64,000 nt of DNA from Candidatus Binataceae bacterium (GCA_035500095.1 DATJXN010000089.1:370-64369), one strand, 5' to 3'. Positions 1 to 64,000 are shown, counted from the stretch's first letter. The notes: generated from the letters alone by a model not told the origin. Made by a program: numbers and translations.

Positions 1-872
1 TGCGTACTTGCGGCGCCACACCCGGACCCACAGGTCGAACGCGTAGTGGAGATAGACGTTCGCGAGCAGCGGCGAAACGCTACTACCCTGCGGAGTCCCT
101 TCTTCTACTCGCCTTCGCTTCCCATCCTCCAGCACGCCGGCGTTCAACCATTTCTGGATGAGCCGCACCACGCGCCGGTCCGCAATCCGGTGCTCGACGA
201 ACTTCTTAAGCCAGCCGTGGTCGATGGAATCAAAGAAGCCACGGATGTCCAGGTCGAGCACCCAGTTCACCTTCTTCGTCAGCAATCCGGCGTAGAGCGC
301 GTCCAGCGCGTTGTGCTGGCTGCGTCCGGGCCGGAACCCGTACGAAAAGCCAAGGAAGTCGGTTTCGTAGATGGCGTTGAGCACCTCGACCGTGGCGCGC
401 TGCACGACCTTGTCTTCCAGCGTCGTCACTCCAAGCGGCCGCTGCCGCCCGTCCGCCTTGGCGATGTACACCCTGCGCACCGGCTTGCCTCGGTACGCTC
501 CACGCCTGAGCCTATCAGCGAGGTCTTGGAGATTTTCCTCCAGTCGCTCGCCGTAGCTCCGCCACGTCTCGCCATCCACCCTGCGGCGGCGTCTCGCTTG
601 AGCGCCAAGTAGGCCGCCTGCAGGGTATGCAGGTCGTAGATGTGGTGCAGGAGCGCAGTGAACCGCATCCTCCTATCTCTGGCCGCCGCCAGACGTACCC
701 GCGCAAGCGCACTTTGCGCGCCTTGCCGGCGCTGGGTCCGGGGCGCGTTTTGCTTGAGCGGATTCCCCTTGGCCGGTCCGCTTCCCTCCATCTCCTCCGC
801 CGCCGGTTGCCCGGCCTTGTTCGGCGACTTCAGCGGTACTACCGGACCGTCCGACTTCCTGTGCTCGTTCAT
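1..872 (-). pseudogene. Group II intron reverse transcriptase/maturase (IEP), frameshifted; C-terminal part lies outside the window
   Basis: ORF 426..872(-) gives ...RMRFTALLHHIYDLHTLQAAYLALKRDAAAG and then turns to nonsense. One base out of frame from the G-run at 579-581, the minus strand reads VDGETWRSYGERLEENLQDLADRLRRGAYRGKPVRRVYIAKADGRQRPLGVTTLEDKVVQRATVEVLNAIYETDFLGFSYGFRPGRSQHNALDALYAGLLTKKVNWVLDLDIRGFFDSIDHGWLKKFVEHRIADRRVVRLIQKWLNAGVLEDGKRRRVEEGTPQGSSVSPLLANVYLHYAFDLWVRVWRRKYA. I translated this frame by hand and it stays open down to position 1. These are RT motifs 0-4 of bacterial intron IEPs. Confidence 0.85.
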
Positions 873-1235
873 CGTCGGCGTACGTCCTTGGACTTCCCGA
901 CGCGTCCCGCCGCCCCATCAGCAGTGGGCGGGCACAGGATCTCCCGGTTCTCGCGCGAGGTGTTTCCGTACGTGCACGGGGTCTCTGACCGCGCGGGACC
1001 CAACCGCACCTCGCGCTGGCGATGCGTTCGGTATTGCCTTCCGCTTCTCCTTACAGCGTCAGCATCCCGAAGCAAGTTTCTTTCGCGGCTGAATACCCGG
1101 CCCGCACGTACCCCTGTCAACGCTTCGACGCTTCCCTCCCGGAAAGCTCCGCATGACTCGGGGCCGTCATGGGTCCCTGGCCCTTTAACGTGTGACTCTT
1201 GCATTCACAACACCTGCCGGTTTATCCCGGCGCAC
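1..1235 (-). mobile_element. Group II intron, partial (5' ribozyme segment plus IEP ORF; 3' part lies beyond the window start). The 5' boundary is tentative and the copy may be 5'-truncated.
   Basis: The minus strand encodes a group II intron-type RT (next feature). About 360 nt of non-coding, structure-rich sequence lie upstream of the ORF start (873-1235). A candidate GUGCG 5' end is the reverse complement of 1231-1235, followed by the small hairpin CCGG-GATAAA-CCGG. The GCACGTACGG element near 975-985 resembles the DIVa region I remember from related bacterial introns. Confidence 0.65.
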
Positions 1236-1250
1236 AAGGAGATCTGCACA

Positions 1251-1811
1251 ATGGACCACGGATGGCGCTCGAGAGTGGTGCTGCGTAAGGGCGATCTCAC
1301 GGAAGCGGCGGTCGATGCGATCGTCAACGCGGCCAACAACGACCTCATCCTGGGCGGCGGCGTAGCGGGCGCGATCCGCACGAAGGGTGGCTCGTCGATC
1401 CAGGCCGAGTGCGACAAACTTGGACCGATTCCGATCGGCGAGGCGGCGATCACCGGCGCCGGCAATCTGCGCGCGCGCTATGTCATCCACGCGGCCTCGA
1501 TGAAGCTCGGCGGGCGCACGAGCGAGGCGGCGCTGCGCGCTTCGACGCGCAATTCGCTCAGACGCGCGGCCGAGCACGGAATTAAATCGATCGCGTTTCC
1601 GGCCATCGGCACCGGCATCGCCGGTTTTCCGATCGAGCGATGCGCCGTTGCGATGCTGGAGGAGATTCGCGGCCATTTGCGCGGCGCGGCGCCGCCCGCG
1701 CAATACGCGCCGGTCGAGCGCGTCGAGCCTGTCGAACGAGTCGAGATAGTTCTGTTCGACGATTTCGCGCTGGACGCGTTCAAGGACGCGCTCGCAAACA
1801 TGGCCGACTGA
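1251..1811 (+). CDS. Macro domain protein (ADP-ribose binding / O-acetyl-ADP-ribose deacetylase family)
   Basis: C-terminal 186 aa of track ORF 627..1811. ATG 1251 is preceded by AAGGAG (1236-1241). Motifs: AIVNAANNDLILGGGVAGAI, ITGAGNLRARYVIHAA, SIAFPAIGTGIAGFP. The upstream 208 aa of the track ORF are the antisense of the intron. Confidence 0.85.
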   Translation: MDHGWRSRVVLRKGDLTEAAVDAIVNAANNDLILGGGVAGAIRTKGGSSIQAECDKLGPIPIGEAAITGAGNLRARYVIHAASMKLGGRTSEAALRASTRNSLRRAAEHGIKSIAFPAIGTGIAGFPIERCAVAMLEEIRGHLRGAAPPAQYAPVERVEPVERVEIVLFDDFALDAFKDALANMAD

Positions 1812-1847
1812 GAAGGCAATCGTGGCGATTGGCCGAAGCCGTCTAGC

Positions 1848-3449
1848 CTAGTGCGCGGCGGAGGGGCCGGCGGCGCGGTGGCCTCTGCGCAAGAGCAAGA
1901 AGCCCGGTATCATCAGCGCCATGACCGTCGCAAGTATGCGATAGATGTCGTTAAAGGAGAGGATCGCGGCCTGCGCCTGGATCGCGTTGTAGATCACGCC
2001 GAAGCCCTGATGCTGTCCGGTTATCATCTGCGGCAGGTAATGGAAGGTCGGTGCGCCCGGCATGCGCGGCCCGCTCTCGCTGAGCTTCCAGGCGTCGAAG
2101 ACCGAGAGATGCTCGGTCAGGCGCGACTGGTGGATCTGCTCGTGATCGACCAGCATCGTGGTCATGTAGGCGATTCCGATCGCGGCGCCGGTGTTGCGCA
2201 TCATGTTGTAGAGGCTCGCGGCGTAGCCGATCTTCTCGCGCGCCACGACCGCGAGCGAACTCGCCGAGAGCGTGGGAAAGATCATGCCCATGCCGAGACC
2301 CATCACGATGCTCGGGATGACGACGACCCACAGGCTGACCTCGAGATCCCAGCCTGACATCGTCCAGAGCCCGATCGTCATCAGCACGAATCCGATTCCG
2401 ACCAGCGGGCGGGTGTCGAAGCCGCGGCGCGCAATCTGTCCGATCACGATCATCGATAACATTGTCGCGAGTCCTCGCGGCGCCAGCACCAATCCGGCCT
2501 TCCATGCGGTGTAGCCCATCAGCTCCTGCAGGAAGATCGGCATGAGCAGGCCGGTGCCGTAGAGCACCGAGCTCATCGCGACGATCAGCACCAGTCCGAC
2601 GCTGAAAACTTTGATCCTGAGGATCCGCAAATCGAGGATCGGGTCGGAGATGCGCAATTCGTTGATCGCGAGGACCGCCATCGCGGCCGCGCTCAGCAGG
2701 CTGGTCCAGACCACCCAGGACGAAGCGAACCAGTCGGCCCGCTGGCCGCGGTCGAGCACGATCTGCATCGCGCCGAGCCCAACCACCAGGCAGGCGATCC
2801 CCAGGTAATCGACCTTGCCGCCGCGCGCGCGATGCTGGCGCAGGAAGGGCGGATCGTGCACGAACGCCGAGACCATCAGGAAGGCGACGATTCCGATCGG
2901 CACGTTGATGTAGAAATTCCATCGCCAGTTCCAGTTGTCGGTGATCCAGCCGCCGAGCGTCGGCCCCATGATCGGCGCGACCATCAGGCCCACGCCCCAC
3001 GTCGCCATCGCGAGCTGCTGCTCGGCCGGCGGAAAGGTTTCCATCAGGATGGCCTGCGACGACGGCACCATCGCGGCGCCTGCGGCGCCCTGTATGAGGC
3101 GGAAAATTACCATCTGATCGAGCGAGGCCGCGGCGCCGCACAGTGCCGAAGCGACCACGAAGACCGAGACCGAAATCATGAAGTAGCGTTTGCGGCCGAA
3201 GCGCGACGAGATCCATCCGGTCATCGGGATCATGATGCCGTTGGCGACCAGGTAGCTGGTCAGCACCCATGCGATTTCGTCGACGCTGGCGGAGAAGCTG
3301 CCCTGCATATGCGGCAGCGAAACGTTGACGATCGAGGTGTCGAGCACCTCGAGCGTGGTGCCGAGCATCACGGCGAGCGCAACCAGCCACTTGTGGGAGG
3401 ACGCGGCCGACTCGGCGTGCGCGGCGCCGCTCTGAACTGCGGCTTCCAT
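1848..3449 (-). CDS. DHA2-family MFS efflux transporter (EmrB/QacA type)
   Basis: Motifs: LEVLDTSIVNVSLPHMQGSF, MTGWISSRFGRKRYF, GGWITDNWNWRWNFYINVPIG. Long multi-TM protein of 533 aa. Confidence 0.9.
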   Translation of the reverse strand: MEAAVQSGAAHAESAASSHKWLVALAVMLGTTLEVLDTSIVNVSLPHMQGSFSASVDEIAWVLTSYLVANGIMIPMTGWISSRFGRKRYFMISVSVFVVASALCGAAASLDQMVIFRLIQGAAGAAMVPSSQAILMETFPPAEQQLAMATWGVGLMVAPIMGPTLGGWITDNWNWRWNFYINVPIGIVAFLMVSAFVHDPPFLRQHRARGGKVDYLGIACLVVGLGAMQIVLDRGQRADWFASSWVVWTSLLSAAAMAVLAINELRISDPILDLRILRIKVFSVGLVLIVAMSSVLYGTGLLMPIFLQELMGYTAWKAGLVLAPRGLATMLSMIVIGQIARRGFDTRPLVGIGFVLMTIGLWTMSGWDLEVSLWVVVIPSIVMGLGMGMIFPTLSASSLAVVAREKIGYAASLYNMMRNTGAAIGIAYMTTMLVDHEQIHQSRLTEHLSVFDAWKLSESGPRMPGAPTFHYLPQMITGQHQGFGVIYNAIQAQAAILSFNDIYRILATVMALMIPGFLLLRRGHRAAGPSAAH

Positions 3450-3458
3450 CGGGCGGCG

Positions 3459-5102
3459 CTACTCGGCGTGCGCGGCCATTACCTGAGATTCGATCTCAGC
3501 CTGGAGCGGAGAATTGCCGCGCGCCGGCGCGGCCTGCCCGCGCCTTAGGCAGAGAAACATCGGGACCATCGCGAGCATCAGCGCCGCCAGGATCCTGTAA
3601 AGATCATCGAACGACAGAATCGAGGATTGCGCGGTCACCATTGCGTACATTCTGCCGAGGCCCTGTTTCTGGCCCGAGATCAACTGACCGAGGAAATCGA
3701 ACTGCGGACTGCCCGGCATCGACGCGCCTCGCTCGCCCAGGCGCCACGCTTCGAACACCGACAGATGTTCGACCAGCCGCGACTGATGCACCTGCTCATA
3801 GTTTACCAGCATGTTGGTGAGATACGAGATGCCCATCGCGGCCCCGGTGTTGCGCATCAGGTTGAACAGGCTCGCCGCGTCGCCCATCCTTTCGCGCTTG
3901 ATGCCCGAGAACCCCACCGCCGCGAGCACCGGAAACAAAATCCCAAGCCCGCTGCCCAGCATCACGCTGTCGAGCGCGACGACTCGCGCGCTGACGTCGA
4001 GGTTCCATTGCGCCATCCACCAAAGCCCGATCGCCGAAAACAGGAATCCCACTCCGATCATTGGGCGCGTATCGACCCGCAGCCGCGCCAACTGCCCCAC
4101 CGCGAACATCGAGAACATCGCGGCCATCGCTCGCGGCACCATCATCAAGCCCGCGCGCCACGCCGTATATCCCATCAGCTCCTGCAAAAAGACCGGCATG
4201 AGCAGGCCCGTACCCCACAGCGTCGCGCTCAGCACCACCATCAGAAAAACCGACACCGAAAAGACACGGTCCTTGAGAATCCGCAGATCGACGATCGGAT
4301 GGGCAACCTTCAGTTCGTTGATCACCAGGGTCGCAAACGCGAGCGCCGCGCCCCCCGTCGCCATCACCACCCAGTTCGAGGCAAACCAGTCTGCGCGCTG
4401 TCCGCGGTCGAGCACGATCTGCGCGAGGCCGAGGCCGACCACCAGGCAGGCGATGCCGACGTAGTCCACGCGCCCGCCGCTTTTGCGGCGCTGGCGCAGA
4501 TAGGGCGGGTCATACACGAACGCATAGACCATCGCGAGGGCGACGATTCCGATCGGTATGTTGATGAAAAAGTTCCAGCGCCAGTTCCAGTTGTCGGTAA
4601 TCCAGCCGCCGAGCGTCGGCCCCATGATCGGCGCGATCATCAGCCCCACGCCCCACGTCGCCATCGCCATCTGCTGCTCCTCGGGTGCGAAGGTCTCCAT
4701 CAGGATCGCCTGCGAGGAGGGCAGCATCGCGGCGCCCGCGGCGCCCTGCATAAGCCGGAACAGCACCATCTGTCCGAGCGAGCCTGCAGCACCGCATGCC
4801 GCCGACGCCGCCACGAAGGTCCCGACCGAGGTCATGAAATAGCGCTTGCGGCCAAAACGCGCGGAAATCCATCCGGTCATCGGAATCATGATGCCGTTGG
4901 CGGCGAGGTAACTGGTGACTACCCAGGCGATTTCGTCCACGCTGGCCGAGAAGCTGCCCTGCATGTGCGGCAGCGAGACGTTGACGATCGAGGTGTCAAG
5001 CACTTCGAGCACGGTGCCGAGCATCACCGCGAGCGCGACGAGCCACTTGTGCGTAGCGATCGGATGCTCTTCGGCAGCGGAATTCGAGATGGCGCCGGCC
5101 AC
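3459..5102 (-). CDS. DHA2-family MFS efflux transporter (EmrB/QacA type), tandem paralog
   Basis: Same motifs as 1848..3449. Roughly 70-75% identical by eye, and higher in the N-terminal half. Lies 9 nt upstream of the paralog. Confidence 0.9.
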   Translation of the reverse strand: MAGAISNSAAEEHPIATHKWLVALAVMLGTVLEVLDTSIVNVSLPHMQGSFSASVDEIAWVVTSYLAANGIMIPMTGWISARFGRKRYFMTSVGTFVAASAACGAAGSLGQMVLFRLMQGAAGAAMLPSSQAILMETFAPEEQQMAMATWGVGLMIAPIMGPTLGGWITDNWNWRWNFFINIPIGIVALAMVYAFVYDPPYLRQRRKSGGRVDYVGIACLVVGLGLAQIVLDRGQRADWFASNWVVMATGGAALAFATLVINELKVAHPIVDLRILKDRVFSVSVFLMVVLSATLWGTGLLMPVFLQELMGYTAWRAGLMMVPRAMAAMFSMFAVGQLARLRVDTRPMIGVGFLFSAIGLWWMAQWNLDVSARVVALDSVMLGSGLGILFPVLAAVGFSGIKRERMGDAASLFNLMRNTGAAMGISYLTNMLVNYEQVHQSRLVEHLSVFEAWRLGERGASMPGSPQFDFLGQLISGQKQGLGRMYAMVTAQSSILSFDDLYRILAALMLAMVPMFLCLRRGQAAPARGNSPLQAEIESQVMAAHAE

Positions 5103-5385
5103 GCAGGGATTACCCGGGCGAAAGCCGTATCCGGCGGGCTGGGCTACGCGCTGAAGAGATTACGGCGGCGCCGATGTTGTCGTCCGATTTGCCCATCGAC
5201 AGCCCAGCCCTCCGCGACTGTGCTCCCCCAAGCGCCACAACTATGCCCCAGGAGGACATCGATTGAAAAGGCGCGCCGGCTCGCCGCGCGCTTTCCACAG
5301 CCTGCTTGCGACGCGCCGCGCGGCCTGTGAAGCGATCAGGTTTGGCTATGGTGACAATCGTTCCAACGCGGCATAGCCTTTGATT

Positions 5386-7122
5386 ATGCGCTTGGCCGCC
5401 ATTGATGTCGGTTCCAACTCGGTGCACATGGTGATCGCCGACGTGCGCCGCGACGGCCATTTCGAGGTCATCGACCGGGTCAAGGAGATGGTGCGGCTCG
5501 GCCGCCGTGCGTTCACCAGCGGCAAGCTCGCGCGAGAACCGATGGAGCTGGCGGTGCGCGCACTCAAGAATTTCGCGCATCTGGCCAAGGTCCGGCGGGT
5601 CGATCGGATTCGCGCAGTCGCGACCAGCGCAGTGCGCGAGGCACACAACCGTGAAGCCTTTATCGCGCGCATCCGGCGCGAGACCGGCCTTAAAGTTGAA
5701 ATTATCTCGGGCGCCGAGGAGGCGCAGTTCATCTTCAGCGCCGCCCGTCACGCGTTCGGCCTCGAGGGTGGGCCCTACCTGCTGATCGACATCGGCGGCG
5801 GGAGCGTCGAGCTGGTGCTGGTGCGTGACGGCGAAGCGCTATGGATGGAAAGTTTGCCGCTCGGCGTCGCTCGGCTGACCGAGCGCTTTCTCACTTCCGA
5901 TCCGCCCGAACCGGCCGAAGTGCGCAAACTCGAAGAACACCTCCATCGCAAGCTCGACGCGCTGCTGCGCAAGGCGCGCCGGGCCGAGGTGGTGCAGGCG
6001 ATCGGCACGTCGGGGACCATCAATGCGCTGGTCGCGATGGCGCGGGTGGCCCGCGACGGCGAGCAGGACAGGCTGCACGGTCTGAGCATCCCGGCGACCG
6101 ACGTGACCTGGCTGCGCAACCGCCTGCTCAAGCTGTCCGCCGACGAGCGCGCGGAGCTGCCAGGCGCCGACCCCAAGCGCGCCGACCTGATACCGGCGGC
6201 AGCGGTACTGACGGACTTTGTGCTGGAACACGCGGCCGCGCCCGAACTCGTCGCATGCACCTGGGCGCTGCGCGAAGGCATCCTGCTGAGCATGGTGAAG
6301 GCGGGCGCGCGCGGACGCCGCACGATCGAGGCGCGGCGGCGCTCGGTGAGCGCGCTGGCCCGGCGCTTCGGCGCGCTCAACGGGCACGGGCCCCAGGTTG
6401 CACGCCTCGCGTTAAAGATTTTCGACGCGGCCGCGCCGCTGCTCAAGGCGGGCCCGCAGTCGCGCGAGCTGCTGGAACACGCGGCGCTGCTTCACGACAT
6501 CGGACGCGTCATCGACCACGACCGCCACAATCGGCACACCTATTACCTGGTCAAGAACGCCGAGCTTTTGGGCTTCGATCCGCTCGAGATCGAAATCATC
6601 GCGCAGGCAGCGCGCGGTCATCGCAAGCCTTCGGCCCGTCTCGACTCGCCGGAGTTCCGCTCACTCAATCCGGCAAAACGCTATTTGGTCCGTTCGATCG
6701 CGGCGATCCTGCGGTTGGCCGATGCGCTGGACCGAAGTCACTTCAGTGTGGTTAAAGATATAACCATCAGACGTTCGCCGGACCGCTTCACCATCACAGT
6801 CGATGCCGCAGATGGACGGGCAGACCTTGAGCTATGGACGTGCGAGAGAAGATCGGACCTGCTGTCGAGGCTGCTGAACCGTCAGGTAACGGTCAAACGG
6901 CGGAAGCACCGGCAAAAGGTTCGATCGCCGCGCGCCCGGCGGTCCACGGTTCGGCCCAAGCGAGCGCGGCGGGCTGTGGTTCGATCGAAGCAGGCGCGAG
7001 GACGAACGGCTCCTCCGAAGCGGGCAATGGCGCGGCGCGCACGGCCGGCAATGGTCCGATCGAAGCCGGCGCGGGGACGAACGGCTCGGCCGAGACGGGC
7101 GACGGCGCGGCGCGGACGCTAA
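5386..7122 (+). CDS. ppx: Exopolyphosphatase / guanosine pentaphosphate phosphohydrolase family (Ppx/GppA) with HD domain and a 74-aa Arg/Lys-rich C-terminal tail
   Basis: Motifs: MRLAAIDVGSNSVHMVIADV, LLIDIGGGSVELV, AIGTSGTINAL, HD region LLHDIGRVIDHDRHNRHTYYLV. ATG 5386 (alternative TTG 5380). The frame stays open to 7122. Confidence 0.9.
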   Translation: MRLAAIDVGSNSVHMVIADVRRDGHFEVIDRVKEMVRLGRRAFTSGKLAREPMELAVRALKNFAHLAKVRRVDRIRAVATSAVREAHNREAFIARIRRETGLKVEIISGAEEAQFIFSAARHAFGLEGGPYLLIDIGGGSVELVLVRDGEALWMESLPLGVARLTERFLTSDPPEPAEVRKLEEHLHRKLDALLRKARRAEVVQAIGTSGTINALVAMARVARDGEQDRLHGLSIPATDVTWLRNRLLKLSADERAELPGADPKRADLIPAAAVLTDFVLEHAAAPELVACTWALREGILLSMVKAGARGRRTIEARRRSVSALARRFGALNGHGPQVARLALKIFDAAAPLLKAGPQSRELLEHAALLHDIGRVIDHDRHNRHTYYLVKNAELLGFDPLEIEIIAQAARGHRKPSARLDSPEFRSLNPAKRYLVRSIAAILRLADALDRSHFSVVKDITIRRSPDRFTITVDAADGRADLELWTCERRSDLLSRLLNRQVTVKRRKHRQKVRSPRARRSTVRPKRARRAVVRSKQARGRTAPPKRAMARRARPAMVRSKPARGRTARPRRATARRGR

Positions 7123-7844
7123 GGGCTCATCGCCACACCCTGCTGAGCTCGCCCCATCCCTACCCGGGACGCCTCATCGCGGTCGAAGGAATCGACGGCT
7201 CGGGAAAATCGACTCAACTGAAACTTCTGGAGCGATGGCTGCGGGCGCGCGGTTACCCGGTGTACTTCACCGAGTGGAACTCTTCGCGCCTGGTGCGCAA
7301 CTCGATGCGCCGCGGCAAGCGGCGCAATCTGCTCACGCCGAGCACGTTCAGCCTGCTACACGCGGTCGACTTTGCCGACCGCTTCATCTACCAGATTCTC
7401 CCGCCGCTGCGCGCCGGGATGATCGTGCTCGCCGATCGCTACGTTTATACCGCGTTCGCGCGCGACGTCGCGCGCGGCGTGCATCCCGATTGGGTACGCA
7501 GCGTTTATCGCTTCGCGCCGCGCCCCGATCTTACGTTCTTTTTCCGCGTGCCGATCGACGTTTCGCTCGAGCGCCTGCTGGCCGGCCGCGCCAAGCTCAA
7601 GTATTACGAGGCCGGGATGGATCTCGGGCTGTCGACCGATCTCGCGGAAAGCTTCCGCCTTTTTCAGGGACGCGTGCTGGAGAACTATGACCGGCTGGCC
7701 GAGGAATTCGACCTCCGGGTCATCGACGCCAATCACGACATCGCCGGCCAACAGAAGGTCGTGCGGCGGATGACCGGGGAAATCCTGCGCGAATACGACG
7801 AGCAGCGCGCACGCGTCCATCATGGCAACTCGCATGGCCATTAG
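6834..7844 (+). CDS. Thymidylate-kinase-like P-loop kinase, paralog 1 (intact Walker A); start uncertain
   Basis: Motifs: GRLIAVEGIDGSGKSTQLKLL, LLHAVDFADRF, VLADRYVYTAFAR. The only ATG/GTG/TTG in frame before the P-loop (about 7188) are 6834 and 6840, which overlap ppx by 289 nt. Confidence 0.75.
   Translation: MDVREKIGPAVEAAEPSGNGQTAEAPAKGSIAARPAVHGSAQASAAGCGSIEAGARTNGSSEAGNGAARTAGNGPIEAGAGTNGSAETGDGAARTLRAHRHTLLSSPHPYPGRLIAVEGIDGSGKSTQLKLLERWLRARGYPVYFTEWNSSRLVRNSMRRGKRRNLLTPSTFSLLHAVDFADRFIYQILPPLRAGMIVLADRYVYTAFARDVARGVHPDWVRSVYRFAPRPDLTFFFRVPIDVSLERLLAGRAKLKYYEAGMDLGLSTDLAESFRLFQGRVLENYDRLAEEFDLRVIDANHDIAGQQKVVRRMTGEILREYDEQRARVHHGNSHGH
6918..7127. repeat. Tandem repeat, 75-nt unit, about 2.8 copies (6918-6977 partial, 6978-7052, 7053-7127)
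   Basis: GGTTCGATCGAAGCAGGCGCGAGGACGAACGGCTCC... is repeated as GGTCCGATCGAAGCCGGCGCGGGGACGAACGGCTCG.... This encodes GSIEAGARTNGSSEAGNGAARTAGN / GPIEAGAGTNGSAETGDGAARTLRA in one frame and VRSK(Q/P)ARGRTA... in the ppx frame. Confidence 0.85.
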
Positions 7845-8616
7845 ACCATCGCGCGCCAAACGATGGCACGGCCACGGCTTGCCCTATCTCGACGAGAAGC
7901 CGCTGCCCGGCCATCTCATCGTGATCGAAGGCACCGACGGCGTCGGCCGCTCGACCCAGGTCGAGTTGCTGCGCGGATGGCTCGAGCTTGAGGGCCATGC
8001 GGTCAGCAATACCGGATGGACGCGCTCGCCGCTGCTCTCGGCCACGATCGCGGACGCCAAAGCCGGCCATCAGCTCACGCCGATCACCTTCAGCCTGCTC
8101 TACGCCGCCGATTTCGCCGACCGGTTGGAGCACGAGATTCTGCCCGCGCTGCAAGCCGGCTTCGTGGTGATCGCCGACCGCTACATGTACACCGCCTTTG
8201 CGCGCAACGCCGTGATGGGCACCGACCCGGAGTGGACTCACGAAGTCTTCGGGATGGCGCTGGTGCCGGACCTCGTCCTGTATCTGGAAATCGACGTCGA
8301 TACGCTGGTGCCGCGCGTGCTCCGCGGCAAAGGGATGGACTACTGGGAGTCCGGGATGCATCTGGCGCTGTCGAGCGACATCTTCGACTCGTTCCAGAAC
8401 TATCAGCGGCGCATCATCGAGGAGTACCGCCGCCTCGCGCGCGATTTCGGCTTCGTCACCATCGACGCCCGCGAATCGATCAGCAAGATTCAGAGCGAGA
8501 TCCGCGCGCACGTGTCGGATTATCTCCGCCGCGCGCACAACGGCTTCCAGCCGCAAGCTGACGGTCCCTCGCCCGCTCCGTCGGCGCGCCCGCTCGCGCA
8601 GGCGCGCAAGGGCTAG
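7822..8616 (+). CDS. Thymidylate-kinase-like P-loop protein, paralog 2 (Walker-A Lys replaced by Arg)
   Basis: Motifs: GHLIVIEGTDGVGRSTQVELL, LLYAADFADRL, VIADRYMYTAFAR. The start overlaps paralog 1 by 23 nt (alternative ATG 7834). Confidence 0.8.
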   Translation: MATRMAIRPSRAKRWHGHGLPYLDEKPLPGHLIVIEGTDGVGRSTQVELLRGWLELEGHAVSNTGWTRSPLLSATIADAKAGHQLTPITFSLLYAADFADRLEHEILPALQAGFVVIADRYMYTAFARNAVMGTDPEWTHEVFGMALVPDLVLYLEIDVDTLVPRVLRGKGMDYWESGMHLALSSDIFDSFQNYQRRIIEEYRRLARDFGFVTIDARESISKIQSEIRAHVSDYLRRAHNGFQPQADGPSPAPSARPLAQARKG

Positions 8617-8634
8617 TCGGATAGCCCGCGTGTC

Positions 8635-9138
8635 ATGACGCTCTATATTCTGCGCCACGGATCGGCCGAGAACGAACCGCCGGGGGGCGGCGACGACGGC
8701 GCGCGCCGGCTGACCGCCCGCGGCCGAGAAAAAGTGCGCGAAGCGGCGGCCGGGATGCGAGCCTTGGGTATCAAGTTCGACGCGATCCTTTCAAGCCCCC
8801 TGCCGCGCGCCGCTGAAACCGCGGAACTCGTCGCCGCCGCGTACCCGGGCGGACCGGCGCCGGAGACTTGCGCGGCGCTCTCCACCGGAGCGTCGCCAGC
8901 CGAGACCGTCGCCGCGCTCAAGCCCTATGCGCGGCACGACAATCTTGTGCTCGTCGGACACGAACCGGGACTGAGCGGTATCGCTTCGCTGCTGCTGACC
9001 GGGTCGGCCAACAGCGTGAGCTTCGACCTCAAGAAAACGGGAATGATTGCGCTCGACCTTGCCGACGGCATCGAGCGCCGCGGCGCGCGACTGCTGTGGG
9101 TGCTCACGCCGCGCCAGTTACGCCGGATGGGCAAGTAA
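8635..9138 (+). CDS. sixA: Phosphohistidine phosphatase SixA family (histidine phosphatase superfamily)
   Basis: MTLYILRHGSAE (RHG motif) and second catalytic His in LVLVGHEPGL; 167 aa. Confidence 0.85.
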   Translation: MTLYILRHGSAENEPPGGGDDGARRLTARGREKVREAAAGMRALGIKFDAILSSPLPRAAETAELVAAAYPGGPAPETCAALSTGASPAETVAALKPYARHDNLVLVGHEPGLSGIASLLLTGSANSVSFDLKKTGMIALDLADGIERRGARLLWVLTPRQLRRMGK

Positions 9139-9156
9139 CGGCCTTCGCTCCGATAC

Positions 9157-9200
9157 GAAAAAGAAAAAGGCCCGCAGCGGCTTTCGAGCCGTCGCGGGCC
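9157..9200 (-). terminator. Intrinsic terminator of the LLM oxidoreductase gene (hairpin shared with the convergent sixA operon)
   Basis: Hairpin GGCCCGCAGCGGCT-TTCG-AGCCGTCGCGGGCC (9169-9200). On the minus strand it is followed by TTTTTCTTTTT (9157-9168). Confidence 0.7.
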
Positions 9201-9223
9201 TTCGCGATCGCGCGTTCTTTGCG

Positions 9224-10321
9224 TTACGCCGAGGCGCGCAGCGGCTCGAAGCTGTCTTCGCCCCAGCTTCTAACCTCGGGCAGGACCTCCTTGGCAATCA
9301 GCCGCATGCTCGATTCGGCGTCCTTGAACGGCAGGCCGGCGTAGCTCGTACAGACGTTCCATTCGAAATCGCCGATCTTGGCGCGCCGGCGTTCGAGCTT
9401 GTCGAGCAGCTGCTGCGGCGTGCCCCACGCCTGCTCCATCGCGAACGTTTCGGCGGCCTTCTCCAACCCGGTCTCGCGCAGGATCTGGCTCGCGTTGGCG
9501 TAATTCTCGTAGCCCTTGAGCCTGGAGTGATAGTCGTCGTTGAACTCGTAGTGTTTGATCACCGAGAGGTAGTAGCCGGCGATATGGCGGCGGGCCAGCT
9601 CTTCGGCGCGTCCGGCGTCGCGGTCGCAGTAGGTGAAATCGATCGCGAGCGGCGGCGGCGCCGGCCGATGCTGATGCTTGCGGAAGGCCTCGCGATACAT
9701 CTCGATGCCGGGCAGATGCTGTTCGATGCTGAACTGCACGAAGAACATCATGCGGCCGCCGAGCTCGCCCACGATCGGCGCCGAGTCGGGCGACATCGCG
9801 ACACCATACAGGCGTGCGTCAAACGGACGCTCGGGGCGCGGCTTGATCTCGGTGCGCACCTGCTTGTAGTAGCGCCCGTTGCCTTCCATATAGCCCGTGC
9901 GCAGCGCCTCGAGGATCATTTTTGCCGACTCGTTGAAGCGCTCGCGCGATTCATTCATGTCGATATTGAAAATCCGGTACTCCATCCGCGCAAGCCCGCG
10001 CCCCAAGCCCAGGATGAAGCGGCCGTTGCAGAGCGCGTCGAGCATCGAGACTTTCTCGGCTACCCGCAGAGGATCGTTCCACGGCAGAATCACGGCCGCA
10101 GTGCCGAGATGGATTTTGCTGGTGCGCCCAGCCAGGTAGGTGAGCACCTGGAAATTGTCGGGCAGCTCGGAATAGGAGTCGAAGTGATGCTCGGCGCTCC
10201 AGATGGTGTCGAAGCCGAGCGGCTCCGCAAGCTCCGCGATTCGCATCTCCTGACGCACCATCTCGGCGTCCGATAGCCCCTGATGCGCGTTCTGGAACAG
10301 CAGCATGTACCCGGTTCTCAT
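9224..10321 (-). CDS. LLM-class (luciferase-like) flavin-dependent oxidoreductase
   Basis: Motifs: FDTIWSAEHHF, LGTAAVILPWNDPLRVAEKVSMLDALCNGRFILGLGRG; 365 aa. Confidence 0.85.
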   Translation of the reverse strand: MRTGYMLLFQNAHQGLSDAEMVRQEMRIAELAEPLGFDTIWSAEHHFDSYSELPDNFQVLTYLAGRTSKIHLGTAAVILPWNDPLRVAEKVSMLDALCNGRFILGLGRGLARMEYRIFNIDMNESRERFNESAKMILEALRTGYMEGNGRYYKQVRTEIKPRPERPFDARLYGVAMSPDSAPIVGELGGRMMFFVQFSIEQHLPGIEMYREAFRKHQHRPAPPPLAIDFTYCDRDAGRAEELARRHIAGYYLSVIKHYEFNDDYHSRLKGYENYANASQILRETGLEKAAETFAMEQAWGTPQQLLDKLERRRAKIGDFEWNVCTSYAGLPFKDAESSMRLIAKEVLPEVRSWGEDSFEPLRASA

Positions 10322-10408
10322 AGTGTCACCTCGCCTGTCGAATCATAACCATTCACATATAGCCATATATCGCGTTGCGCGGAAGATATCCGTATCTGCC
10401 CCCGGCGC

Positions 10409-11293
10409 TCAGTGCGGTAGTCCTGCGCCGACGCCCGCGGCGCCCGGCGGCTTGACGAATTTCAGCACGAAGCGGTCCTGCTCGCCGCGATGCTTCATCA
10501 CGAACCAGGTGCGGTCGTCCTTGGGCTTGCGCAGCACCGCGGAAGCCGCGGCCAGTCTGAAGCCGGCCTGCTTGATCTCATTGGTCTCGAAGGCTTCGTC
10601 GATACGATGCAGCGTCTTGGCGTCGCGCGCGCCCGAGCCCGCAACGGCGCTGTTGTCGATCACGCCGTAAACGCCGCCCGGCTTAAGTGCCCTGAATACC
10701 GCCGCGTTTATTTTGGTGCGATCGTAACCGCGCCCCACCAGGTCATGGTAGTTCATGTCGATGATCACGGCGTCGAGCGATTCGGGCGGCACCGGCAGTA
10801 TGGCATCGGGCTTGTCGAAGGGCTTGGAAAGCTCGACCACGTTGCTCATCCCGGGCTCCTGGAGCCGCGCCTTCCACGCCTCCTCGCCCTTTTTGAAGGC
10901 CGGCGGGAACGGACCGTTCTGCGAGTAAACCTTTCCGTTCGGTCCCACCACGCGCGCCAGCAACTCGGTCGTATAACCGCCCCCGGCCCAGAGGTCGGCA
11001 ACCTTCATCCCGGGCGCGATTCCGAAAAACGCCACGATCTGCTCGGGGTGGCGCGACGCGTCCAGTTGCTTGTCGGCCGCCGGACGATCCGGCGAATTGA
11101 TCGCGCCTGTAATCGCCTGGGAGACCTGGGGCGGAACCTCGCCATTAGCGGGCATGCCGGCGTCGGCCGCTGCGGCGAGCTGATTCGCGCCTAGGGTCCC
11201 CAGCGCCGTGAGCGCCAGAGCAACCGCAAAGATCATCGAAAAGACCATCGACGGAAAGATCGCCGCGGGAACCGAAAGCCGTCTGAACATCAT
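10409..11293 (-). CDS. Secreted/periplasmic class I SAM-dependent methyltransferase-like protein
   Basis: N-terminal signal-like segment MMFRRLSVPAAIFPSMVFSMIFAVALALTALG. Methyltransferase motif I-like VADLWAGGGYTTELLARVVGPNGKVY, plus VIIDMNYHDLV. Confidence 0.7.
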   Translation of the reverse strand: MMFRRLSVPAAIFPSMVFSMIFAVALALTALGTLGANQLAAAADAGMPANGEVPPQVSQAITGAINSPDRPAADKQLDASRHPEQIVAFFGIAPGMKVADLWAGGGYTTELLARVVGPNGKVYSQNGPFPPAFKKGEEAWKARLQEPGMSNVVELSKPFDKPDAILPVPPESLDAVIIDMNYHDLVGRGYDRTKINAAVFRALKPGGVYGVIDNSAVAGSGARDAKTLHRIDEAFETNEIKQAGFRLAAASAVLRKPKDDRTWFVMKHRGEQDRFVLKFVKPPGAAGVGAGLPH

Positions 11294-11322
11294 ACGTCCT
11301 TTCCGGGGACCGCTCGCCGCCG

Positions 11323-12093
11323 TCAGCGGCGGGCCTGCGAGCGTCCGCGCTCAACCACGGCGGCGCGGCGGTCCGCCACGCCCTGGAAATTGCGGCTTAA
11401 GTTGAAGGCGCGGAAAAAGTCCTGCTCGATCCGCAGGCCGTCGCCGAGCGGGGCCTCGGTCGCGAGGTTGATCAACCGCTTCACCTGGCGCACGACGCGC
11501 TGGTCTGCACCCTGGATTTGGCGCGCCAGTTCGCCCGCGGCTGTCATCAGTTGATCGGCCGGCACCACGCGGTTGACCAGACCGAGCCGCTCGGCATCGC
11601 GCGCATTCAGATAGTTCCCCGTCAGCGACAGTTCCTTGGCCTTGCGCACGCCGACCGCGCGCGGCAGCCGCGCCGACATCCCGCCGCCCGGCATCACGCC
11701 GACCCGCGCGTGCGTGTCGGCGAACTGCGCCGTTTCCGAGGCGATGATGATGTCGCAAGCGAGCGCCAGTTCGAAACCGCCGGTGACGGCGTAGCCATTG
11801 ACCGCCGCGATTACCGGCGCTTCCATCCGCTCGACCACCGAGATGAAGGTTACGCCGCCGGTCTCGCGGAGCCCCTCGGCGCCAAGTTCGGTGAGGTCGA
11901 GCCCGGCCGAGAATGCGCGCCCGGCCCCGGTCAGGATCACCACGGCTACGGCAGGGTCGGCGCCAAGCTCCTGCATTGCGCGGCAAAACGCCCCCCGCAT
12001 CTCGCGGTTGAGCGCGTTGAGCTTTTCCGGACGGTTGAGCGTAACCGTCGCGATTCCGTCCTCCCGGCCGACCGTAATCAGTTGCTGACTCAT
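11323..12093 (-). CDS. Enoyl-CoA hydratase/isomerase (crotonase) family protein
   Basis: Motifs: TLNRPEKLNAL, VILTGAGRAFSAGLDL, AAVNGYAVTGGFELALACD. ATG 12093 has an upstream GAGGGTGG (track start GTG 12105). Confidence 0.85.
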   Translation of the reverse strand: MSQQLITVGREDGIATVTLNRPEKLNALNREMRGAFCRAMQELGADPAVAVVILTGAGRAFSAGLDLTELGAEGLRETGGVTFISVVERMEAPVIAAVNGYAVTGGFELALACDIIIASETAQFADTHARVGVMPGGGMSARLPRAVGVRKAKELSLTGNYLNARDAERLGLVNRVVPADQLMTAAGELARQIQGADQRVVRQVKRLINLATEAPLGDGLRIEQDFFRAFNLSRNFQGVADRRAAVVERGRSQARR

Positions 12094-12265
12094 CGAAAGC
12101 GCCACCCTCTGCCGCCAGAGCTAACACAGCCCGCTCCGGGCGTAAAACGGAGCGGCCGATGGACAATTCGCGGCAAGCGCGCACGACCGCCGGCATCGGC
12201 GGGCCGCGTCTATCGGCTAAATGAGATCGCCGCGCTGGCGACTATACCTATAGCCGCGTTGCGGA

Positions 12266-13978
12266 CTAGCCGCGGCCGCGACTCGCCGACGAGGGCAACG
12301 GAGTCGGATTGCTGTCGGCAAAGCGCCAGGCCTTGCGGAACTGCTCGCGCGTCTTTGCGGCCTCGGCGGTCTTGCCCTCGGCGCTAAGGCATTGGGCGAG
12401 TCCGTACAGTGAGCGGGGATTGCCGGGGTTCATTTTCAAATCTTCGCGGTAGACCGCCTCCGCCTCCTGCGTCCGGCCCATCGCCAGCAGTTGGGCGCCG
12501 AGCGATTCGCGCACCGGGAAGTACCAGATCGGCGGCTCCTCGTAGATCAGCGCGTCCTGCAGGCGGACGGCATCAGCAAGCTTGGCGGCGGCGCCCTTGC
12601 GATCGCCGCGCGCCGCGGCGATCTCGCCGGCAACGACGATTACCGCAACTTCCGCGACGTTCTTCGCGCGATTACTGGTGCCGAGCGGCCGGTCTGGCGC
12701 GATCGCCGCCGCCGTCGCTTCGAGTTGCTTGTGCTCGCTTATGGCCTCAGCGCGCTTTCCCTTGGCGCTGTATGCCAGCGCCCGCGCGTAGTGCCACATC
12801 GCGCTCGTGAACGGCAAGTCCGTGGGCGGCTTGGGCTCCCTGAGGACTTCATCCCACATCCCGAAACGGACTTCGACGAAGTACGGCATCGGCACCAGGA
12901 ACTCCGCCATCGGCATCCCGCGCACCGCGTCGAGCGGCACCTTGGTCTCGAGCAGGCGGGCGCTCGCGAGCGCCTCGCGCTTTCGTCCCTCCATCATCTG
13001 CGAGTAGCAGAGGAAGTGAATGTTGTGAGTGTAGTACATCAGCGGATAGACGCCGCTCTCGCTGGTCCTGGCAAAGAACGCGTTGTCCGCCTTGATGGCG
13101 CGTGCGTTGACCTCGGCGGCGTCGTGAAAGCGGCCGGTGCGCACGTAGATGTGCGAGGGCATGTGCACCAGGTGGCCCGAGGCGGGCGCGAGCGCGCCCA
13201 GTCGATCCGCACTTGCCATCGCACGCGCGGGATCGGGCGAGGCCTCGACCGCGTGGATGTAATAGTGGTTCGCGCCGATGTGGTTAGGATCCTTCTTGAG
13301 CACGGTTTCCAGCGTGGCCACGATCTCGAGCGTGTCGGGACCGGGCTTGCCGTCGACGCTCCACAGACGCCACGGATGCAAATCCATCAGCGATTCCGCG
13401 AACAGCGTCTGCACGTCGAGATCCTCAGGGTACTTGTGCGCCACCGCGCGCATCGCGTTTGCGTATGCCTGGTCCTGGGCGGGCGAGCCTTCCCCATTGG
13501 CGCCGTAGCGCTGCGACAGCGCGTCGATCAAATCGCGCTCCTCGGGTGAAGCGCCGGACTTGAGCGTCTGCGCTCGCGCGACCGCGTCGTGCGCCTTCTT
13601 ACCGCGCACCGGGTCTCCCGGCAGGTTGTAATTCGGCCCCAGCACAAGCGCGACTCCCCAATATGCCATCGCCATCTGCGGATCGAGCTGCGCCGCCTGC
13701 TCGAACGAGCGTTCCGCCTCGTCATGGTTGAACCCGTAGGTGAAGGCGAGGCCCTGGTCGAAGTACTTCTGCGCAAGCGGAGACGCGGTGGTGACCGGAT
13801 GATGCACCGGGCCGAGGCCCGCGTAGAGCGCAATCGTGGGAGCGGCCGGCTTTGCTGAAGCTCCGGCCGGTGCCGAAGCCGGCGTCGTGTCGCCACGCGA
13901 CGATGCGGCCGGCATCAGCGCGGCGGCGGCAGCGGCTAACAACCCTGCCGCAAAGACAAGGCACATTCCCTGTTTCAT
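12266..13978 (-). CDS. TPR-repeat protein with signal peptide (conserved hypothetical)
   Basis: N-terminus MKQGMCLVFAAGLLAAAAAALMPAAS. TPR-like segments AMAYWGVALVLGPNY and RSLYGLAQCLSAEGKTAEA. ATG 13978 preferred over the track start 14020. Confidence 0.65.
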   Translation of the reverse strand: MKQGMCLVFAAGLLAAAAAALMPAASSRGDTTPASAPAGASAKPAAPTIALYAGLGPVHHPVTTASPLAQKYFDQGLAFTYGFNHDEAERSFEQAAQLDPQMAMAYWGVALVLGPNYNLPGDPVRGKKAHDAVARAQTLKSGASPEERDLIDALSQRYGANGEGSPAQDQAYANAMRAVAHKYPEDLDVQTLFAESLMDLHPWRLWSVDGKPGPDTLEIVATLETVLKKDPNHIGANHYYIHAVEASPDPARAMASADRLGALAPASGHLVHMPSHIYVRTGRFHDAAEVNARAIKADNAFFARTSESGVYPLMYYTHNIHFLCYSQMMEGRKREALASARLLETKVPLDAVRGMPMAEFLVPMPYFVEVRFGMWDEVLREPKPPTDLPFTSAMWHYARALAYSAKGKRAEAISEHKQLEATAAAIAPDRPLGTSNRAKNVAEVAVIVVAGEIAAARGDRKGAAAKLADAVRLQDALIYEEPPIWYFPVRESLGAQLLAMGRTQEAEAVYREDLKMNPGNPRSLYGLAQCLSAEGKTAEAAKTREQFRKAWRFADSNPTPLPSSASRGRG

Positions 13979-14166
13979 TCTCTGACCCCTGATGAATTTG
14001 TCGCCCTTGAGCGCGCGCACTTGCGGCGCGCTTGCAGGCCGCGGTCCCCCGCGAACCCTATAGCAACGGGACGGAAGCGAAGAAAGCCAACGCCGGTCCG
14101 CGGCCCCGTGGACTTGGCCGCTCGCGGCGCGCCAAGATAAGCGCGTGACACAATGCGTCCCAAGTA

Positions 14167-14182
14167 ATTCGCGAACGCGAAT
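14167..14182. promoter_or_regulatory. Perfect palindrome ATTCGCG-AA-CGCGAAT in the divergent region upstream of hemE (candidate operator)
   Basis: Read directly. Followed by the direct repeat GATCTGC...GATCTGC (14199-14220). Confidence 0.3.
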
Positions 14183-14278
14183 GTTTTACACGAGAAAGAT
14201 CTGCGCGAGCATGATCTGCAGATGACGCCTCGAGCCGAAGCCCGAGCCGCATCAGCGCCGCCGCTCGACGGCCATCCG

Positions 14279-15292
14279 ATGATGCTCGCGTGCAGGCGCA
14301 AGCCCGCGCCCTATACTCCCGTGTGGCTGATGCGCCAGGCGGGGCGGTACATGCCGGAATATCGCCGCGTACGCGCGCAGCACGATTTTCTCGAGATGTG
14401 CCGGCGGCCGGAGATCGCCGCCGAGGTCACGGTCACCGCGGTCGAACGCCTGGGCGTCGACGCCGCGATCATCTTCGCCGACATCCTGCTGCCGCTAATT
14501 CCGATGGGCGTCGGGCTGCAGTACGAAAAAGATGGCGGCCCAACGATCCAGCGGCCGGTGCGCTCGGTTGCCGATCTCGATCGGATCGCGCCGATCGACG
14601 CCGCCGGCGAACTGGCTTTTGTCGGCGAGGCGATCCGGATGACGCGCCGCGCGCTCGGCGATCGCGCACCGCTCATCGGATTCGCCGGCGCGCCCTTCAC
14701 GCTTGCGTCCTATCTCATCGAGGGCGGCGGCTCGCGCCAGTACCAGGCGACCAAGACCATGATGTACACCGAGCCCGCGACGTGGGATCGCCTGATGGGA
14801 ATGCTGGCGCTCGCCACCGTGGATTATCTCAACATGCAGATAGCGGCGGGCGCCGAGATGGTGCAGCTATTCGACAGTTGGGTCGGCACGCTCGGACCCG
14901 ACGACTATCGCCATTTTGTCCTACCGCACACCGCGGCCGTGATCTCGGCGCTGCGCCCGGGCGTACCGGTGATTCACTTCGGCACCGGAACCGGAAATCT
15001 GCTGGAGCTGATGCGCGATGCGGGCGGCGACGTTATCGGACTCGATTGGCGCGTCGATCTGGGCGAGGCGTGGGCGCGCCTTGGTTACGACGTTGGCGTG
15101 CAAGGCAATCTCGACCCGGTCGCACTCTTCGCGGACATCCCCGAGATTCGCCGGCGCGTGCGGGCGATCCTCGATCGCGCGGCCGGACGCCCCGGCCATA
15201 TCTTCAATCTAGGCCACGGTATCCTACCCGAGACGCCGGTCGACCACGTGCGCGCGCTGGTCGACGCGGTGCACGAGATGAGCCGCAAGTGA
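14279..15292 (+). CDS. hemE: Uroporphyrinogen decarboxylase
   Basis: MMLACRRKPAPYTPVWLMRQAGRYMPEYR matches the canonical HemE N-terminus (PVWMMRQAGRYLPEY). Start 14279 rather than 14222. Confidence 0.9.
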   Translation: MMLACRRKPAPYTPVWLMRQAGRYMPEYRRVRAQHDFLEMCRRPEIAAEVTVTAVERLGVDAAIIFADILLPLIPMGVGLQYEKDGGPTIQRPVRSVADLDRIAPIDAAGELAFVGEAIRMTRRALGDRAPLIGFAGAPFTLASYLIEGGGSRQYQATKTMMYTEPATWDRLMGMLALATVDYLNMQIAAGAEMVQLFDSWVGTLGPDDYRHFVLPHTAAVISALRPGVPVIHFGTGTGNLLELMRDAGGDVIGLDWRVDLGEAWARLGYDVGVQGNLDPVALFADIPEIRRRVRAILDRAAGRPGHIFNLGHGILPETPVDHVRALVDAVHEMSRK

Positions 15293-16215
15293 ACGCTCAG
15301 GACCGATACGGCGCAGTGCTGATGATAGGTTTCGGCGGACCAGCCAGTCTCGCCGAGATTCGCCCGTTCCTCGACCGCGTGACCGCGGGACGGCCGATTC
15401 CACGCGAGCGTTACGAGGAAGTCGTACATCATTACGAAGCGATTGGCGGGCGTTCGCCGTTCAACGAAATAACCGGGCGCCAGGCGGCAGCGCTGCGCGA
15501 GCGGCTCGCGCGCGGGGGGGTGGAGATTCCGGTCATGCTCGGGATGCGCAATACGTCGCCGTGGCTCGACGACGCTCTCGCCGAGCTTGGCCGCGCCGCG
15601 GTGCGGCGCGCGCTCGGATTCGTGCTCGCGGCCCATCGCTGCGAAGCCAGCTGGGACCGCTACCTGCGAAACGTCGAGGACGCGCGCGCACGTGTCGGCC
15701 CAGCGGCGCCGGCGATCGACTACCTCCGCGAATGGCACGCGCACCCGCTTTTCATCGAGGCAGCGGCCGACCGTGTCGCCGACGCGCTCGCGCGCCTCGA
15801 GCCCGCCGCGCGCGCGCGCGCGATTCTCATCTTCACCGCGCACAGCATCCCGGCCGCGATGGCGTCGGCGAGCCCATACGTCGAGCAGCTGCGCGAATCC
15901 GCGGAGTTGATCGCGCGGCGCCTCGACCGGCGCGAATGGAGGCTCGCCTTTCAAAGCCGGAGCGGCAATCCGCGCGATCCGTGGCTCGAGCCCGACGTAT
16001 GCGATGTGCTCTGCGGAATCGAGGGCCGGGCGGCGGTGATCGCGCCGGTCGGCTTCATCTGCGATCACGTCGAAGTGCTGTACGACCTCGACGTCGAGGC
16101 GGCGCGCGTGGCGCGCGAAGCGGGCGTGACGATGGTGCGAGCGGCGACCGTCGGCGAGCATCCGCAGTTCATCGAGATGATCGCCGCGCTGATTCGCGAG
16201 CGCATGCTCGCCTGA
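15289..16215 (+). CDS. hemH: Ferrochelatase (protoporphyrin or coproporphyrin ferrochelatase)
   Basis: The last 308 aa of track ORF 14290..16215 read VLMIGFGGP, ILIFTAHSIP, FQSRSGNPRDPWLEPD. GTG 15289 overlaps the hemE stop (GTGA). Confidence 0.85.
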   Translation: MNAQDRYGAVLMIGFGGPASLAEIRPFLDRVTAGRPIPRERYEEVVHHYEAIGGRSPFNEITGRQAAALRERLARGGVEIPVMLGMRNTSPWLDDALAELGRAAVRRALGFVLAAHRCEASWDRYLRNVEDARARVGPAAPAIDYLREWHAHPLFIEAAADRVADALARLEPAARARAILIFTAHSIPAAMASASPYVEQLRESAELIARRLDRREWRLAFQSRSGNPRDPWLEPDVCDVLCGIEGRAAVIAPVGFICDHVEVLYDLDVEAARVAREAGVTMVRAATVGEHPQFIEMIAALIRERMLA

Positions 16216-16238
16216 CCCGGCGGGAGCGGCAGGGCGGG

Positions 16239-17714
16239 ATGGCTCAGGGCGGCGCACCGCGAATCGCGATTCTCGGCGGCGGAATCGGCGGGCTCAGCGC
16301 CGCATTTCGACTGCTGGAATTGTCGGCCCGGCATGAAGCGCCGCTCGAGGTCACGCTGCTCGAGCGCAGCGCGCGCCTTGGCGGCCCGCTCTATACGATC
16401 CGCGAGCGGGACTTCATCGCCGAGGCGGGCGCCGACTCGTTCCTTACCGAAAAGCCCTGGGCGCTGGACCTCGCGCGCCGCGTCGGCCTCGAAGACGACC
16501 TGATCGCGACGTGCGCCGAGTTCCGCCGAACCTACGTCGTGCGCCGCGGCGAGCTGGTTGAAATTCCCGAAGGCTTCTCGCTGCTCGCGCCGGCGCGGAT
16601 GCTGCCGATGCTTAAAAGTCCGCTGCTCTCTCCGCTCGGCAAGCTGCGGGTGATGATCGAACCGGTGATTCCGCGCCGCCGCGGCGATCGCGACGAAAGC
16701 CTCGCGTCATTCGTTACGCGCCGCCTCGGCCGCGAGGTGCTCGACAGAATCGCGCAGCCGCTGGCCGGCGGAATCTACACCGCCGACCCGGCCAGGCTCA
16801 GCCTTAAGGCGACGCTGCCGCGCTTTGCCGAAATGGAAGCGCGCTACGGCAGCTTGATCCGCGGATTGCGGGCGGCGGCGCGCAAGCAGAGCGCCGCGCC
16901 CGGCGGCACCAGCGGGGCGCGATGGAGCCTGTTCGCGAGCCTTCGCGGCGGAGTCGGCACCCTGGTCGAGGCGCTCGCGCAAAGGCTGGGCGAGCGCGTG
17001 CGGCGCGGGGTCGAAGTCGTCGCGCTCGAGCGGATAGCAGGCGGCGCAGACGGGCGCGGGACGCGATGGCGCGTGGCGATGGCCGACGGAGCCGCGCTGG
17101 AGGCTGACGCGGTGATTTGCGCACTGCCGGCCTATCGCGCCGCGCCGCTCTTCGAAACGTGCGCATCCCCGCTTGCGCGCGCGCTCGCGGCGATCGGCTA
17201 CGCGTCGGCGGCGGTGGTCAACCTGGCGTATCGCGAAGGCGACCTTCCGCGCGCGCCGCGCGGCTTCGGCTTCGTCGTCCCCGCACTCGAGCATCGCAGA
17301 ATCATCGCCTGCAGTTTCACCAGCCTCAAGTACGAGGGCCGCGCGCCGGCCGGGACGATCCTGGTGCGCGGGTTCGTCGGCGGCGCGATGCAAAGCGAAC
17401 TGATGGCGCTCGACGACGCCGCGATGGTCGCAGTCGTGCGCGAGGAGTTTCGTGCGCTGCTCGGCGCCGAGGTGGCGCCGCTGTGGTCGCACGTCTGCCG
17501 ATGGCCCGATTCGATGCCGCAGTATGCGGTGGGGCATCATGGACGCGTGGCGGAAATCGAGCGCGCGGCGGCCGCCTTGCCCGGACTCGAGCTTGCGGGC
17601 GCGGCGCTGCGCGGCGTCGGAATTCCCGACTGCGTGCTAAGCGGCGAGCGCGCGGCACAGACGGTTTTTTCGGAGCTCGGGCGGGCGCGAGCGCCGGCGC
17701 GAGCATCAGGATGA
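16239..17714 (+). CDS. hemY: Protoporphyrinogen/coproporphyrinogen III oxidase, HemY type (FAD)
   Basis: RIAILGGGIGGLSAAFRL dinucleotide fold, then SMPQYAVGH and GAALRGVGIPDCV. The start is an internal ATG of track ORF 15561..17714. Confidence 0.85.
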   Translation: MAQGGAPRIAILGGGIGGLSAAFRLLELSARHEAPLEVTLLERSARLGGPLYTIRERDFIAEAGADSFLTEKPWALDLARRVGLEDDLIATCAEFRRTYVVRRGELVEIPEGFSLLAPARMLPMLKSPLLSPLGKLRVMIEPVIPRRRGDRDESLASFVTRRLGREVLDRIAQPLAGGIYTADPARLSLKATLPRFAEMEARYGSLIRGLRAAARKQSAAPGGTSGARWSLFASLRGGVGTLVEALAQRLGERVRRGVEVVALERIAGGADGRGTRWRVAMADGAALEADAVICALPAYRAAPLFETCASPLARALAAIGYASAAVVNLAYREGDLPRAPRGFGFVVPALEHRRIIACSFTSLKYEGRAPAGTILVRGFVGGAMQSELMALDDAAMVAVVREEFRALLGAEVAPLWSHVCRWPDSMPQYAVGHHGRVAEIERAAAALPGLELAGAALRGVGIPDCVLSGERAAQTVFSELGRARAPARASG

Positions 17715-18949
17715 CTCCCGGTGGCGCGGCATCGTGGCCGCGCGTAATCGCGCACGCCGACATGGACGCGTTTTACGCGTCGGTCGAGCAACTGGACAAT
17801 CCCGCGCTGCGCGGCCTGCCGGTGATCGTCGGCGCGCGCAGCCGGCGCGGCGTCGTGACCTCGGCTTCGTACGAAGCGCGCCGCTTCGGAGTGCGCTCGG
17901 CGATGCCCGCGCACGAAGCGCATCGGCTATGCCCTAACGGCGTCTTCGTGCCCGGACGGATGGCGCGTTACGCGGAAATCTCGCGCGCGGTGCGCGCCGT
18001 TTTCGACGAGTTCAGCCCGATCGTCGAACCGCTCTCGCTCGACGAAGCCTTTCTCGATCTCACCGGGACGCATCGCCTGTTCGCCTCGCCGACCGAGGCC
18101 GGGGACGCGCTCAAGCGCCGCGTGCGCGAGGCGACCGGCCTCGTGGTGTCGGTCGGAATCGCGCCGACCAAAATGGCGGCAAAAATTCTGAGCGATCTTT
18201 CCAAGCCTGACGGTCTCCAGATAGTCGGGCCGGAGGGCCTCGTCGATTTTCTAAGTCCGCTGCCGGTCGAGCGGCTGTGGGGCGTCGGAAGAATGACGCT
18301 CACGCGGATGAATCAGGTGGGAATCGCCACGGTGGGCGATCTCGCGCGCGCCGACGCCGCGAAGCTGCGCGCGATGTTCGGCGCAATGGGGCCGCATCTG
18401 CACGAACTCGCGCTCGGACACGATCCGCGTGCGGTCGTCGGCAACGGCGAACGCAAATCCTACGGCGAAGAAAGCACGTTCGAGCACGACCTCGCGCTCG
18501 AGTCGATAGACCTCGCGCGCGTGCTTATCGCGCACGCCGATGCGCTCGGGCGGCGGCTTCGCGCCGACCGGGTCCGCGCGCGCACCGTGACGCTCAAGCT
18601 CAAACTCGCGCGGCCACTTGGGCAGGGCCGCTACCCGATCCTCACGCGCAGCCAGTCCCTGGAGGCGCCAACCGACGACGGCGCCGAAATCTCGCGCGTC
18701 GCGCGCGCGATGCTTGCGCGCGTGAGCGAACGCGAGCGGGTGAGGCTCGCCGGCGTCCAGGTGCACAACCTGGTGCGCGACGCCGAGACCGCACAACTCG
18801 CCCTGTTCGGCGCGGCGCCGGCGCACGACGCGCGCCGCGATCGGCTGAACCGCGCGCTCGACCAGGTTGCCGAGCGCTTCGGCGAAGAAGCGGTCACGCG
18901 CGGACTCGCCCATGCGGAACGCGCCGCGCCCACACGCCGGATAAAGTAG
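17711..18949 (+). CDS. dinB: DNA polymerase IV (Y-family)
   Basis: Motifs: IAHADMDAFYASVEQ, SLDEAFLDLTG, GIAPTKMAAKILSD. ATG 17711 overlaps the hemY stop (ATGA). Confidence 0.9.
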   Translation: MTPGGAASWPRVIAHADMDAFYASVEQLDNPALRGLPVIVGARSRRGVVTSASYEARRFGVRSAMPAHEAHRLCPNGVFVPGRMARYAEISRAVRAVFDEFSPIVEPLSLDEAFLDLTGTHRLFASPTEAGDALKRRVREATGLVVSVGIAPTKMAAKILSDLSKPDGLQIVGPEGLVDFLSPLPVERLWGVGRMTLTRMNQVGIATVGDLARADAAKLRAMFGAMGPHLHELALGHDPRAVVGNGERKSYGEESTFEHDLALESIDLARVLIAHADALGRRLRADRVRARTVTLKLKLARPLGQGRYPILTRSQSLEAPTDDGAEISRVARAMLARVSERERVRLAGVQVHNLVRDAETAQLALFGAAPAHDARRDRLNRALDQVAERFGEEAVTRGLAHAERAAPTRRIK

Positions 18950-18988
18950 GTCCTGCTAACGTAGGTCCTGCGGCTGAACCGCTGACGG

Positions 18989-19270
18989 CTATTTGCGGCG
19001 CACGGCGCGAAGCCCGGGCCGCGTCAGCTGCCGGAGCAGCCAGCAACGCTCCTTGGATCCGCTCGCGCGCGAACTGGCAAGACATCCGTCGCACAGCACA
19101 CCCCGGAATTCATGTTCGGTCCTCCGATGGCTGTCGTCAACCGGATGGAGTCCGGACCGCACCGACACGTCCGGCTTCAGTTCGCGGCAACAATCGCAAG
19201 CCAAGCACGACAGAAACAGCGGCTCGAGCGTTGAGCCGCCGATCATCGGAGTCTTGATCGCGGCGTCCAC
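18989..19270 (-). CDS. Hypothetical small Cys-rich protein (very uncertain)
   Basis: Open frame with GC-rich third positions and the Cys pattern CLACDCC...CDGC. No convincing SD and no recognisable family. Confidence 0.25.
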   Translation of the reverse strand: MDAAIKTPMIGGSTLEPLFLSCLACDCCRELKPDVSVRSGLHPVDDSHRRTEHEFRGVLCDGCLASSRASGSKERCWLLRQLTRPGLRAVRRK

Positions 19271-19328
19271 GGCATTTTTTTAGCCAGGATGTCCGAATTC
19301 GGGAGATATCCGATGTCTCACTCACGAA

Positions 19329-19559
19329 TCAGTGCGTTTCTTGATGGGGCACCGCCTGTCCCGTGCTTGAGGCAACCATCCCGTACCGGTAAAGGATCAG
19401 CGCTCCCGCCAGACCGGTCCCTACCACGGAACACATGACCAGCAGGGTTCCAGTAACCATGCTGAAGCGCAGGGAAAGGCCAAGTCCGATGCTGGCGACA
19501 CCTGCCAGCATCATCGCACTGAGAAGTACGACAAAGTTCGTAAGTTTGTGCGGTTGCAT
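19329..19559 (-). CDS. Small membrane protein, 76 aa, two predicted TM segments
   Basis: ATG preceded by AAGGAG with a 6-nt spacer. Hydrophobic stretches FVVLLSAMMLAGVASIGLGL and LLVMCSVVGTGLAGALILY. Confidence 0.6.
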   Translation of the reverse strand: MQPHKLTNFVVLLSAMMLAGVASIGLGLSLRFSMVTGTLLVMCSVVGTGLAGALILYRYGMVASSTGQAVPHQETH

Positions 19560-19680
19560 GATCAGCTCCTTCGCGAAGACATCATTCGCCGCGGCAGAGG
19601 AGCATCAAGTGTGCCGTGGCCTGTTCAGGAGCTTGAGTCCTCACTGCGAGCGCGCGGTAATCGCCATTCGCCGCCGGTAT

Positions 19681-19722
19681 TTGACGGCGCGCGGCTCAGC
19701 ATCATAATGCTAGGCTCAGCAT
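19681..19722 (+). promoter_or_regulatory. Candidate sigma70-type promoter of leuC with embedded palindrome and flanking direct repeat
   Basis: TTGACG (19681-86), 16-nt spacer, CATAAT (19703-08). The -10 lies inside AGCAT-CATA-ATGCT (19698-19711). GGCTCAGCAT is repeated at 19693-19702 and 19713-19722. Confidence 0.5.
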
Positions 19723-19750
19723 TTATCCCGAGAAGAGGCTGGTTCCCGTC

Positions 19751-21163
19751 ATGGCGGCTGAGACGCTTTTCGAAAAAATCTGGCAGACTCACGTGGTCCG
19801 CGAGCAACTGGGCGAACCCGCGCTGCTCTATATCGATCTGCATCTGGTGCACGAGGTCACTTCGCCGCAGGCCTTCGAAGCGCTCCGCAACAGCGGGCGC
19901 AAGGTGCGCGCGCTCGACCGCACCTTCGGCACCCAGGACCACAACGTTCCGACCACCGATCGCACCAAGCCGATCGCCGACCTCGATTCGAAGGCGCAGA
20001 TCGAAATGATGCGCCGCAACTGCCAGGAGTTCGGCGTGCGCCTGTTCGACCTCGGCGCGCCCGAACAGGGCATCGTCCACGTCATCGGGCCCGAGCTCGG
20101 CCTTACGCAGCCCGGGATGACGATCGTATGCGGCGACAGCCATACCGCAACCCACGGCGCGTTGGGCTCGCTCGCCTTCGGCGTCGGCACGAGCGAGGTC
20201 GAGCACGTGCTCGCGACGCAATGCCTGTGGCAGGCCAAGCCGAAGACGCTCGAGATTCGCGTCGACGGACGGCTTAAGCCCGGCGTCACCGCCAAGGATC
20301 TGATCCTCGGCATCATCGGACGCATCACCACCGACGGCGGCACCGGCCACGTCATCGAGTACCGCGGCGAAGCGATCGAAGCGCTCTCGATGGAAGAGCG
20401 GATGACGGTGAGCAACATGTCGATCGAGGCGGGCGCGCGCGCCGGGATGATCGCGGCGGACGCCAAGACCGTCGAATACCTGCGCGGGCGGCGTTTCGTG
20501 CCGACGGGCGCGGAGTTCGATCGGGCGGCCGAGCGATGGCTCAGGTTTCGCACCGACGACGGCGCGCGCTTCGACAAGAGCATCGCGTTCGACGCCGCAT
20601 CGTTCGCGCCCCAGGTGACGTGGGGAACGAATCCCGGGATGGTGGTCGAGGTCACCGGCAAGGTGCCGGATCCGGCAAGCCTCAAGAGCGCGGCGGAGCG
20701 GCAGGCGGTCGAGCGCGCGCTCGACTACATGGGGCTCGCGCCGGGCATGCCGATCCAGGACATCCGCGTCGACCGCGTTTTTATCGGATCCTGCACCAAC
20801 TCGCGAATCAGCGATCTGCGCGCCGCTGCCGACATCGTGCGCGGACGCAAGGTCGCCAAGGGCGTGCAGGCGATGGTGGTTCCGGGATCGCAGCAGGTCA
20901 AGGCCGAGGCCGAAAAGCTCGGGCTCGATCGGGTCTTCCTCGACGCGGGCTTCGAGTGGCGCGAATCCGGATGCAGCATGTGCCTGGGGATGAACCCCGA
21001 CATCCTGAAACCCGGCGAGCGCTGCGCGAGCACCTCGAACCGCAATTTCGAAGGCCGCCAGGGCAAGGGTGGACGCACGCATCTGGTGAGTCCCGCGATG
21101 GCCGCGGCAGCAGCGGTGAACGGACACTTCGTCGACGTGCGCGAGTGGCCGGCGCGCCAGTAG
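19751..21163 (+). CDS. leuC: 3-isopropylmalate dehydratase large subunit
   Basis: Motifs: [56 protein letters not shown]. Confidence 0.95.
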
Positions 21164-21229
21164 CCGCGCGCGCACGCGATCCGCGATTCGTGCCCGCCCA
21201 AGCCTCCGGAAGAAGCCGGGAACAGGAAC

Positions 21230-21934
21230 CTAGCGCTCGCGGGCGGCCGGCATCCTGGCCAGCCGTTTGCCATTGGGCCCGTACAGCGAAACCGACGGCG
21301 CGCCGCTGCCCGAAACCACCACTTCCGCGCGCCCCTCGCCTCCTTCGTCGTACAAACCGAGGCCGGCCGCGCCGTCGGGCCTGAGCGCGACCTCGAGGCG
21401 CCGCCTGCCGCTTGTGTCGTAGAGCACGACCGACGGCGCGCCGTCGATGCTCAAGCGGATCGCGGCGCGCACGCCGCCGTTCGCGTCGCTGAGCGCGAGC
21501 GCCGGTGCGCCGTCTTCGAGCGCGAGCGTGGCGCGACGCTCGCCGCGCGCGTCAACGAGGACAAATTCTTCGGCGACCACCCGCCTGGGCGGCGCTGAGG
21601 ATCGGGCGCTCGATTCGGCCGTCAAACTCGAATCGGCGCTCAATCCGGGCGGTCGCTCCGCCTGCGGCGGCGAGGTTTCCGCGATCGTCTCGACAGTGCT
21701 CTTATCGACGATGCTCTCGTCGACAATGCTCTCCACCTGAATCTCGGTGATGCTCTCGACCGCGTCGCGGAAGCGGCCGATCGTCGCGTCGGTGCCGCTC
21801 TCGACGGTTGCGCGGGGACTCGTTTCGCAACCGGCGGCGGAATTGGCGCTTTGCGGCGCGGCGCCGCTCAAGCTCTCGCTAACGGCCTTGGGATCGGGAA
21901 CGAGCTGCGGCCATTGTCGATGCGTCGGCGCCAC
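21230..21934 (-). CDS. Hypothetical protein with about 4.5 tandem 23-residue repeats (LYDxxGxxRxxLxxxxDGxPxLx)
   Basis: C-terminal half reads LVDARGERRATLALEDGAPALA / LSDANGGVRAAIRLSIDGAPSVV / LYDTSGRRRLEVALRPDGAAGLG / LYDEGGEGRAEVVVSGSGAPSVS / LYGPNGKRL. N-terminal half is low-complexity Ser/Glu/Val-rich. Confidence 0.55.
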   Translation of the reverse strand: MAPTHRQWPQLVPDPKAVSESLSGAAPQSANSAAGCETSPRATVESGTDATIGRFRDAVESITEIQVESIVDESIVDKSTVETIAETSPPQAERPPGLSADSSLTAESSARSSAPPRRVVAEEFVLVDARGERRATLALEDGAPALALSDANGGVRAAIRLSIDGAPSVVLYDTSGRRRLEVALRPDGAAGLGLYDEGGEGRAEVVVSGSGAPSVSLYGPNGKRLARMPAARER

Positions 21935-22333
21935 GAAGCGGAGTCTAAACCCCGCGCCTCGCTCTCACAAGCACGCTCGCGCGGGAACGTTACGCACAGC
22001 GATCGAAGACTTTCAGTGGATACGTGTTTTGGAAAATTCTTGCCCCGACAATGCGAGTGCGTTACTTACGGGACGAGTCTTTATCATGCTTTTCCAATCG
22101 ACACGAAGTTGAAACCGCTTACATCAGCTTTAACCATTCAAGCCGCATGGCGCCCGCAAATCGGCGCACCGGGCCGATGGCGAGGTGTTGATGAAAGCGC
22201 GACTGCCTGATTGGAAAGCGAGATCCAGGCTCTCGGGAGTTCGCGGCGCTGGGCGCCGAACAGGGTGCGCCTGTTGGGTTCAAGGTCCGCTGGACGCTGG
22301 GAGTTTGCTTTGCAACTAGGAGGAGGCAGGGAG

Positions 22334-22831
22334 TTGGACGATTCATTCATTTCTCTTCAACCCGATCAGGCAGTAGCCAAGGTCTTCGACCCGATGAAGT
22401 CGGCCGAGGATACGCTCGCGCGGCTGGCAAAGGTGCTGGAGCCGATGGGCCAGTTGGCGCAGTTGGCCAACGTCTTCGACCCGATCCGGACGTTCCAGGA
22501 TGAACTGGCTGACGTGGCGGCGGCATTCGAGCCGATCAAGGGCTTCCAGGGCCATCTCGAGAACCTGGCCAACCGCTTCGAGCCGATGCGCGCCTTCCAG
22601 AGCCAGCTCGAGCGCGTGGCAGCGGCCTTTCACGAACAGTTGGTGCAACTGGCCGAGGCGATGGAACCGGCGACCGCGTTCCAGGATCAGCTGCAGCATC
22701 TGATCAAGGCCTTCGAGCCGGCCAAGGCGCTCCAGCGCCGCTTCGTCGAGCTGTCGCGCGCGTTCAGCGCGAACGGCACCGCGAGCGCCAACGGGACCGG
22801 CGCTCAGAACGGCAAGGCCGCGGAAGCCTGA
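22334..22831 (+). CDS. Hypothetical helical-repeat protein built of 17-residue F(E/D)Pxxx(F)QxxLxxLAxx units
   Basis: Units: FDPMKSAEDTLARLAKV / LEPMGQLAQLANV / FDPIRTFQDELADVAAA / FEPIKGFQGHLENLANR / FEPMRAFQSQLERVAAA... / MEPATAFQDQLQHLIKA / FEPAKALQRRFVELSRA. TTG 22334 lies 7 nt after GGAGGAGG (track start 22211 is less likely). Confidence 0.6.
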   Translation: MDDSFISLQPDQAVAKVFDPMKSAEDTLARLAKVLEPMGQLAQLANVFDPIRTFQDELADVAAAFEPIKGFQGHLENLANRFEPMRAFQSQLERVAAAFHEQLVQLAEAMEPATAFQDQLQHLIKAFEPAKALQRRFVELSRAFSANGTASANGTGAQNGKAAEA

Positions 22832-23076
22832 CAAACCGGCGCGCTGGCCCGCGGAGAGCATTTCGCTCTTGCGGCGCGCGCTGCGCCGCAAGGGTAAGCG
22901 ATCGAACGGCCGCTCGATGAGCTGGTCGCGCGCGCGTGGGCTATGGCTCATGCACGCGGGCCGGATCGAGCGGCCTGTGGATTTGGGCGAACGCCGATTT
23001 GTGCTATTGAATCGGCTCCGGCATCGGGTGCGTTTTCGCGCCGCGCCGGCAGTCTTCCATCCAGGATGAGAGCGAG

Positions 23077-23667
23077 ATGCAACCGTTCAGGAATTTCACC
23101 GGACTGGTCGCTCCGATGGACCGGTCCAACGTCGACACTGACCAGGTAATTCCCAAGCAGTTCTTAAAAGCCGTGGTGCGCAGCGGCCTCGGCAAGGGTC
23201 TCTTCTTCGACTGGCGCGATCAGCCCGACAAGGGCTACGTGCTCGACCAGCCGCGCTTCAAAGGCGCGACGATCCTGGTCGCGCGGGCCAATTTCGGATG
23301 CGGCAGCTCGCGCGAGCACGCGGTATGGGCGCTCGCCGACTTCGGATTCAAGGCGGCGATCGCGACTTCGTTCGCCGACATCTTCCGCAACAACGCGCTC
23401 AAGAACGGCTTCCTGCCGATAATCCTGAAGCCCGAAGAGGTCGACGCGATCTTCGTCGCAATCAAGCATCACGAAGGCTACGAGCTGACTATCGATCTTC
23501 CGGCGCAGACGGTCTCCGACAAGTTCGGATGGTCGGCGCATTTCGAGATCGATCCGTTCCCCAAGAAATGCTTTATCGAGGGGCTCGACGACGTGGGGCT
23601 GACGCTCGCCCACGAAAAAGAGATCGCCGCCTACGAGAAAACCCATCCCGCGCCCTATCGACTCTAG
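23077..23667 (+). CDS. leuD: 3-isopropylmalate dehydratase small subunit
   Basis: Motifs: MDRSNVDTDQVIPKQFLK, NFGCGSSREHAVWAL, SFADIFRNNALKNG. Confidence 0.95.
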   Translation: MQPFRNFTGLVAPMDRSNVDTDQVIPKQFLKAVVRSGLGKGLFFDWRDQPDKGYVLDQPRFKGATILVARANFGCGSSREHAVWALADFGFKAAIATSFADIFRNNALKNGFLPIILKPEEVDAIFVAIKHHEGYELTIDLPAQTVSDKFGWSAHFEIDPFPKKCFIEGLDDVGLTLAHEKEIAAYEKTHPAPYRL

Positions 23668-23736
23668 GACTCACCAGGATCGCGCTCTAGAAAATCAGGA
23701 CTCCAAGACCGCGTTCCAGGACTCCGGGACCGCGCG
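23666..23736. repeat. Three direct copies of AGGACTC(N)C-RRG-A(N)CCGCG upstream of rluD
   Basis: Copies: AGGACTCACCAGGATCGCG (23666-), AGGACTCCAAGACCGCG (23697-), AGGACTCCGGGACCGCG (23718-). Copies 2 and 3 are 21 nt apart. Confidence 0.6.
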
Positions 23737-23770
23737 CAGAGCTCAGGGGCCGCCATCGCCGCGGCGGGGC

Positions 23771-23779
23771 TGCTATAAT
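23771..23779 (+). promoter_or_regulatory. Extended -10 element TGCTATAAT, 6 nt upstream of the rluD GTG start (implies a leaderless mRNA)
   Basis: Exact TGnTATAAT match. No SD is possible in the 6-nt gap before GTG 23786. Confidence 0.4.
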
Positions 23780-23785
23780 TGCGCG

Positions 23786-24886
23786 GTGACTGCGCGCCTG
23801 CTTACGGTTGATTCGGCGCCCGGACGGATGCGGCTCGACGTCTTCGTCGCCGGCGAACTCGGCGCGGAATTTTCGCGCGCGCAGGCCGCGCGCATGATCA
23901 AGGCCGGCCTGGTGCGGCTGAACGGCGTCCCCGCGCGCGCCGCCGACGCCGTCCATCTCGGCGACAGAATAGAAATCGAAAGCCCCACGGCAATCGCGCC
24001 GGCGCCAACGGCTCGCGAGGCCGGCGCGCCGGCGATCGACGTGATATACGCCGACGACGAGATCGTGGTGGTCAACAAGCCGGCGGGGATGACCGTTCAT
24101 CCCGCCCCCGGCCATCCGGGCGGCACGCTGGTCGACGCGTTGCTCGCGCGCTTTCCCGAGATGGCGGCGATGGGCGAGGCGGACGGCGTGATGCGTCCGG
24201 GAATCGTGCATCGGCTCGACAAGGACACGTCGGGCGTGATGGTGGTCGCGCGGACGCCGTTTGCGCGGATGGAACTGGCGCGCCAGTTCAAGGACCGCAC
24301 GGTCGGCAAGATCTATCTCGCGGTCGTGCGCGGAGCGATCGCGCGCGAGCGCCTTTCGATCGCGCGCCCGGTCGGACGCCATCCGGTCGAACGCAAGCGC
24401 ATGTCGGTGAATTCGCGCCACGGCCGCGAGGCCTTGAGCTACGTCTGCGTGCTCGCGCAGATGCCGGACGTAGGCGGCGGCGCAACCCTCGTGGGGGTAC
24501 GGCCGCTCACCGGCCGCACGCATCAGATTCGCGTACATCTCGCGTCCATAGGTCATCCCTGTCTCGGCGATCCGCTTTACGGCGGCCGCCCTGCCAGGGA
24601 ATCCCAACCCAAAAAATCCCAGCTCAAAGAATCCAGAGACGCGGCATCTTGTCAGCCGGCGCACGAATTCGAGCGCCAGGCCCTGCACGCGACGGCGCTC
24701 AAGATCGCCCATCCGCGCACCGCCGCGGCGCTGGAATTCGTCGCTCCGTTGCCGTGCGATTTTTCCGTCTTTCTGGCCGCGCGCGGCGTGGCGGCGGACG
24801 GGCCCGTGCTCGCACGCTGGATCGATATTGTCGAATCCGCGCCGCGTTCGGCCTTAGCGCCGCATCAACGGCGCGCATCAACATAA
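23786..24886 (+). CDS. rluD: 23S rRNA pseudouridine synthase, RluA family (RluD-like, with S4 domain)
   Basis: S4-like N-terminus RLDVFVAGELGAEFSRAQAARMIKAGLVRLNG. Motifs: VVNKPAGMTVHP, GIVHRLDKDTSGVMVVA, TGRTHQIRVHL. Confidence 0.9.
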   Translation: MTARLLTVDSAPGRMRLDVFVAGELGAEFSRAQAARMIKAGLVRLNGVPARAADAVHLGDRIEIESPTAIAPAPTAREAGAPAIDVIYADDEIVVVNKPAGMTVHPAPGHPGGTLVDALLARFPEMAAMGEADGVMRPGIVHRLDKDTSGVMVVARTPFARMELARQFKDRTVGKIYLAVVRGAIARERLSIARPVGRHPVERKRMSVNSRHGREALSYVCVLAQMPDVGGGATLVGVRPLTGRTHQIRVHLASIGHPCLGDPLYGGRPARESQPKKSQLKESRDAASCQPAHEFERQALHATALKIAHPRTAAALEFVAPLPCDFSVFLAARGVAADGPVLARWIDIVESAPRSALAPHQRRAST

Positions 24887-24892
24887 AGCCCG

Positions 24893-24921
24893 TTGACAGC
24901 CCAAAGGGGCTCAGATACCTT
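24893..24921 (+). promoter_or_regulatory. Candidate promoter for rho (TTGACA-17-TACCTT), giving a leader of about 290 nt
   Basis: TTGACA at 24893-98 and TACCTT at 24916-21. Downstream is a C-rich, G-poor tract (about 24975-25055). Confidence 0.4.
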
Positions 24922-25213
24922 CGTTCCAAGGACCTGCGCACTGTATCGAGGGCAGGTCGGACTACCGGATCGCCCGCAGCCGCCAAGTGCCCCGCCGAAG
25001 ATTGGGCGTCGCTTCCCGACCGCGACCGAATGCCTCAATCCATTTGACCGGCTTGGGAAGAACCGGGTTCGTATTCCGTTCGGGGTCGTAAGCATCGTAG
25101 CGGTCTCGCGAACGGCTGAGGGGCCGCTTCAAGGGGATCGCAACATCAGATTTTGTCGCTTAATTTAGATACTCGTAGCCAGATTGGAGTCAGGTAATTT
25201 GCGGACAAGGCAT

Positions 25214-26731
25214 ATGGGCAAGGGCAGGGGGGCCAGGGGCGAGGGTCAAGGCCAGGGCCAGAGCGACGAAGGCCGGAGCGCAATGCATACGCGCCACGCG
25301 CAGCCGTCCGCCGGACCCGGCGAAGTTAACGGCGCGGCGCTTGACCACGAAGAGGTGAGCCACGACGACGCCGCCGCCGGCGCATCGGCCGGCGGGAATG
25401 CCGGCGGCTATCGCGTGAGCAGTGCGCAGGCGCTCAGCGCCTCCGAGCGCCACCTTGGCGGAATCATCAGCGACGGCGGCGCCCTCAATCTCAAGGTGCT
25501 CAAGGCCGCCAAGATCACCGAGCTCGCGCAGATCGCGCGCGAATTCAACATCGACGGCGCGACCAACATGCGCAAGCAGGAGATGATCTTTTCCATCCTG
25601 CAGGCGCAGGCCTCGCGCAACGGCTCGATCCTCGGCGAAGGCGTACTCGAAATTCTGCCCGACGGCTTCGGCTTCCTGCGTGCCCCCGACTACAACTATC
25701 TGCCCGGCCCGGACGACATCTACATCTCGCCGAGCCAGATCCGGAAGTTCAATCTGCGCACCGGCGATATCGTCTCGGGCCTGATTCGCCCGCCCAAGGA
25801 AGGCGAGCGTTATTTCGCGCTGCTCAAGGTCGAATCGATCAACTACGAGGAACCCGAGAAAGCCCGCGACAAGATCCTGTTCGACAACCTGACGCCGCTC
25901 TACCCGCAGGAGCGGATCAAGCTCGAGTACGATCACGAGGACTACACCACCCGCATCATCGATTTGATCGCGCCGATCGGCAAGGGCCAGCGCGGACTTA
26001 TCGTGGCGGCCCCGTTCACCGGCAAGACCATGATGCTGCAGGCGATCGCCAAGGCGATCGCGCACAACCATCCGGAGATCGTCCTGATCGTGCTGTTGGT
26101 TGACGAACGCCCCGAGGAAGTCACCGACATGCTGCGCTCGGTGCAGGGCGAGGTCGTGAGCTCGACTTTCGACGAGCCCGCCACCCGCCACGTGCAGGTG
26201 GCCGAGATGGTAATCGAGAAGGCGCGCCGTCTGGTGGAACACGGGCGCGACGTAGTGATCCTGCTCGACTCGATCACGCGTCTCGCCCGGGCCTACAACA
26301 CCGTGGTGCCGCCCTCGGGCAAGATCCTTTCGGGCGGCGTGGATTCCAACGCGCTGCACAAGCCCAAGAAGTTCTTCGGCGCGGCGCGCAATACCGAGGA
26401 TGGCGGCTCGCTGACCATCATCGCGACCGCGCTGGTCGACACGGGCAGCCGGATGGACGAGGTCATCTTCGAGGAGTTCAAGGGCACCGGCAACCAGCAG
26501 ATCGGCCTTGACCGCCGGCTGCTCGAAAAGCGCATCTTCCCGACCATCGATATTCAGCGCTCCTCGACCCGCAAGGAAGAACTGCTGCTGCCGCGGAGCA
26601 CGCTCAACCGGGTGTGGATCCTGCGCAAACTGCTGTCGCAGCTTAACGCGGTCGAATCGATGGAGTTCCTGCTGGACAAGATGCAGGGGTCGAAAACCAA
26701 CGAAGAATTCCTCGAATCGATGAACGGCTAG
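25214..26731 (+). CDS. rho: Transcription termination factor Rho with a disordered N-terminal extension of about 85-95 aa
   Basis: Core from [40 protein letters not shown] onward is collinear with E. coli Rho ([49 protein letters not shown]). Candidate starts are TTG 25184, ATG 25214 and ATG 25283. Confidence 0.9.
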
Positions 26732-26826
26732 AAGGGGCCTGCGCGCTAGGAACTGCCCGCGCGGCTTGATAATTAATGGTGTCGCTCGCAAGGCCGCCGG
26801 AGGGGGCAGGCATTAACAGAGGACTT

Positions 26827-27597
26827 ATGACCGAAATCAGCATGAAACAGCTTCTGGAAGCCGGAGTCCACTTCGGCCACCAGACCAGCCGCTGGAACCC
26901 GAAGATGAAGCCGTACATCTTCGGCGCCCGCAACGGCATCTACATCATCGACCTCCAGCAGACCGTCCGCATGTTCCGCGACGCCTTTGACTTCGTGCGC
27001 GACCTCGCCGCCCAGGGCGGCACCGTCCTGTTCGTCGGCACCAAGAAGCAGGCCCAGGACATCGTGCGCGAAGAGGCCGAGCGCTGCGGCATGTATTACG
27101 TGCACAACCGGTGGCTCGGCGGGATGCTGACCAACTTCCAGACTATCCGGCAGTCGATCGAGCGGCTCAAAAAGCTCGAAGAGATAATGGCCGACCCCGA
27201 GATGATCCAGGCGCTCACCAAGAAGGAGATGAGCGAGAACGCGCACGAGCACGGAAAGCTGATGGCGACGCTTGCCGGAATCAAGAACATGCGCAAGCTG
27301 CCCGACGCGCTGTGGGTGATCGACACCAAGAAGGAAGACATCGCGGTGGCCGAGGCCAAGCGGCTCGGCATCCCGGTGGTCGCCGTGGTCGACACCAACT
27401 GCGATCCCGACCTCATCGCTTACCGCATCCCGGGCAACGACGACGCGATCCGCGCGATCAAGCTCTTCAGCGCGGCCATCGCCGACGCGGTGCTGGAGGG
27501 CAAACGGATCGCCGAGGAACGTCAGAAGGGCGACCAGGACCTGGGAGCGAGCGCCGAGGAGAGCGAGAATCCCGAGCCGCCGAGCCAGAGTGTCTAG
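26827..27597 (+). CDS. rpsB: 30S ribosomal protein S2
   Basis: [30 protein letters not shown] 26827 follows AGAGGA. Confidence 0.95.
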
Positions 27598-27685
27598 GCA
27601 TTTTTTTGCGGACCGCGGGCAAGCGCCGCTCGGAGCGGACCGGCGGACCCGAAGCTTTCTCGAAGCGGAATAAGAAACCCAGAGC

Positions 27686-28303
27686 ATGGACATCAACGCA
27701 AATATCGTCAGGGACCTGCGCGAAAAAACCGGCGCCGGCGTAATGGATTGCAAGAAGGCGCTGGCCGAGGCCAGCGGCGACCTGGAAAAGGCCATCGTGT
27801 GGCTGCGCGAGCGCGGCATCGCGCAGGCCGCTAAGCGCGCCGGGCGACTCGCCTCGGAGGGCTCGATCGGGGCTTACATCCACGCCGGCGGCAAGCTCGG
27901 CGTGCTGGTCGAGGTCAACTGCGAGAGCGACTTCGTGGCTAAGACGCCGGAATTCCAGCAGCTGGTAAAGGAGATCGGGATGCAGGTGGCGGCAGCCAAC
28001 CCGCGTTACGTCAGCCGCGAGGAAGTCCCCGCCGACGTTATCGAGCAGGAGCGGCAAATTTACGCCGCCCAATCCGCGGACAAGCCCGAGGCGGTGGTCA
28101 AGAAAATCGTCGACGGCAAGCTGGAAAAATTCTACCGCGACATCTGCCTCAACGAGCAGGCCTGGGTACGCGACCCCAATCGCACGATCGGAGAACTTCT
28201 GGGCGAATACGTGGCTAAGATGGGCGAAAAGATCGAAATTCGCCGCTTCGTCCGTTTTCAACTCGGTGAATTGCGCGACGGCAACGCCGCCGCGAGCGCC
28301 TGA
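27686..28303 (+). CDS. tsf: Translation elongation factor Ts (short form)
   Basis: Motifs: [46 protein letters not shown]. Confidence 0.95.
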
Positions 28304-28334
28304 CGATCCGTATCCCAGGGAGGCAATCGGAGCG

Positions 28335-29084
28335 ATGAGCGAGGCGGCAAGCGGCGCGGCGAGCAAGCCCCGCTTCCGGCGCGTGATGCTCAAGCTCTCC
28401 GGGCAGGCGCTTGCGCCCGCGCACGGCGCCGGCATCGACCTCGACACGCTCGCCGCATTCGCCCGTGAAATCAAGGAAGTTTCCGAGCTCGGCGTCCAAC
28501 TCTCGATGGTCATCGGAGCGGGCAACATCCTGCGCGGCAGCGAATACGAGGCCCGCGGGATGGACCGCTCGAGCGCCGACCAAATGGGCATGCTCGGCAC
28601 CGTGATCAACGCCCTCGCCTTCCAGGACGCGCTGGAGCGGGCGGGCGTGACGACCCGGGTGCTGTCGGCAATCGCGATGCAGGCGGTGTGCGAACCGTAC
28701 ATCCGCCGGCGGGCCGTGCGCCACCTCGAAAAGGGCCGGGTGGTGATCTTCGCCGCCGGCACCGGCAACCCCTACTTCACCACGGATACGGCGGCGAGCC
28801 TGCGCGCGCTGGAAATCGGCGCCGAGGTCATCCTCAAGGCGAGCCATCACGTCGACGGCGTATACGACCGCGATCCGCTGCGCGAACCTGGAGCCAAGCG
28901 TTTTGACCGCCTGACCTACCTCGAGGTGCTCGAACGGAACCTGCGGGTGATGGACCTCACCGCGATCTCGATGTGCAAAGACAACAACCTGCCGATCATC
29001 GTTTTCAATTTGCGCGAGACGGGTAATATAAGAAGGGCCGTGATGGGAGAGCCGATCGGGACCTGGGTAGAAAGTGGCTGCTGA
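28335..29084 (+). CDS. pyrH: UMP kinase
   Basis: Motifs: [41 protein letters not shown] 28335 follows GGGAGG. Confidence 0.95.
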
Positions 29085-29646
29085 GGAAAAGCCTGACGAC
29101 GTGATCGAGATGGCGCGGCTCGAGATGGAAGAAGCCGTCGTCGCCTTCCGCCATGAACTTGCCCGCGTGCGCACCGGTCGCGCGTCGACCGCGCTGCTCG
29201 AGGGCTTGCACGTCAATTACTATGGCGCCCGCACTCCGCTGCGCCAACTTGCAGGGCTTGCCGCTCCCGAGCCGCGCCTCCTGGTGATCACGCCTTACGA
29301 CAAGGGATCGCTGCACGAAATCGAAAAGTCCATCCAGGCCTCCGACCTCGGCCTGACCCCGATCAATGACGGCAAGATTATCCGCGTGCCGATTCCCGAA
29401 CTGACCGAGCAGCGGCGCAAGGAACTGGTCCGCCACGTCCACAAGACGGCGGAGGAATTCCGGGTCTCGGTCCGCAATCATCGCCGCGACGCCAACGACA
29501 AGCTCAAGAAGATGCACAAGGACAAGAAGCTCGATGACGACACGTTGCGCGCGGGCGAGGCCAAAGTGCAGCAGCATACCACCGAGCACACCGAGAAGAT
29601 CGACAAGATCCTTGCGGCCAAGGAAGCGGAGATAATGGAGGTCTGA
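29074..29646 (+). CDS. frr: Ribosome recycling factor
   Basis: Motifs: [49 protein letters not shown]. Confidence 0.95.
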
Positions 29647-29703
29647 ATCGTCCCGACGGCGTCCCGCGCAAGGCGGGAGGCGGCGGCGCGGCTTATCCGG
29701 TTC

Positions 29704-30492
29704 GTGGCTTCTTCACTCCCACTGGACGAATTTCCGAACCTTTCGCTGGAACGCGAGCGGCTGCCGCGTCACGTCGCGATCGTGATGGACGGCAACGGCA
29801 GATGGGCTCGCCAGCACGGGCTCTCGCGTTCCGAGGGCCATCGCCGCGGCAAGGACTCGGTGCGCGCCGTGGTCGAGGCGGCGCGCGAGATCGGCATCCG
29901 CTGCCTCACGCTTTTCGTGTTCTCCAACGAGAACTGGCAGCGGCCCGGCACCGAGGTGCGATTTTTGATGGAGCTGTTCCATCGCTATCTCCGCACCGAG
30001 ACCAAGCGCCTGATGAAACGCGACATCAAGGTGGTGGCGCTCGGCAACCTCGAGCGGCTGCCGACGCCGGTCAGGCGCGCGCTCGACTCGATGATCGCCG
30101 CGACCGCCGCAAACCGTTCGATGACGGTCGCGCTCGCGCTTTCCTATGGCGGGCGCCAGGACGTAACCGCTGCCGCCCGCCGAATCGCCGAGGAGGTCGC
30201 GGCGGGACGGCTGCGCCCCGAGGAAGTCGACGAGCAGGCCGTCGCAAGCCGGCTCGCAAGCGCCGATCTGCCCGACCCCGATCTGCTCATCCGCACGTCG
30301 GGCGAACTGCGGATATCGAATTTCTTCCTCTACCAGCTCGCCTATACGGAACTGTATTTCACCAACACCTTGTGGCCCGACTTCCGCGAGCGCGAGTTTC
30401 TCCGTGCGCTCGCCGCCTATCAGCTCCGCGAGCGCCGCTTCGGCGCGGTCGACGCCGGCTCCGCCAACCACCGACTGCGTGCTGCGAACTAG
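29704..30492 (+). CDS. uppS: Undecaprenyl-diphosphate synthase (cis-prenyltransferase)
   Basis: Motifs: HVAIVMDGNGRWA, LTLFVFSNENWQRP, LIRTSGELRISNFFLYQLAYTELYF. Confidence 0.95.
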   Translation: MASSLPLDEFPNLSLERERLPRHVAIVMDGNGRWARQHGLSRSEGHRRGKDSVRAVVEAAREIGIRCLTLFVFSNENWQRPGTEVRFLMELFHRYLRTETKRLMKRDIKVVALGNLERLPTPVRRALDSMIAATAANRSMTVALALSYGGRQDVTAAARRIAEEVAAGRLRPEEVDEQAVASRLASADLPDPDLLIRTSGELRISNFFLYQLAYTELYFTNTLWPDFREREFLRALAAYQLRERRFGAVDAGSANHRLRAAN

Positions 30493-31270
30493 GGTCTGGA
30501 CCGCGCTGGTGGCGCTGCCCACCCTGCTCGCGGTGGTGCTCTTCGCGCCTGCGCCATGGTTCGCAGCTTTCGTGGCTGTGCTGATTGTGGTCGGACTCTA
30601 CGAAGTGGCCGCGATGACCGGGGCGCACAGCGCGGGCGCGATCGCCATCCTGATGCTGGCGGGCGGCGGGCCGGCCGCGCTGCTCGGATGGGCGCCCGCG
30701 CGTCTATGGTTCATCCCACTCGGCGTGATTCTCGCGATGCTCGCGCTGATCGTACGCGTCGGACGGGGCACCGCAGACGCCGCGGCCAGGGCGCCCGGGA
30801 CGGAGTTGACGCTCCTTGGAGCGCTCTATGTAGGAGCGTTATTTCCGTATTTCGCCCTTCTTAGAAATCGTCCTGACGGTATCGCGGCGATTGTTCTAGT
30901 TCTTCTGCTCGTGATCGCCAGCGATACGGGAGCCTACTTCACCGGCTTATCGATAGGCCGGACCAGGCTCGCCCCCCGAGTGAGCCCGAAAAAGACCGTG
31001 GAGGGGGCGATCGGGGGGTTAGCACTATGTGTGGTGGCTGGACTCCTGCTTCGCCTACCACTGGTGCCCGGATGGGGCGTGGGGCAAACCGTGGTATTTT
31101 CCGCGGTCATCGGCATACTGGCGCAATTGGGCGACCTGGCCGGCTCGGCGCTCAAACGCAGCGCCGGAGTCAAGGATTCTGGATGGATTTTTCCAGGACA
31201 TGGCGGCCTGCTGGATCGCACTTGCAGCATAGTTTTCGCGGTGACTTTGGCCTATTATTGGGGGCGATGA
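30479..31270 (+). CDS. cdsA: Phosphatidate cytidylyltransferase
   Basis: Multi-TM protein with C-terminal signature SPKKTVEGAIGG...FPGHGGLLDR. Start uncertain (GTG 30479 chosen; track start 30404). Confidence 0.85.
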   Translation: MLRTRVWTALVALPTLLAVVLFAPAPWFAAFVAVLIVVGLYEVAAMTGAHSAGAIAILMLAGGGPAALLGWAPARLWFIPLGVILAMLALIVRVGRGTADAAARAPGTELTLLGALYVGALFPYFALLRNRPDGIAAIVLVLLLVIASDTGAYFTGLSIGRTRLAPRVSPKKTVEGAIGGLALCVVAGLLLRLPLVPGWGVGQTVVFSAVIGILAQLGDLAGSALKRSAGVKDSGWIFPGHGGLLDRTCSIVFAVTLAYYWGR

Positions 31271-31313
31271 CTGCGGCCATCCAGCCTAATTCCACGAGCG
31301 TCCATCGGAAACC

Positions 31314-32687
31314 ATGATCACATCAATTCTCTCCGCGGTGATAATTTTCGCCGTCCTGATCATCGTGCACGAGACCGGTCACTTCCTGATGGCCAAGCGA
31401 TCGGGCGTCCGCGTGCTCCGATATTCCGTCGGCTATCCGCCGAAGCTTTTCGGTATCCGCCGTGGCGAGACCGAATACGCGTTCAGCGCGACGCCGCTTG
31501 GCGGTTACGTGAAAATGCTCGGTGACGAAGTCGCCGAGGAACCTACCACCGAGACGCTCGAAGGATACGTCAAGGAGCTGCAACTCGACCTGCTCGAGGC
31601 GGCACGCGCGCATGGCAATGCGGCTTCTCCGGGCATCGACCCGTCCCAGGCGATTGTCGCACTGGCCCATCGGCTCGCACCCGCCGCGCGCGGCGCCGCG
31701 ACGTCGGCCGAGGCCCAGGCAATATTGGGGCGCGATTTGCGGCCAGGCGAGGAATTGCTGCTCGCCGAGATCGAAACCCGCAGTTCGGTTGACGGAGCTA
31801 TCAAGGCCCTGGCCGAAAGCCGTCCGACGAGACTGCTGCAGAGCTATCGCGCTCAGGCCTTTCCGACCCAGGGCCTTGGCACCCGGATCAAGATCGTTCT
31901 CGCAGGGCCGCTTGCGAACATCCTGTTCGCGCCCGTCCTGATGACGGTCGTGTTCATGTACGGCGTCCCGTACGTGAGACCGATACTCGGCGAGATCAAG
32001 CAGGGGATGCCGGCGTACGCGGCGGGCCTGCGCAAGGGCGACCAGATTGTGGCGGTGGACGGAAAAAAGGTCGAGAACTGGGCCGACCTTTCCGACGCGA
32101 TCAAGTCGGGCAATGGCGGCGCGCTCAAGATCGACTTCGTGCGCCCGCTGGCGAACGCCTCGCCCAGCCAGATGTCGCTGACGGTCAAGCCGGTCCGCGA
32201 AAAGGAAGACACTGGCTTCGGCAACAAAGCCCCGGTCTGGATCATCGGGGTCCTGCCGCGTGGGGACGAGGGCACGAAGCGCTACGGACCGATCAAGGCC
32301 TCCTATGAAAGCGTGATATCGACCGCGCAGCTCAGCGGACGGTTGGTGATGGGCATCGTGATGATCATCAACGGCACGACGCCGGCGCGCCAGGCGCTGG
32401 GCGGACCGATCATGATCGCCAAGATGGCCGGCAAGGAGGCCAAGCAGGGCTTCGCCGACGTGGCCGGCTTTACCGTGATGCTGAGCCTGGAACTGGGCAT
32501 CATCAACCTGCTGCCCGTGCCGCTGCTCGACGGCGGGCATCTGTTCTTTTTCCTCATTGAAGGCTTGCGCGGCAAACCGCTGCAGCTGCGTCATCGCGAA
32601 TTCGCAATGCAGATCGGGCTGCTGCTGCTGGTGGCGCTGATGACTTTCGTCATCGTTAATGACATCTCGCATATTATGCACAGTTGA
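31314..32687 (+). CDS. rseP: RIP (site-2) zinc metalloprotease RseP
   Basis: HETGHFLMAK (HExxH), PDZ region GDQIVAVDGKKV, and C-terminal NLLPVPLLDGGH. Confidence 0.9.
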   Translation: MITSILSAVIIFAVLIIVHETGHFLMAKRSGVRVLRYSVGYPPKLFGIRRGETEYAFSATPLGGYVKMLGDEVAEEPTTETLEGYVKELQLDLLEAARAHGNAASPGIDPSQAIVALAHRLAPAARGAATSAEAQAILGRDLRPGEELLLAEIETRSSVDGAIKALAESRPTRLLQSYRAQAFPTQGLGTRIKIVLAGPLANILFAPVLMTVVFMYGVPYVRPILGEIKQGMPAYAAGLRKGDQIVAVDGKKVENWADLSDAIKSGNGGALKIDFVRPLANASPSQMSLTVKPVREKEDTGFGNKAPVWIIGVLPRGDEGTKRYGPIKASYESVISTAQLSGRLVMGIVMIINGTTPARQALGGPIMIAKMAGKEAKQGFADVAGFTVMLSLELGIINLLPVPLLDGGHLFFFLIEGLRGKPLQLRHREFAMQIGLLLLVALMTFVIVNDISHIMHS

Positions 32688-32694
32688 CGCCGCA

Positions 32695-33492
32695 TTGGCG
32701 GCCGGCGCCGGCGCCGGGCCGGTGCTGGGAATCGAGACGGGCGGACCGCGTGCCGATCTGGCGCTGATAGCAGGCGGAAGAGTACTCGCCGAAGCGTCGC
32801 ACTCGGTCGCTTCGCATGGCGCGGAGTTGCCTTGGGCGGTCGGCGGACTGCTCACGTGCGCCGGCCTCACGCCCCGCGAGCTGAGCGCCGTCGCGGTTGG
32901 AATCGGCCCGGGATCGTTCACGGGCCTGCGCATCGGGCTCAGCTACGCCAAAGGTCTCAAGCTTGCGACCGGATGCGCGCTGCTCGGGATACCGAGTCTC
33001 GACACGCTAGCTCTGACGGCGCTCGCCGAAATCCCCGCTAAGCCGGACCAGGGGCTCATCTGTTCGGTGCTGGACGCTCGCAAAGGCGAGGTCTATGCTG
33101 CCCTTTACCGGACAAGTGGCAATGGGTTAGAAAAGTTGTCAGATGACTTCGTGGTCGCGCTCGAAGATCTGGCTCCCCATCTTGGCACCGACGTTCTGTT
33201 GGTCGGCGATGCAAAGGCCGAAGAGGCCTGTGCTTTGGTTGTGCGCCGCGGCGGACGAGCGGCGTGCCTGGGAGTCAGCGGATTGCGCCTGCGAGGCCGG
33301 GCCGTGGCGGCGATAGGCGCCGCGCGGATGGTGGCGGAAGAAGCGGATAACGCGTTCGCTCTGGAACCGCTGTACGTGAGGTCGGCGGAGGCAATTTTCA
33401 AGGTTGATCCTCTAACCTCGGGAGTGACGGGCAATGGAGCAGAAGGAAGAAGAATTGATTCATCAGTACGTGACCAGCGACGAAGAACTTAG
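32695..33492 (+). CDS. tsaB: tRNA t6A37 biosynthesis protein TsaB (YeaZ family)
   Basis: Motifs: VLGIETGGP, AVAVGIGPGSFTGLRIGLSYAKGL, VLDARKGEVYAALY. Start uncertain (TTG 32695 or GTG about 32720). Confidence 0.8.
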   Translation: MAAGAGAGPVLGIETGGPRADLALIAGGRVLAEASHSVASHGAELPWAVGGLLTCAGLTPRELSAVAVGIGPGSFTGLRIGLSYAKGLKLATGCALLGIPSLDTLALTALAEIPAKPDQGLICSVLDARKGEVYAALYRTSGNGLEKLSDDFVVALEDLAPHLGTDVLLVGDAKAEEACALVVRRGGRAACLGVSGLRLRGRAVAAIGAARMVAEEADNAFALEPLYVRSAEAIFKVDPLTSGVTGNGAEGRRIDSSVRDQRRRT

Positions 33493-33670
33493 GATGCTGT
33501 ATGAGGAACACGCGGAGCTGAAACGCCAGCTCGAATCTTTACGCCTCAAGCACTACCTCACCGCCGAAGAAGAAATCGAAAAGAAGCGCATCCAGAAGCT
33601 GAAGCTCGCCTCCAAGGACCGCATCATGGCGTTGCTCCATCGCCATCAGCACGAAGACGAGGCGCGCTAG
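33434..33670 (+). CDS. DUF465 (YdcH-like) small coiled-coil protein
   Basis: EELRMLYEEHAELKRQLESL...EEEIEKKRIQKLKLASKDRI follows the pattern typical of DUF465. Overlaps the tsaB 3' end by 59 nt. Confidence 0.7.
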   Translation: MEQKEEELIHQYVTSDEELRMLYEEHAELKRQLESLRLKHYLTAEEEIEKKRIQKLKLASKDRIMALLHRHQHEDEAR

Positions 33671-33713
33671 GCCCGCGACGCGCATCCAGCGCTCCGGGCC
33701 GAAACCCCAACTG

Positions 33714-34244
33714 ATGCCAAGTCATACGATATCCGTACTGGTCGAGAACGAGTTCGGCGTGCTCGCGCGTGTCGCCGGCCTGTTCTCGAGCCGCGGCTTC
33801 AATATCGAGTCGCTCACCGTCAACGAGGACCCGCTGGATCCCACCGTCTCGCGCATTGTGCTGGTGGCGACCGGCGACGACCAGGTTCTCGAACAGATCA
33901 ACAAGCAGCTCAACAAGCTGGTCTCCGTGATCAAGGTCACCGACTTCAAGGACACCAGCACCATCGATCGCGAAATGGTGATGGTCAAGGTCTCGGTGGA
34001 CGAGCGCACGCGGGCCGAACTCGATTCGATCGTCGGCGCCTTTCGCGCCCACGTGATCGACATCGGTCCGCGCGCGGTAACCGTGGAAGTGACCGGGGAT
34101 GCCGACAAGATAAAGGCGTTTATCGCGCTGGTCCGTCCGCTGGGCATCAAGGAGATCGTACGCTCGGGCAAAATCGCTATGGTCCGCGCGGTGCAGCTCG
34201 AAGGCGGCGGCCATCGCACCGCCGGCGCCCGCGAGGTCGGCTAG
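33714..34244 (+). CDS. ilvN: Acetolactate synthase small (regulatory) subunit
   Basis: Motifs: [36 protein letters not shown] domain, VIKVTD. Confidence 0.9.
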
Positions 34245-34323
34245 CCGCCGCATTTCCGGCTCCTCGCTGCGGCGAGGCCGGCTTTTCCAACTAAAGCGCG
34301 AATTTATTCAGGAGAACTTCCCC

Positions 34324-35340
34324 ATGCAGGTCCATTACGATCGCGACGCCGACCTCAGCTGTCTGCGCCCTCACAAAATCGCCATCCTGGGCTTCGGCAG
34401 CCAGGGCCATGCCCATGCGCTCAATCTGCGCGACAGCGGGATGGAGGTATGCGTGGGGCTGCGCAAGGGCAGCCCGTCGTGGGACAAGGCCGCCAAGCAA
34501 GGCCTGGCAGTCTTCGAGACCGCCGAGGCCGCACGCCGCTCCGACATCGTGATGATGCTCGTGCCGGACGAGATGGGATCGGAGATTTACGAGGCCGAAG
34601 TCGCCCCCCATCTCACGCCGGGCAAGTACCTCGCTTTCGGCCACGGCTTCAACATCCATTTCAAGTTCATCAAGCCCGCGCCCGGCGTCAACGTTTTCAT
34701 GATCGCGCCCAAGGGCCCCGGCCATCTCGTGCGCTCCGAGTACGTCAAGGGACGCGGCGTGCCCTGCCTGCTCGCGGTCGAGCAGGATCCTTCGGGCGAC
34801 ACCAAGCGGATCGGACTCGCGTACGGATCGGCGATCGGCGGCGGCCGCGCGGCGATTATCGAGACCAGCTTTCGCGAAGAGACCGAAACTGATCTGTTCG
34901 GCGAACAATCGGTGCTGTGCGGCGGGCTGACCGAGCTGATCCGCGCCGGTTACGAAACCCTGGTCGCGGCCGGTTACGCGCCGGAGATGGCTTACTTCGA
35001 GTGCGTGCACGAAGTGAAGCTCATCGTCGACCTCATCTACGAGGGCGGCATCGCCAACATGCGCTACTCGATCAGCAACACCGCCGAGTACGGCGACATG
35101 ACGCGCGGCAAGCGCGTGGTCGGACCGGCCTCGCGCCAGGCGATGAAGGAGCTGCTCGGCGATATCCAGTCGGGCAAGTTCGCCAACGAATGGATCGCCG
35201 AGTACCGAGCCGGTTTGCCGCATTTCCGCGAGCTCCGCAAGGAGGCGGAAAAGCATCCGCTCGAAGAGGTCGGACACAAGCTGCGCTCCTTCATGCCGTG
35301 GCTCGCGAGCGACCGCCTGGTCGATAAGGCCAAGAACTGA
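34324..35340 (+). CDS. ilvC: Ketol-acid reductoisomerase (class I)
   Basis: Motifs: [57 protein letters not shown]. Confidence 0.95.
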
Positions 35341-35356
35341 ACGCGGCCCGGAATCT

Positions 35357-35389
35357 GACGGACGGCGGACGGACAGCGGACGGACAGCG
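35357..35389. repeat. Tandem repeat, 3 x 11 nt (GACGGAC(G/A)GCG), ending exactly at the psd ATG
   Basis: GACGGACGGCG GACGGACAGCG GACGGACAGCG, then ATG at 35390. Confidence 0.9.
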
Positions 35390-36073
35390 ATGGATGTGCG
35401 GGCCGGTGCTTTGACCCGGCGCGTGGGCGGCGCAGTGGGAATCGCACCCGAGGGCGTCACGATGGCCTCCGTGGTGCTCGCCGCGGGCACGCTGGCGCTG
35501 ATTCTCGGATGGAACGGCGCCGGCGCGGTGGCGATCGTGTGCGGCCTCGCAATCGCCGCTTTCTTCCGCGACCCCGAGCGCTCGCCCGCCACCGCCTCGG
35601 AACGCCTGGTGTTCTCGGGCGCCGACGGCACGGTGAGCGACGTGACGGAGATGCCGCTGCCCGGCGCCGGCAGCGATGAACGCTACCATCGCGTGTCGGT
35701 CTTCATGTCGCCACTCAACGTGCACGTCAACCGCGCTCCCGTCGGCGGCGAGGTCACGAGCGTACGCCATACGCCCGGGGCGTTTAACGCCGCCTTTCGC
35801 GACCACGCTAGCGAGCACAACGAGCGCAATCTCGTCGTTATGACCGACGCACGGGGCCGCCAACATGCGATTGCACAAATCGCAGGTTACCTGGCGCGGC
35901 GCATCGTTTGCCGTCTGCACCCGCACGATATGGTTCGCTGTGGCGAGCGAATTGGACTTATAATGTTCGGTAGTCGCGTCGATCATTTCATCCCGCGGGA
36001 CTACCGGATAGTGGTTAACATAGGAGAACGGGTGCGTGCCGGAGAGAGTATAATCGGAGAGTTGCTCCAATGA
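35390..36073 (+). CDS. psd: Phosphatidylserine decarboxylase proenzyme (short, archaetidylserine-decarboxylase-like type)
   Basis: Motifs: VSVFMSPLNVHVNRAP, IAGYLARRIV, MFGSRVDHFIP (self-cleavage GS motif). The start could instead be ATG 35462. Confidence 0.85.
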   Translation: MDVRAGALTRRVGGAVGIAPEGVTMASVVLAAGTLALILGWNGAGAVAIVCGLAIAAFFRDPERSPATASERLVFSGADGTVSDVTEMPLPGAGSDERYHRVSVFMSPLNVHVNRAPVGGEVTSVRHTPGAFNAAFRDHASEHNERNLVVMTDARGRQHAIAQIAGYLARRIVCRLHPHDMVRCGERIGLIMFGSRVDHFIPRDYRIVVNIGERVRAGESIIGELLQ

Positions 36074-36999
36074 GCCGACGGGAAAGACAGAATCCCAGCG
36101 CACAGGCGCGGATGCGGCTTATATCGGGCCGTTTGAAGGAACAGCAGCGGCGCGTGGTCGCGCCGCTCCGCCGCGGGGTTTTCCTTGCGCCCGCCACCAT
36201 CACGTCGCTCGGCCTGCTCTCGGGCTTCTTCGGCCTGGTCTCGGCGATCAATTCGCACTTCGAGCTGGCGGCCGTGATGATCCTCATCGCCTTCGTCTGC
36301 GACGGGCTCGATGGCCGCGTGGCGCGGCTCTCGCGCACTTCGAGCCACTTCGGCGTCGAGTACGACAGCCTCTCCGACGTGGTCGCCTTCGGCGTGGCGC
36401 CGGCGGGAATCGCCTATTGCTGGTCGCTCAAATTGCTCGGCGCGTGGGGCGTGGTGATCGCCGGGATGTTCGTGATCTGCGCCGCGCTCAGGCTCGCGCG
36501 TTTCAACGTGCAGACCGCCAGCACCGACAAGCGCCGCTTCGTCGGGCTGCCGGTGCCGGGCGCCGCGGCGATGATCGCGGGCAGCGTGCTCGCCTACAGC
36601 TACTTCGAATTCGAGTCGCCGCGCGCGCTGGTGACCGTGATGGCGCCGCTCACGATAGCGCTCGCGTCCCTGATGATCTCGCGGGTGCCCTACCCCAGCT
36701 TCAAGACCGTCAACCTGCGCGCCCGCGCGCCGGTCGAATTGCTGGTCGTGATGCTGCTCGCGCTGGCGTTCCTGTTCGCGATGCCGCAGTTTACGTTCTT
36801 CGTGCTGGCGACGGCGTACGTCGTCTCGGGACCGTACCTGTTGCTGATGGGCGAACGCCCGCAGACGCTCGCGCCGGTGCTGGGACCGGAGGTGGCTGCT
36901 CAATCGCCCGCGAATCCGCAGAGAAACCGTTCGGCCGCCAGCGCCGCCCGCGCAACTAGCGATTTGTCGGGTAATCCGCCGCCACCGCAAGTTCGCTGA
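36070..36999 (+). CDS. pssA: CDP-diacylglycerol--serine O-phosphatidyltransferase
   Basis: CDP-alcohol phosphatidyltransferase motif DGLDGRVARLSRTSSHFGVEYDSLSDVV. ATGA overlap with the psd stop. Confidence 0.9.
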   Translation: MSRRERQNPSAQARMRLISGRLKEQQRRVVAPLRRGVFLAPATITSLGLLSGFFGLVSAINSHFELAAVMILIAFVCDGLDGRVARLSRTSSHFGVEYDSLSDVVAFGVAPAGIAYCWSLKLLGAWGVVIAGMFVICAALRLARFNVQTASTDKRRFVGLPVPGAAAMIAGSVLAYSYFEFESPRALVTVMAPLTIALASLMISRVPYPSFKTVNLRARAPVELLVVMLLALAFLFAMPQFTFFVLATAYVVSGPYLLLMGERPQTLAPVLGPEVAAQSPANPQRNRSAASAARATSDLSGNPPPPQVR

Positions 37000-37024
37000 G
37001 GACCGAGGGGCCGCGCGCGCCCGC

Positions 37025-37054
37025 TTGACTGTGCCTAAGCGCCCCGCCTAAGAT
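37025..37054 (+). promoter_or_regulatory. Candidate promoter of the leu leader (TTGACT-18-TAAGAT); predicted TSS at or next to the leader ATG
   Basis: TTGACT at 37025-30 and TAAGAT at 37049-54. There is no SD before ATG 37062. Confidence 0.4.
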
Positions 37055-37061
37055 AATCGCG

Positions 37062-37151
37062 ATGTCGCTCTACCCGACCCTGCTGCTGGGACTGCTGCTT
37101 AGCCTGGGCCTTATTAAGGCCCTCGCCGGGAGCGTCGTGGTGCAGGCTTAA
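37062..37151 (+). CDS. Leu-rich leader peptide (29 aa) of the leuA attenuator
   Basis: Hand translation: MSLYPTLLLGLLLSLGLIKALAGSVVVQA*. It has 10 Leu, 3 Val and 1 Ile, and is followed 27 nt later by a strong terminator and then leuA. Not in the ORF track (too short). Confidence 0.6.
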   Translation: MSLYPTLLLGLLLSLGLIKALAGSVVVQA

Positions 37152-37177
37152 GGAAGCGACCCTAAAACCTGAACCAA

Positions 37178-37223
37178 ACGCCCCGGGCGGAGGGCCAAAA
37201 GGCCGCCCGGGGCGTTTCTTTTT
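37178..37223 (+). terminator. Intrinsic terminator / attenuator between the leader peptide and leuA
   Basis: ACGCCCCGGGC (37178-88) pairs perfectly with GCCCGGGGCGT (37205-15). There is an inner GGCC-AAAA-GGCC stem-loop, then TTCTTTTT (37216-23). Confidence 0.8.
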
Positions 37224-37277
37224 GCCCGGCCGTGCGGCCTTGCGGCTCATCCGTCACGGAACGCACGGAGGAGAGAG

Positions 37278-38897
<1,620 letters not shown>

Positions 38898-38957
38898 GCC
38901 GGACGACCCGGAGCAGCCGTCGGACTTGCCGGAGATCTGCCCGGGACCCGCCGCGGC

Positions 38958-38990
38958 ACTTGCTCGGAACTTGCTCGGGACTTGCCGTGG
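38958..38990. repeat. Tandem repeat, 3 x 11 nt (ACTTGC(T/C)(C/G)(G/T)GG), in the 319-nt leuA-leuB spacer
   Basis: ACTTGCTCGGA ACTTGCTCGGG ACTTGCCGTGG. Confidence 0.8.
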
Positions 38991-39216
38991 CATCGGCGTT
39001 TGGGCTAAACGCTAGTGGCGTCGGGCCGCGCGTCTGACGCGGGTGGCCCAACCGAAGGTGTCGAAGAAGGGAAGATCGCGCTCCGCCGGACTCGCGAGGT
39101 CTGAATTCGTGCGAATTTTCGGCCGCGCCTCTGCAGCGGCCGCACGGCGCTCGACGCAAATCTGCCCGCAATTTATCGGTCTCCCCATTTCCGCTGCCAG
39201 GACTGCATAAGCATAG

Positions 39217-40323
39217 ATGGCCTACAAGATTCTGGTTCTCAAGGGTGACGGGATCGGCCCCGAAGTGGTCGGCGAAGCGCTGCAGGTGCTCAGGATCGTG
39301 GCGCGCAATGCCGCGCTCGACCTCGAGTTCAAGGAAGGCGTGGCCGGCGGCCATGCGATCGATCAGTTCGGCACTCCGCTCCCCGCCGACGTGCTCAAGC
39401 AGGCCAAGGACTGCGATGCGATCCTGTTCGGCGCGGTCGGCGGCCCCAAGTGGGACGACCCCAAGGCCGACAAGCGCCCCGAGCAAGCGTTGCTCACGCT
39501 GCGCAAGGAACTGGGGCTGTTCGCCAACGTGCGCCCGGTCAAGGCGGTCAAGGAGCTCACCGTGAGCTCCCCGCTGCGCCAGGAGATCATCAATGGCGTC
39601 GACCTTGTGGTCATCCGCGAACTCACCGGTGGCATCTACTACGGCAAGCCCTCCGAGCGGCGCAGCAACGGCGACCTCCGCGCGGCCGTGGACACCTGCG
39701 TCTATTCCGAGGAAGAGATCGTCCGCGTGCTGCGCTACGGCTTCGAACTGGCGCGCGAACGCCGCAAGCGCCTGACCTCCGTCGACAAAGCCAACATCCT
39801 CGCCACCTCGCGGCTGTGGCGCGAGATCGCGGGCGAGCTGGCCAGGGAATATAAGGACGTCGCTTTCGAGAATCAGCTCGTCGATTCGATGGCGATGCAT
39901 CTTATCCGCCGACCGCGCGACTTCGACGTGATCGTCACCGAGAACATGTTCGGCGATATCCTCACCGACGAAGCCTCGGTGCTGGCAGGCTCGATGGGTC
40001 TGTTGCCGTCGGCCTCGCTCGGCGACGAGCTCAATTCCGCGGGATGCCGCATCGGGCTCTTCGAGCCAATTCACGGCTCCGCTCCGGATATCGCCGGCCG
40101 CGACGAGGCCAATCCGCTGGCCGCGATTCTGTCCGCCGCGATGCTGCTCGAGCATTCGCTTGGAATGCGCTCGGAGGCCGAGACAATCGAGCAGGCGGTC
40201 GAGGCCGTACTGCACGAAGGCTATCGCACGCGCGACCTCGGAGCCGGTTCGGGCACCAAGGTGGTGGGGTGCAAGGCGATGGGCCGGGTGGTGCGGGAAA
40301 AGCTCGAAGGCGCGGAGAGCTGA
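39217..40323 (+). CDS. leuB: 3-isopropylmalate dehydrogenase
   Basis: Motifs: KILVLKGDGIGPEV, LFANVRP, VRELTGGIYYG, NMFGDILTDEASVLAGSMGLLPSAS. Confidence 0.95.
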   Translation: MAYKILVLKGDGIGPEVVGEALQVLRIVARNAALDLEFKEGVAGGHAIDQFGTPLPADVLKQAKDCDAILFGAVGGPKWDDPKADKRPEQALLTLRKELGLFANVRPVKAVKELTVSSPLRQEIINGVDLVVIRELTGGIYYGKPSERRSNGDLRAAVDTCVYSEEEIVRVLRYGFELARERRKRLTSVDKANILATSRLWREIAGELAREYKDVAFENQLVDSMAMHLIRRPRDFDVIVTENMFGDILTDEASVLAGSMGLLPSASLGDELNSAGCRIGLFEPIHGSAPDIAGRDEANPLAAILSAAMLLEHSLGMRSEAETIEQAVEAVLHEGYRTRDLGAGSGTKVVGCKAMGRVVREKLEGAES

Positions 40324-40324
40324 G

Positions 40325-41320
40325 ATGGCCGCGGCGCCCGGCCGCGAGGTCAGGATCGCCGTCGTCGGCGCCACCGGCGCGGTCGGCGAGCAGATCGTCG
40401 AACTTATCGACGCGCGCGCCCTCCCCTGCTCCGAACTGGTGTTGTTTGCGAGCGAGCGCGGCGCAACCGAGACCGTCGAGGCGCTGGGCGAGGCGTTGAG
40501 CGTCGCCGAGTTTCATGAACCGGCCGAACTTTCCCGTTTCGACATCGCATTCCTCGCCGTCGCGCCGAGCCGGGCGGCCGAGATAGTTCGCGCTCATCCG
40601 GGTCCGTTGCTGGTCGATCTGAGCGCCGCCCGCCGCGCACCCGACGAGATCCCGTCGATTCCGCTGATCGCGCCCTCGTTCACGCCGCCCGAACGCGTCG
40701 CCGCACTGACGGCGCGTGGCAAGACCGTAGGGATCCCGCATCCCGCGGCCCACGCGCTTGCCATGATCGTCAGCGCGGCCGGCGCGCAAACTCCGGTCGT
40801 GTGCGCGACCGTGATGCTTGGCGCAAGCGACGCCGGACGCGAGAGCGTCGGAGAAGTCGCCCGCGAAGCGCGCGAGCTGCTGAGCGGCACGCATAATCTG
40901 GAAGAAGGCGAGGTCCAGCGCGCTTTCAACGCTTATCCTGCGGAACCCGGCTTCGCCGCCGCGCTTTGTGCGCAGACGGCCGCGCTGCTCGGCGGCGGCG
41001 GACCGAGGCTCGTGGTCGAGGCCGTACACGTCGGCGTGCTTCACGGCTCGGCGATGACGGTGCTGATTCCCGACCTGGCCAACCCGGAGAAACTGGCCGA
41101 GCGTCTCCGCGCCGCGCCCGGTCTGCTGCTGGTCGAGGGCAAGGAGGGCGGCACGGGCATCGTCGATGCGATTGGCCAGGAGGCGATCCTCGTCACACCC
41201 GACCTCGAGCGCACCGGCGTGTCGGTCTGGTCTGCGTTCGACAGCGCACGCCTGGCGGCGCTCGACGCCGTATGGATCTCGGAGAAATTCTCCGCCGTTG
41301 CCGCCCCGGGCGCCGCATAG
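40325..41320 (+). CDS. usg: USG-1-like protein (aspartate-semialdehyde dehydrogenase family, apparently lacking the nucleophilic Cys)
   Basis: IAVVGATGAVGEQIVELI (NAD(P) fold), AFNAYP, VHVGVLHGSAM. Sits between leuB and truA, as usg sits upstream of truA in E. coli. The position of the Asd NPNCST motif reads IPHPAAHAL. Confidence 0.7.
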   Translation: MAAAPGREVRIAVVGATGAVGEQIVELIDARALPCSELVLFASERGATETVEALGEALSVAEFHEPAELSRFDIAFLAVAPSRAAEIVRAHPGPLLVDLSAARRAPDEIPSIPLIAPSFTPPERVAALTARGKTVGIPHPAAHALAMIVSAAGAQTPVVCATVMLGASDAGRESVGEVAREARELLSGTHNLEEGEVQRAFNAYPAEPGFAAALCAQTAALLGGGGPRLVVEAVHVGVLHGSAMTVLIPDLANPEKLAERLRAAPGLLLVEGKEGGTGIVDAIGQEAILVTPDLERTGVSVWSAFDSARLAALDAVWISEKFSAVAAPGAA

Positions 41321-41356
41321 GAGTCTCCGCGGGCGGGCGCGTCTTCAAACCGCAAC

Positions 41357-42121
41357 ATGCAGGTTCGGCTCAAGCTCGAGTACGACGGCACCGATTACTC
41401 GGGCTGGCAGATACAGGCCGCGCAGAATTCGATTCAGGCCGAGCTGGAAGAGGCGCTCACGCGAATCTTCGGCGTCCCGACGCGGGTGCGCGGCGCGGGA
41501 CGCACCGATGCCGGCGTGCATGCGCGCGGCCAGGTCGCCGCAGTGTGGCTGCCGCGGCCGTTCGATCCGGCTGAACTTTTGCGCGCGCTCAACGCGATCC
41601 TGCCGCCGGATATCGTCGTGCTCGAAGCGGCGCGAGCCGCCGACAATTTCGACCCGCGCCGCGACGCGCGGCTGCGTATCTATGAGTATCGCGTGCTCAA
41701 CCGGCCGCTGCGCTCGGCCTTCGAGCGCAACTCGGCCTGGCTCGTGCGCGAGCCGCTGGATCTCGCCGCCATGAACGAGGCGGCGGCGGCGTTTATCGGC
41801 GAGCATGACTTCGCCGCGTTCCGTTCGCTGGGTTCCGAGGAAAAGACGACGCTGCGCCGCGTCGAGGTCAGCCGCTGGCACGATCAGCATGATCTTGACC
41901 CGCGCGGCGGACACCATCTGGTTTACCGGGTCGAGGCGAACGCATTTTTGCGCCACATGGTGCGCACGATGGTGGCCGCGATGGTCGACGTGGGGCGCGG
42001 CAAACCAGCGGGCCGCGCTGCGGCCCAGACGATCGCCGCGCTGCTCCAAAGCCGCGATCGCGCGCTCGCGCCGGCGCCTGCGCCGGCCGCCGGCCTCTGC
42101 CTGGTCGAAGTGCTGTACTAG
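41357..42121 (+). CDS. truA: tRNA pseudouridine(38-40) synthase
   Basis: Motifs: LEYDGTDYSGWQIQ, GAGRTDAGVHARGQV, FLRHMVRTMV. Confidence 0.95.
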   Translation: MQVRLKLEYDGTDYSGWQIQAAQNSIQAELEEALTRIFGVPTRVRGAGRTDAGVHARGQVAAVWLPRPFDPAELLRALNAILPPDIVVLEAARAADNFDPRRDARLRIYEYRVLNRPLRSAFERNSAWLVREPLDLAAMNEAAAAFIGEHDFAAFRSLGSEEKTTLRRVEVSRWHDQHDLDPRGGHHLVYRVEANAFLRHMVRTMVAAMVDVGRGKPAGRAAAQTIAALLQSRDRALAPAPAPAAGLCLVEVLY

Positions 42122-42162
42122 TGGTGTCCTGGAAATAAGTTTCATCCCAAGATCTGAAGGCT

Positions 42163-42251
42163 GTCATTCCGAGCGCAGCGAGGAATCCCGGCTTCCACGA
42201 AAAACGAATAAAGATCCGGGATTCCTCGGTCGCTGACCCCCTCGGAATGAC
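42163..42251. repeat. Imperfect palindromic REP/MITE-like element (GTCATTCCGAG...CTCGGAATGAC)
   Basis: Left arm GTCATTCCGAGCGCAGCGAGGAATCCCGG (42163-42191). Right arm CCGGGATTCCTCGGTCGCTGACCCCCTCGGAATGAC (42216-42251). It produces the spurious peptide ...HSERSEESR... in the track. Confidence 0.8.
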
Positions 42252-42523
42252 ACCTTGACGCTTTTCCGGATATGTAAGTTACCCGCGGGACATCACACCA
42301 GCCGGCGCAGCGGCATCGGGCAGAAATCGCAAGCGGGATCGCGCGGCGCCGATCGCGAGACGAAAAAGTGCTTCTGCCCCAAGGGCTCACAGCCGGGCCT
42401 GTTGAAAAATCGTCACGGTTATTAAGAAAAACGCGCATTTTGCGCCCGCTGCAGCTTGCAAATGACTTGACCGTGGTTCAGGCTCTGGTCTGCGAAACTC
42501 GCACTCGCACAAGGAGGAAGCTG

Positions 42524-42805
42524 ATGACGCAGTCGCAGGTCGCGGCGCATCTCGCCGAGAAAGTAGGCATCTCGAAAAAGGACGCGAAGATCGCGCTCGA
42601 GGAATTGACCACCCTGGTCGTACGCGAACTCAAGAAGGAAGGCTCACTGCGCCTTGCAGGACTGGGGATCTTCCGCAAGCGCAAGACCAAGGCGCGGATG
42701 GGGCGTAATCCGGCCACCGGCGAGCAGATCAAGATTCCGGCGCGCACCCGCCTCCGCTTCACGCCTGCCAAGGCGCTCAAGGACGCGGTGCTCGGAGCGC
42801 GCTAG
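42524..42805 (+). CDS. HU/IHF-family DNA-binding protein
   Basis: MTQSQVAAHLAEKVGISKKDAKIALEEL...GIFRKRKTKARMGRNPATGEQIKIPARTRLRFTPAKALKD. ATG follows AAGGAGGAAG. Confidence 0.9.
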   Translation: MTQSQVAAHLAEKVGISKKDAKIALEELTTLVVRELKKEGSLRLAGLGIFRKRKTKARMGRNPATGEQIKIPARTRLRFTPAKALKDAVLGAR

Positions 42806-43030
42806 TCGCGGGTTTGCAAAAGTCTTAGAGCCGCGGGGCCGAAAGCGGCGCTTAGGCCCCGCAGCTCGTCTTTGCGACGCACCACAACTTCGGCTCGCCC
42901 GTTCGGGCGAAACGCCCGTTTCAGCGCGGTCCTTACTTGCTGTTCGCGACTTAACTGTTCGCGGGCTGCGCTCAACTGCAAAGTGACAGAAATTACAAGA
43001 AGACCGCGGTCGCCGATGGCGGCCGCTCGA

Positions 43031-44428
43031 TCATCCGCCGGATTTCTTCGGGATTTCGGATAGCCGCTTGCCGCTCTTGCGCGCAAGCCGCGCCCGTTCC
43101 AGATATTCGCCGAGCCGCCCTTCGTAGCCGCGCTCCGACGGTTCGTAGTACCGCCGCTCGCCCAGTTCGTCGGGCATGAAGTGCTGCTCGTTGAGCGCGC
43201 CCTCGGAGTCGTGCGGATAGAGATAGCCTTCGCCGTAGCCGAGCTTGCGCATCAGACCGGTCGGCGCGTTGCGCAGATGTAGCGGTACCGGCAGCGCGCC
43301 GCGTTCGCGCGCGTCGGCGCGCGCCTTGAGCATCCCGCGATACGACGCATTGGACTTGGGCGCGCACGCGAGGTAGGTCACGCCCTGCGCGAGCGGAATC
43401 GCACCCTCCGGCATCCCGACGAAATCCACCGCGTCCTTCACCGCCACTGCGACCTGGAGCGCGCGCGGGTCGGCGTTGCCAACATCCTCGGACGCAAAAA
43501 TCACCATCCGCCGCGCCACGAACAGCGGATCCTCGCCCGCCTCGAGCATCCGCGTCATCCAGTAGAGCGCCGCGTCGGGGTCGCTGCCGCGCATGCTCTT
43601 GATGAAGGCGGAGATGACGTTGTAGTGCTCCTCGCCGGCGCGGTCGTAAAGCAGGGTTTTCTGCTGCGCCGCCTCGCGCACGTGCTCGGGCGCGATCGCG
43701 CGCTGGCCGGCCGCACGCGCGAGCGTCGCCGCGACCTCGAGCGTGTTGAGCGCGCGCCGCGCATCGCCGGCGCCGAAGCGCACCAGTTCCGCGAGCGCCT
43801 CGTCGTCGAGCGCAAGCCCGTTTGCGCCGAGGCCGCGATCGGTGTCGTCGAGCGCGCGGCGCAGGATCGCCGCGAGATCCTCATCGCCGAGCGCGCGCAG
43901 CACCAGCACGCGCGTGCGCGAGAGCAGCGGAGCGATCACCTCGAACGAGGGATTCTCGGTGGTCGCGCCAATTAGCGTGATGAGCCCGCTTTCGACGTGC
44001 GGCAGGATCGCGTCCTGCTGCGCCCGGTTCCATCGATGGATCTCGTCGATGAAAACCACCGTGCGCCGCCCGCCCGTCTCCAGTTCGCGCCGCGCCTCCT
44101 CGACCGCCTCGCGCAATTCTGCGATTCCCGCCGATACCGCTGCGATGGTGCGGAAGTTGGCGCTCGAGCAGCGCGCCAGCAGCAGCGCGATCGTGGTCTT
44201 GCCGGTCCCCGGCGGACCCCACAGGATGATTGACGGCAGCGCGCCCGCCGCGAGCATCCGCCCAAGCATCTTGTCCGGACCAAGCAGATGCTCCTGGCCA
44301 TAAACCTCGTCGAGGCTCCGCGGCCGCATCCGATCGGCCAGCGGCTGCGCCGCCGGCGTCCTGGCGGGAAAGAGACCCGGCTCCGAAGGGGTTTTAGTGC
44401 CGCCGCCGCTGGTGCGCCGCCCGCCCAT
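43031..44428 (-). CDS. rarA: Replication-associated recombination protein A (AAA+ ATPase RarA/MgsA)
   Basis: Motifs: LADRMRPRSLDEVYGQEHLLG, LWGPPGTGKTTIA, VFIDEIHRWNRAQQD, ALYWMTRMLEAGEDP. Confidence 0.9.
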   Translation of the reverse strand: MGGRRTSGGGTKTPSEPGLFPARTPAAQPLADRMRPRSLDEVYGQEHLLGPDKMLGRMLAAGALPSIILWGPPGTGKTTIALLLARCSSANFRTIAAVSAGIAELREAVEEARRELETGGRRTVVFIDEIHRWNRAQQDAILPHVESGLITLIGATTENPSFEVIAPLLSRTRVLVLRALGDEDLAAILRRALDDTDRGLGANGLALDDEALAELVRFGAGDARRALNTLEVAATLARAAGQRAIAPEHVREAAQQKTLLYDRAGEEHYNVISAFIKSMRGSDPDAALYWMTRMLEAGEDPLFVARRMVIFASEDVGNADPRALQVAVAVKDAVDFVGMPEGAIPLAQGVTYLACAPKSNASYRGMLKARADARERGALPVPLHLRNAPTGLMRKLGYGEGYLYPHDSEGALNEQHFMPDELGERRYYEPSERGYEGRLGEYLERARLARKSGKRLSEIPKKSGG

Positions 44429-44570
44429 CGTTCGACCGTATCACAGCGGCGGCGCCGGCCCCATCCGACGCGCCTGTTTGCGGCGTTCGCGCGGCCGCTC
44501 GGTTTGCCAGCGGAGCCCGCGTATTCTAGCTTTGAGGGCCGGGCCGGACATGGGCGCCGGCACCATCTGA

Positions 44571-45386
44571 ATGATTGTCGGAATCGATATTGGCGGATCG
44601 ACCACTGACGCGGTGACGGTCGACAACGGCGACTACCACGTCGTTACGATCGAGGCCAACGATCCGGTCGCGGCAGCGGCCGGCGCGCTCGGCAAGCTGG
44701 TCGAGGTGTACGGACTCAAGCTCGACCAGGTGGCGTGCGTGGCGGCGACGGGAGCGGGTTCGCGCGCGCTCTCGGCAACGCTGCTCGGGCGCCCGGTGGT
44801 CAAGGTCAGCGAGTTCACCGCGATCGGAATCGGCGGAACGTCGCTCTGCGGCAAGGCCGACGCGCTGGTGGTATCGCTGGGGACCGGGACCGCGATGGTT
44901 TCCGTGCACGGCGACAAAATCGAGCACTCCGGCGGCACCGGTCTTGGTGGCGGCACGCTGCGCGGGCTCTCCAAGCACATGCTCGGCGTCTCGACCCTGC
45001 AGACGCTGGAGGCGCTGGCCGAGCGGGGCGATCTGAGCCGCATCGATCTCACCGTGCGCGACATCGCGGGCGGCCCGCTCGGCGACCTGCAGCCCGGCGC
45101 CACCGCGGCCAACTTCGGCAAGATCAGCGCGGATGCGACCAACGAGGACAAGGCGCTCGCGATCATGAACATGATCGTCGAGGTGGTGAGCGTGCTGAGC
45201 TTCGCGACCGCGCGCGCCTGCGACCAGCGCGATATCGTGCTTACCGGCAAGCTGACCCGGGTTTTCCGGTTCATGCAGCGGCAGAGGCGGATGGATGCGC
45301 TGCTCTCGCACTTCACGATTCCCGATCATGCGGATTACGCAACCGCGATCGGCGCGGCGCGCGCCGCCGCCGGCCCGATCCGCTGA
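44571..45386 (+). CDS. Type II pantothenate kinase-like protein (CoaW/Fumble family, ASKHA fold)
   Basis: By eye it is collinear with S. aureus CoaW. MIVGIDIGGSTTD, SLGTGTAMV, GGTGLGGGTLRGL and IDLTVRDIAGG...GDL..TAANFG align with VGIDAGGT, NVGTGTS, GGIGTGGGMIQGL and IDLKVRHIY...GDLTAANFG. Confidence 0.6.
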   Translation: MIVGIDIGGSTTDAVTVDNGDYHVVTIEANDPVAAAAGALGKLVEVYGLKLDQVACVAATGAGSRALSATLLGRPVVKVSEFTAIGIGGTSLCGKADALVVSLGTGTAMVSVHGDKIEHSGGTGLGGGTLRGLSKHMLGVSTLQTLEALAERGDLSRIDLTVRDIAGGPLGDLQPGATAANFGKISADATNEDKALAIMNMIVEVVSVLSFATARACDQRDIVLTGKLTRVFRFMQRQRRMDALLSHFTIPDHADYATAIGAARAAAGPIR

Positions 45387-45448
45387 GCCGCCGGCCGCGG
45401 CGCGCATCCAGTCCGCGCGTGACCGCTTTTCCCGCAACAGGAGTATCG

Positions 45449-46711
45449 ATGAGCTCGGAGCTGCTCAGCGGATTCAGGATGCTCGACCTCGCCGACGAAA
45501 AGGGCGCGCTCTGCGGCAAGATCTTCGCCGACATGGGTGCCGACGTGATCAAGGTCGAGCCGCCCAGGGGATGCCCAACGCGGCGCATCCCGCCTTTTCT
45601 CGACGACCTGCCGGACTCCAACCGCGGCCTCTATTTCATCGCCTACCAGGCCGGCAAGCGCTCGGCCACGCTCAACCTGGACTCGCCCGACGGCCGCGCG
45701 CTGCTGGAAGATCTGGTGCGCAAATCCGACTTCCTGCTCGAATCGTTTCCGGTCGGCTACCTCGAGTCAATCGGACTTGGTTACGAGCGTCTTTCGGAGT
45801 TCAATCCGCGGATCATCCATACTTCCATAACGCCCTTCGGCGACACCGGTCCGGGCCGCAACTACAAGGCCGCCGATATCGTCTCGTGGGCGTCGGGCGG
45901 CCCAATGTTCCTGATGGGCGACGAGGGCCGGCCGCCGCTCGAGATGGCGCTGCCGCAGGCCGGGCTGCACGCGGGCGCCGAGGCCGCAGTCGCGTCGCTG
46001 CTCGCGCACTATCCGCGCGAAATCGAAGGCCGGGGCCAGCACGTCACCATCGACATGCAGGCCTGCGTGCTGTGGACCCTGATGAACGAGCAGGCGATGC
46101 CGATACTGCACGGCGATTACATCAAGCGCACCGGGATGTACTACACCGCAACCGGCACGCGGCGGCGACTCGTGTATGCATGCAAGGACGGCTACATCTC
46201 GACCGTGCTCGCCGGCGGCCCCGGCGTCGGCGCAGTCTCGATGAAGGCGCTGGCCGAGTGGATGGCGGTCGCCGGGTTCGCCGCTGACTGGATGATCGCA
46301 AAGGATTGGAGGGCCTGGGTGCCGGGGATCCTGATGAAAGCGACCGCGCAGGACAACCAGGAGATCGCGGATCTCGAAGAGCGCGTGCAGCGCTTCTTCA
46401 ATACCCTCACCAAGCGCGAGATCTACGCCGAGGCGATCAAACGCCGCATCCTGCTCGCCCCCGTGGCGACCACCGCCGACATTGCCGACGACGAGCAACT
46501 GAAGGCGCGCAACTATTTCGTGCGCCTCGAGCACGACACACTCGGCCGCACGCTCACGCTGCCGGGCGCGTTCGCCAAGTTCAGCGGGACGCCGGTCGGA
46601 CCGGCACGCCGCGCGCCGCGCCTCGGCGAGCACAACGGAGAAGTCTTCGGCGAGCTACTGGGAATCGACGGCGCACGGATGAGTCGTCTGCGCGCGATCG
46701 GCGCGATCTGA
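45449..46711 (+). CDS. Family III CoA-transferase (CaiB/BaiF type), subunit/paralog 1
   Basis: Motifs: FRMLDLADEKGALCGKIFADMGADVIKVEPP, LESFPVGYLESIGLGY, RAPRLGEHNGEVF. Internal ATG of track ORF 44735..46711. Confidence 0.85.
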   Translation: MSSELLSGFRMLDLADEKGALCGKIFADMGADVIKVEPPRGCPTRRIPPFLDDLPDSNRGLYFIAYQAGKRSATLNLDSPDGRALLEDLVRKSDFLLESFPVGYLESIGLGYERLSEFNPRIIHTSITPFGDTGPGRNYKAADIVSWASGGPMFLMGDEGRPPLEMALPQAGLHAGAEAAVASLLAHYPREIEGRGQHVTIDMQACVLWTLMNEQAMPILHGDYIKRTGMYYTATGTRRRLVYACKDGYISTVLAGGPGVGAVSMKALAEWMAVAGFAADWMIAKDWRAWVPGILMKATAQDNQEIADLEERVQRFFNTLTKREIYAEAIKRRILLAPVATTADIADDEQLKARNYFVRLEHDTLGRTLTLPGAFAKFSGTPVGPARRAPRLGEHNGEVFGELLGIDGARMSRLRAIGAI

Positions 46712-46746
46712 TCGCGACGCCAGGCCGAGGGAATGGAGCAGTCAGG

Positions 46747-47967
46747 ATGAGACGTTACGCGCTCGAGGGAGTTCACGTCCTCGATTTTTCCTGGGTCGGG
46801 GTCGGCCCGATTACGACCAAGTATCTCGCCGACAATGGCGCCGACGTTATCCGGATCGAGTCGCTGGCGCGGCCCGATATCCTGCGCCTCGCGCCGCCGT
46901 GGAAAGATGCGAAACCAGGGATCGACACGAGCCAGTTTTTCGCGAGCTTCAACACCTCGAAACGGAGCATCACGCTGGACCTCGGCAAACCAAAGGCGCG
47001 CGAGCTGGTGCTGAAGCTGCTGCCCTGGGCCGATATCGTGGCCGAAAGCTTTACCCCCAAGGCGCTGCGCAAATGGGAGCTCGACTACGAGCATCTGCGC
47101 ACGCTCAAGCCCGACCTGATCATGCTTTCGACCTGCATGCAGGGGCAGACCGGGCCTAACGCGCTTTACCCGGGGTTCGGACAGTTGATGGCGGCGCTCA
47201 GCGGCTTCTACCATATCGCCGGCTACGGGCCCGGCGAGCCGCCCTGCCCGCCCTACGGCGCATACACGGATTTCATCGCTCCGCGCCTTTCAGCCTGCGC
47301 GCTGCTCGCTGCGCTCGACTATCGCCGCCGCACCGGCCGCGGACAGTATATCGACATGTCGCAATACGAGGCCGCGCTGCACAATCTCGCCCCGGCGCTG
47401 ATCGATTACTTCGCGAGCGGCCGCGTCGCCGGCCCGGCGGGCAATCGCTCCGAGCGCTATGCGCCGCATGGCGCCTATCGATGCGCCGACCTCGACGGCC
47501 ATGAGCGATGGCTCGCGCTGGCGGTGGAAACCGAAGAGGAGTGGTGCGCGATGCTCGCGGTGCTCGGCAATCCGCCGGCCGATTCTCTCTTCGCGACGAT
47601 GGCAGCGCGGATGGAAAATCGCGCGGCCCTCGATCAGTTCGTCGGCGCGCTGGTCCGCGAGCGCGACGCCGATCAGCTCACGGCGGCGCTGCAGGCGGCG
47701 GGCGTCGCCGCCTACCCGGTGCAGAACTGCGTCGATATCCATCGCGACGACAATCTCGAGGCTTTCGGCTTCTGGCACTGGCTCGATCACAAAGCGATGG
47801 GGCCGTCGCCGTACGAGGGACTCTCGCATCGGTTGAGCCGCACGCCTGGCGAGTTGCGCACGGCGGCGCCGACCCTTGGCCAGCACAACGACGAAGTCTT
47901 CGGCGGACTGCTCGGACTCGGCGCGGACGAGATCGCGCGGCTCAAAGAGCAAAAGGTGATCTTTTGA
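46747..47967 (+). CDS. Family III CoA-transferase (CaiB/BaiF type), subunit/paralog 2
   Basis: Motifs: VHVLDFSWVGVGPITTKYLADNGADVIRIES, AESFTPKALRKWELDY, APTLGQHNDEVF. Confidence 0.85.
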   Translation: MRRYALEGVHVLDFSWVGVGPITTKYLADNGADVIRIESLARPDILRLAPPWKDAKPGIDTSQFFASFNTSKRSITLDLGKPKARELVLKLLPWADIVAESFTPKALRKWELDYEHLRTLKPDLIMLSTCMQGQTGPNALYPGFGQLMAALSGFYHIAGYGPGEPPCPPYGAYTDFIAPRLSACALLAALDYRRRTGRGQYIDMSQYEAALHNLAPALIDYFASGRVAGPAGNRSERYAPHGAYRCADLDGHERWLALAVETEEEWCAMLAVLGNPPADSLFATMAARMENRAALDQFVGALVRERDADQLTAALQAAGVAAYPVQNCVDIHRDDNLEAFGFWHWLDHKAMGPSPYEGLSHRLSRTPGELRTAAPTLGQHNDEVFGGLLGLGADEIARLKEQKVIF

Positions 47968-48023
47968 ACGTGCGCGACGGCCGCTGCGGCTACGCGTCGG
48001 CCCCTACTATCGGAGCCTGACCC

Positions 48024-49277
48024 TTGCGCTACGAACTGATGATCGCGCTGCGCTACCTGCGCGCACGCCGCAAGGACGCCTTCATCTCGGTCACCACGAT
48101 GTTCACGGCGGTGGGCGTGACGATCGGCGTGGCCGCGCTGGTCGTGATGCTGGCGGTGATGAGCGGGTTCGAAACCAATTTGCGCGAGCGCATGCTCAGT
48201 CTGAGCCCCCAGGTGCAGGTCCAGAGTTTCGGCGGCGCGATCCCGGACTACGCGGCAATCCAGGCGCGCATCGCCCAAACCCCGGGCGTCGCCGGATCGG
48301 ATCCGTACATCATCGGCCAGGGACTGGTGAGCGCCGCGCACGGGCTGTCCGGCGTGGTGGTGCGCGGCGTGGAGCCCGACAGCGCGGTCGTTATCGGAAC
48401 GCTCAGCCGCTATGTCAGTGCGGCGTCGCTCAGGATGCTCGAACGCCCTGGCACGGCCGCCGGGGGCGGCCATGCGCCCGCTCCGCCCGCCCCGGGATTG
48501 CTGATCGGCGGGACGCTCGCCGACAAGCTCAAGGTCAAGGCGGGCGACCCGGTGCGGATGGTGGCGCCGATAATCGCGGGCTCCGGCTCTCAGCTGAGCA
48601 CGCGGAGCGCCGATTTCCGGGTCGCCGCGATTTTCAATTCGGGCGTCCAGTTTATCGACGGCGAAGTGATCTTTATGGGTCTCGGCACGGCGCAGGACTT
48701 CTTCGGACGCCCGGGCAAGGCCGATGGAATCGAAGTGAAGCTGCGCGACCTCGACCAGACCGACGCGGTCACCGACGCTCTGCGCGCCGCGCTCGGCCAT
48801 ACTTTTCGCGTAACCAACTGGATGGAGTACGACCAGGCGGCGTCGGCCGGGTTCGCGATGCTCAAGCGGGTTTACGCGCTGGTGTTGCTGCTGCTGATCG
48901 GGGTCGCCGCGTTCAACCTTATCGCGACGCTAATCATGGTGGTGATGGAAAAGCGCAAAGACATCGCCGTGCTGCTCGCGATGGGCGCGACTCCGGCCGA
49001 GGTGCGATGGATTTTTCAGCTCAAGGGAATAATCGTCGGCGCGGCCGGCACCGTGCTGGGGCTGATCATCGGCGCGCTGACCTGCTTCGCGCTCGCGCGC
49101 TACCAGTTCATCCATATCCCGAGCAAGATCTACGGCATCTCGACCTTGCCGATCGACGCGGAGCCGCTGAGCTTCGTCCTCGTGGCTGTCGCCTCGATGG
49201 TGCTGTGCTACCTCGCGACGATCTATCCCGCAAAGCAGGCCTCGCGCGAAACTCCGGTCGAGGTCTTTCGCTCGTAA
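48024..49277 (+). CDS. Lipoprotein-releasing system permease (LolC/LolE, FtsX-like)
   Basis: Motifs: MIALRYLRARRKDAFISVTT, MSGFETNLRERML, C-terminal FtsX segment KRKDIAVLLAMGAT. TTG start. Confidence 0.85.
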   Translation: MRYELMIALRYLRARRKDAFISVTTMFTAVGVTIGVAALVVMLAVMSGFETNLRERMLSLSPQVQVQSFGGAIPDYAAIQARIAQTPGVAGSDPYIIGQGLVSAAHGLSGVVVRGVEPDSAVVIGTLSRYVSAASLRMLERPGTAAGGGHAPAPPAPGLLIGGTLADKLKVKAGDPVRMVAPIIAGSGSQLSTRSADFRVAAIFNSGVQFIDGEVIFMGLGTAQDFFGRPGKADGIEVKLRDLDQTDAVTDALRAALGHTFRVTNWMEYDQAASAGFAMLKRVYALVLLLLIGVAAFNLIATLIMVVMEKRKDIAVLLAMGATPAEVRWIFQLKGIIVGAAGTVLGLIIGALTCFALARYQFIHIPSKIYGISTLPIDAEPLSFVLVAVASMVLCYLATIYPAKQASRETPVEVFRS

Positions 49278-49406
49278 AAGACAGACCTCGGCGTTGCCGA
49301 CGCGAAGGCGCGTGATTCAATTCGCGTCGACCGGGCGCGCAAGTGGAGCCCGATTTGCCTCGGTCTCGCACGCTGGCCTCTCGCGCGGCGCGCGATAGCC
49401 GAAACT

Positions 49407-49700
49407 CTACTGGTTGGAACGATCGATATCGGTGGCGGGCTTGGCTGCCAGCTTAGGCTTGCGAATCACGAGCGTTTCATGACCCCGAACCTTGATCGTG
49501 CGGGCGGACTCGGACTGCATCGCGCTGCCGGAGCCTGCGCCGTCGTGTTCGGCTTGCCTGGGTCGCGCCGTGGTTCGCCGCCGCCGCCAGTTATTGAGCT
49601 CCTGCGAGAGCTTATTGGCCAGCGAGTCGTTCTTCTGGTCGGCCTCGGTCGTGGAACCGCGCTGTTTGTCAATATCGTCTTGTGTATCCTGCGAACTCAT
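49407..49700 (-). CDS. Hypothetical hydrophilic/disordered protein (97 aa)
   Basis: ATG 49700 lies 8 nt after AGAGGG (with GGAGGAGGAG further upstream). GC-rich third positions. No recognisable family. Confidence 0.4.
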   Translation of the reverse strand: MSSQDTQDDIDKQRGSTTEADQKNDSLANKLSQELNNWRRRRTTARPRQAEHDGAGSGSAMQSESARTIKVRGHETLVIRKPKLAAKPATDIDRSNQ

Positions 49701-49995
49701 CGAGGTAACCCTCTGCTCCTCCTCCACCGGTTAAGTCCGGTGATTGAAATGCTTCTTAAGACCGGCCTTGAACTGAACGAGGCTGTGGGTCCGCCTGAGG
49801 AGACGGGACGCTTTGCGGCCTCTTCACCTGTTTCTTTTGTCCATTGAGCGCCAGAGGCGGCGGCGAGCCGCCGCTACTCCAGCCTAGGCAATTTTTAGGA
49901 ATACTTTCGGAATAATAGCGGGTTCTATCTCTGAACTCCCCGATCCTCGCTCGAACCTGGCGCGTGGACCGTGGACGATGTGGCCGCTCTCGGTC

Positions 49996-50325
49996 CTAGC
50001 CGAAGAGGCTTTGCAGCCGAAGCGCCAGTCCCATGTCCCCTGCGATCTTGAGCTTCCCGGTCATGAAGGCCATCTGGCCATTGAGCTTGCCATTGACCAT
50101 GTCGAGGTAGTCCTGGGCAGACATGGAAATGGTGATATTGGGTGACGAGGCCTTTCCTTCCTTAACCTCGCACGCTTCGTTCGCGATTATTGCGTGCCAC
50201 TGTCCGCCGCCATCCCCGGAGAGGTCGAACTGGTAGGTGGCGTTAAGGCCCTTTGCGGCATCCTTCTTGAACCGGGAGGCCATGTTGTCGAAGACCTCTT
50301 TGCACGAAGACGCAGTCTCAGCCAT
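49996..50325 (-). CDS. SCP2 sterol-carrier-like domain protein
   Basis: ATYQFDLSGDGGGQWHAII...ITISMSAQDYLDMVNGKLNGQMAFMTGKLKIAGDMGLALRL. Confidence 0.85.
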   Translation of the reverse strand: MAETASSCKEVFDNMASRFKKDAAKGLNATYQFDLSGDGGGQWHAIIANEACEVKEGKASSPNITISMSAQDYLDMVNGKLNGQMAFMTGKLKIAGDMGLALRLQSLFG

Positions 50326-50522
50326 TTTGTAAACGAGGCCTCCTGAAGGCGCGCGCTCGGAAAGGTTCCTAATCGCCAGTGTAAGCGTCAGCCGAAAACA
50401 ATGTCAATAGCACGCCGTGTTGCTGGCGACCGATCGAGCGCCGTTACGCCCGCAGATCAAGCTGATTTCGCGCCCGCGCCGGGGCCTTAATCCATCGAAC
50501 GCCGCTAATATCCGCGCGTGCT

Positions 50523-52055
50523 CTAAAATCCAAACACCTTGCCCACCGAAACTCGAATCAGGTTGGTGCGCACGATGACCGGCGCCGCACCCTCGGCGAT
50601 CGTGACGGCGCGTTCGCGGTCAAGCTTGGTCGGAACCTCGCCGTCGAGGTATGCGTCGCGACCGATGACCTTGACGGTCACGCCGGTCAATCCCGCACTG
50701 GCGAGCGCCTGCGCAATCTGTTGCTGCTGGGCCGCCCACACCGCGGTGTCGGTGGTCGTCTGATCGATAACGTCGGTCACTCCGGTCACGCTGCGCACGG
50801 TCTGCACGGCGAGACGCTTGCCGTTGTCGTCGAATACTTTGCCATAGAGCGTCACCACCCCGCCGTTCGTATAGGCGTTGACCCGGTTGAGCTTGCGATT
50901 CGAGCGCAGCGCCGACTGAACCCGCTCGAGCAGCGCGGGTTTGGGCGGCCGCGCCGAAGCCACGTGTTTGTGTCGCGTGGAAGGCCGCGGCGCCGCCGCC
51001 ACCGGGGGCGCGATGGGCGCGGTGGCCTCAAGCGGAGGTGCCGAAACCGTCGGCGCCGCCGCCGGGGCGAAGGCATACTCGGGCGAAGAGCCGGGACCGA
51101 GAGCAGCGACTTTGGCGGCAAGTCCGGAATCGATCGCGGTGGCTTGTGCAGGATCGCGCGCGAAGATGACCGGATACTCGGCGCTCACGTCGCCTCCGTT
51201 TATCGGCGCGAACGTCCACCCCATCATCGCCTTGACCACCGCCGCGTCGAGTTCCGGGTTAGCCGAAGTTGAGGTCCGCACCATCGCTCCTGTAACCGTA
51301 CCGCCTGGCGCCACGGTCAGCCGCACCAGCATACCGTCATCGATCGGCGACCCACCCGCGAGCAGACCGCGGTAGGTGTCGAGCAATCCGCTCCTGCCTG
51401 CGTCGAAGACCTTGCGCGCCGCGTCGATGCTGCGTTCAGGCGCTGCCGCCGAATCGCCGATCGTCTGTACCGGCACACCATGCGCCAAATCTACCGATGG
51501 ACCGGCCGCAACGGCGGGCGGGCTCGCGGTCGCCGCCGGGGAAGCCTCGACCGTCTTCGGAGGCGATACTGCGGTGCCTGAACTCAGATGGATCGCAAGC
51601 CAGGCACCCGCGGCCAGGGCGACAATCGCGGCGACCGAGTAGCCAACCACGCTCGTCATCGATCGGCGCGGCTCGTCCTCGCCCTCGTCGCCGGGTGGAA
51701 TCGGGGGCGTGAAACCGGTTGCGGTCAGCCTGTCCTGCGCGGGAATATAGTTCTCGGGACGCTGGCGCTGCGATCCCGCGCCGGCCCCGCCGGGTGCCGC
51801 TCCGCGTGCCGGCGCGGGATCGCCTGCGGATGCCGCGCCCTCGCTGACCGGGAGCCGCGCGCCGCAGAAATTGCACATCAATTCGCCGGGCTCGGCCTTG
51901 CCGCCGCAGACCGAACACTCGATCGGCGCCTGGGGCGCGTCGGCCATCCTTGCTGTTCCCGCCGCTCCCACGGCGGGAACGAGCGCGGTCCCGTCGGCCT
52001 CGCAAAACGATTCCGCGTCGGGATAATTCCTGGCGCATCGTGGACAGGTCTTCAT
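50523..52055 (-). CDS. Membrane protein: double zinc-ribbon / TM / TonB_C-like domain / two BON domains
   Basis: Zinc ribbons CPRCARNYPDAESFCEADG and CSVCGGKAEPGELMCNFCG. TM segment VVGYSVAAIVALAAGAWLAIHL. TonB_C-like LVRLTVAPGGTVTGAMVRTSTSANPELDAAVVKAMMGWTFAP. BON domains VNAYTNGGVVTLYGKV...VTGVTDVIDQ and VTVKVIGRDAYLDGEV. Confidence 0.7.
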   Translation of the reverse strand: MKTCPRCARNYPDAESFCEADGTALVPAVGAAGTARMADAPQAPIECSVCGGKAEPGELMCNFCGARLPVSEGAASAGDPAPARGAAPGGAGAGSQRQRPENYIPAQDRLTATGFTPPIPPGDEGEDEPRRSMTSVVGYSVAAIVALAAGAWLAIHLSSGTAVSPPKTVEASPAATASPPAVAAGPSVDLAHGVPVQTIGDSAAAPERSIDAARKVFDAGRSGLLDTYRGLLAGGSPIDDGMLVRLTVAPGGTVTGAMVRTSTSANPELDAAVVKAMMGWTFAPINGGDVSAEYPVIFARDPAQATAIDSGLAAKVAALGPGSSPEYAFAPAAAPTVSAPPLEATAPIAPPVAAAPRPSTRHKHVASARPPKPALLERVQSALRSNRKLNRVNAYTNGGVVTLYGKVFDDNGKRLAVQTVRSVTGVTDVIDQTTTDTAVWAAQQQQIAQALASAGLTGVTVKVIGRDAYLDGEVPTKLDRERAVTIAEGAAPVIVRTNLIRVSVGKVFGF

Positions 52056-52121
52056 GACTTAGGGTTGGCCTCCTGGAAGCTCGCCCGATTTCTTCCCGTA
52101 TTTCGCGTAAATTCCTCGAAT

Positions 52122-52134
52122 AATTCCTGGAATT
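52122..52134. promoter_or_regulatory. Perfect palindrome AATTCC-T-GGAATT in the AT-rich region upstream of the Zn-ribbon/TonB_C/BON gene (candidate operator)
   Basis: Read directly. A further GGAATT half-site (minus-strand sense) lies nearby within AAATTCCTCGAATAATTCC. Confidence 0.3.
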
Positions 52135-52397
52135 ACGATGATAGCCGCAGGGTGATACGCAACGCCATAAGCTTGCGTTACACGACCACGCGAGCGCTTG
52201 GCGCGGTCGAGCGGCCCCTGCCGCTCGACCGACCGAGGGTCTCGGGCGGCCGATTCGGCCAAAGCCTCGATCATTTCTGCGACGGGCGGTTTGCGGGCCG
52301 GTAAACCCTGAGCGCTACTTTCCGCGCCGCGAGCTGCCTCGCGCGATCGCAGCAACGCTGCCGGTCGCCGGCTGGCGCATGTTCTGAAGATGACTAC

Positions 52398-52616
52398 TTA
52401 GACCGGGTCACCCTCGAGACGGAATCCGATTCTGACGGTCACCTGAAACTCGGGCTCGCCCTTGGGGTTGACGGCGCCGCGGATATTCTCAACCTCGAAC
52501 CAGTCCAGATGCCGCAGCGTCTGGCTCGCCTTCTTGAGCGCGTTGCGCACCGCCTGATGGATGCTCTGGTCGGAGACGCCGACCACTTCGACTATCTTGT
52601 AGGTTTTATCGGGCAT
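52398..52616 (-). CDS. Dodecin family flavin-binding protein
   Basis: MPDKTYKIVEVVGVSDQSIHQAVRNALKKASQTLRHLDWFEVENIRG. ATG 52616 lies 8 nt after GGGAG. Confidence 0.85.
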   Translation of the reverse strand: MPDKTYKIVEVVGVSDQSIHQAVRNALKKASQTLRHLDWFEVENIRGAVNPKGEPEFQVTVRIGFRLEGDPV

Positions 52617-52733
52617 CGGATTTTCTCCCGGCGTCTGTACGCCTCGCCCGCGGCCAATCATGGCCGCCGAAGTCTTAGTGCCAAGACCTGTTGCATGACC
52701 CGCCGGCTCGGGCGTCGCGGCCGCCCCGCCGGC

Positions 52734-54182
52734 CTATGGCCGTGTATTCGGGAACGATACCGCGAACGCCGCAGCATCGTCCACCGCCCGCACGTCGAGC
52801 AGGAAGGCGTCGTCCGCGATACGGCCGATGACGGGCGGACGGGCCGCGCGAAACATCGCGGCGATCCGCGCGGGCGAGAGCCCGGGATGAGTCACGCGGA
52901 CCGCGCGGGAGGGAATCTCTTCGGCCGGTTGCGCGCCCGACCCGATTTGCGAACTTGATACCACGACCTCGAGGCGGAAATCTCCACCGAGGCGCTCGGC
53001 CAGGATTTCACGCGCCCGCTCGGCGACCTGCTCGAGCTCGCCCGTCGAGCGGCTGAGATAGCGCAGCGTCGGCAACGCCGCGGCCAGATCGCCCGCGTGC
53101 AGGTATAGCCTGAGCGTCGCCTCCAGGGCGGCCAGCGTCAGCTTGTCGCAGCGAAGCGCGCGCCGAAGCGCGTTGGCGCGGAGCTTGTTGACTAGATCGC
53201 GCCGGCCCACCGCCGCTCCGGCCTGCGGCCCGCCGAGCAGCTTGTCGCCCGAAAACGTCACCAGCGCGGCGCCGGCCGCGATTCGCTCGGCCACCATCGG
53301 TTCACGTGGCAAGCCAAGCCGGCCGAGATCGAAAAGCGCGCCCGAGCCGAGGTCTTCGACCACGTCGATTCCGCGGCGCCGGCCGATTTCCACCAGTTCG
53401 GCGAGCCCGACCTCGGCGGTGAACCCGATAACCCGATAGTTGGAAGGATGAACCTTCAACAGCACCGCGGTGTCGGGTCCGATCGCGTTTTCGTAGTCGG
53501 CGGGATGGGTGCGATTGGTGGTGCCGACTTCGCGAAGCCGCGCGCCGCTGCGTTCCATCAGGTCGGGCAGCCTGAACGAGCCGCCGATTTCGATCAGCTC
53601 GCCCCGCGAGACAACGACCTCGCGTCCGGCGGCCAGCGAGTTGAGCGCAAGCAGAACCGCGGCGGCGTTGTTGTTGACCACGGTCGCGGCCTCGGCGCCG
53701 GTCAACGCGCATAGCTCGTCTTCGACCAGCGCGTCGCGCTCGCCGCGGCTCCCGCTCTCGAGCTCGTATTCCAGGTTGACCGCGGACCGCGCCGCCGCCG
53801 CCATCGCGTCGATCGCCGCCTCGGCCAGCAGCGCGCGGCCGAGATTGGTATGCAGCACGACGCCGGTCGCGTTGACCACGGCGCGCAGGACCGGTTCGTC
53901 GGCCTCGATCGCGGCGCGCGTGCGGCGGACTATCTCCTCGAGCATCGACTGGCGCAGAGGAAGAGCGGACGCGTCCGCCAACGACGGCGACACCGCCGCC
54001 TGCCGCAGTTCGGCCTGCGCCCGCCGCACCATCAGCTTGACGTACTCGCGCCCGAGCCCCTCGAATCCGGCGACGCCTTCCAGGGCACGCAGGCATTCGT
54101 CCACGGGCGGCATCGCGCGCAACAGCTCCGCGCGCGCCGGCGCGGTCCCCTTCTTCGCGTTTTTCACCTTTTGATTCTTCAC
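52734..54182 (-). CDS. selA: L-seryl-tRNA(Sec) selenium transferase
   Basis: C-terminal 483 aa of track ORF 52734..55343. Motifs: VVNATGVVLHTNLGRA, VVNNNAAAVLLAL, TFSGDKLLGGPQAG (PLP Lys). GTG 54182 (alternative 54167) lies just downstream of the MFS stop. Confidence 0.9.
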   Translation of the reverse strand: MKNQKVKNAKKGTAPARAELLRAMPPVDECLRALEGVAGFEGLGREYVKLMVRRAQAELRQAAVSPSLADASALPLRQSMLEEIVRRTRAAIEADEPVLRAVVNATGVVLHTNLGRALLAEAAIDAMAAAARSAVNLEYELESGSRGERDALVEDELCALTGAEAATVVNNNAAAVLLALNSLAAGREVVVSRGELIEIGGSFRLPDLMERSGARLREVGTTNRTHPADYENAIGPDTAVLLKVHPSNYRVIGFTAEVGLAELVEIGRRRGIDVVEDLGSGALFDLGRLGLPREPMVAERIAAGAALVTFSGDKLLGGPQAGAAVGRRDLVNKLRANALRRALRCDKLTLAALEATLRLYLHAGDLAAALPTLRYLSRSTGELEQVAERAREILAERLGGDFRLEVVVSSSQIGSGAQPAEEIPSRAVRVTHPGLSPARIAAMFRAARPPVIGRIADDAFLLDVRAVDDAAAFAVSFPNTRP

Positions 54183-54217
54183 CTGGCTGGGACTCTCTTC
54201 GGCCCCCTCGGCCGGAT

Positions 54218-55627
54218 TCAGGCAGCTCGATCGCGGGCGGCTTGAGCGTCGGCGATCACCGAGACTCTGGCGAGCAGGACGATCCCGCAAAGCAGAGTGA
54301 CCGCCGCCGCACCCGCGACCGCGATCTGCGGGCTTGCGCGCTCGCCGATATACCCGACCTCGAGGCTGCCAAGCGGCGCAAGTCCGATGAATGACAGCGT
54401 GTACATGCTCATCACGCGCCCGCGGAGCTCGTCCGAGACGAACAGCTGGAGCATCGTGTTGCTCGTCGCCATGTAGTTGAGCAATCCGGCGCCGATCGCC
54501 ATCTGCGAGAGCAGCGAGAGCCACATCGTGGAGGAAAAGCCGAACACGAACATTCCGGCCGCCGACCCCAACAGGCCGAAGATGAGATTCTGGCGCAGCC
54601 CGCGCGGAGTCCTGGATGAGGCCAGCACGACGCCGCCGAGCAGCGCGCCCACGCCCTGTGCGGCGAGCAAGAACCCGTAAGCGCGGGCGCTGCCGTGCAG
54701 GATGTCCCGCGCGAAGACCGGGATCAGCACCGAATACTGCATCCCGAGGCCCGCGCTGATCCCGATCAGCAGCAGCAGGTAGAAGCTCGCGCGGTGATGC
54801 CGGACGTAATGGAAGCCTTCGCGCAGGCGCTGGAAAATCGACGAACCGATCCGTGGCAGCTCGCGCGCCGCCAGCTCCATCTGGAGCAGGCACACGATGA
54901 CCGCGATGTAGCTCAGCCCGTTGAGGAGAAAACATCCTGCGATCCCGATCGCGCCGATCAGAACTCCCGCGATGGCAGGTCCGATCACGCGCGCCCCGTT
55001 GAAAACCATCGAGTTGATCGCGATCGCGTTGGGCAAATCCTCGCGCCCGACCATCTCGACCACGAAGGTCTGCCGCGCCGGCATGTCGAAGGCGGTCACC
55101 AGTCCGTTCAGCGCCGCCAGCACGACGACGTGCTCGACCCGCACCACGCCGGCCCACGTCAGCGCAGCGAGGACCAACGCGCTCAGCATCAGCAGAACCT
55201 GGGTGGTGACGATCAACCGGCGGCGGTCGGCATGGTCGACGATCACCCCGGCGAACAGCGCTACCAGCAGGACCGGCAGATAACCGGCGAAGCTGACCAC
55301 GCCGAGCATCAGGGCCGAGTTGGTGAGCTTCAGCACGAGCCATCCCTGCGCCACCGACTGCATCCAGGTGCCGATGAGCGAGATGAACTGACCGCCGAAA
55401 TAGAGCTGGAAATTGCGATGGCGCAGCGCGCGGAAAGCGCCGGACCGCGCGGGGGCGGATTCGGATTGGAGCGCCGCCGCGGCGGCGGGGTTGCTTCCGG
55501 AAGAGGTCTCGGCAGAGGTATCGATAGAAGCGCTCACTTGAGGGACGGAGTCAGTTTGGCAAAGTCCGGGGCGGCTGGCGAGCGTGGGGCAAGGCGCTCG
55601 AAAATAACCTGTTGCGGCGGGATTCAC
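54218..55627 (-). CDS. MFS transporter (EntS/MFS_3-like family)
   Basis: FRALRHRNFQLYFGGQFISLIGTWMQSVAQGWLVL, ADRRRL, 12-TM pattern. Start uncertain (GTG 55627 or GTG 55537). Confidence 0.8.
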   Translation of the reverse strand: MNPAATGYFRAPCPTLASRPGLCQTDSVPQVSASIDTSAETSSGSNPAAAAALQSESAPARSGAFRALRHRNFQLYFGGQFISLIGTWMQSVAQGWLVLKLTNSALMLGVVSFAGYLPVLLVALFAGVIVDHADRRRLIVTTQVLLMLSALVLAALTWAGVVRVEHVVVLAALNGLVTAFDMPARQTFVVEMVGREDLPNAIAINSMVFNGARVIGPAIAGVLIGAIGIAGCFLLNGLSYIAVIVCLLQMELAARELPRIGSSIFQRLREGFHYVRHHRASFYLLLLIGISAGLGMQYSVLIPVFARDILHGSARAYGFLLAAQGVGALLGGVVLASSRTPRGLRQNLIFGLLGSAAGMFVFGFSSTMWLSLLSQMAIGAGLLNYMATSNTMLQLFVSDELRGRVMSMYTLSFIGLAPLGSLEVGYIGERASPQIAVAGAAAVTLLCGIVLLARVSVIADAQAARDRAA

Positions 55628-55659
55628 GCCGTGCCGAGACGTGGTGTAAGATTAGGGGC

Positions 55660-56859
55660 ATGTTCGGCGAGCTGGTCCCCCGCAAAAAGAGCACGGCTCC
55701 GTTCATCTCGATCGAGGAGGCGCTCGAAGAAATTCGCCGCGGCCGCATGATCATCCTGATGGATGATGAGCAGCGCGAAAACGAGGGCGACCTCTGCATG
55801 GCCGCCGAGTTGGCCACCACCGAAGCGATCAATTTCATGGCCAAGCACGGCCGCGGCCTCATCTGCCTGCCGATGGCGCCCGAACGAATCGACCAGCTTG
55901 GCCTCAGCATGATGGTCGGCGACAACCAGGCTCCCCTCGGCACCGCCTTCACCGTGCCGATCACCGCGCGGCGCGCCAGCGGCTCCGGCATCTCGGCCCG
56001 CGATCGCGCGACCACCATCCTGCAAGCCGTGCGCGAGGATGCAACCGGTGCCGAGTTCGTCAGCCCCGGCTACGTCTATCCCTTGCGCGCGCGCGAGGGC
56101 GGCGTACTGGTGCGCTCCGGCCAGACCGAGGGCGGCGTCGACCTGGCGCGGCTGGCGGGGCTGAAGCCCGCCGGCGTCATCTGCGAAATCCTCAAGGAAG
56201 ACGGCACGATGGCGCGACGCGACGACCTGGTCGAATTCGCGCGCATCCACGGACTCAAAATCGTAACCGTCGCGGACATTATCGAATACCGCCTGCGCAA
56301 CGAAACGATGGTCCAGCGGATCGCCGAGGCGCGCCTGCCCACCCATTACGGCGAGTTCCGCGCCTGCGTCTATCGCAACCGGATCGATTCCACCGAGCAT
56401 CTGGTGCTGGTGATGGGAACGATCGATCCCGACCGCCCGGTGCGCGTGCGGGCGCATCGCGAGTACCTGCCCGGCGACGTCTTCGGCTATTCGCCGCGCA
56501 ACACGCGCAGCCTGCTGCAATCCGCGATGGAGCGAATCGCGTCGTTGGGCGAAGGCGTCATTCTCTACCTCAAACGCGAATCCGACGCGATCGCGAGCGA
56601 TATCGACAACGGCCGCGCCGGCGTCGGCGCGCGCCGCAACTGGCACCTCCCCCGCGCGAGCACCCATTTAAGCCCGCCCGAGGCCGACTTCCGCGACTAC
56701 GGAATCGGCGCACAGATCCTGCGCGACGTCGGCGTACGCAAGATGATTCTGCTCTCCGACCAGGCGCCGCGTCTCGCCAATCTGCCGGGCTACGGCCTCG
56801 AGATTATCGGCAGTGAAAGGCTCTCGCCTGCCGACGGCGAAGCGGTGCCCGGAGGTTGA
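55660..56859 (+). CDS. ribB: 3,4-dihydroxy-2-butanone-4-phosphate synthase fused to a degenerate GTP cyclohydrolase II-like domain (RibBX type)
   Basis: RibB part: MDDEQRENEGDLCMAAE, RSGQTEGGVDLARLAG. The C-terminal domain is collinear with RibA, but RVHSECLTGD..SLRCDCG is replaced by RAHREYLPGD..YSPRNTR. Confidence 0.85.
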   Translation: MFGELVPRKKSTAPFISIEEALEEIRRGRMIILMDDEQRENEGDLCMAAELATTEAINFMAKHGRGLICLPMAPERIDQLGLSMMVGDNQAPLGTAFTVPITARRASGSGISARDRATTILQAVREDATGAEFVSPGYVYPLRAREGGVLVRSGQTEGGVDLARLAGLKPAGVICEILKEDGTMARRDDLVEFARIHGLKIVTVADIIEYRLRNETMVQRIAEARLPTHYGEFRACVYRNRIDSTEHLVLVMGTIDPDRPVRVRAHREYLPGDVFGYSPRNTRSLLQSAMERIASLGEGVILYLKRESDAIASDIDNGRAGVGARRNWHLPRASTHLSPPEADFRDYGIGAQILRDVGVRKMILLSDQAPRLANLPGYGLEIIGSERLSPADGEAVPGG

Positions 56860-56927
56860 GCCGAGGCGCAACGGATGAAATCCGGGCGACGGAACCGCGC
56901 CGCAGATTTCGGAATTATTGCAACGTG

Positions 56928-58919
56928 ATGAGCCGATACTGGCGCCTGCAGCGCTTTTTCAGCAAAAAGACCAGCCCATCCAGCCCCGCGGGCTCGAACG
57001 TTTGGTCGCGCGGTGCATTGGCCGCCGCTGTTCTTGCAATTGCCGCGACGGCCGCGCTTTCGTCGCCGCGCCCGACAAAGGCAGAGGACTCGCAGAACCT
57101 GCCCAAGCCCTCGGAAGTCGTCAAAATCGAGAGCCTCAAACTCGAAAATCCGCTCAAACCCGGCGGTAGCAGCCGGCTCGAAGTCGAGGCTGAGGTTCTT
57201 TCCGGATGGCACATCAACTCCGACCATCCAACGTCGGCTGATTTCATCCGCACCACTCTTTCCGTTACTCCGCCCGCCGCGGTGAAGGCCGGCGCGGTCA
57301 CTTATCCGCCGGCCGAGGAGATCGCGCCCGCGTTCTCCGGCGGCGAGAAGCTTTCAGTCTTCAGCGGGACGATGAAATTCACCGCGCCGCTCAGCGCATC
57401 GACGGCCTTCAGACCGGATTCAAACGCCGAGGTCGCGGTAACGCTGGAATATCAGCCGTGCAATGACGCCATCTGCATGCCGCCGGCCAAGGTCAGCGCG
57501 AGCGCGCCGCTGGGCTCGATGCAACCGGCGGCTGCGGCGGCTCCGCCGCACGCCGCAATTCAGCGCGCCGGCCTGATCGCCGTCGCCTTCGGCGATGGCG
57601 GCGGCGATTCCTCCGGCGCTTCGTCCGGCGTCGGCGGGAGCAACGCGCCGGGCTCGGAGCTGGCGAACATTTTTCTCGCGCACGGGATATTGATCGGACT
57701 GCTCGCGGTGCTGCTCGGCGGACTCGCGCTGAATCTGACGCCGTGCGTTTATCCGCTGATCGGCGTGACGATCGCCTACTTCGGCAACCAGGGCGGCGGC
57801 CCGCGCAAAATCGCGGTGCTCGCGTGCATCTACGTGCTGGGGATAGCGCTTACGTTTTCGCTGGCCGGAGTCGCCGTGGCGCTGTCCGGAGGGCTGTTCG
57901 GCGCGGCCCTGCAAAATCCGCTCGTGCTGATCGCGATCGCGGCGATGCTGCTGGTGCTCGCGGCGTCGAGTTTCGGAATGTTCTCGCTCAAACCACCGCA
58001 GTGGCTGATGAAGCGTGCAGGGGCGGCGCGGCCCGGCTACCTCGGTTCATTGGTGATGGGCCTCGGGATGGGCGTGGTTGCGGCGCCGTGCATCGGGCCC
58101 ATCGTGCTTGGGCTTTTGCTGATGGTCGAACGGAGCGCGAGTCCGCTCTTCGGCTTCACGCTCTTCTTCACGCTGGCGATCGGGCTCGGGCTGCCCTATA
58201 TCGCGCTGGCACTTGCCGCCGGGCATATCAGGAGTCTGCCGCGCTCGGGCGAGTGGCTCGCATGGGTCGAGCAGTTCTTCGGCTTCGTGCTGGTCGGCCT
58301 CGCGCTCTACTTTCTCGACCCGGTGATGCGCGGGTGGCCGATGCGGCTGATGCCATACTACGTGGTCGCGGCCGGAATCTACCTCGGTTTCGTGACGCCG
58401 GCGGGGCGCCAATGGCGGCCCTTCCTCGTCTTCCGCAGCGTACTCGGCACGTTCTGCGCTGGCGCGCTGATCTGGATGCTGACACTCGCGCCCGCCAAGC
58501 CTGCCATGCAACTGGCGTTCGATCCGTATGACGCCTCGGTCCTCCAACAGGCGCTCGCGGCAAACAAGCCGGTGGTAATCGATTTCAGCGCCGATTGGTG
58601 CGTGCCGTGCCGCGAGATGGTGCGGACGACGTTCCGGGATCCGGCGGTCATCAAGGCGGCTTCGCACTTCGTGCGCCTTCAGGCCGACATTACGGACAGC
58701 AACAACCGCAACACCAAACTCGCGCTGCGATACGAGATAAAGGGCGTGCCCACCACGGTCTTCATCGACAAGCACGGGCGGATCCTCAAACGCGAGGTCG
58801 GTTATCTGAATTCCCGTCGTTTTCTGGCTGATTTGCGTGAAGTCGACGAAATGGACGGTCTGCCCGAGGTTCGTGCAATCCCTCCTTCTGGCTACGTGAG
58901 GCTCGCGGCTTCATCTTAG
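56928..58919 (+). CDS. dsbD: Protein-disulfide reductase DsbD family (N-terminal DsbD-alpha-like, CcdA-type TM core, C-terminal thioredoxin)
   Basis: Signal-like AAAVLAIAATAALS. Motifs: EYQPCNDAICMPP, TM Cys motifs LNLTPCVYPL and VAAPCIGP, thioredoxin DFSADWCVPCREM. Confidence 0.85.
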   Translation: MSRYWRLQRFFSKKTSPSSPAGSNVWSRGALAAAVLAIAATAALSSPRPTKAEDSQNLPKPSEVVKIESLKLENPLKPGGSSRLEVEAEVLSGWHINSDHPTSADFIRTTLSVTPPAAVKAGAVTYPPAEEIAPAFSGGEKLSVFSGTMKFTAPLSASTAFRPDSNAEVAVTLEYQPCNDAICMPPAKVSASAPLGSMQPAAAAAPPHAAIQRAGLIAVAFGDGGGDSSGASSGVGGSNAPGSELANIFLAHGILIGLLAVLLGGLALNLTPCVYPLIGVTIAYFGNQGGGPRKIAVLACIYVLGIALTFSLAGVAVALSGGLFGAALQNPLVLIAIAAMLLVLAASSFGMFSLKPPQWLMKRAGAARPGYLGSLVMGLGMGVVAAPCIGPIVLGLLLMVERSASPLFGFTLFFTLAIGLGLPYIALALAAGHIRSLPRSGEWLAWVEQFFGFVLVGLALYFLDPVMRGWPMRLMPYYVVAAGIYLGFVTPAGRQWRPFLVFRSVLGTFCAGALIWMLTLAPAKPAMQLAFDPYDASVLQQALAANKPVVIDFSADWCVPCREMVRTTFRDPAVIKAASHFVRLQADITDSNNRNTKLALRYEIKGVPTTVFIDKHGRILKREVGYLNSRRFLADLREVDEMDGLPEVRAIPPSGYVRLAASS

Positions 58920-59212
58920 GCATTTTTGGCGCGGATCATCGTTGTTTTGCAGAGCATCAGCATGCCCTGGCTGTCGCGCAAACAGAATTTTATTGAGGCT
59001 CTGTCACAAATTCGTAACATAGCCGTCATTCCACACCGCTCGGTTTCGCGATTTTGCGCATATTACCTAAGTTTTTAGTTTTTTGACACGATTTTCAAAC
59101 CATTGTTTGTTTTGGTGCCGGCAATCCGCGGGTTCACGCGCTCTTTTTCTTTACTTCGACCCCTCAGCGGACTAAACTCTCCTTGTTACAACACTTCATC
59201 GATACTTGATGA

Positions 59213-61726
<2,514 letters not shown>

Positions 61727-61803
61727 CGTCTGCTCCGAAGATTCCGGCGCAGCGCCGATCGCGCGCCGCATACGCAATGTCCTTCCGAGAGGCCTTCGAT
61801 TAA

Positions 61804-64000
<2,197 letters not shown>

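Follow-up and report, generated by a model that had tools for sequence, protein, structure and literature searches.

Organization of the locus

The window, a stretch of 64,000 nucleotides from a Candidatus Binataceae bacterium, contains four co-directional genes at 5386–9138, namely ppx, TmkL1, TmkL2 and sixA, all located on the + strand (Table 1). ORF calling confirmed the tight same-strand packing of these genes reported in an initial annotation, and the coordinates 7844 and 7822 confirmed the 23-nt overlap between TmkL1 and TmkL2; TmkL2 and sixA are separated by an 18-nt gap. The operon is flanked on both sides by opposite-strand genes, which encode MFS transporters (ending at 5102) and a luciferase-like monooxygenase (9224–10321), respectively. 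Neither a Pfam scan of the 44 window ORFs nor tblastn of the 64-kb window found a PPK1, a PPK2 or a third Tmk, in agreement with the earlier statement that ppk1 and ppk2 are missing from the window. A genome encoding PPK3 would be expected to carry a canonical tmk in addition and, as a rule, neither ppk1 nor ppk2. A CHAD gene is also absent from the 64 kb.

Table 1. Genes and sequence features of the ppx–TmkL1–TmkL2–sixA locus.
Feature	Position	Strand	Basis
ppx	5386..7122	+	ORF from TTG 5380 or ATG 5386; ATG 5386 gives MRLAAIDVGSNS
TmkL1 (cPPK3 ortholog, predicted catalytic subunit)	6834..7844	+	ORF from ATG 6834
TmkL2 (rPPK3-type partner subunit)	7822..8616	+	ORF
sixA	8635..9138	+	ORF
Arg/Lys-rich C-terminal Ppx tail	6898..7119	+	ppx reading frame
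75-nt tandem duplication	6977..7118	.	TRF

The ppx product is a predicted long-form exopolyphosphatase containing a Ppx-GppA domain (residues 24–307), an HD-like domain III (residues 319–458) and a C-terminal Arg-rich tail. It passes the Pfam models PF02541 (226 bits) and PF21447 (93.5 bits), scores just under the cutoff of the exopolyphosphatase-specific model TIGR03706 (292 bits, cutoff 307) and lies far below that of the GppA equivalog model (184 bits, cutoff 624). The tail comprises 74 residues, of which 33 are Arg or Lys and none is Asp or Glu, and there is an overlap between its coding region and the upstream portion of the TmkL1 ORF. Basic Ppx tails of relatives are shorter. Alignment with the related loci L082–L085 revealed ∼165 extra nucleotides in the tail region of the window, where a tandem duplication (75-nt unit, 1.9 copies, 85% match, TRF score 214) makes both the Ppx tail and the upstream frame of TmkL1 longer.

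The TmkL1 frame had been described as open from 6756, which is incorrect: an in-frame TGA at 6828–6830 means that the frame opens at 6831, with its first start codon at ATG 6834. This ATG is the sole canonical in-frame start. The conserved part of the TmkL1 protein begins near 7140–7167 (LLSSPHPYPGRLIAVEG), and the first 75 nt after ATG 6834 evolve as ppx-frame rather than TmkL1-frame coding sequence. The 289-nt overlap between ppx and TmkL1 is probably a start-codon artefact, and its occurrence beside an Arg-rich Ppx tail that a tandem duplication has enlarged appears to be a new observation.

The sixA product starts with MTLYILRHGSAE and carries an RHG motif at residues 7–9. It matches PF00300 in Pfam and passes TIGR00249 (80.8 bits, cutoff 74.5), and is a predicted histidine phosphatase of the phosphohistidine-phosphatase type.

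Relationship of TmkL1 and TmkL2 to PPK3

The heteromeric PPK3 of Sulfolobus acidocaldarius is composed of a catalytic subunit, Saci_2019 (cPPK3), and a regulatory subunit, Saci_2020 (rPPK3) (Hofmann et al., JBC 2026, PMC12995831), which form an α2β2 enzyme (PMC12995831; bioRxiv 10.1101/2024.08.28.610084). The enzyme catalyzes reversible ATP:polyphosphate phosphotransfer with ADP + polyP → ATP strongly favoured; its subunits lack dTMP kinase activity, a role filled by a third, canonical Tmk (PMC12995831). The initial annotation had correctly pointed to a heteromeric Tmk-like polyphosphate kinase encoded beside ppx in Sulfolobales. This Sulfolobus study is the only report of an assayed PPK3 that we found, and no bacterial PPK3 was among the assayed enzymes.

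In the Pfam profile check that the initial annotation had proposed, both window proteins matched PF02223 (TmkL1, 82 bits; TmkL2, 75 bits) and neither matched the PPK2 family PF03976 at E ≤ 0.1; apart from a P-loop match to TIGR03708 scoring 11 bits, the pair bears no PPK2-like trace. Both fall just under the NCBIfam dTMP-kinase cutoff of TIGR00041 (82.6 and 82.3 bits, respectively, cutoff 83.25). The best PDB match of TmkL1 is ST1543 (STK_15430) of Sulfurisphaera tokodaii (2plr/5h70, 197 bits, compared with 63 bits for the best canonical Tmk), and TmkL2 likewise finds ST1543 structure 2plr first (152 bits versus 53 for canonical Tmk). ST1543, the cPPK3 homolog of that species, is 47% identical to TmkL1; its structures (PDB 2plr, 4nzy, 4rzx, 5h70) were deposited as 'dTMP kinase' and show the protein alone without its partner subunit. 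An AF2 model of TmkL1 (pLDDT 93.7) has 5h70_B as its top fold match, with a TM score of 0.94 and an rmsd of 1.5 Å, whereas canonical Tmks match it at a TM score of ∼0.85 and an rmsd of 2.4–3.7 Å.

Two HMMs, T1 and T2, were built from 69 loci with Sulfolobus left out. TmkL1 scored 365 bits on the T1 HMM versus 240 on the T2 HMM, and Saci_2019, 48% identical to TmkL1, showed the same preference (279 versus 207 bits). TmkL2 scored 336 bits on the T2 HMM versus 260 on the T1 HMM. Saci_2020 is only 28% identical to TmkL2 and also preferred the T2 HMM, by 45 bits (149 versus 104). By these comparisons TmkL1 is assigned as a cPPK3 ortholog within the PPK3 clade of the dTMPK superfamily, apart from canonical dTMP kinases; TmkL2 groups with rPPK3, and its predicted orthology to Saci_2020 is supported.

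The P-loop and ADRY signatures noted earlier were both found in the window proteins, as EGIDGSGKSTQ/EGTDGVGRSTQ and ADRY(V/M)YTAFAR, together with the lid segments KLKYYEAGMDLGLS and GMDYWESGMHLALS. The shared lid segment had been singled out as non-canonical, and this was borne out: E-[AS]-G-x-D is 95–100% conserved in 75 T1-type and 68 T2-type relatives and is lacking from the three canonical Tmks aligned with them. It is a signature of the family. TmkL1 retains an intact P-loop (GIDGSGKST), WNSS, DRY (ADRY) and the YYEAGMD lid (LERLLAGRAKLKYYEAGMD), all shared with Saci_2019; the lid reads KLKYYEAGMD in TmkL1 and KIKPQEAGAD in ST1543. The Walker A Lys, the DRX Arg and the lid are likewise intact in 74 of the 75 T1-type relatives, and K23, K60, R81, R100, R108, R112, R145, K154 and R209 are invariant basic residues across 39 T1-type sequences, and may belong to the positively charged polyphosphate cleft expected of cPPK3.

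Canonical thymidylate kinases (TIGR00041/PF02223; e.g., T. thermophilus 5x7j, A. aeolicus 2pbr) share the fold, P-loop, DRX motif and lid architecture with the window pair, but identity is at most ∼30%, the genomic context differs and dTMP-contacting residues are replaced. The dTMP-binding comparison covers two positions, aligned with T. thermophilus Tmk and canonical loci: T1 has His and T2 has Tyr in place of the thymine-stacking Phe, and the dTMP-phosphate Arg following it is Phe.

In TmkL2 the Walker A motif is GTDGVGRST, with the Lys replaced by Arg, and DRY (ADRY) is retained. TmkL2 has the same two derived residues as Saci_2020, His to Tyr (in FSLLYA) and lid Lys to Asp. The Walker A Arg is present in all 68 T2-type proteins, bacterial and archaeal, and the DRX arginine in 66 of them; R43, R68, R120, R128, R132, R165 and E176-G178-D180 are near-invariant. 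The T1-invariant WNSS, K60 of GKK and lid K154 (replaced by Asp) are missing from T2. The inactivity of Saci_2020, which keeps the Walker A Lys (GK) and has lost the DRX arginine (ADGY), has been ascribed to this latter replacement (PMC12995831). TmkL2 shows the opposite state, with the DRX arginine in place. A Walker A Arg combined with a retained DRX arginine in the partner subunits, the reverse of Sulfolobus rPPK3, appears to be a new finding.

Gene neighbourhood of PPK3-type pairs

Of the 74 PPK3-type loci, 70 have T1 directly followed by a T2 of the same orientation; a ppx gene is found no more than 6 kb away in 44 loci and sixA in 27. Across phyla, ppx and sixA are syntenic with the T1–T2 pair, which answers the neighbourhood check suggested in the initial annotation. 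The loci come from 12 or more bacterial phyla and from several lineages of archaea, and this bacterial spread, which exceeds "a few bacteria", also appears to be new. The commonest further neighbours are CHAD, PhoU and ROK genes, and in the related loci L082, L083 and L085 a CHAD gene separates T2 from sixA. Natural fusions of T1–T2 and of T1–T2–Ppx domain III were also found, which lends indirect support to a physical coupling of the two subunits.

The Sulfolobus PPK3 genes form a sixA–ppx–c–r–CHAD operon (PMC12995831), and in the S. acidocaldarius locus (sixA–ppx–Saci_2019–Saci_2020) the kinase genes overlap by 22 nt. The archaeal operon and its counterpart in the Binataceae bacterium thus share the sixA, ppx, c and r gene set and a c/r overlap of 22–23 nt. 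They differ in that sixA comes first in Sulfolobus and last in the window, CHAD is present only in the former, and the Sulfolobus Ppx has 411 residues whereas the Binataceae Ppx is a 580-residue long form with domain III and the Arg-rich tail. CHAD is also listed among the proteins typically associated with PPK1/PPK2 (PMC12995831). Because bacterial PPK3 operons beside PPX, SixA and CHAD were already predicted (PMC12995831), the idea of such operons is not new.

Proposed function and alternative readings

Homology, the assignment of orthologs, fold, motif states and conserved synteny were established here, and on these grounds the operon probably represents a PPK3-type polyphosphate module composed of catalytic TmkL1, rPPK3-type TmkL2, Ppx and SixA. 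It is a bacterial version of the two-subunit PPK3 published in 2024–2026, a kind already described. The PPK3 function of the window pair is transferred from Sulfolobus over 48% (TmkL1) and 28% (TmkL2) identity; that the pair is enzymatically active and forms an oligomer is inferred, as are the parts played by TmkL2 and SixA. PPK3-clade membership, synteny with ppx and sixA and the degenerate TmkL2 P-loop together uphold, at the sequence level, the earlier proposal of a bacterial counterpart with one catalytic and one degenerate subunit, except that the degeneration is unlike that of Sulfolobus rPPK3.

TmkL1 would be a P-loop kinase of the dTMP-kinase fold that has lost the thymidylate pocket and moves phosphate, in either direction, between the terminus of the polyphosphate chain and ATP/ADP. 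Translation of TmkL2 would be coupled to that of TmkL1 through the 23-nt overlap, and the two proteins most likely form a hetero-oligomer in which TmkL2 would activate TmkL1; the Walker A Lys-to-Arg change argues that TmkL2 is itself non-catalytic in phosphotransfer. Ppx, encoded first in the transcript, would degrade polyphosphate from the chain end, and SixA probably plays a regulatory role. A similar pairing of an active P-loop unit with a degenerate paralogous unit for oligomerisation/activation is found in class II two-domain PPK2 (e.g., P. aeruginosa PA3455), whose reaction also favours polyphosphate-driven nucleotide phosphorylation (PMC12995831). Class II PPK2, however, belongs to a different P-loop kinase family, for which the PF03976 search of the window pair was negative, and is one fused polypeptide that phosphorylates AMP, whereas PPK3 consists of two polypeptides and uses ADP.

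TmkL2 might instead be a functional ligand-binding or catalytic subunit rather than a dead scaffold, a reading that we regard as rather unlikely. Its Arg-type P-loop, DRY and lid arginines would bind nucleotide for energy-charge sensing or the polyphosphate chain, or it might give the complex a second activity, e.g., on another nucleotide substrate. TmkL2 keeps its DRX arginine along with several basic residues that do not vary, and may therefore have retained ligand binding or even activity; conservation of the active-site-like constellation across T2-type proteins points to selection on a putative binding site. Inactivity has been shown for a single rPPK3, Saci_2020, which is also a distant protein with a different lesion. 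Nevertheless, the loss of WNSS, K60 and lid K154 and the HMM-supported orthology with inactive Saci_2020 favour a non-catalytic TmkL2, and Walker A Lys-to-Arg changes generally abolish phosphotransfer in other P-loop enzymes. For the main PPK3 branch (bacteria, Nitrososphaerales, Thermoplasmata), we tentatively raise the idea, which we think has the smaller chance of being right, that the second subunit is a conserved ligand-binding module and not a gutted scaffold. Such a module may be marked by the invariant Walker A Arg, the retained DRX arginine and the lid arginines, and could act as a sensor of adenylate energy charge or as a holder of the polyphosphate chain; regulation of polyphosphate/ATP exchange would then depart from the published model.

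It is very unlikely that the pair forms a nucleotide kinase module that has nothing to do with polyphosphate, in which 'Ppx' would be, e.g., a pppGpp phosphohydrolase of the GppA type and both kinases would act on guanine or other nucleotides. Ppx and GppA do form one Pfam family and the window protein narrowly misses the TIGR03706 cutoff, but its GppA equivalog score is far too low, the CHAD, PhoU and ROK neighbours in relatives are polyphosphate- or phosphate-related, and polyphosphate use has been demonstrated for the Sulfolobus ortholog (PMC12995831). That TmkL1 and TmkL2 are both genuine dTMP kinases, whether redundant or specialised, as the PF02223 matches and public annotations of 'dTMP kinase' would have it, is extremely improbable and was rightly doubted from the start: both belong to the PPK3 clade and miss the equivalog cutoff, the stacking Phe and dTMP-phosphate Arg are substituted, the genes sit beside ppx and sixA rather than replication genes, and in Sulfolobus dTMP phosphorylation is left to the third, canonical Tmk (PMC12995831).

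Operon organization and identity of the two kinases

The ORF map bears out the initial annotation of four co-directional genes encoding Ppx, the thymidylate-kinase-like paralogs TmkL1 and TmkL2, and SixA, with a 23-nt overlap between the two kinase genes (7822 vs 7844) and every motif quoted for both Tmk-like proteins in place. Bounded on both sides by opposite-strand genes, they form a compact four-gene unit. A promoter and terminator scan of 5000–9400 gave signal at background level.

Features of the ppx-TmkL1-TmkL2-sixA operon and its flanks
Feature	Position (nt)	Strand	Description
Two MFS (EmrB-like) transporters	1848–5102	-	Tandem paralogs; flank the ppx side of the operon on the opposite strand
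ppx	5380/5386–7122	+	ORF; Ppx-GppA plus domain III (HD-like) by profile search
Ppx C-terminal tail	6898–7119	+	Arg/Lys-rich; 74 aa, 33 Arg/Lys, zero acidic residues
75-nt tandem duplication	6977–7118		In the Ppx tail region
TmkL1	6834 (ATG)–7844	+	ORF; PF02223, 82 bits
TmkL2	7822–8616	+	ORF; overlaps TmkL1; PF02223, 75 bits
sixA	8635–9138	+	ORF; 18-nt gap after TmkL2; TIGR00249 SixA above cutoff
Luciferase-like monooxygenase	9224–10321	Opposite to operon	Bounds the block on the sixA side

The absence of ppk1 and ppk2 from the window was confirmed: neither PPK1, PPK2 nor a third Tmk was found by profile search in the 44 window ORFs scanned, or by tblastn. The remaining genes are housekeeping genes, including leuCD, rho, rpsB-tsf-pyrH-frr, ilvNC, leuAB and gyrB. 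The nearest proteins are 96% identical and annotated as Candidatus Binataceae MAGs, and the left flank, a Macro-domain gene and the two MFS genes, is common to the window and its close relatives. The Macro-domain ORF (627–1811) spans 394 aa with the domain at aa 233–342; since the relatives' gene call is 174 aa, its long N-terminal portion probably reflects over-extension of the ORF in this GC-rich sequence. Two tandem CoA-transferase family III paralogs lie at 44735–47967, and the overlap of their mechanically called ORFs probably results from over-called starts.

Hofmann et al. (J Biol Chem 2026, PMC12995831; preprint 2024) described an α2β2 polyphosphate kinase from Sulfolobus acidocaldarius, PPK3, composed of catalytic Saci_2019 (cPPK3) and regulatory Saci_2020 (rPPK3), with an rPPK3 dimer as its core. 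This is the Sulfolobales Tmk-like pair to which the initial annotation correctly referred. The enzyme is reversible, with ATP formation from ADP and polyP strongly favoured, and neither subunit is a dTMP kinase (PMC12995831).

Both window kinases match PF02223 and neither matches the PPK2 profile; on the NCBIfam dTMP-kinase equivalog they score 82.6 (TmkL1) and 82.3 bits (TmkL2), slightly under the cutoff of 83.25. The top PDB match of TmkL1 is ST1543/STK_15430, the cPPK3 homolog of Sulfurisphaera tokodaii (197 bits, canonical Tmks at most 63), and TmkL1 is 48% identical to Saci_2019. In an AF2 model of TmkL1 (alignment of 39 homologs, pLDDT 93.7), the eight ST1543 chains are the top fold matches, with 5h70_B first (TM 0.94, rmsd 1.5 Å), and canonical Tmks rank next at TM ∼0.85. 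TmkL2 also has ST1543 as its top PDB match (152 bits vs 53) and is only 28% identical to Saci_2020.

Orthology was examined with one HMM for the upstream paralog (T1) and one for the downstream paralog (T2), both built on 69 loci outside Sulfolobus. Saci_2019 scored 279 bits with the T1 HMM and 207 with the T2 HMM, and TmkL1 365 and 240; the preference was reversed for Saci_2020 (104 and 149) and TmkL2 (260 and 336). Two derived residues are common to TmkL2 and Saci_2020 as well: where cPPK3 has the His of FSLxHA and the lid Lys, both carry Tyr and Asp, respectively. On these HMM preferences and shared residues, TmkL1 is placed in cPPK3 and TmkL2 in the rPPK3 lineage, which supports orthology with the Sulfolobus pair and the proposal of a bacterial PPK3 counterpart. 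The canonical thymine-stacking Phe is replaced, among the matches listed, by His in 94% of T1 and by Tyr in 97% of T2 proteins, and the dTMP-phosphate Arg that follows this position by Phe.

The window operon is thus a new bacterial member of the published PPK3 family and not a new kind of system. In the proposed scheme, Ppx, encoded first, would act as the exopolyphosphatase and TmkL1 would catalyze reversible ATP/ADP:polyP phosphotransfer. TmkL2, translationally coupled to TmkL1, is predicted in both role and oligomeric state to assemble with and activate it, and SixA would have a regulatory role. In L082 (7673–8560), L083 (7518–8399) and L085 (7469–8410), loci of the nearest Binataceae relatives, a CHAD-domain gene separates the second kinase gene from sixA; the window and L084, the locus of another close relative, are without it, and TmkL2 and sixA are just 18 nt apart in the window (8616–8635).

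The ppx/TmkL1 junction and the Ppx tail

The TmkL1 frame had been described as open from 6756, which is wrong; an in-frame TGA at 6828–6830 leaves it open from 6831 only. Upstream of the TmkL1 domain, this frame has ATG 6834 as its sole canonical start, which implies a 289-nt overlap with ppx (6834–7122). Substitutions in the first 75 nt of this overlap were compared between the window and three close relatives. In L082, L083 and L084, synonymous/nonsynonymous counts were 8/1, 4/2 and 9/4, respectively, in the ppx frame and 1/6, 2/4 and 2/8 in the TmkL1 frame. In the ppx frame most changes are synonymous, and the TmkL1 frame has the pattern of the unused third frame; selection in the overlap is in the ppx frame only. 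ATG 6834 itself is formed by the ppx codons Leu-Trp (CTATGG) and is missing in the 79%-identical L085 (TTTTGG), where the gene caller places the TmkL1 start directly past the ppx stop. Because of the substitution pattern, ATG 6834 is unlikely to be the true start, which would add a 111-aa Ala/Gly-rich N-terminal extension; this pattern and the loss of the ATG in L085 indicate that the extension is probably not a selected protein segment. Since ATG, GTG and TTG are all absent between 6840 and the P-loop, TmkL1 may start at a non-canonical CTG (7140 or 7143) whose use is coupled to the end of ppx translation at 7122.

The Ppx tail region is ∼165 nt longer in the window than in close relatives, which have shorter basic tails; the tandem duplication and extra nucleotides give rise to the 74-residue tail. 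The basic tail is a plausible, putative polyP-binding appendage. In the L082 ppx, a 1-nt insertion at ∼5850–5970 parts the 485-aa gene call from the conserved C-terminus and probably reflects an assembly indel, not a biological change.

An invariant Walker-A arginine in the partner subunit

Walker-A Lys-to-Arg changes usually abolish phosphotransfer. Such a change is found in all 68 T2-type proteins among the matches listed (EGxDGxGR[ST]), 66 of which retain the DR of the DRX motif; within the same matches, the Walker-A Arg and the kept DR extend to archaeal members from Nitrososphaerales and Thermoplasmata. The window TmkL2 reads GTDGVGRST and ADRY and, because of the Walker-A substitution, is probably not a phosphotransferase. 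T2 proteins are also near-invariant at R68, R120, R128, R132, R165 and E176-G178-D180. The TmkL2 site is under selection, as this conservation suggests, and may retain nucleotide or polyP binding. Sulfolobus rPPK3 differs in keeping the Walker-A Lys and losing the DRX Arg: its inactivity was attributed to the lost arginine (PMC12995831), an explanation that the Saci_2020 P-loop EGIMSSGKTT and DRX sequence ADGY fit. The invariant Arg of the partner subunit provides a specific, testable handle on regulation of the complex.

Natural gene fusions in the representative library lend support to coupling, both physical and functional. P0121 (Alicyclobacillaceae, 460 aa) carries cPPK3-like and rPPK3-like domains in a single T1-T2 chain, and in P0132, P0143 and P0183 the HD-like domain III of Ppx-GppA comes after two Tmk-like domains (T1-T2-Ppx domain III).

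Distribution of the PPK3 unit

PPK3 was defined on one archaeal enzyme and called rare in bacteria (PMC12995831), a picture that the window locus and its relatives change. The abstract of that paper refers to 'a few bacteria', and its Results describe a predominantly bacterial clade. A literature search found PPK3 in no other paper and no bacterial member assayed; a search for Binatota and polyphosphate returned nothing relevant. The basic idea of the PPK3 pair is already published and the gain here is incremental, consisting of the T2 Walker-A Arg signature, the bacterial breadth and the corrected TmkL1 start and overlap.

A scan of GTDB species genomes yielded at least 74 PPK3-type loci and at least 6 canonical tmk loci. 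Among the matches listed, bacterial PPK3-type loci come from Acidobacteriota, Verrucomicrobiota, Chloroflexota/Dehalococcoidia, Nitrospirota, Planctomycetota, Bacteroidota, Binatia, Thermodesulfobacteriota, Armatimonadota, Sumerlaeota, Eisenbacteria and Gastranaerophilales, and archaeal ones from Nitrososphaerales/Nitrosopumilales, Thermoplasmata, Methanoliparum and Marine Group II. The neighbourhood conservation that the initial annotation proposed to check is seen in these matches: T1 then T2 are adjacent and co-directional in 70 of the 74 loci, with ppx within 6 kb of the pair in 44, sixA in 27 and both in 25. The 130 other flanking ORFs of L001–L074 most commonly encode, among the matches listed, CHAD (8), ROK (7), PhoU (5) and ABC ATPase (4) proteins, and none of the 25 families listed is PPK1 or PPK2. 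Polyphosphate glucokinases are ROK family members.

In the representative library, 338 clusters (50% identity) matched TmkL1 at E ≤ 1e-30, and the PPK3 clade looks clearly broader in bacteria than 'a few bacteria'. Uncultured bacteria of soil and sediment commonly carry the two-gene unit (Acidobacteriota, Verrucomicrobiota, Chloroflexota, Nitrospirota, Planctomycetota and Binatia). Because the pair is widespread yet labelled 'dTMP kinase' in public records, surveys of ppk1 and ppk2 only could underestimate polyphosphate cycling in such groups.

A partnerless cPPK3-like domain (WNSS, DRY, YYEAGLD) occurs in P0225, P0181, P0228, P0253, P0266, P0165 (Elusimicrobiota) and P0215, fused to an APH/DUF2252 kinase-like domain and frequently preceded by an N-terminal MFS transporter. 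P0215, a protist transcript (EukProt, Ancoracysta twista), has an SPX phosphate-sensor domain at its N-terminus; the homolog search returned no further eukaryotes with a P0215-like protein, and its closest relatives there are Elusimicrobiota proteins.
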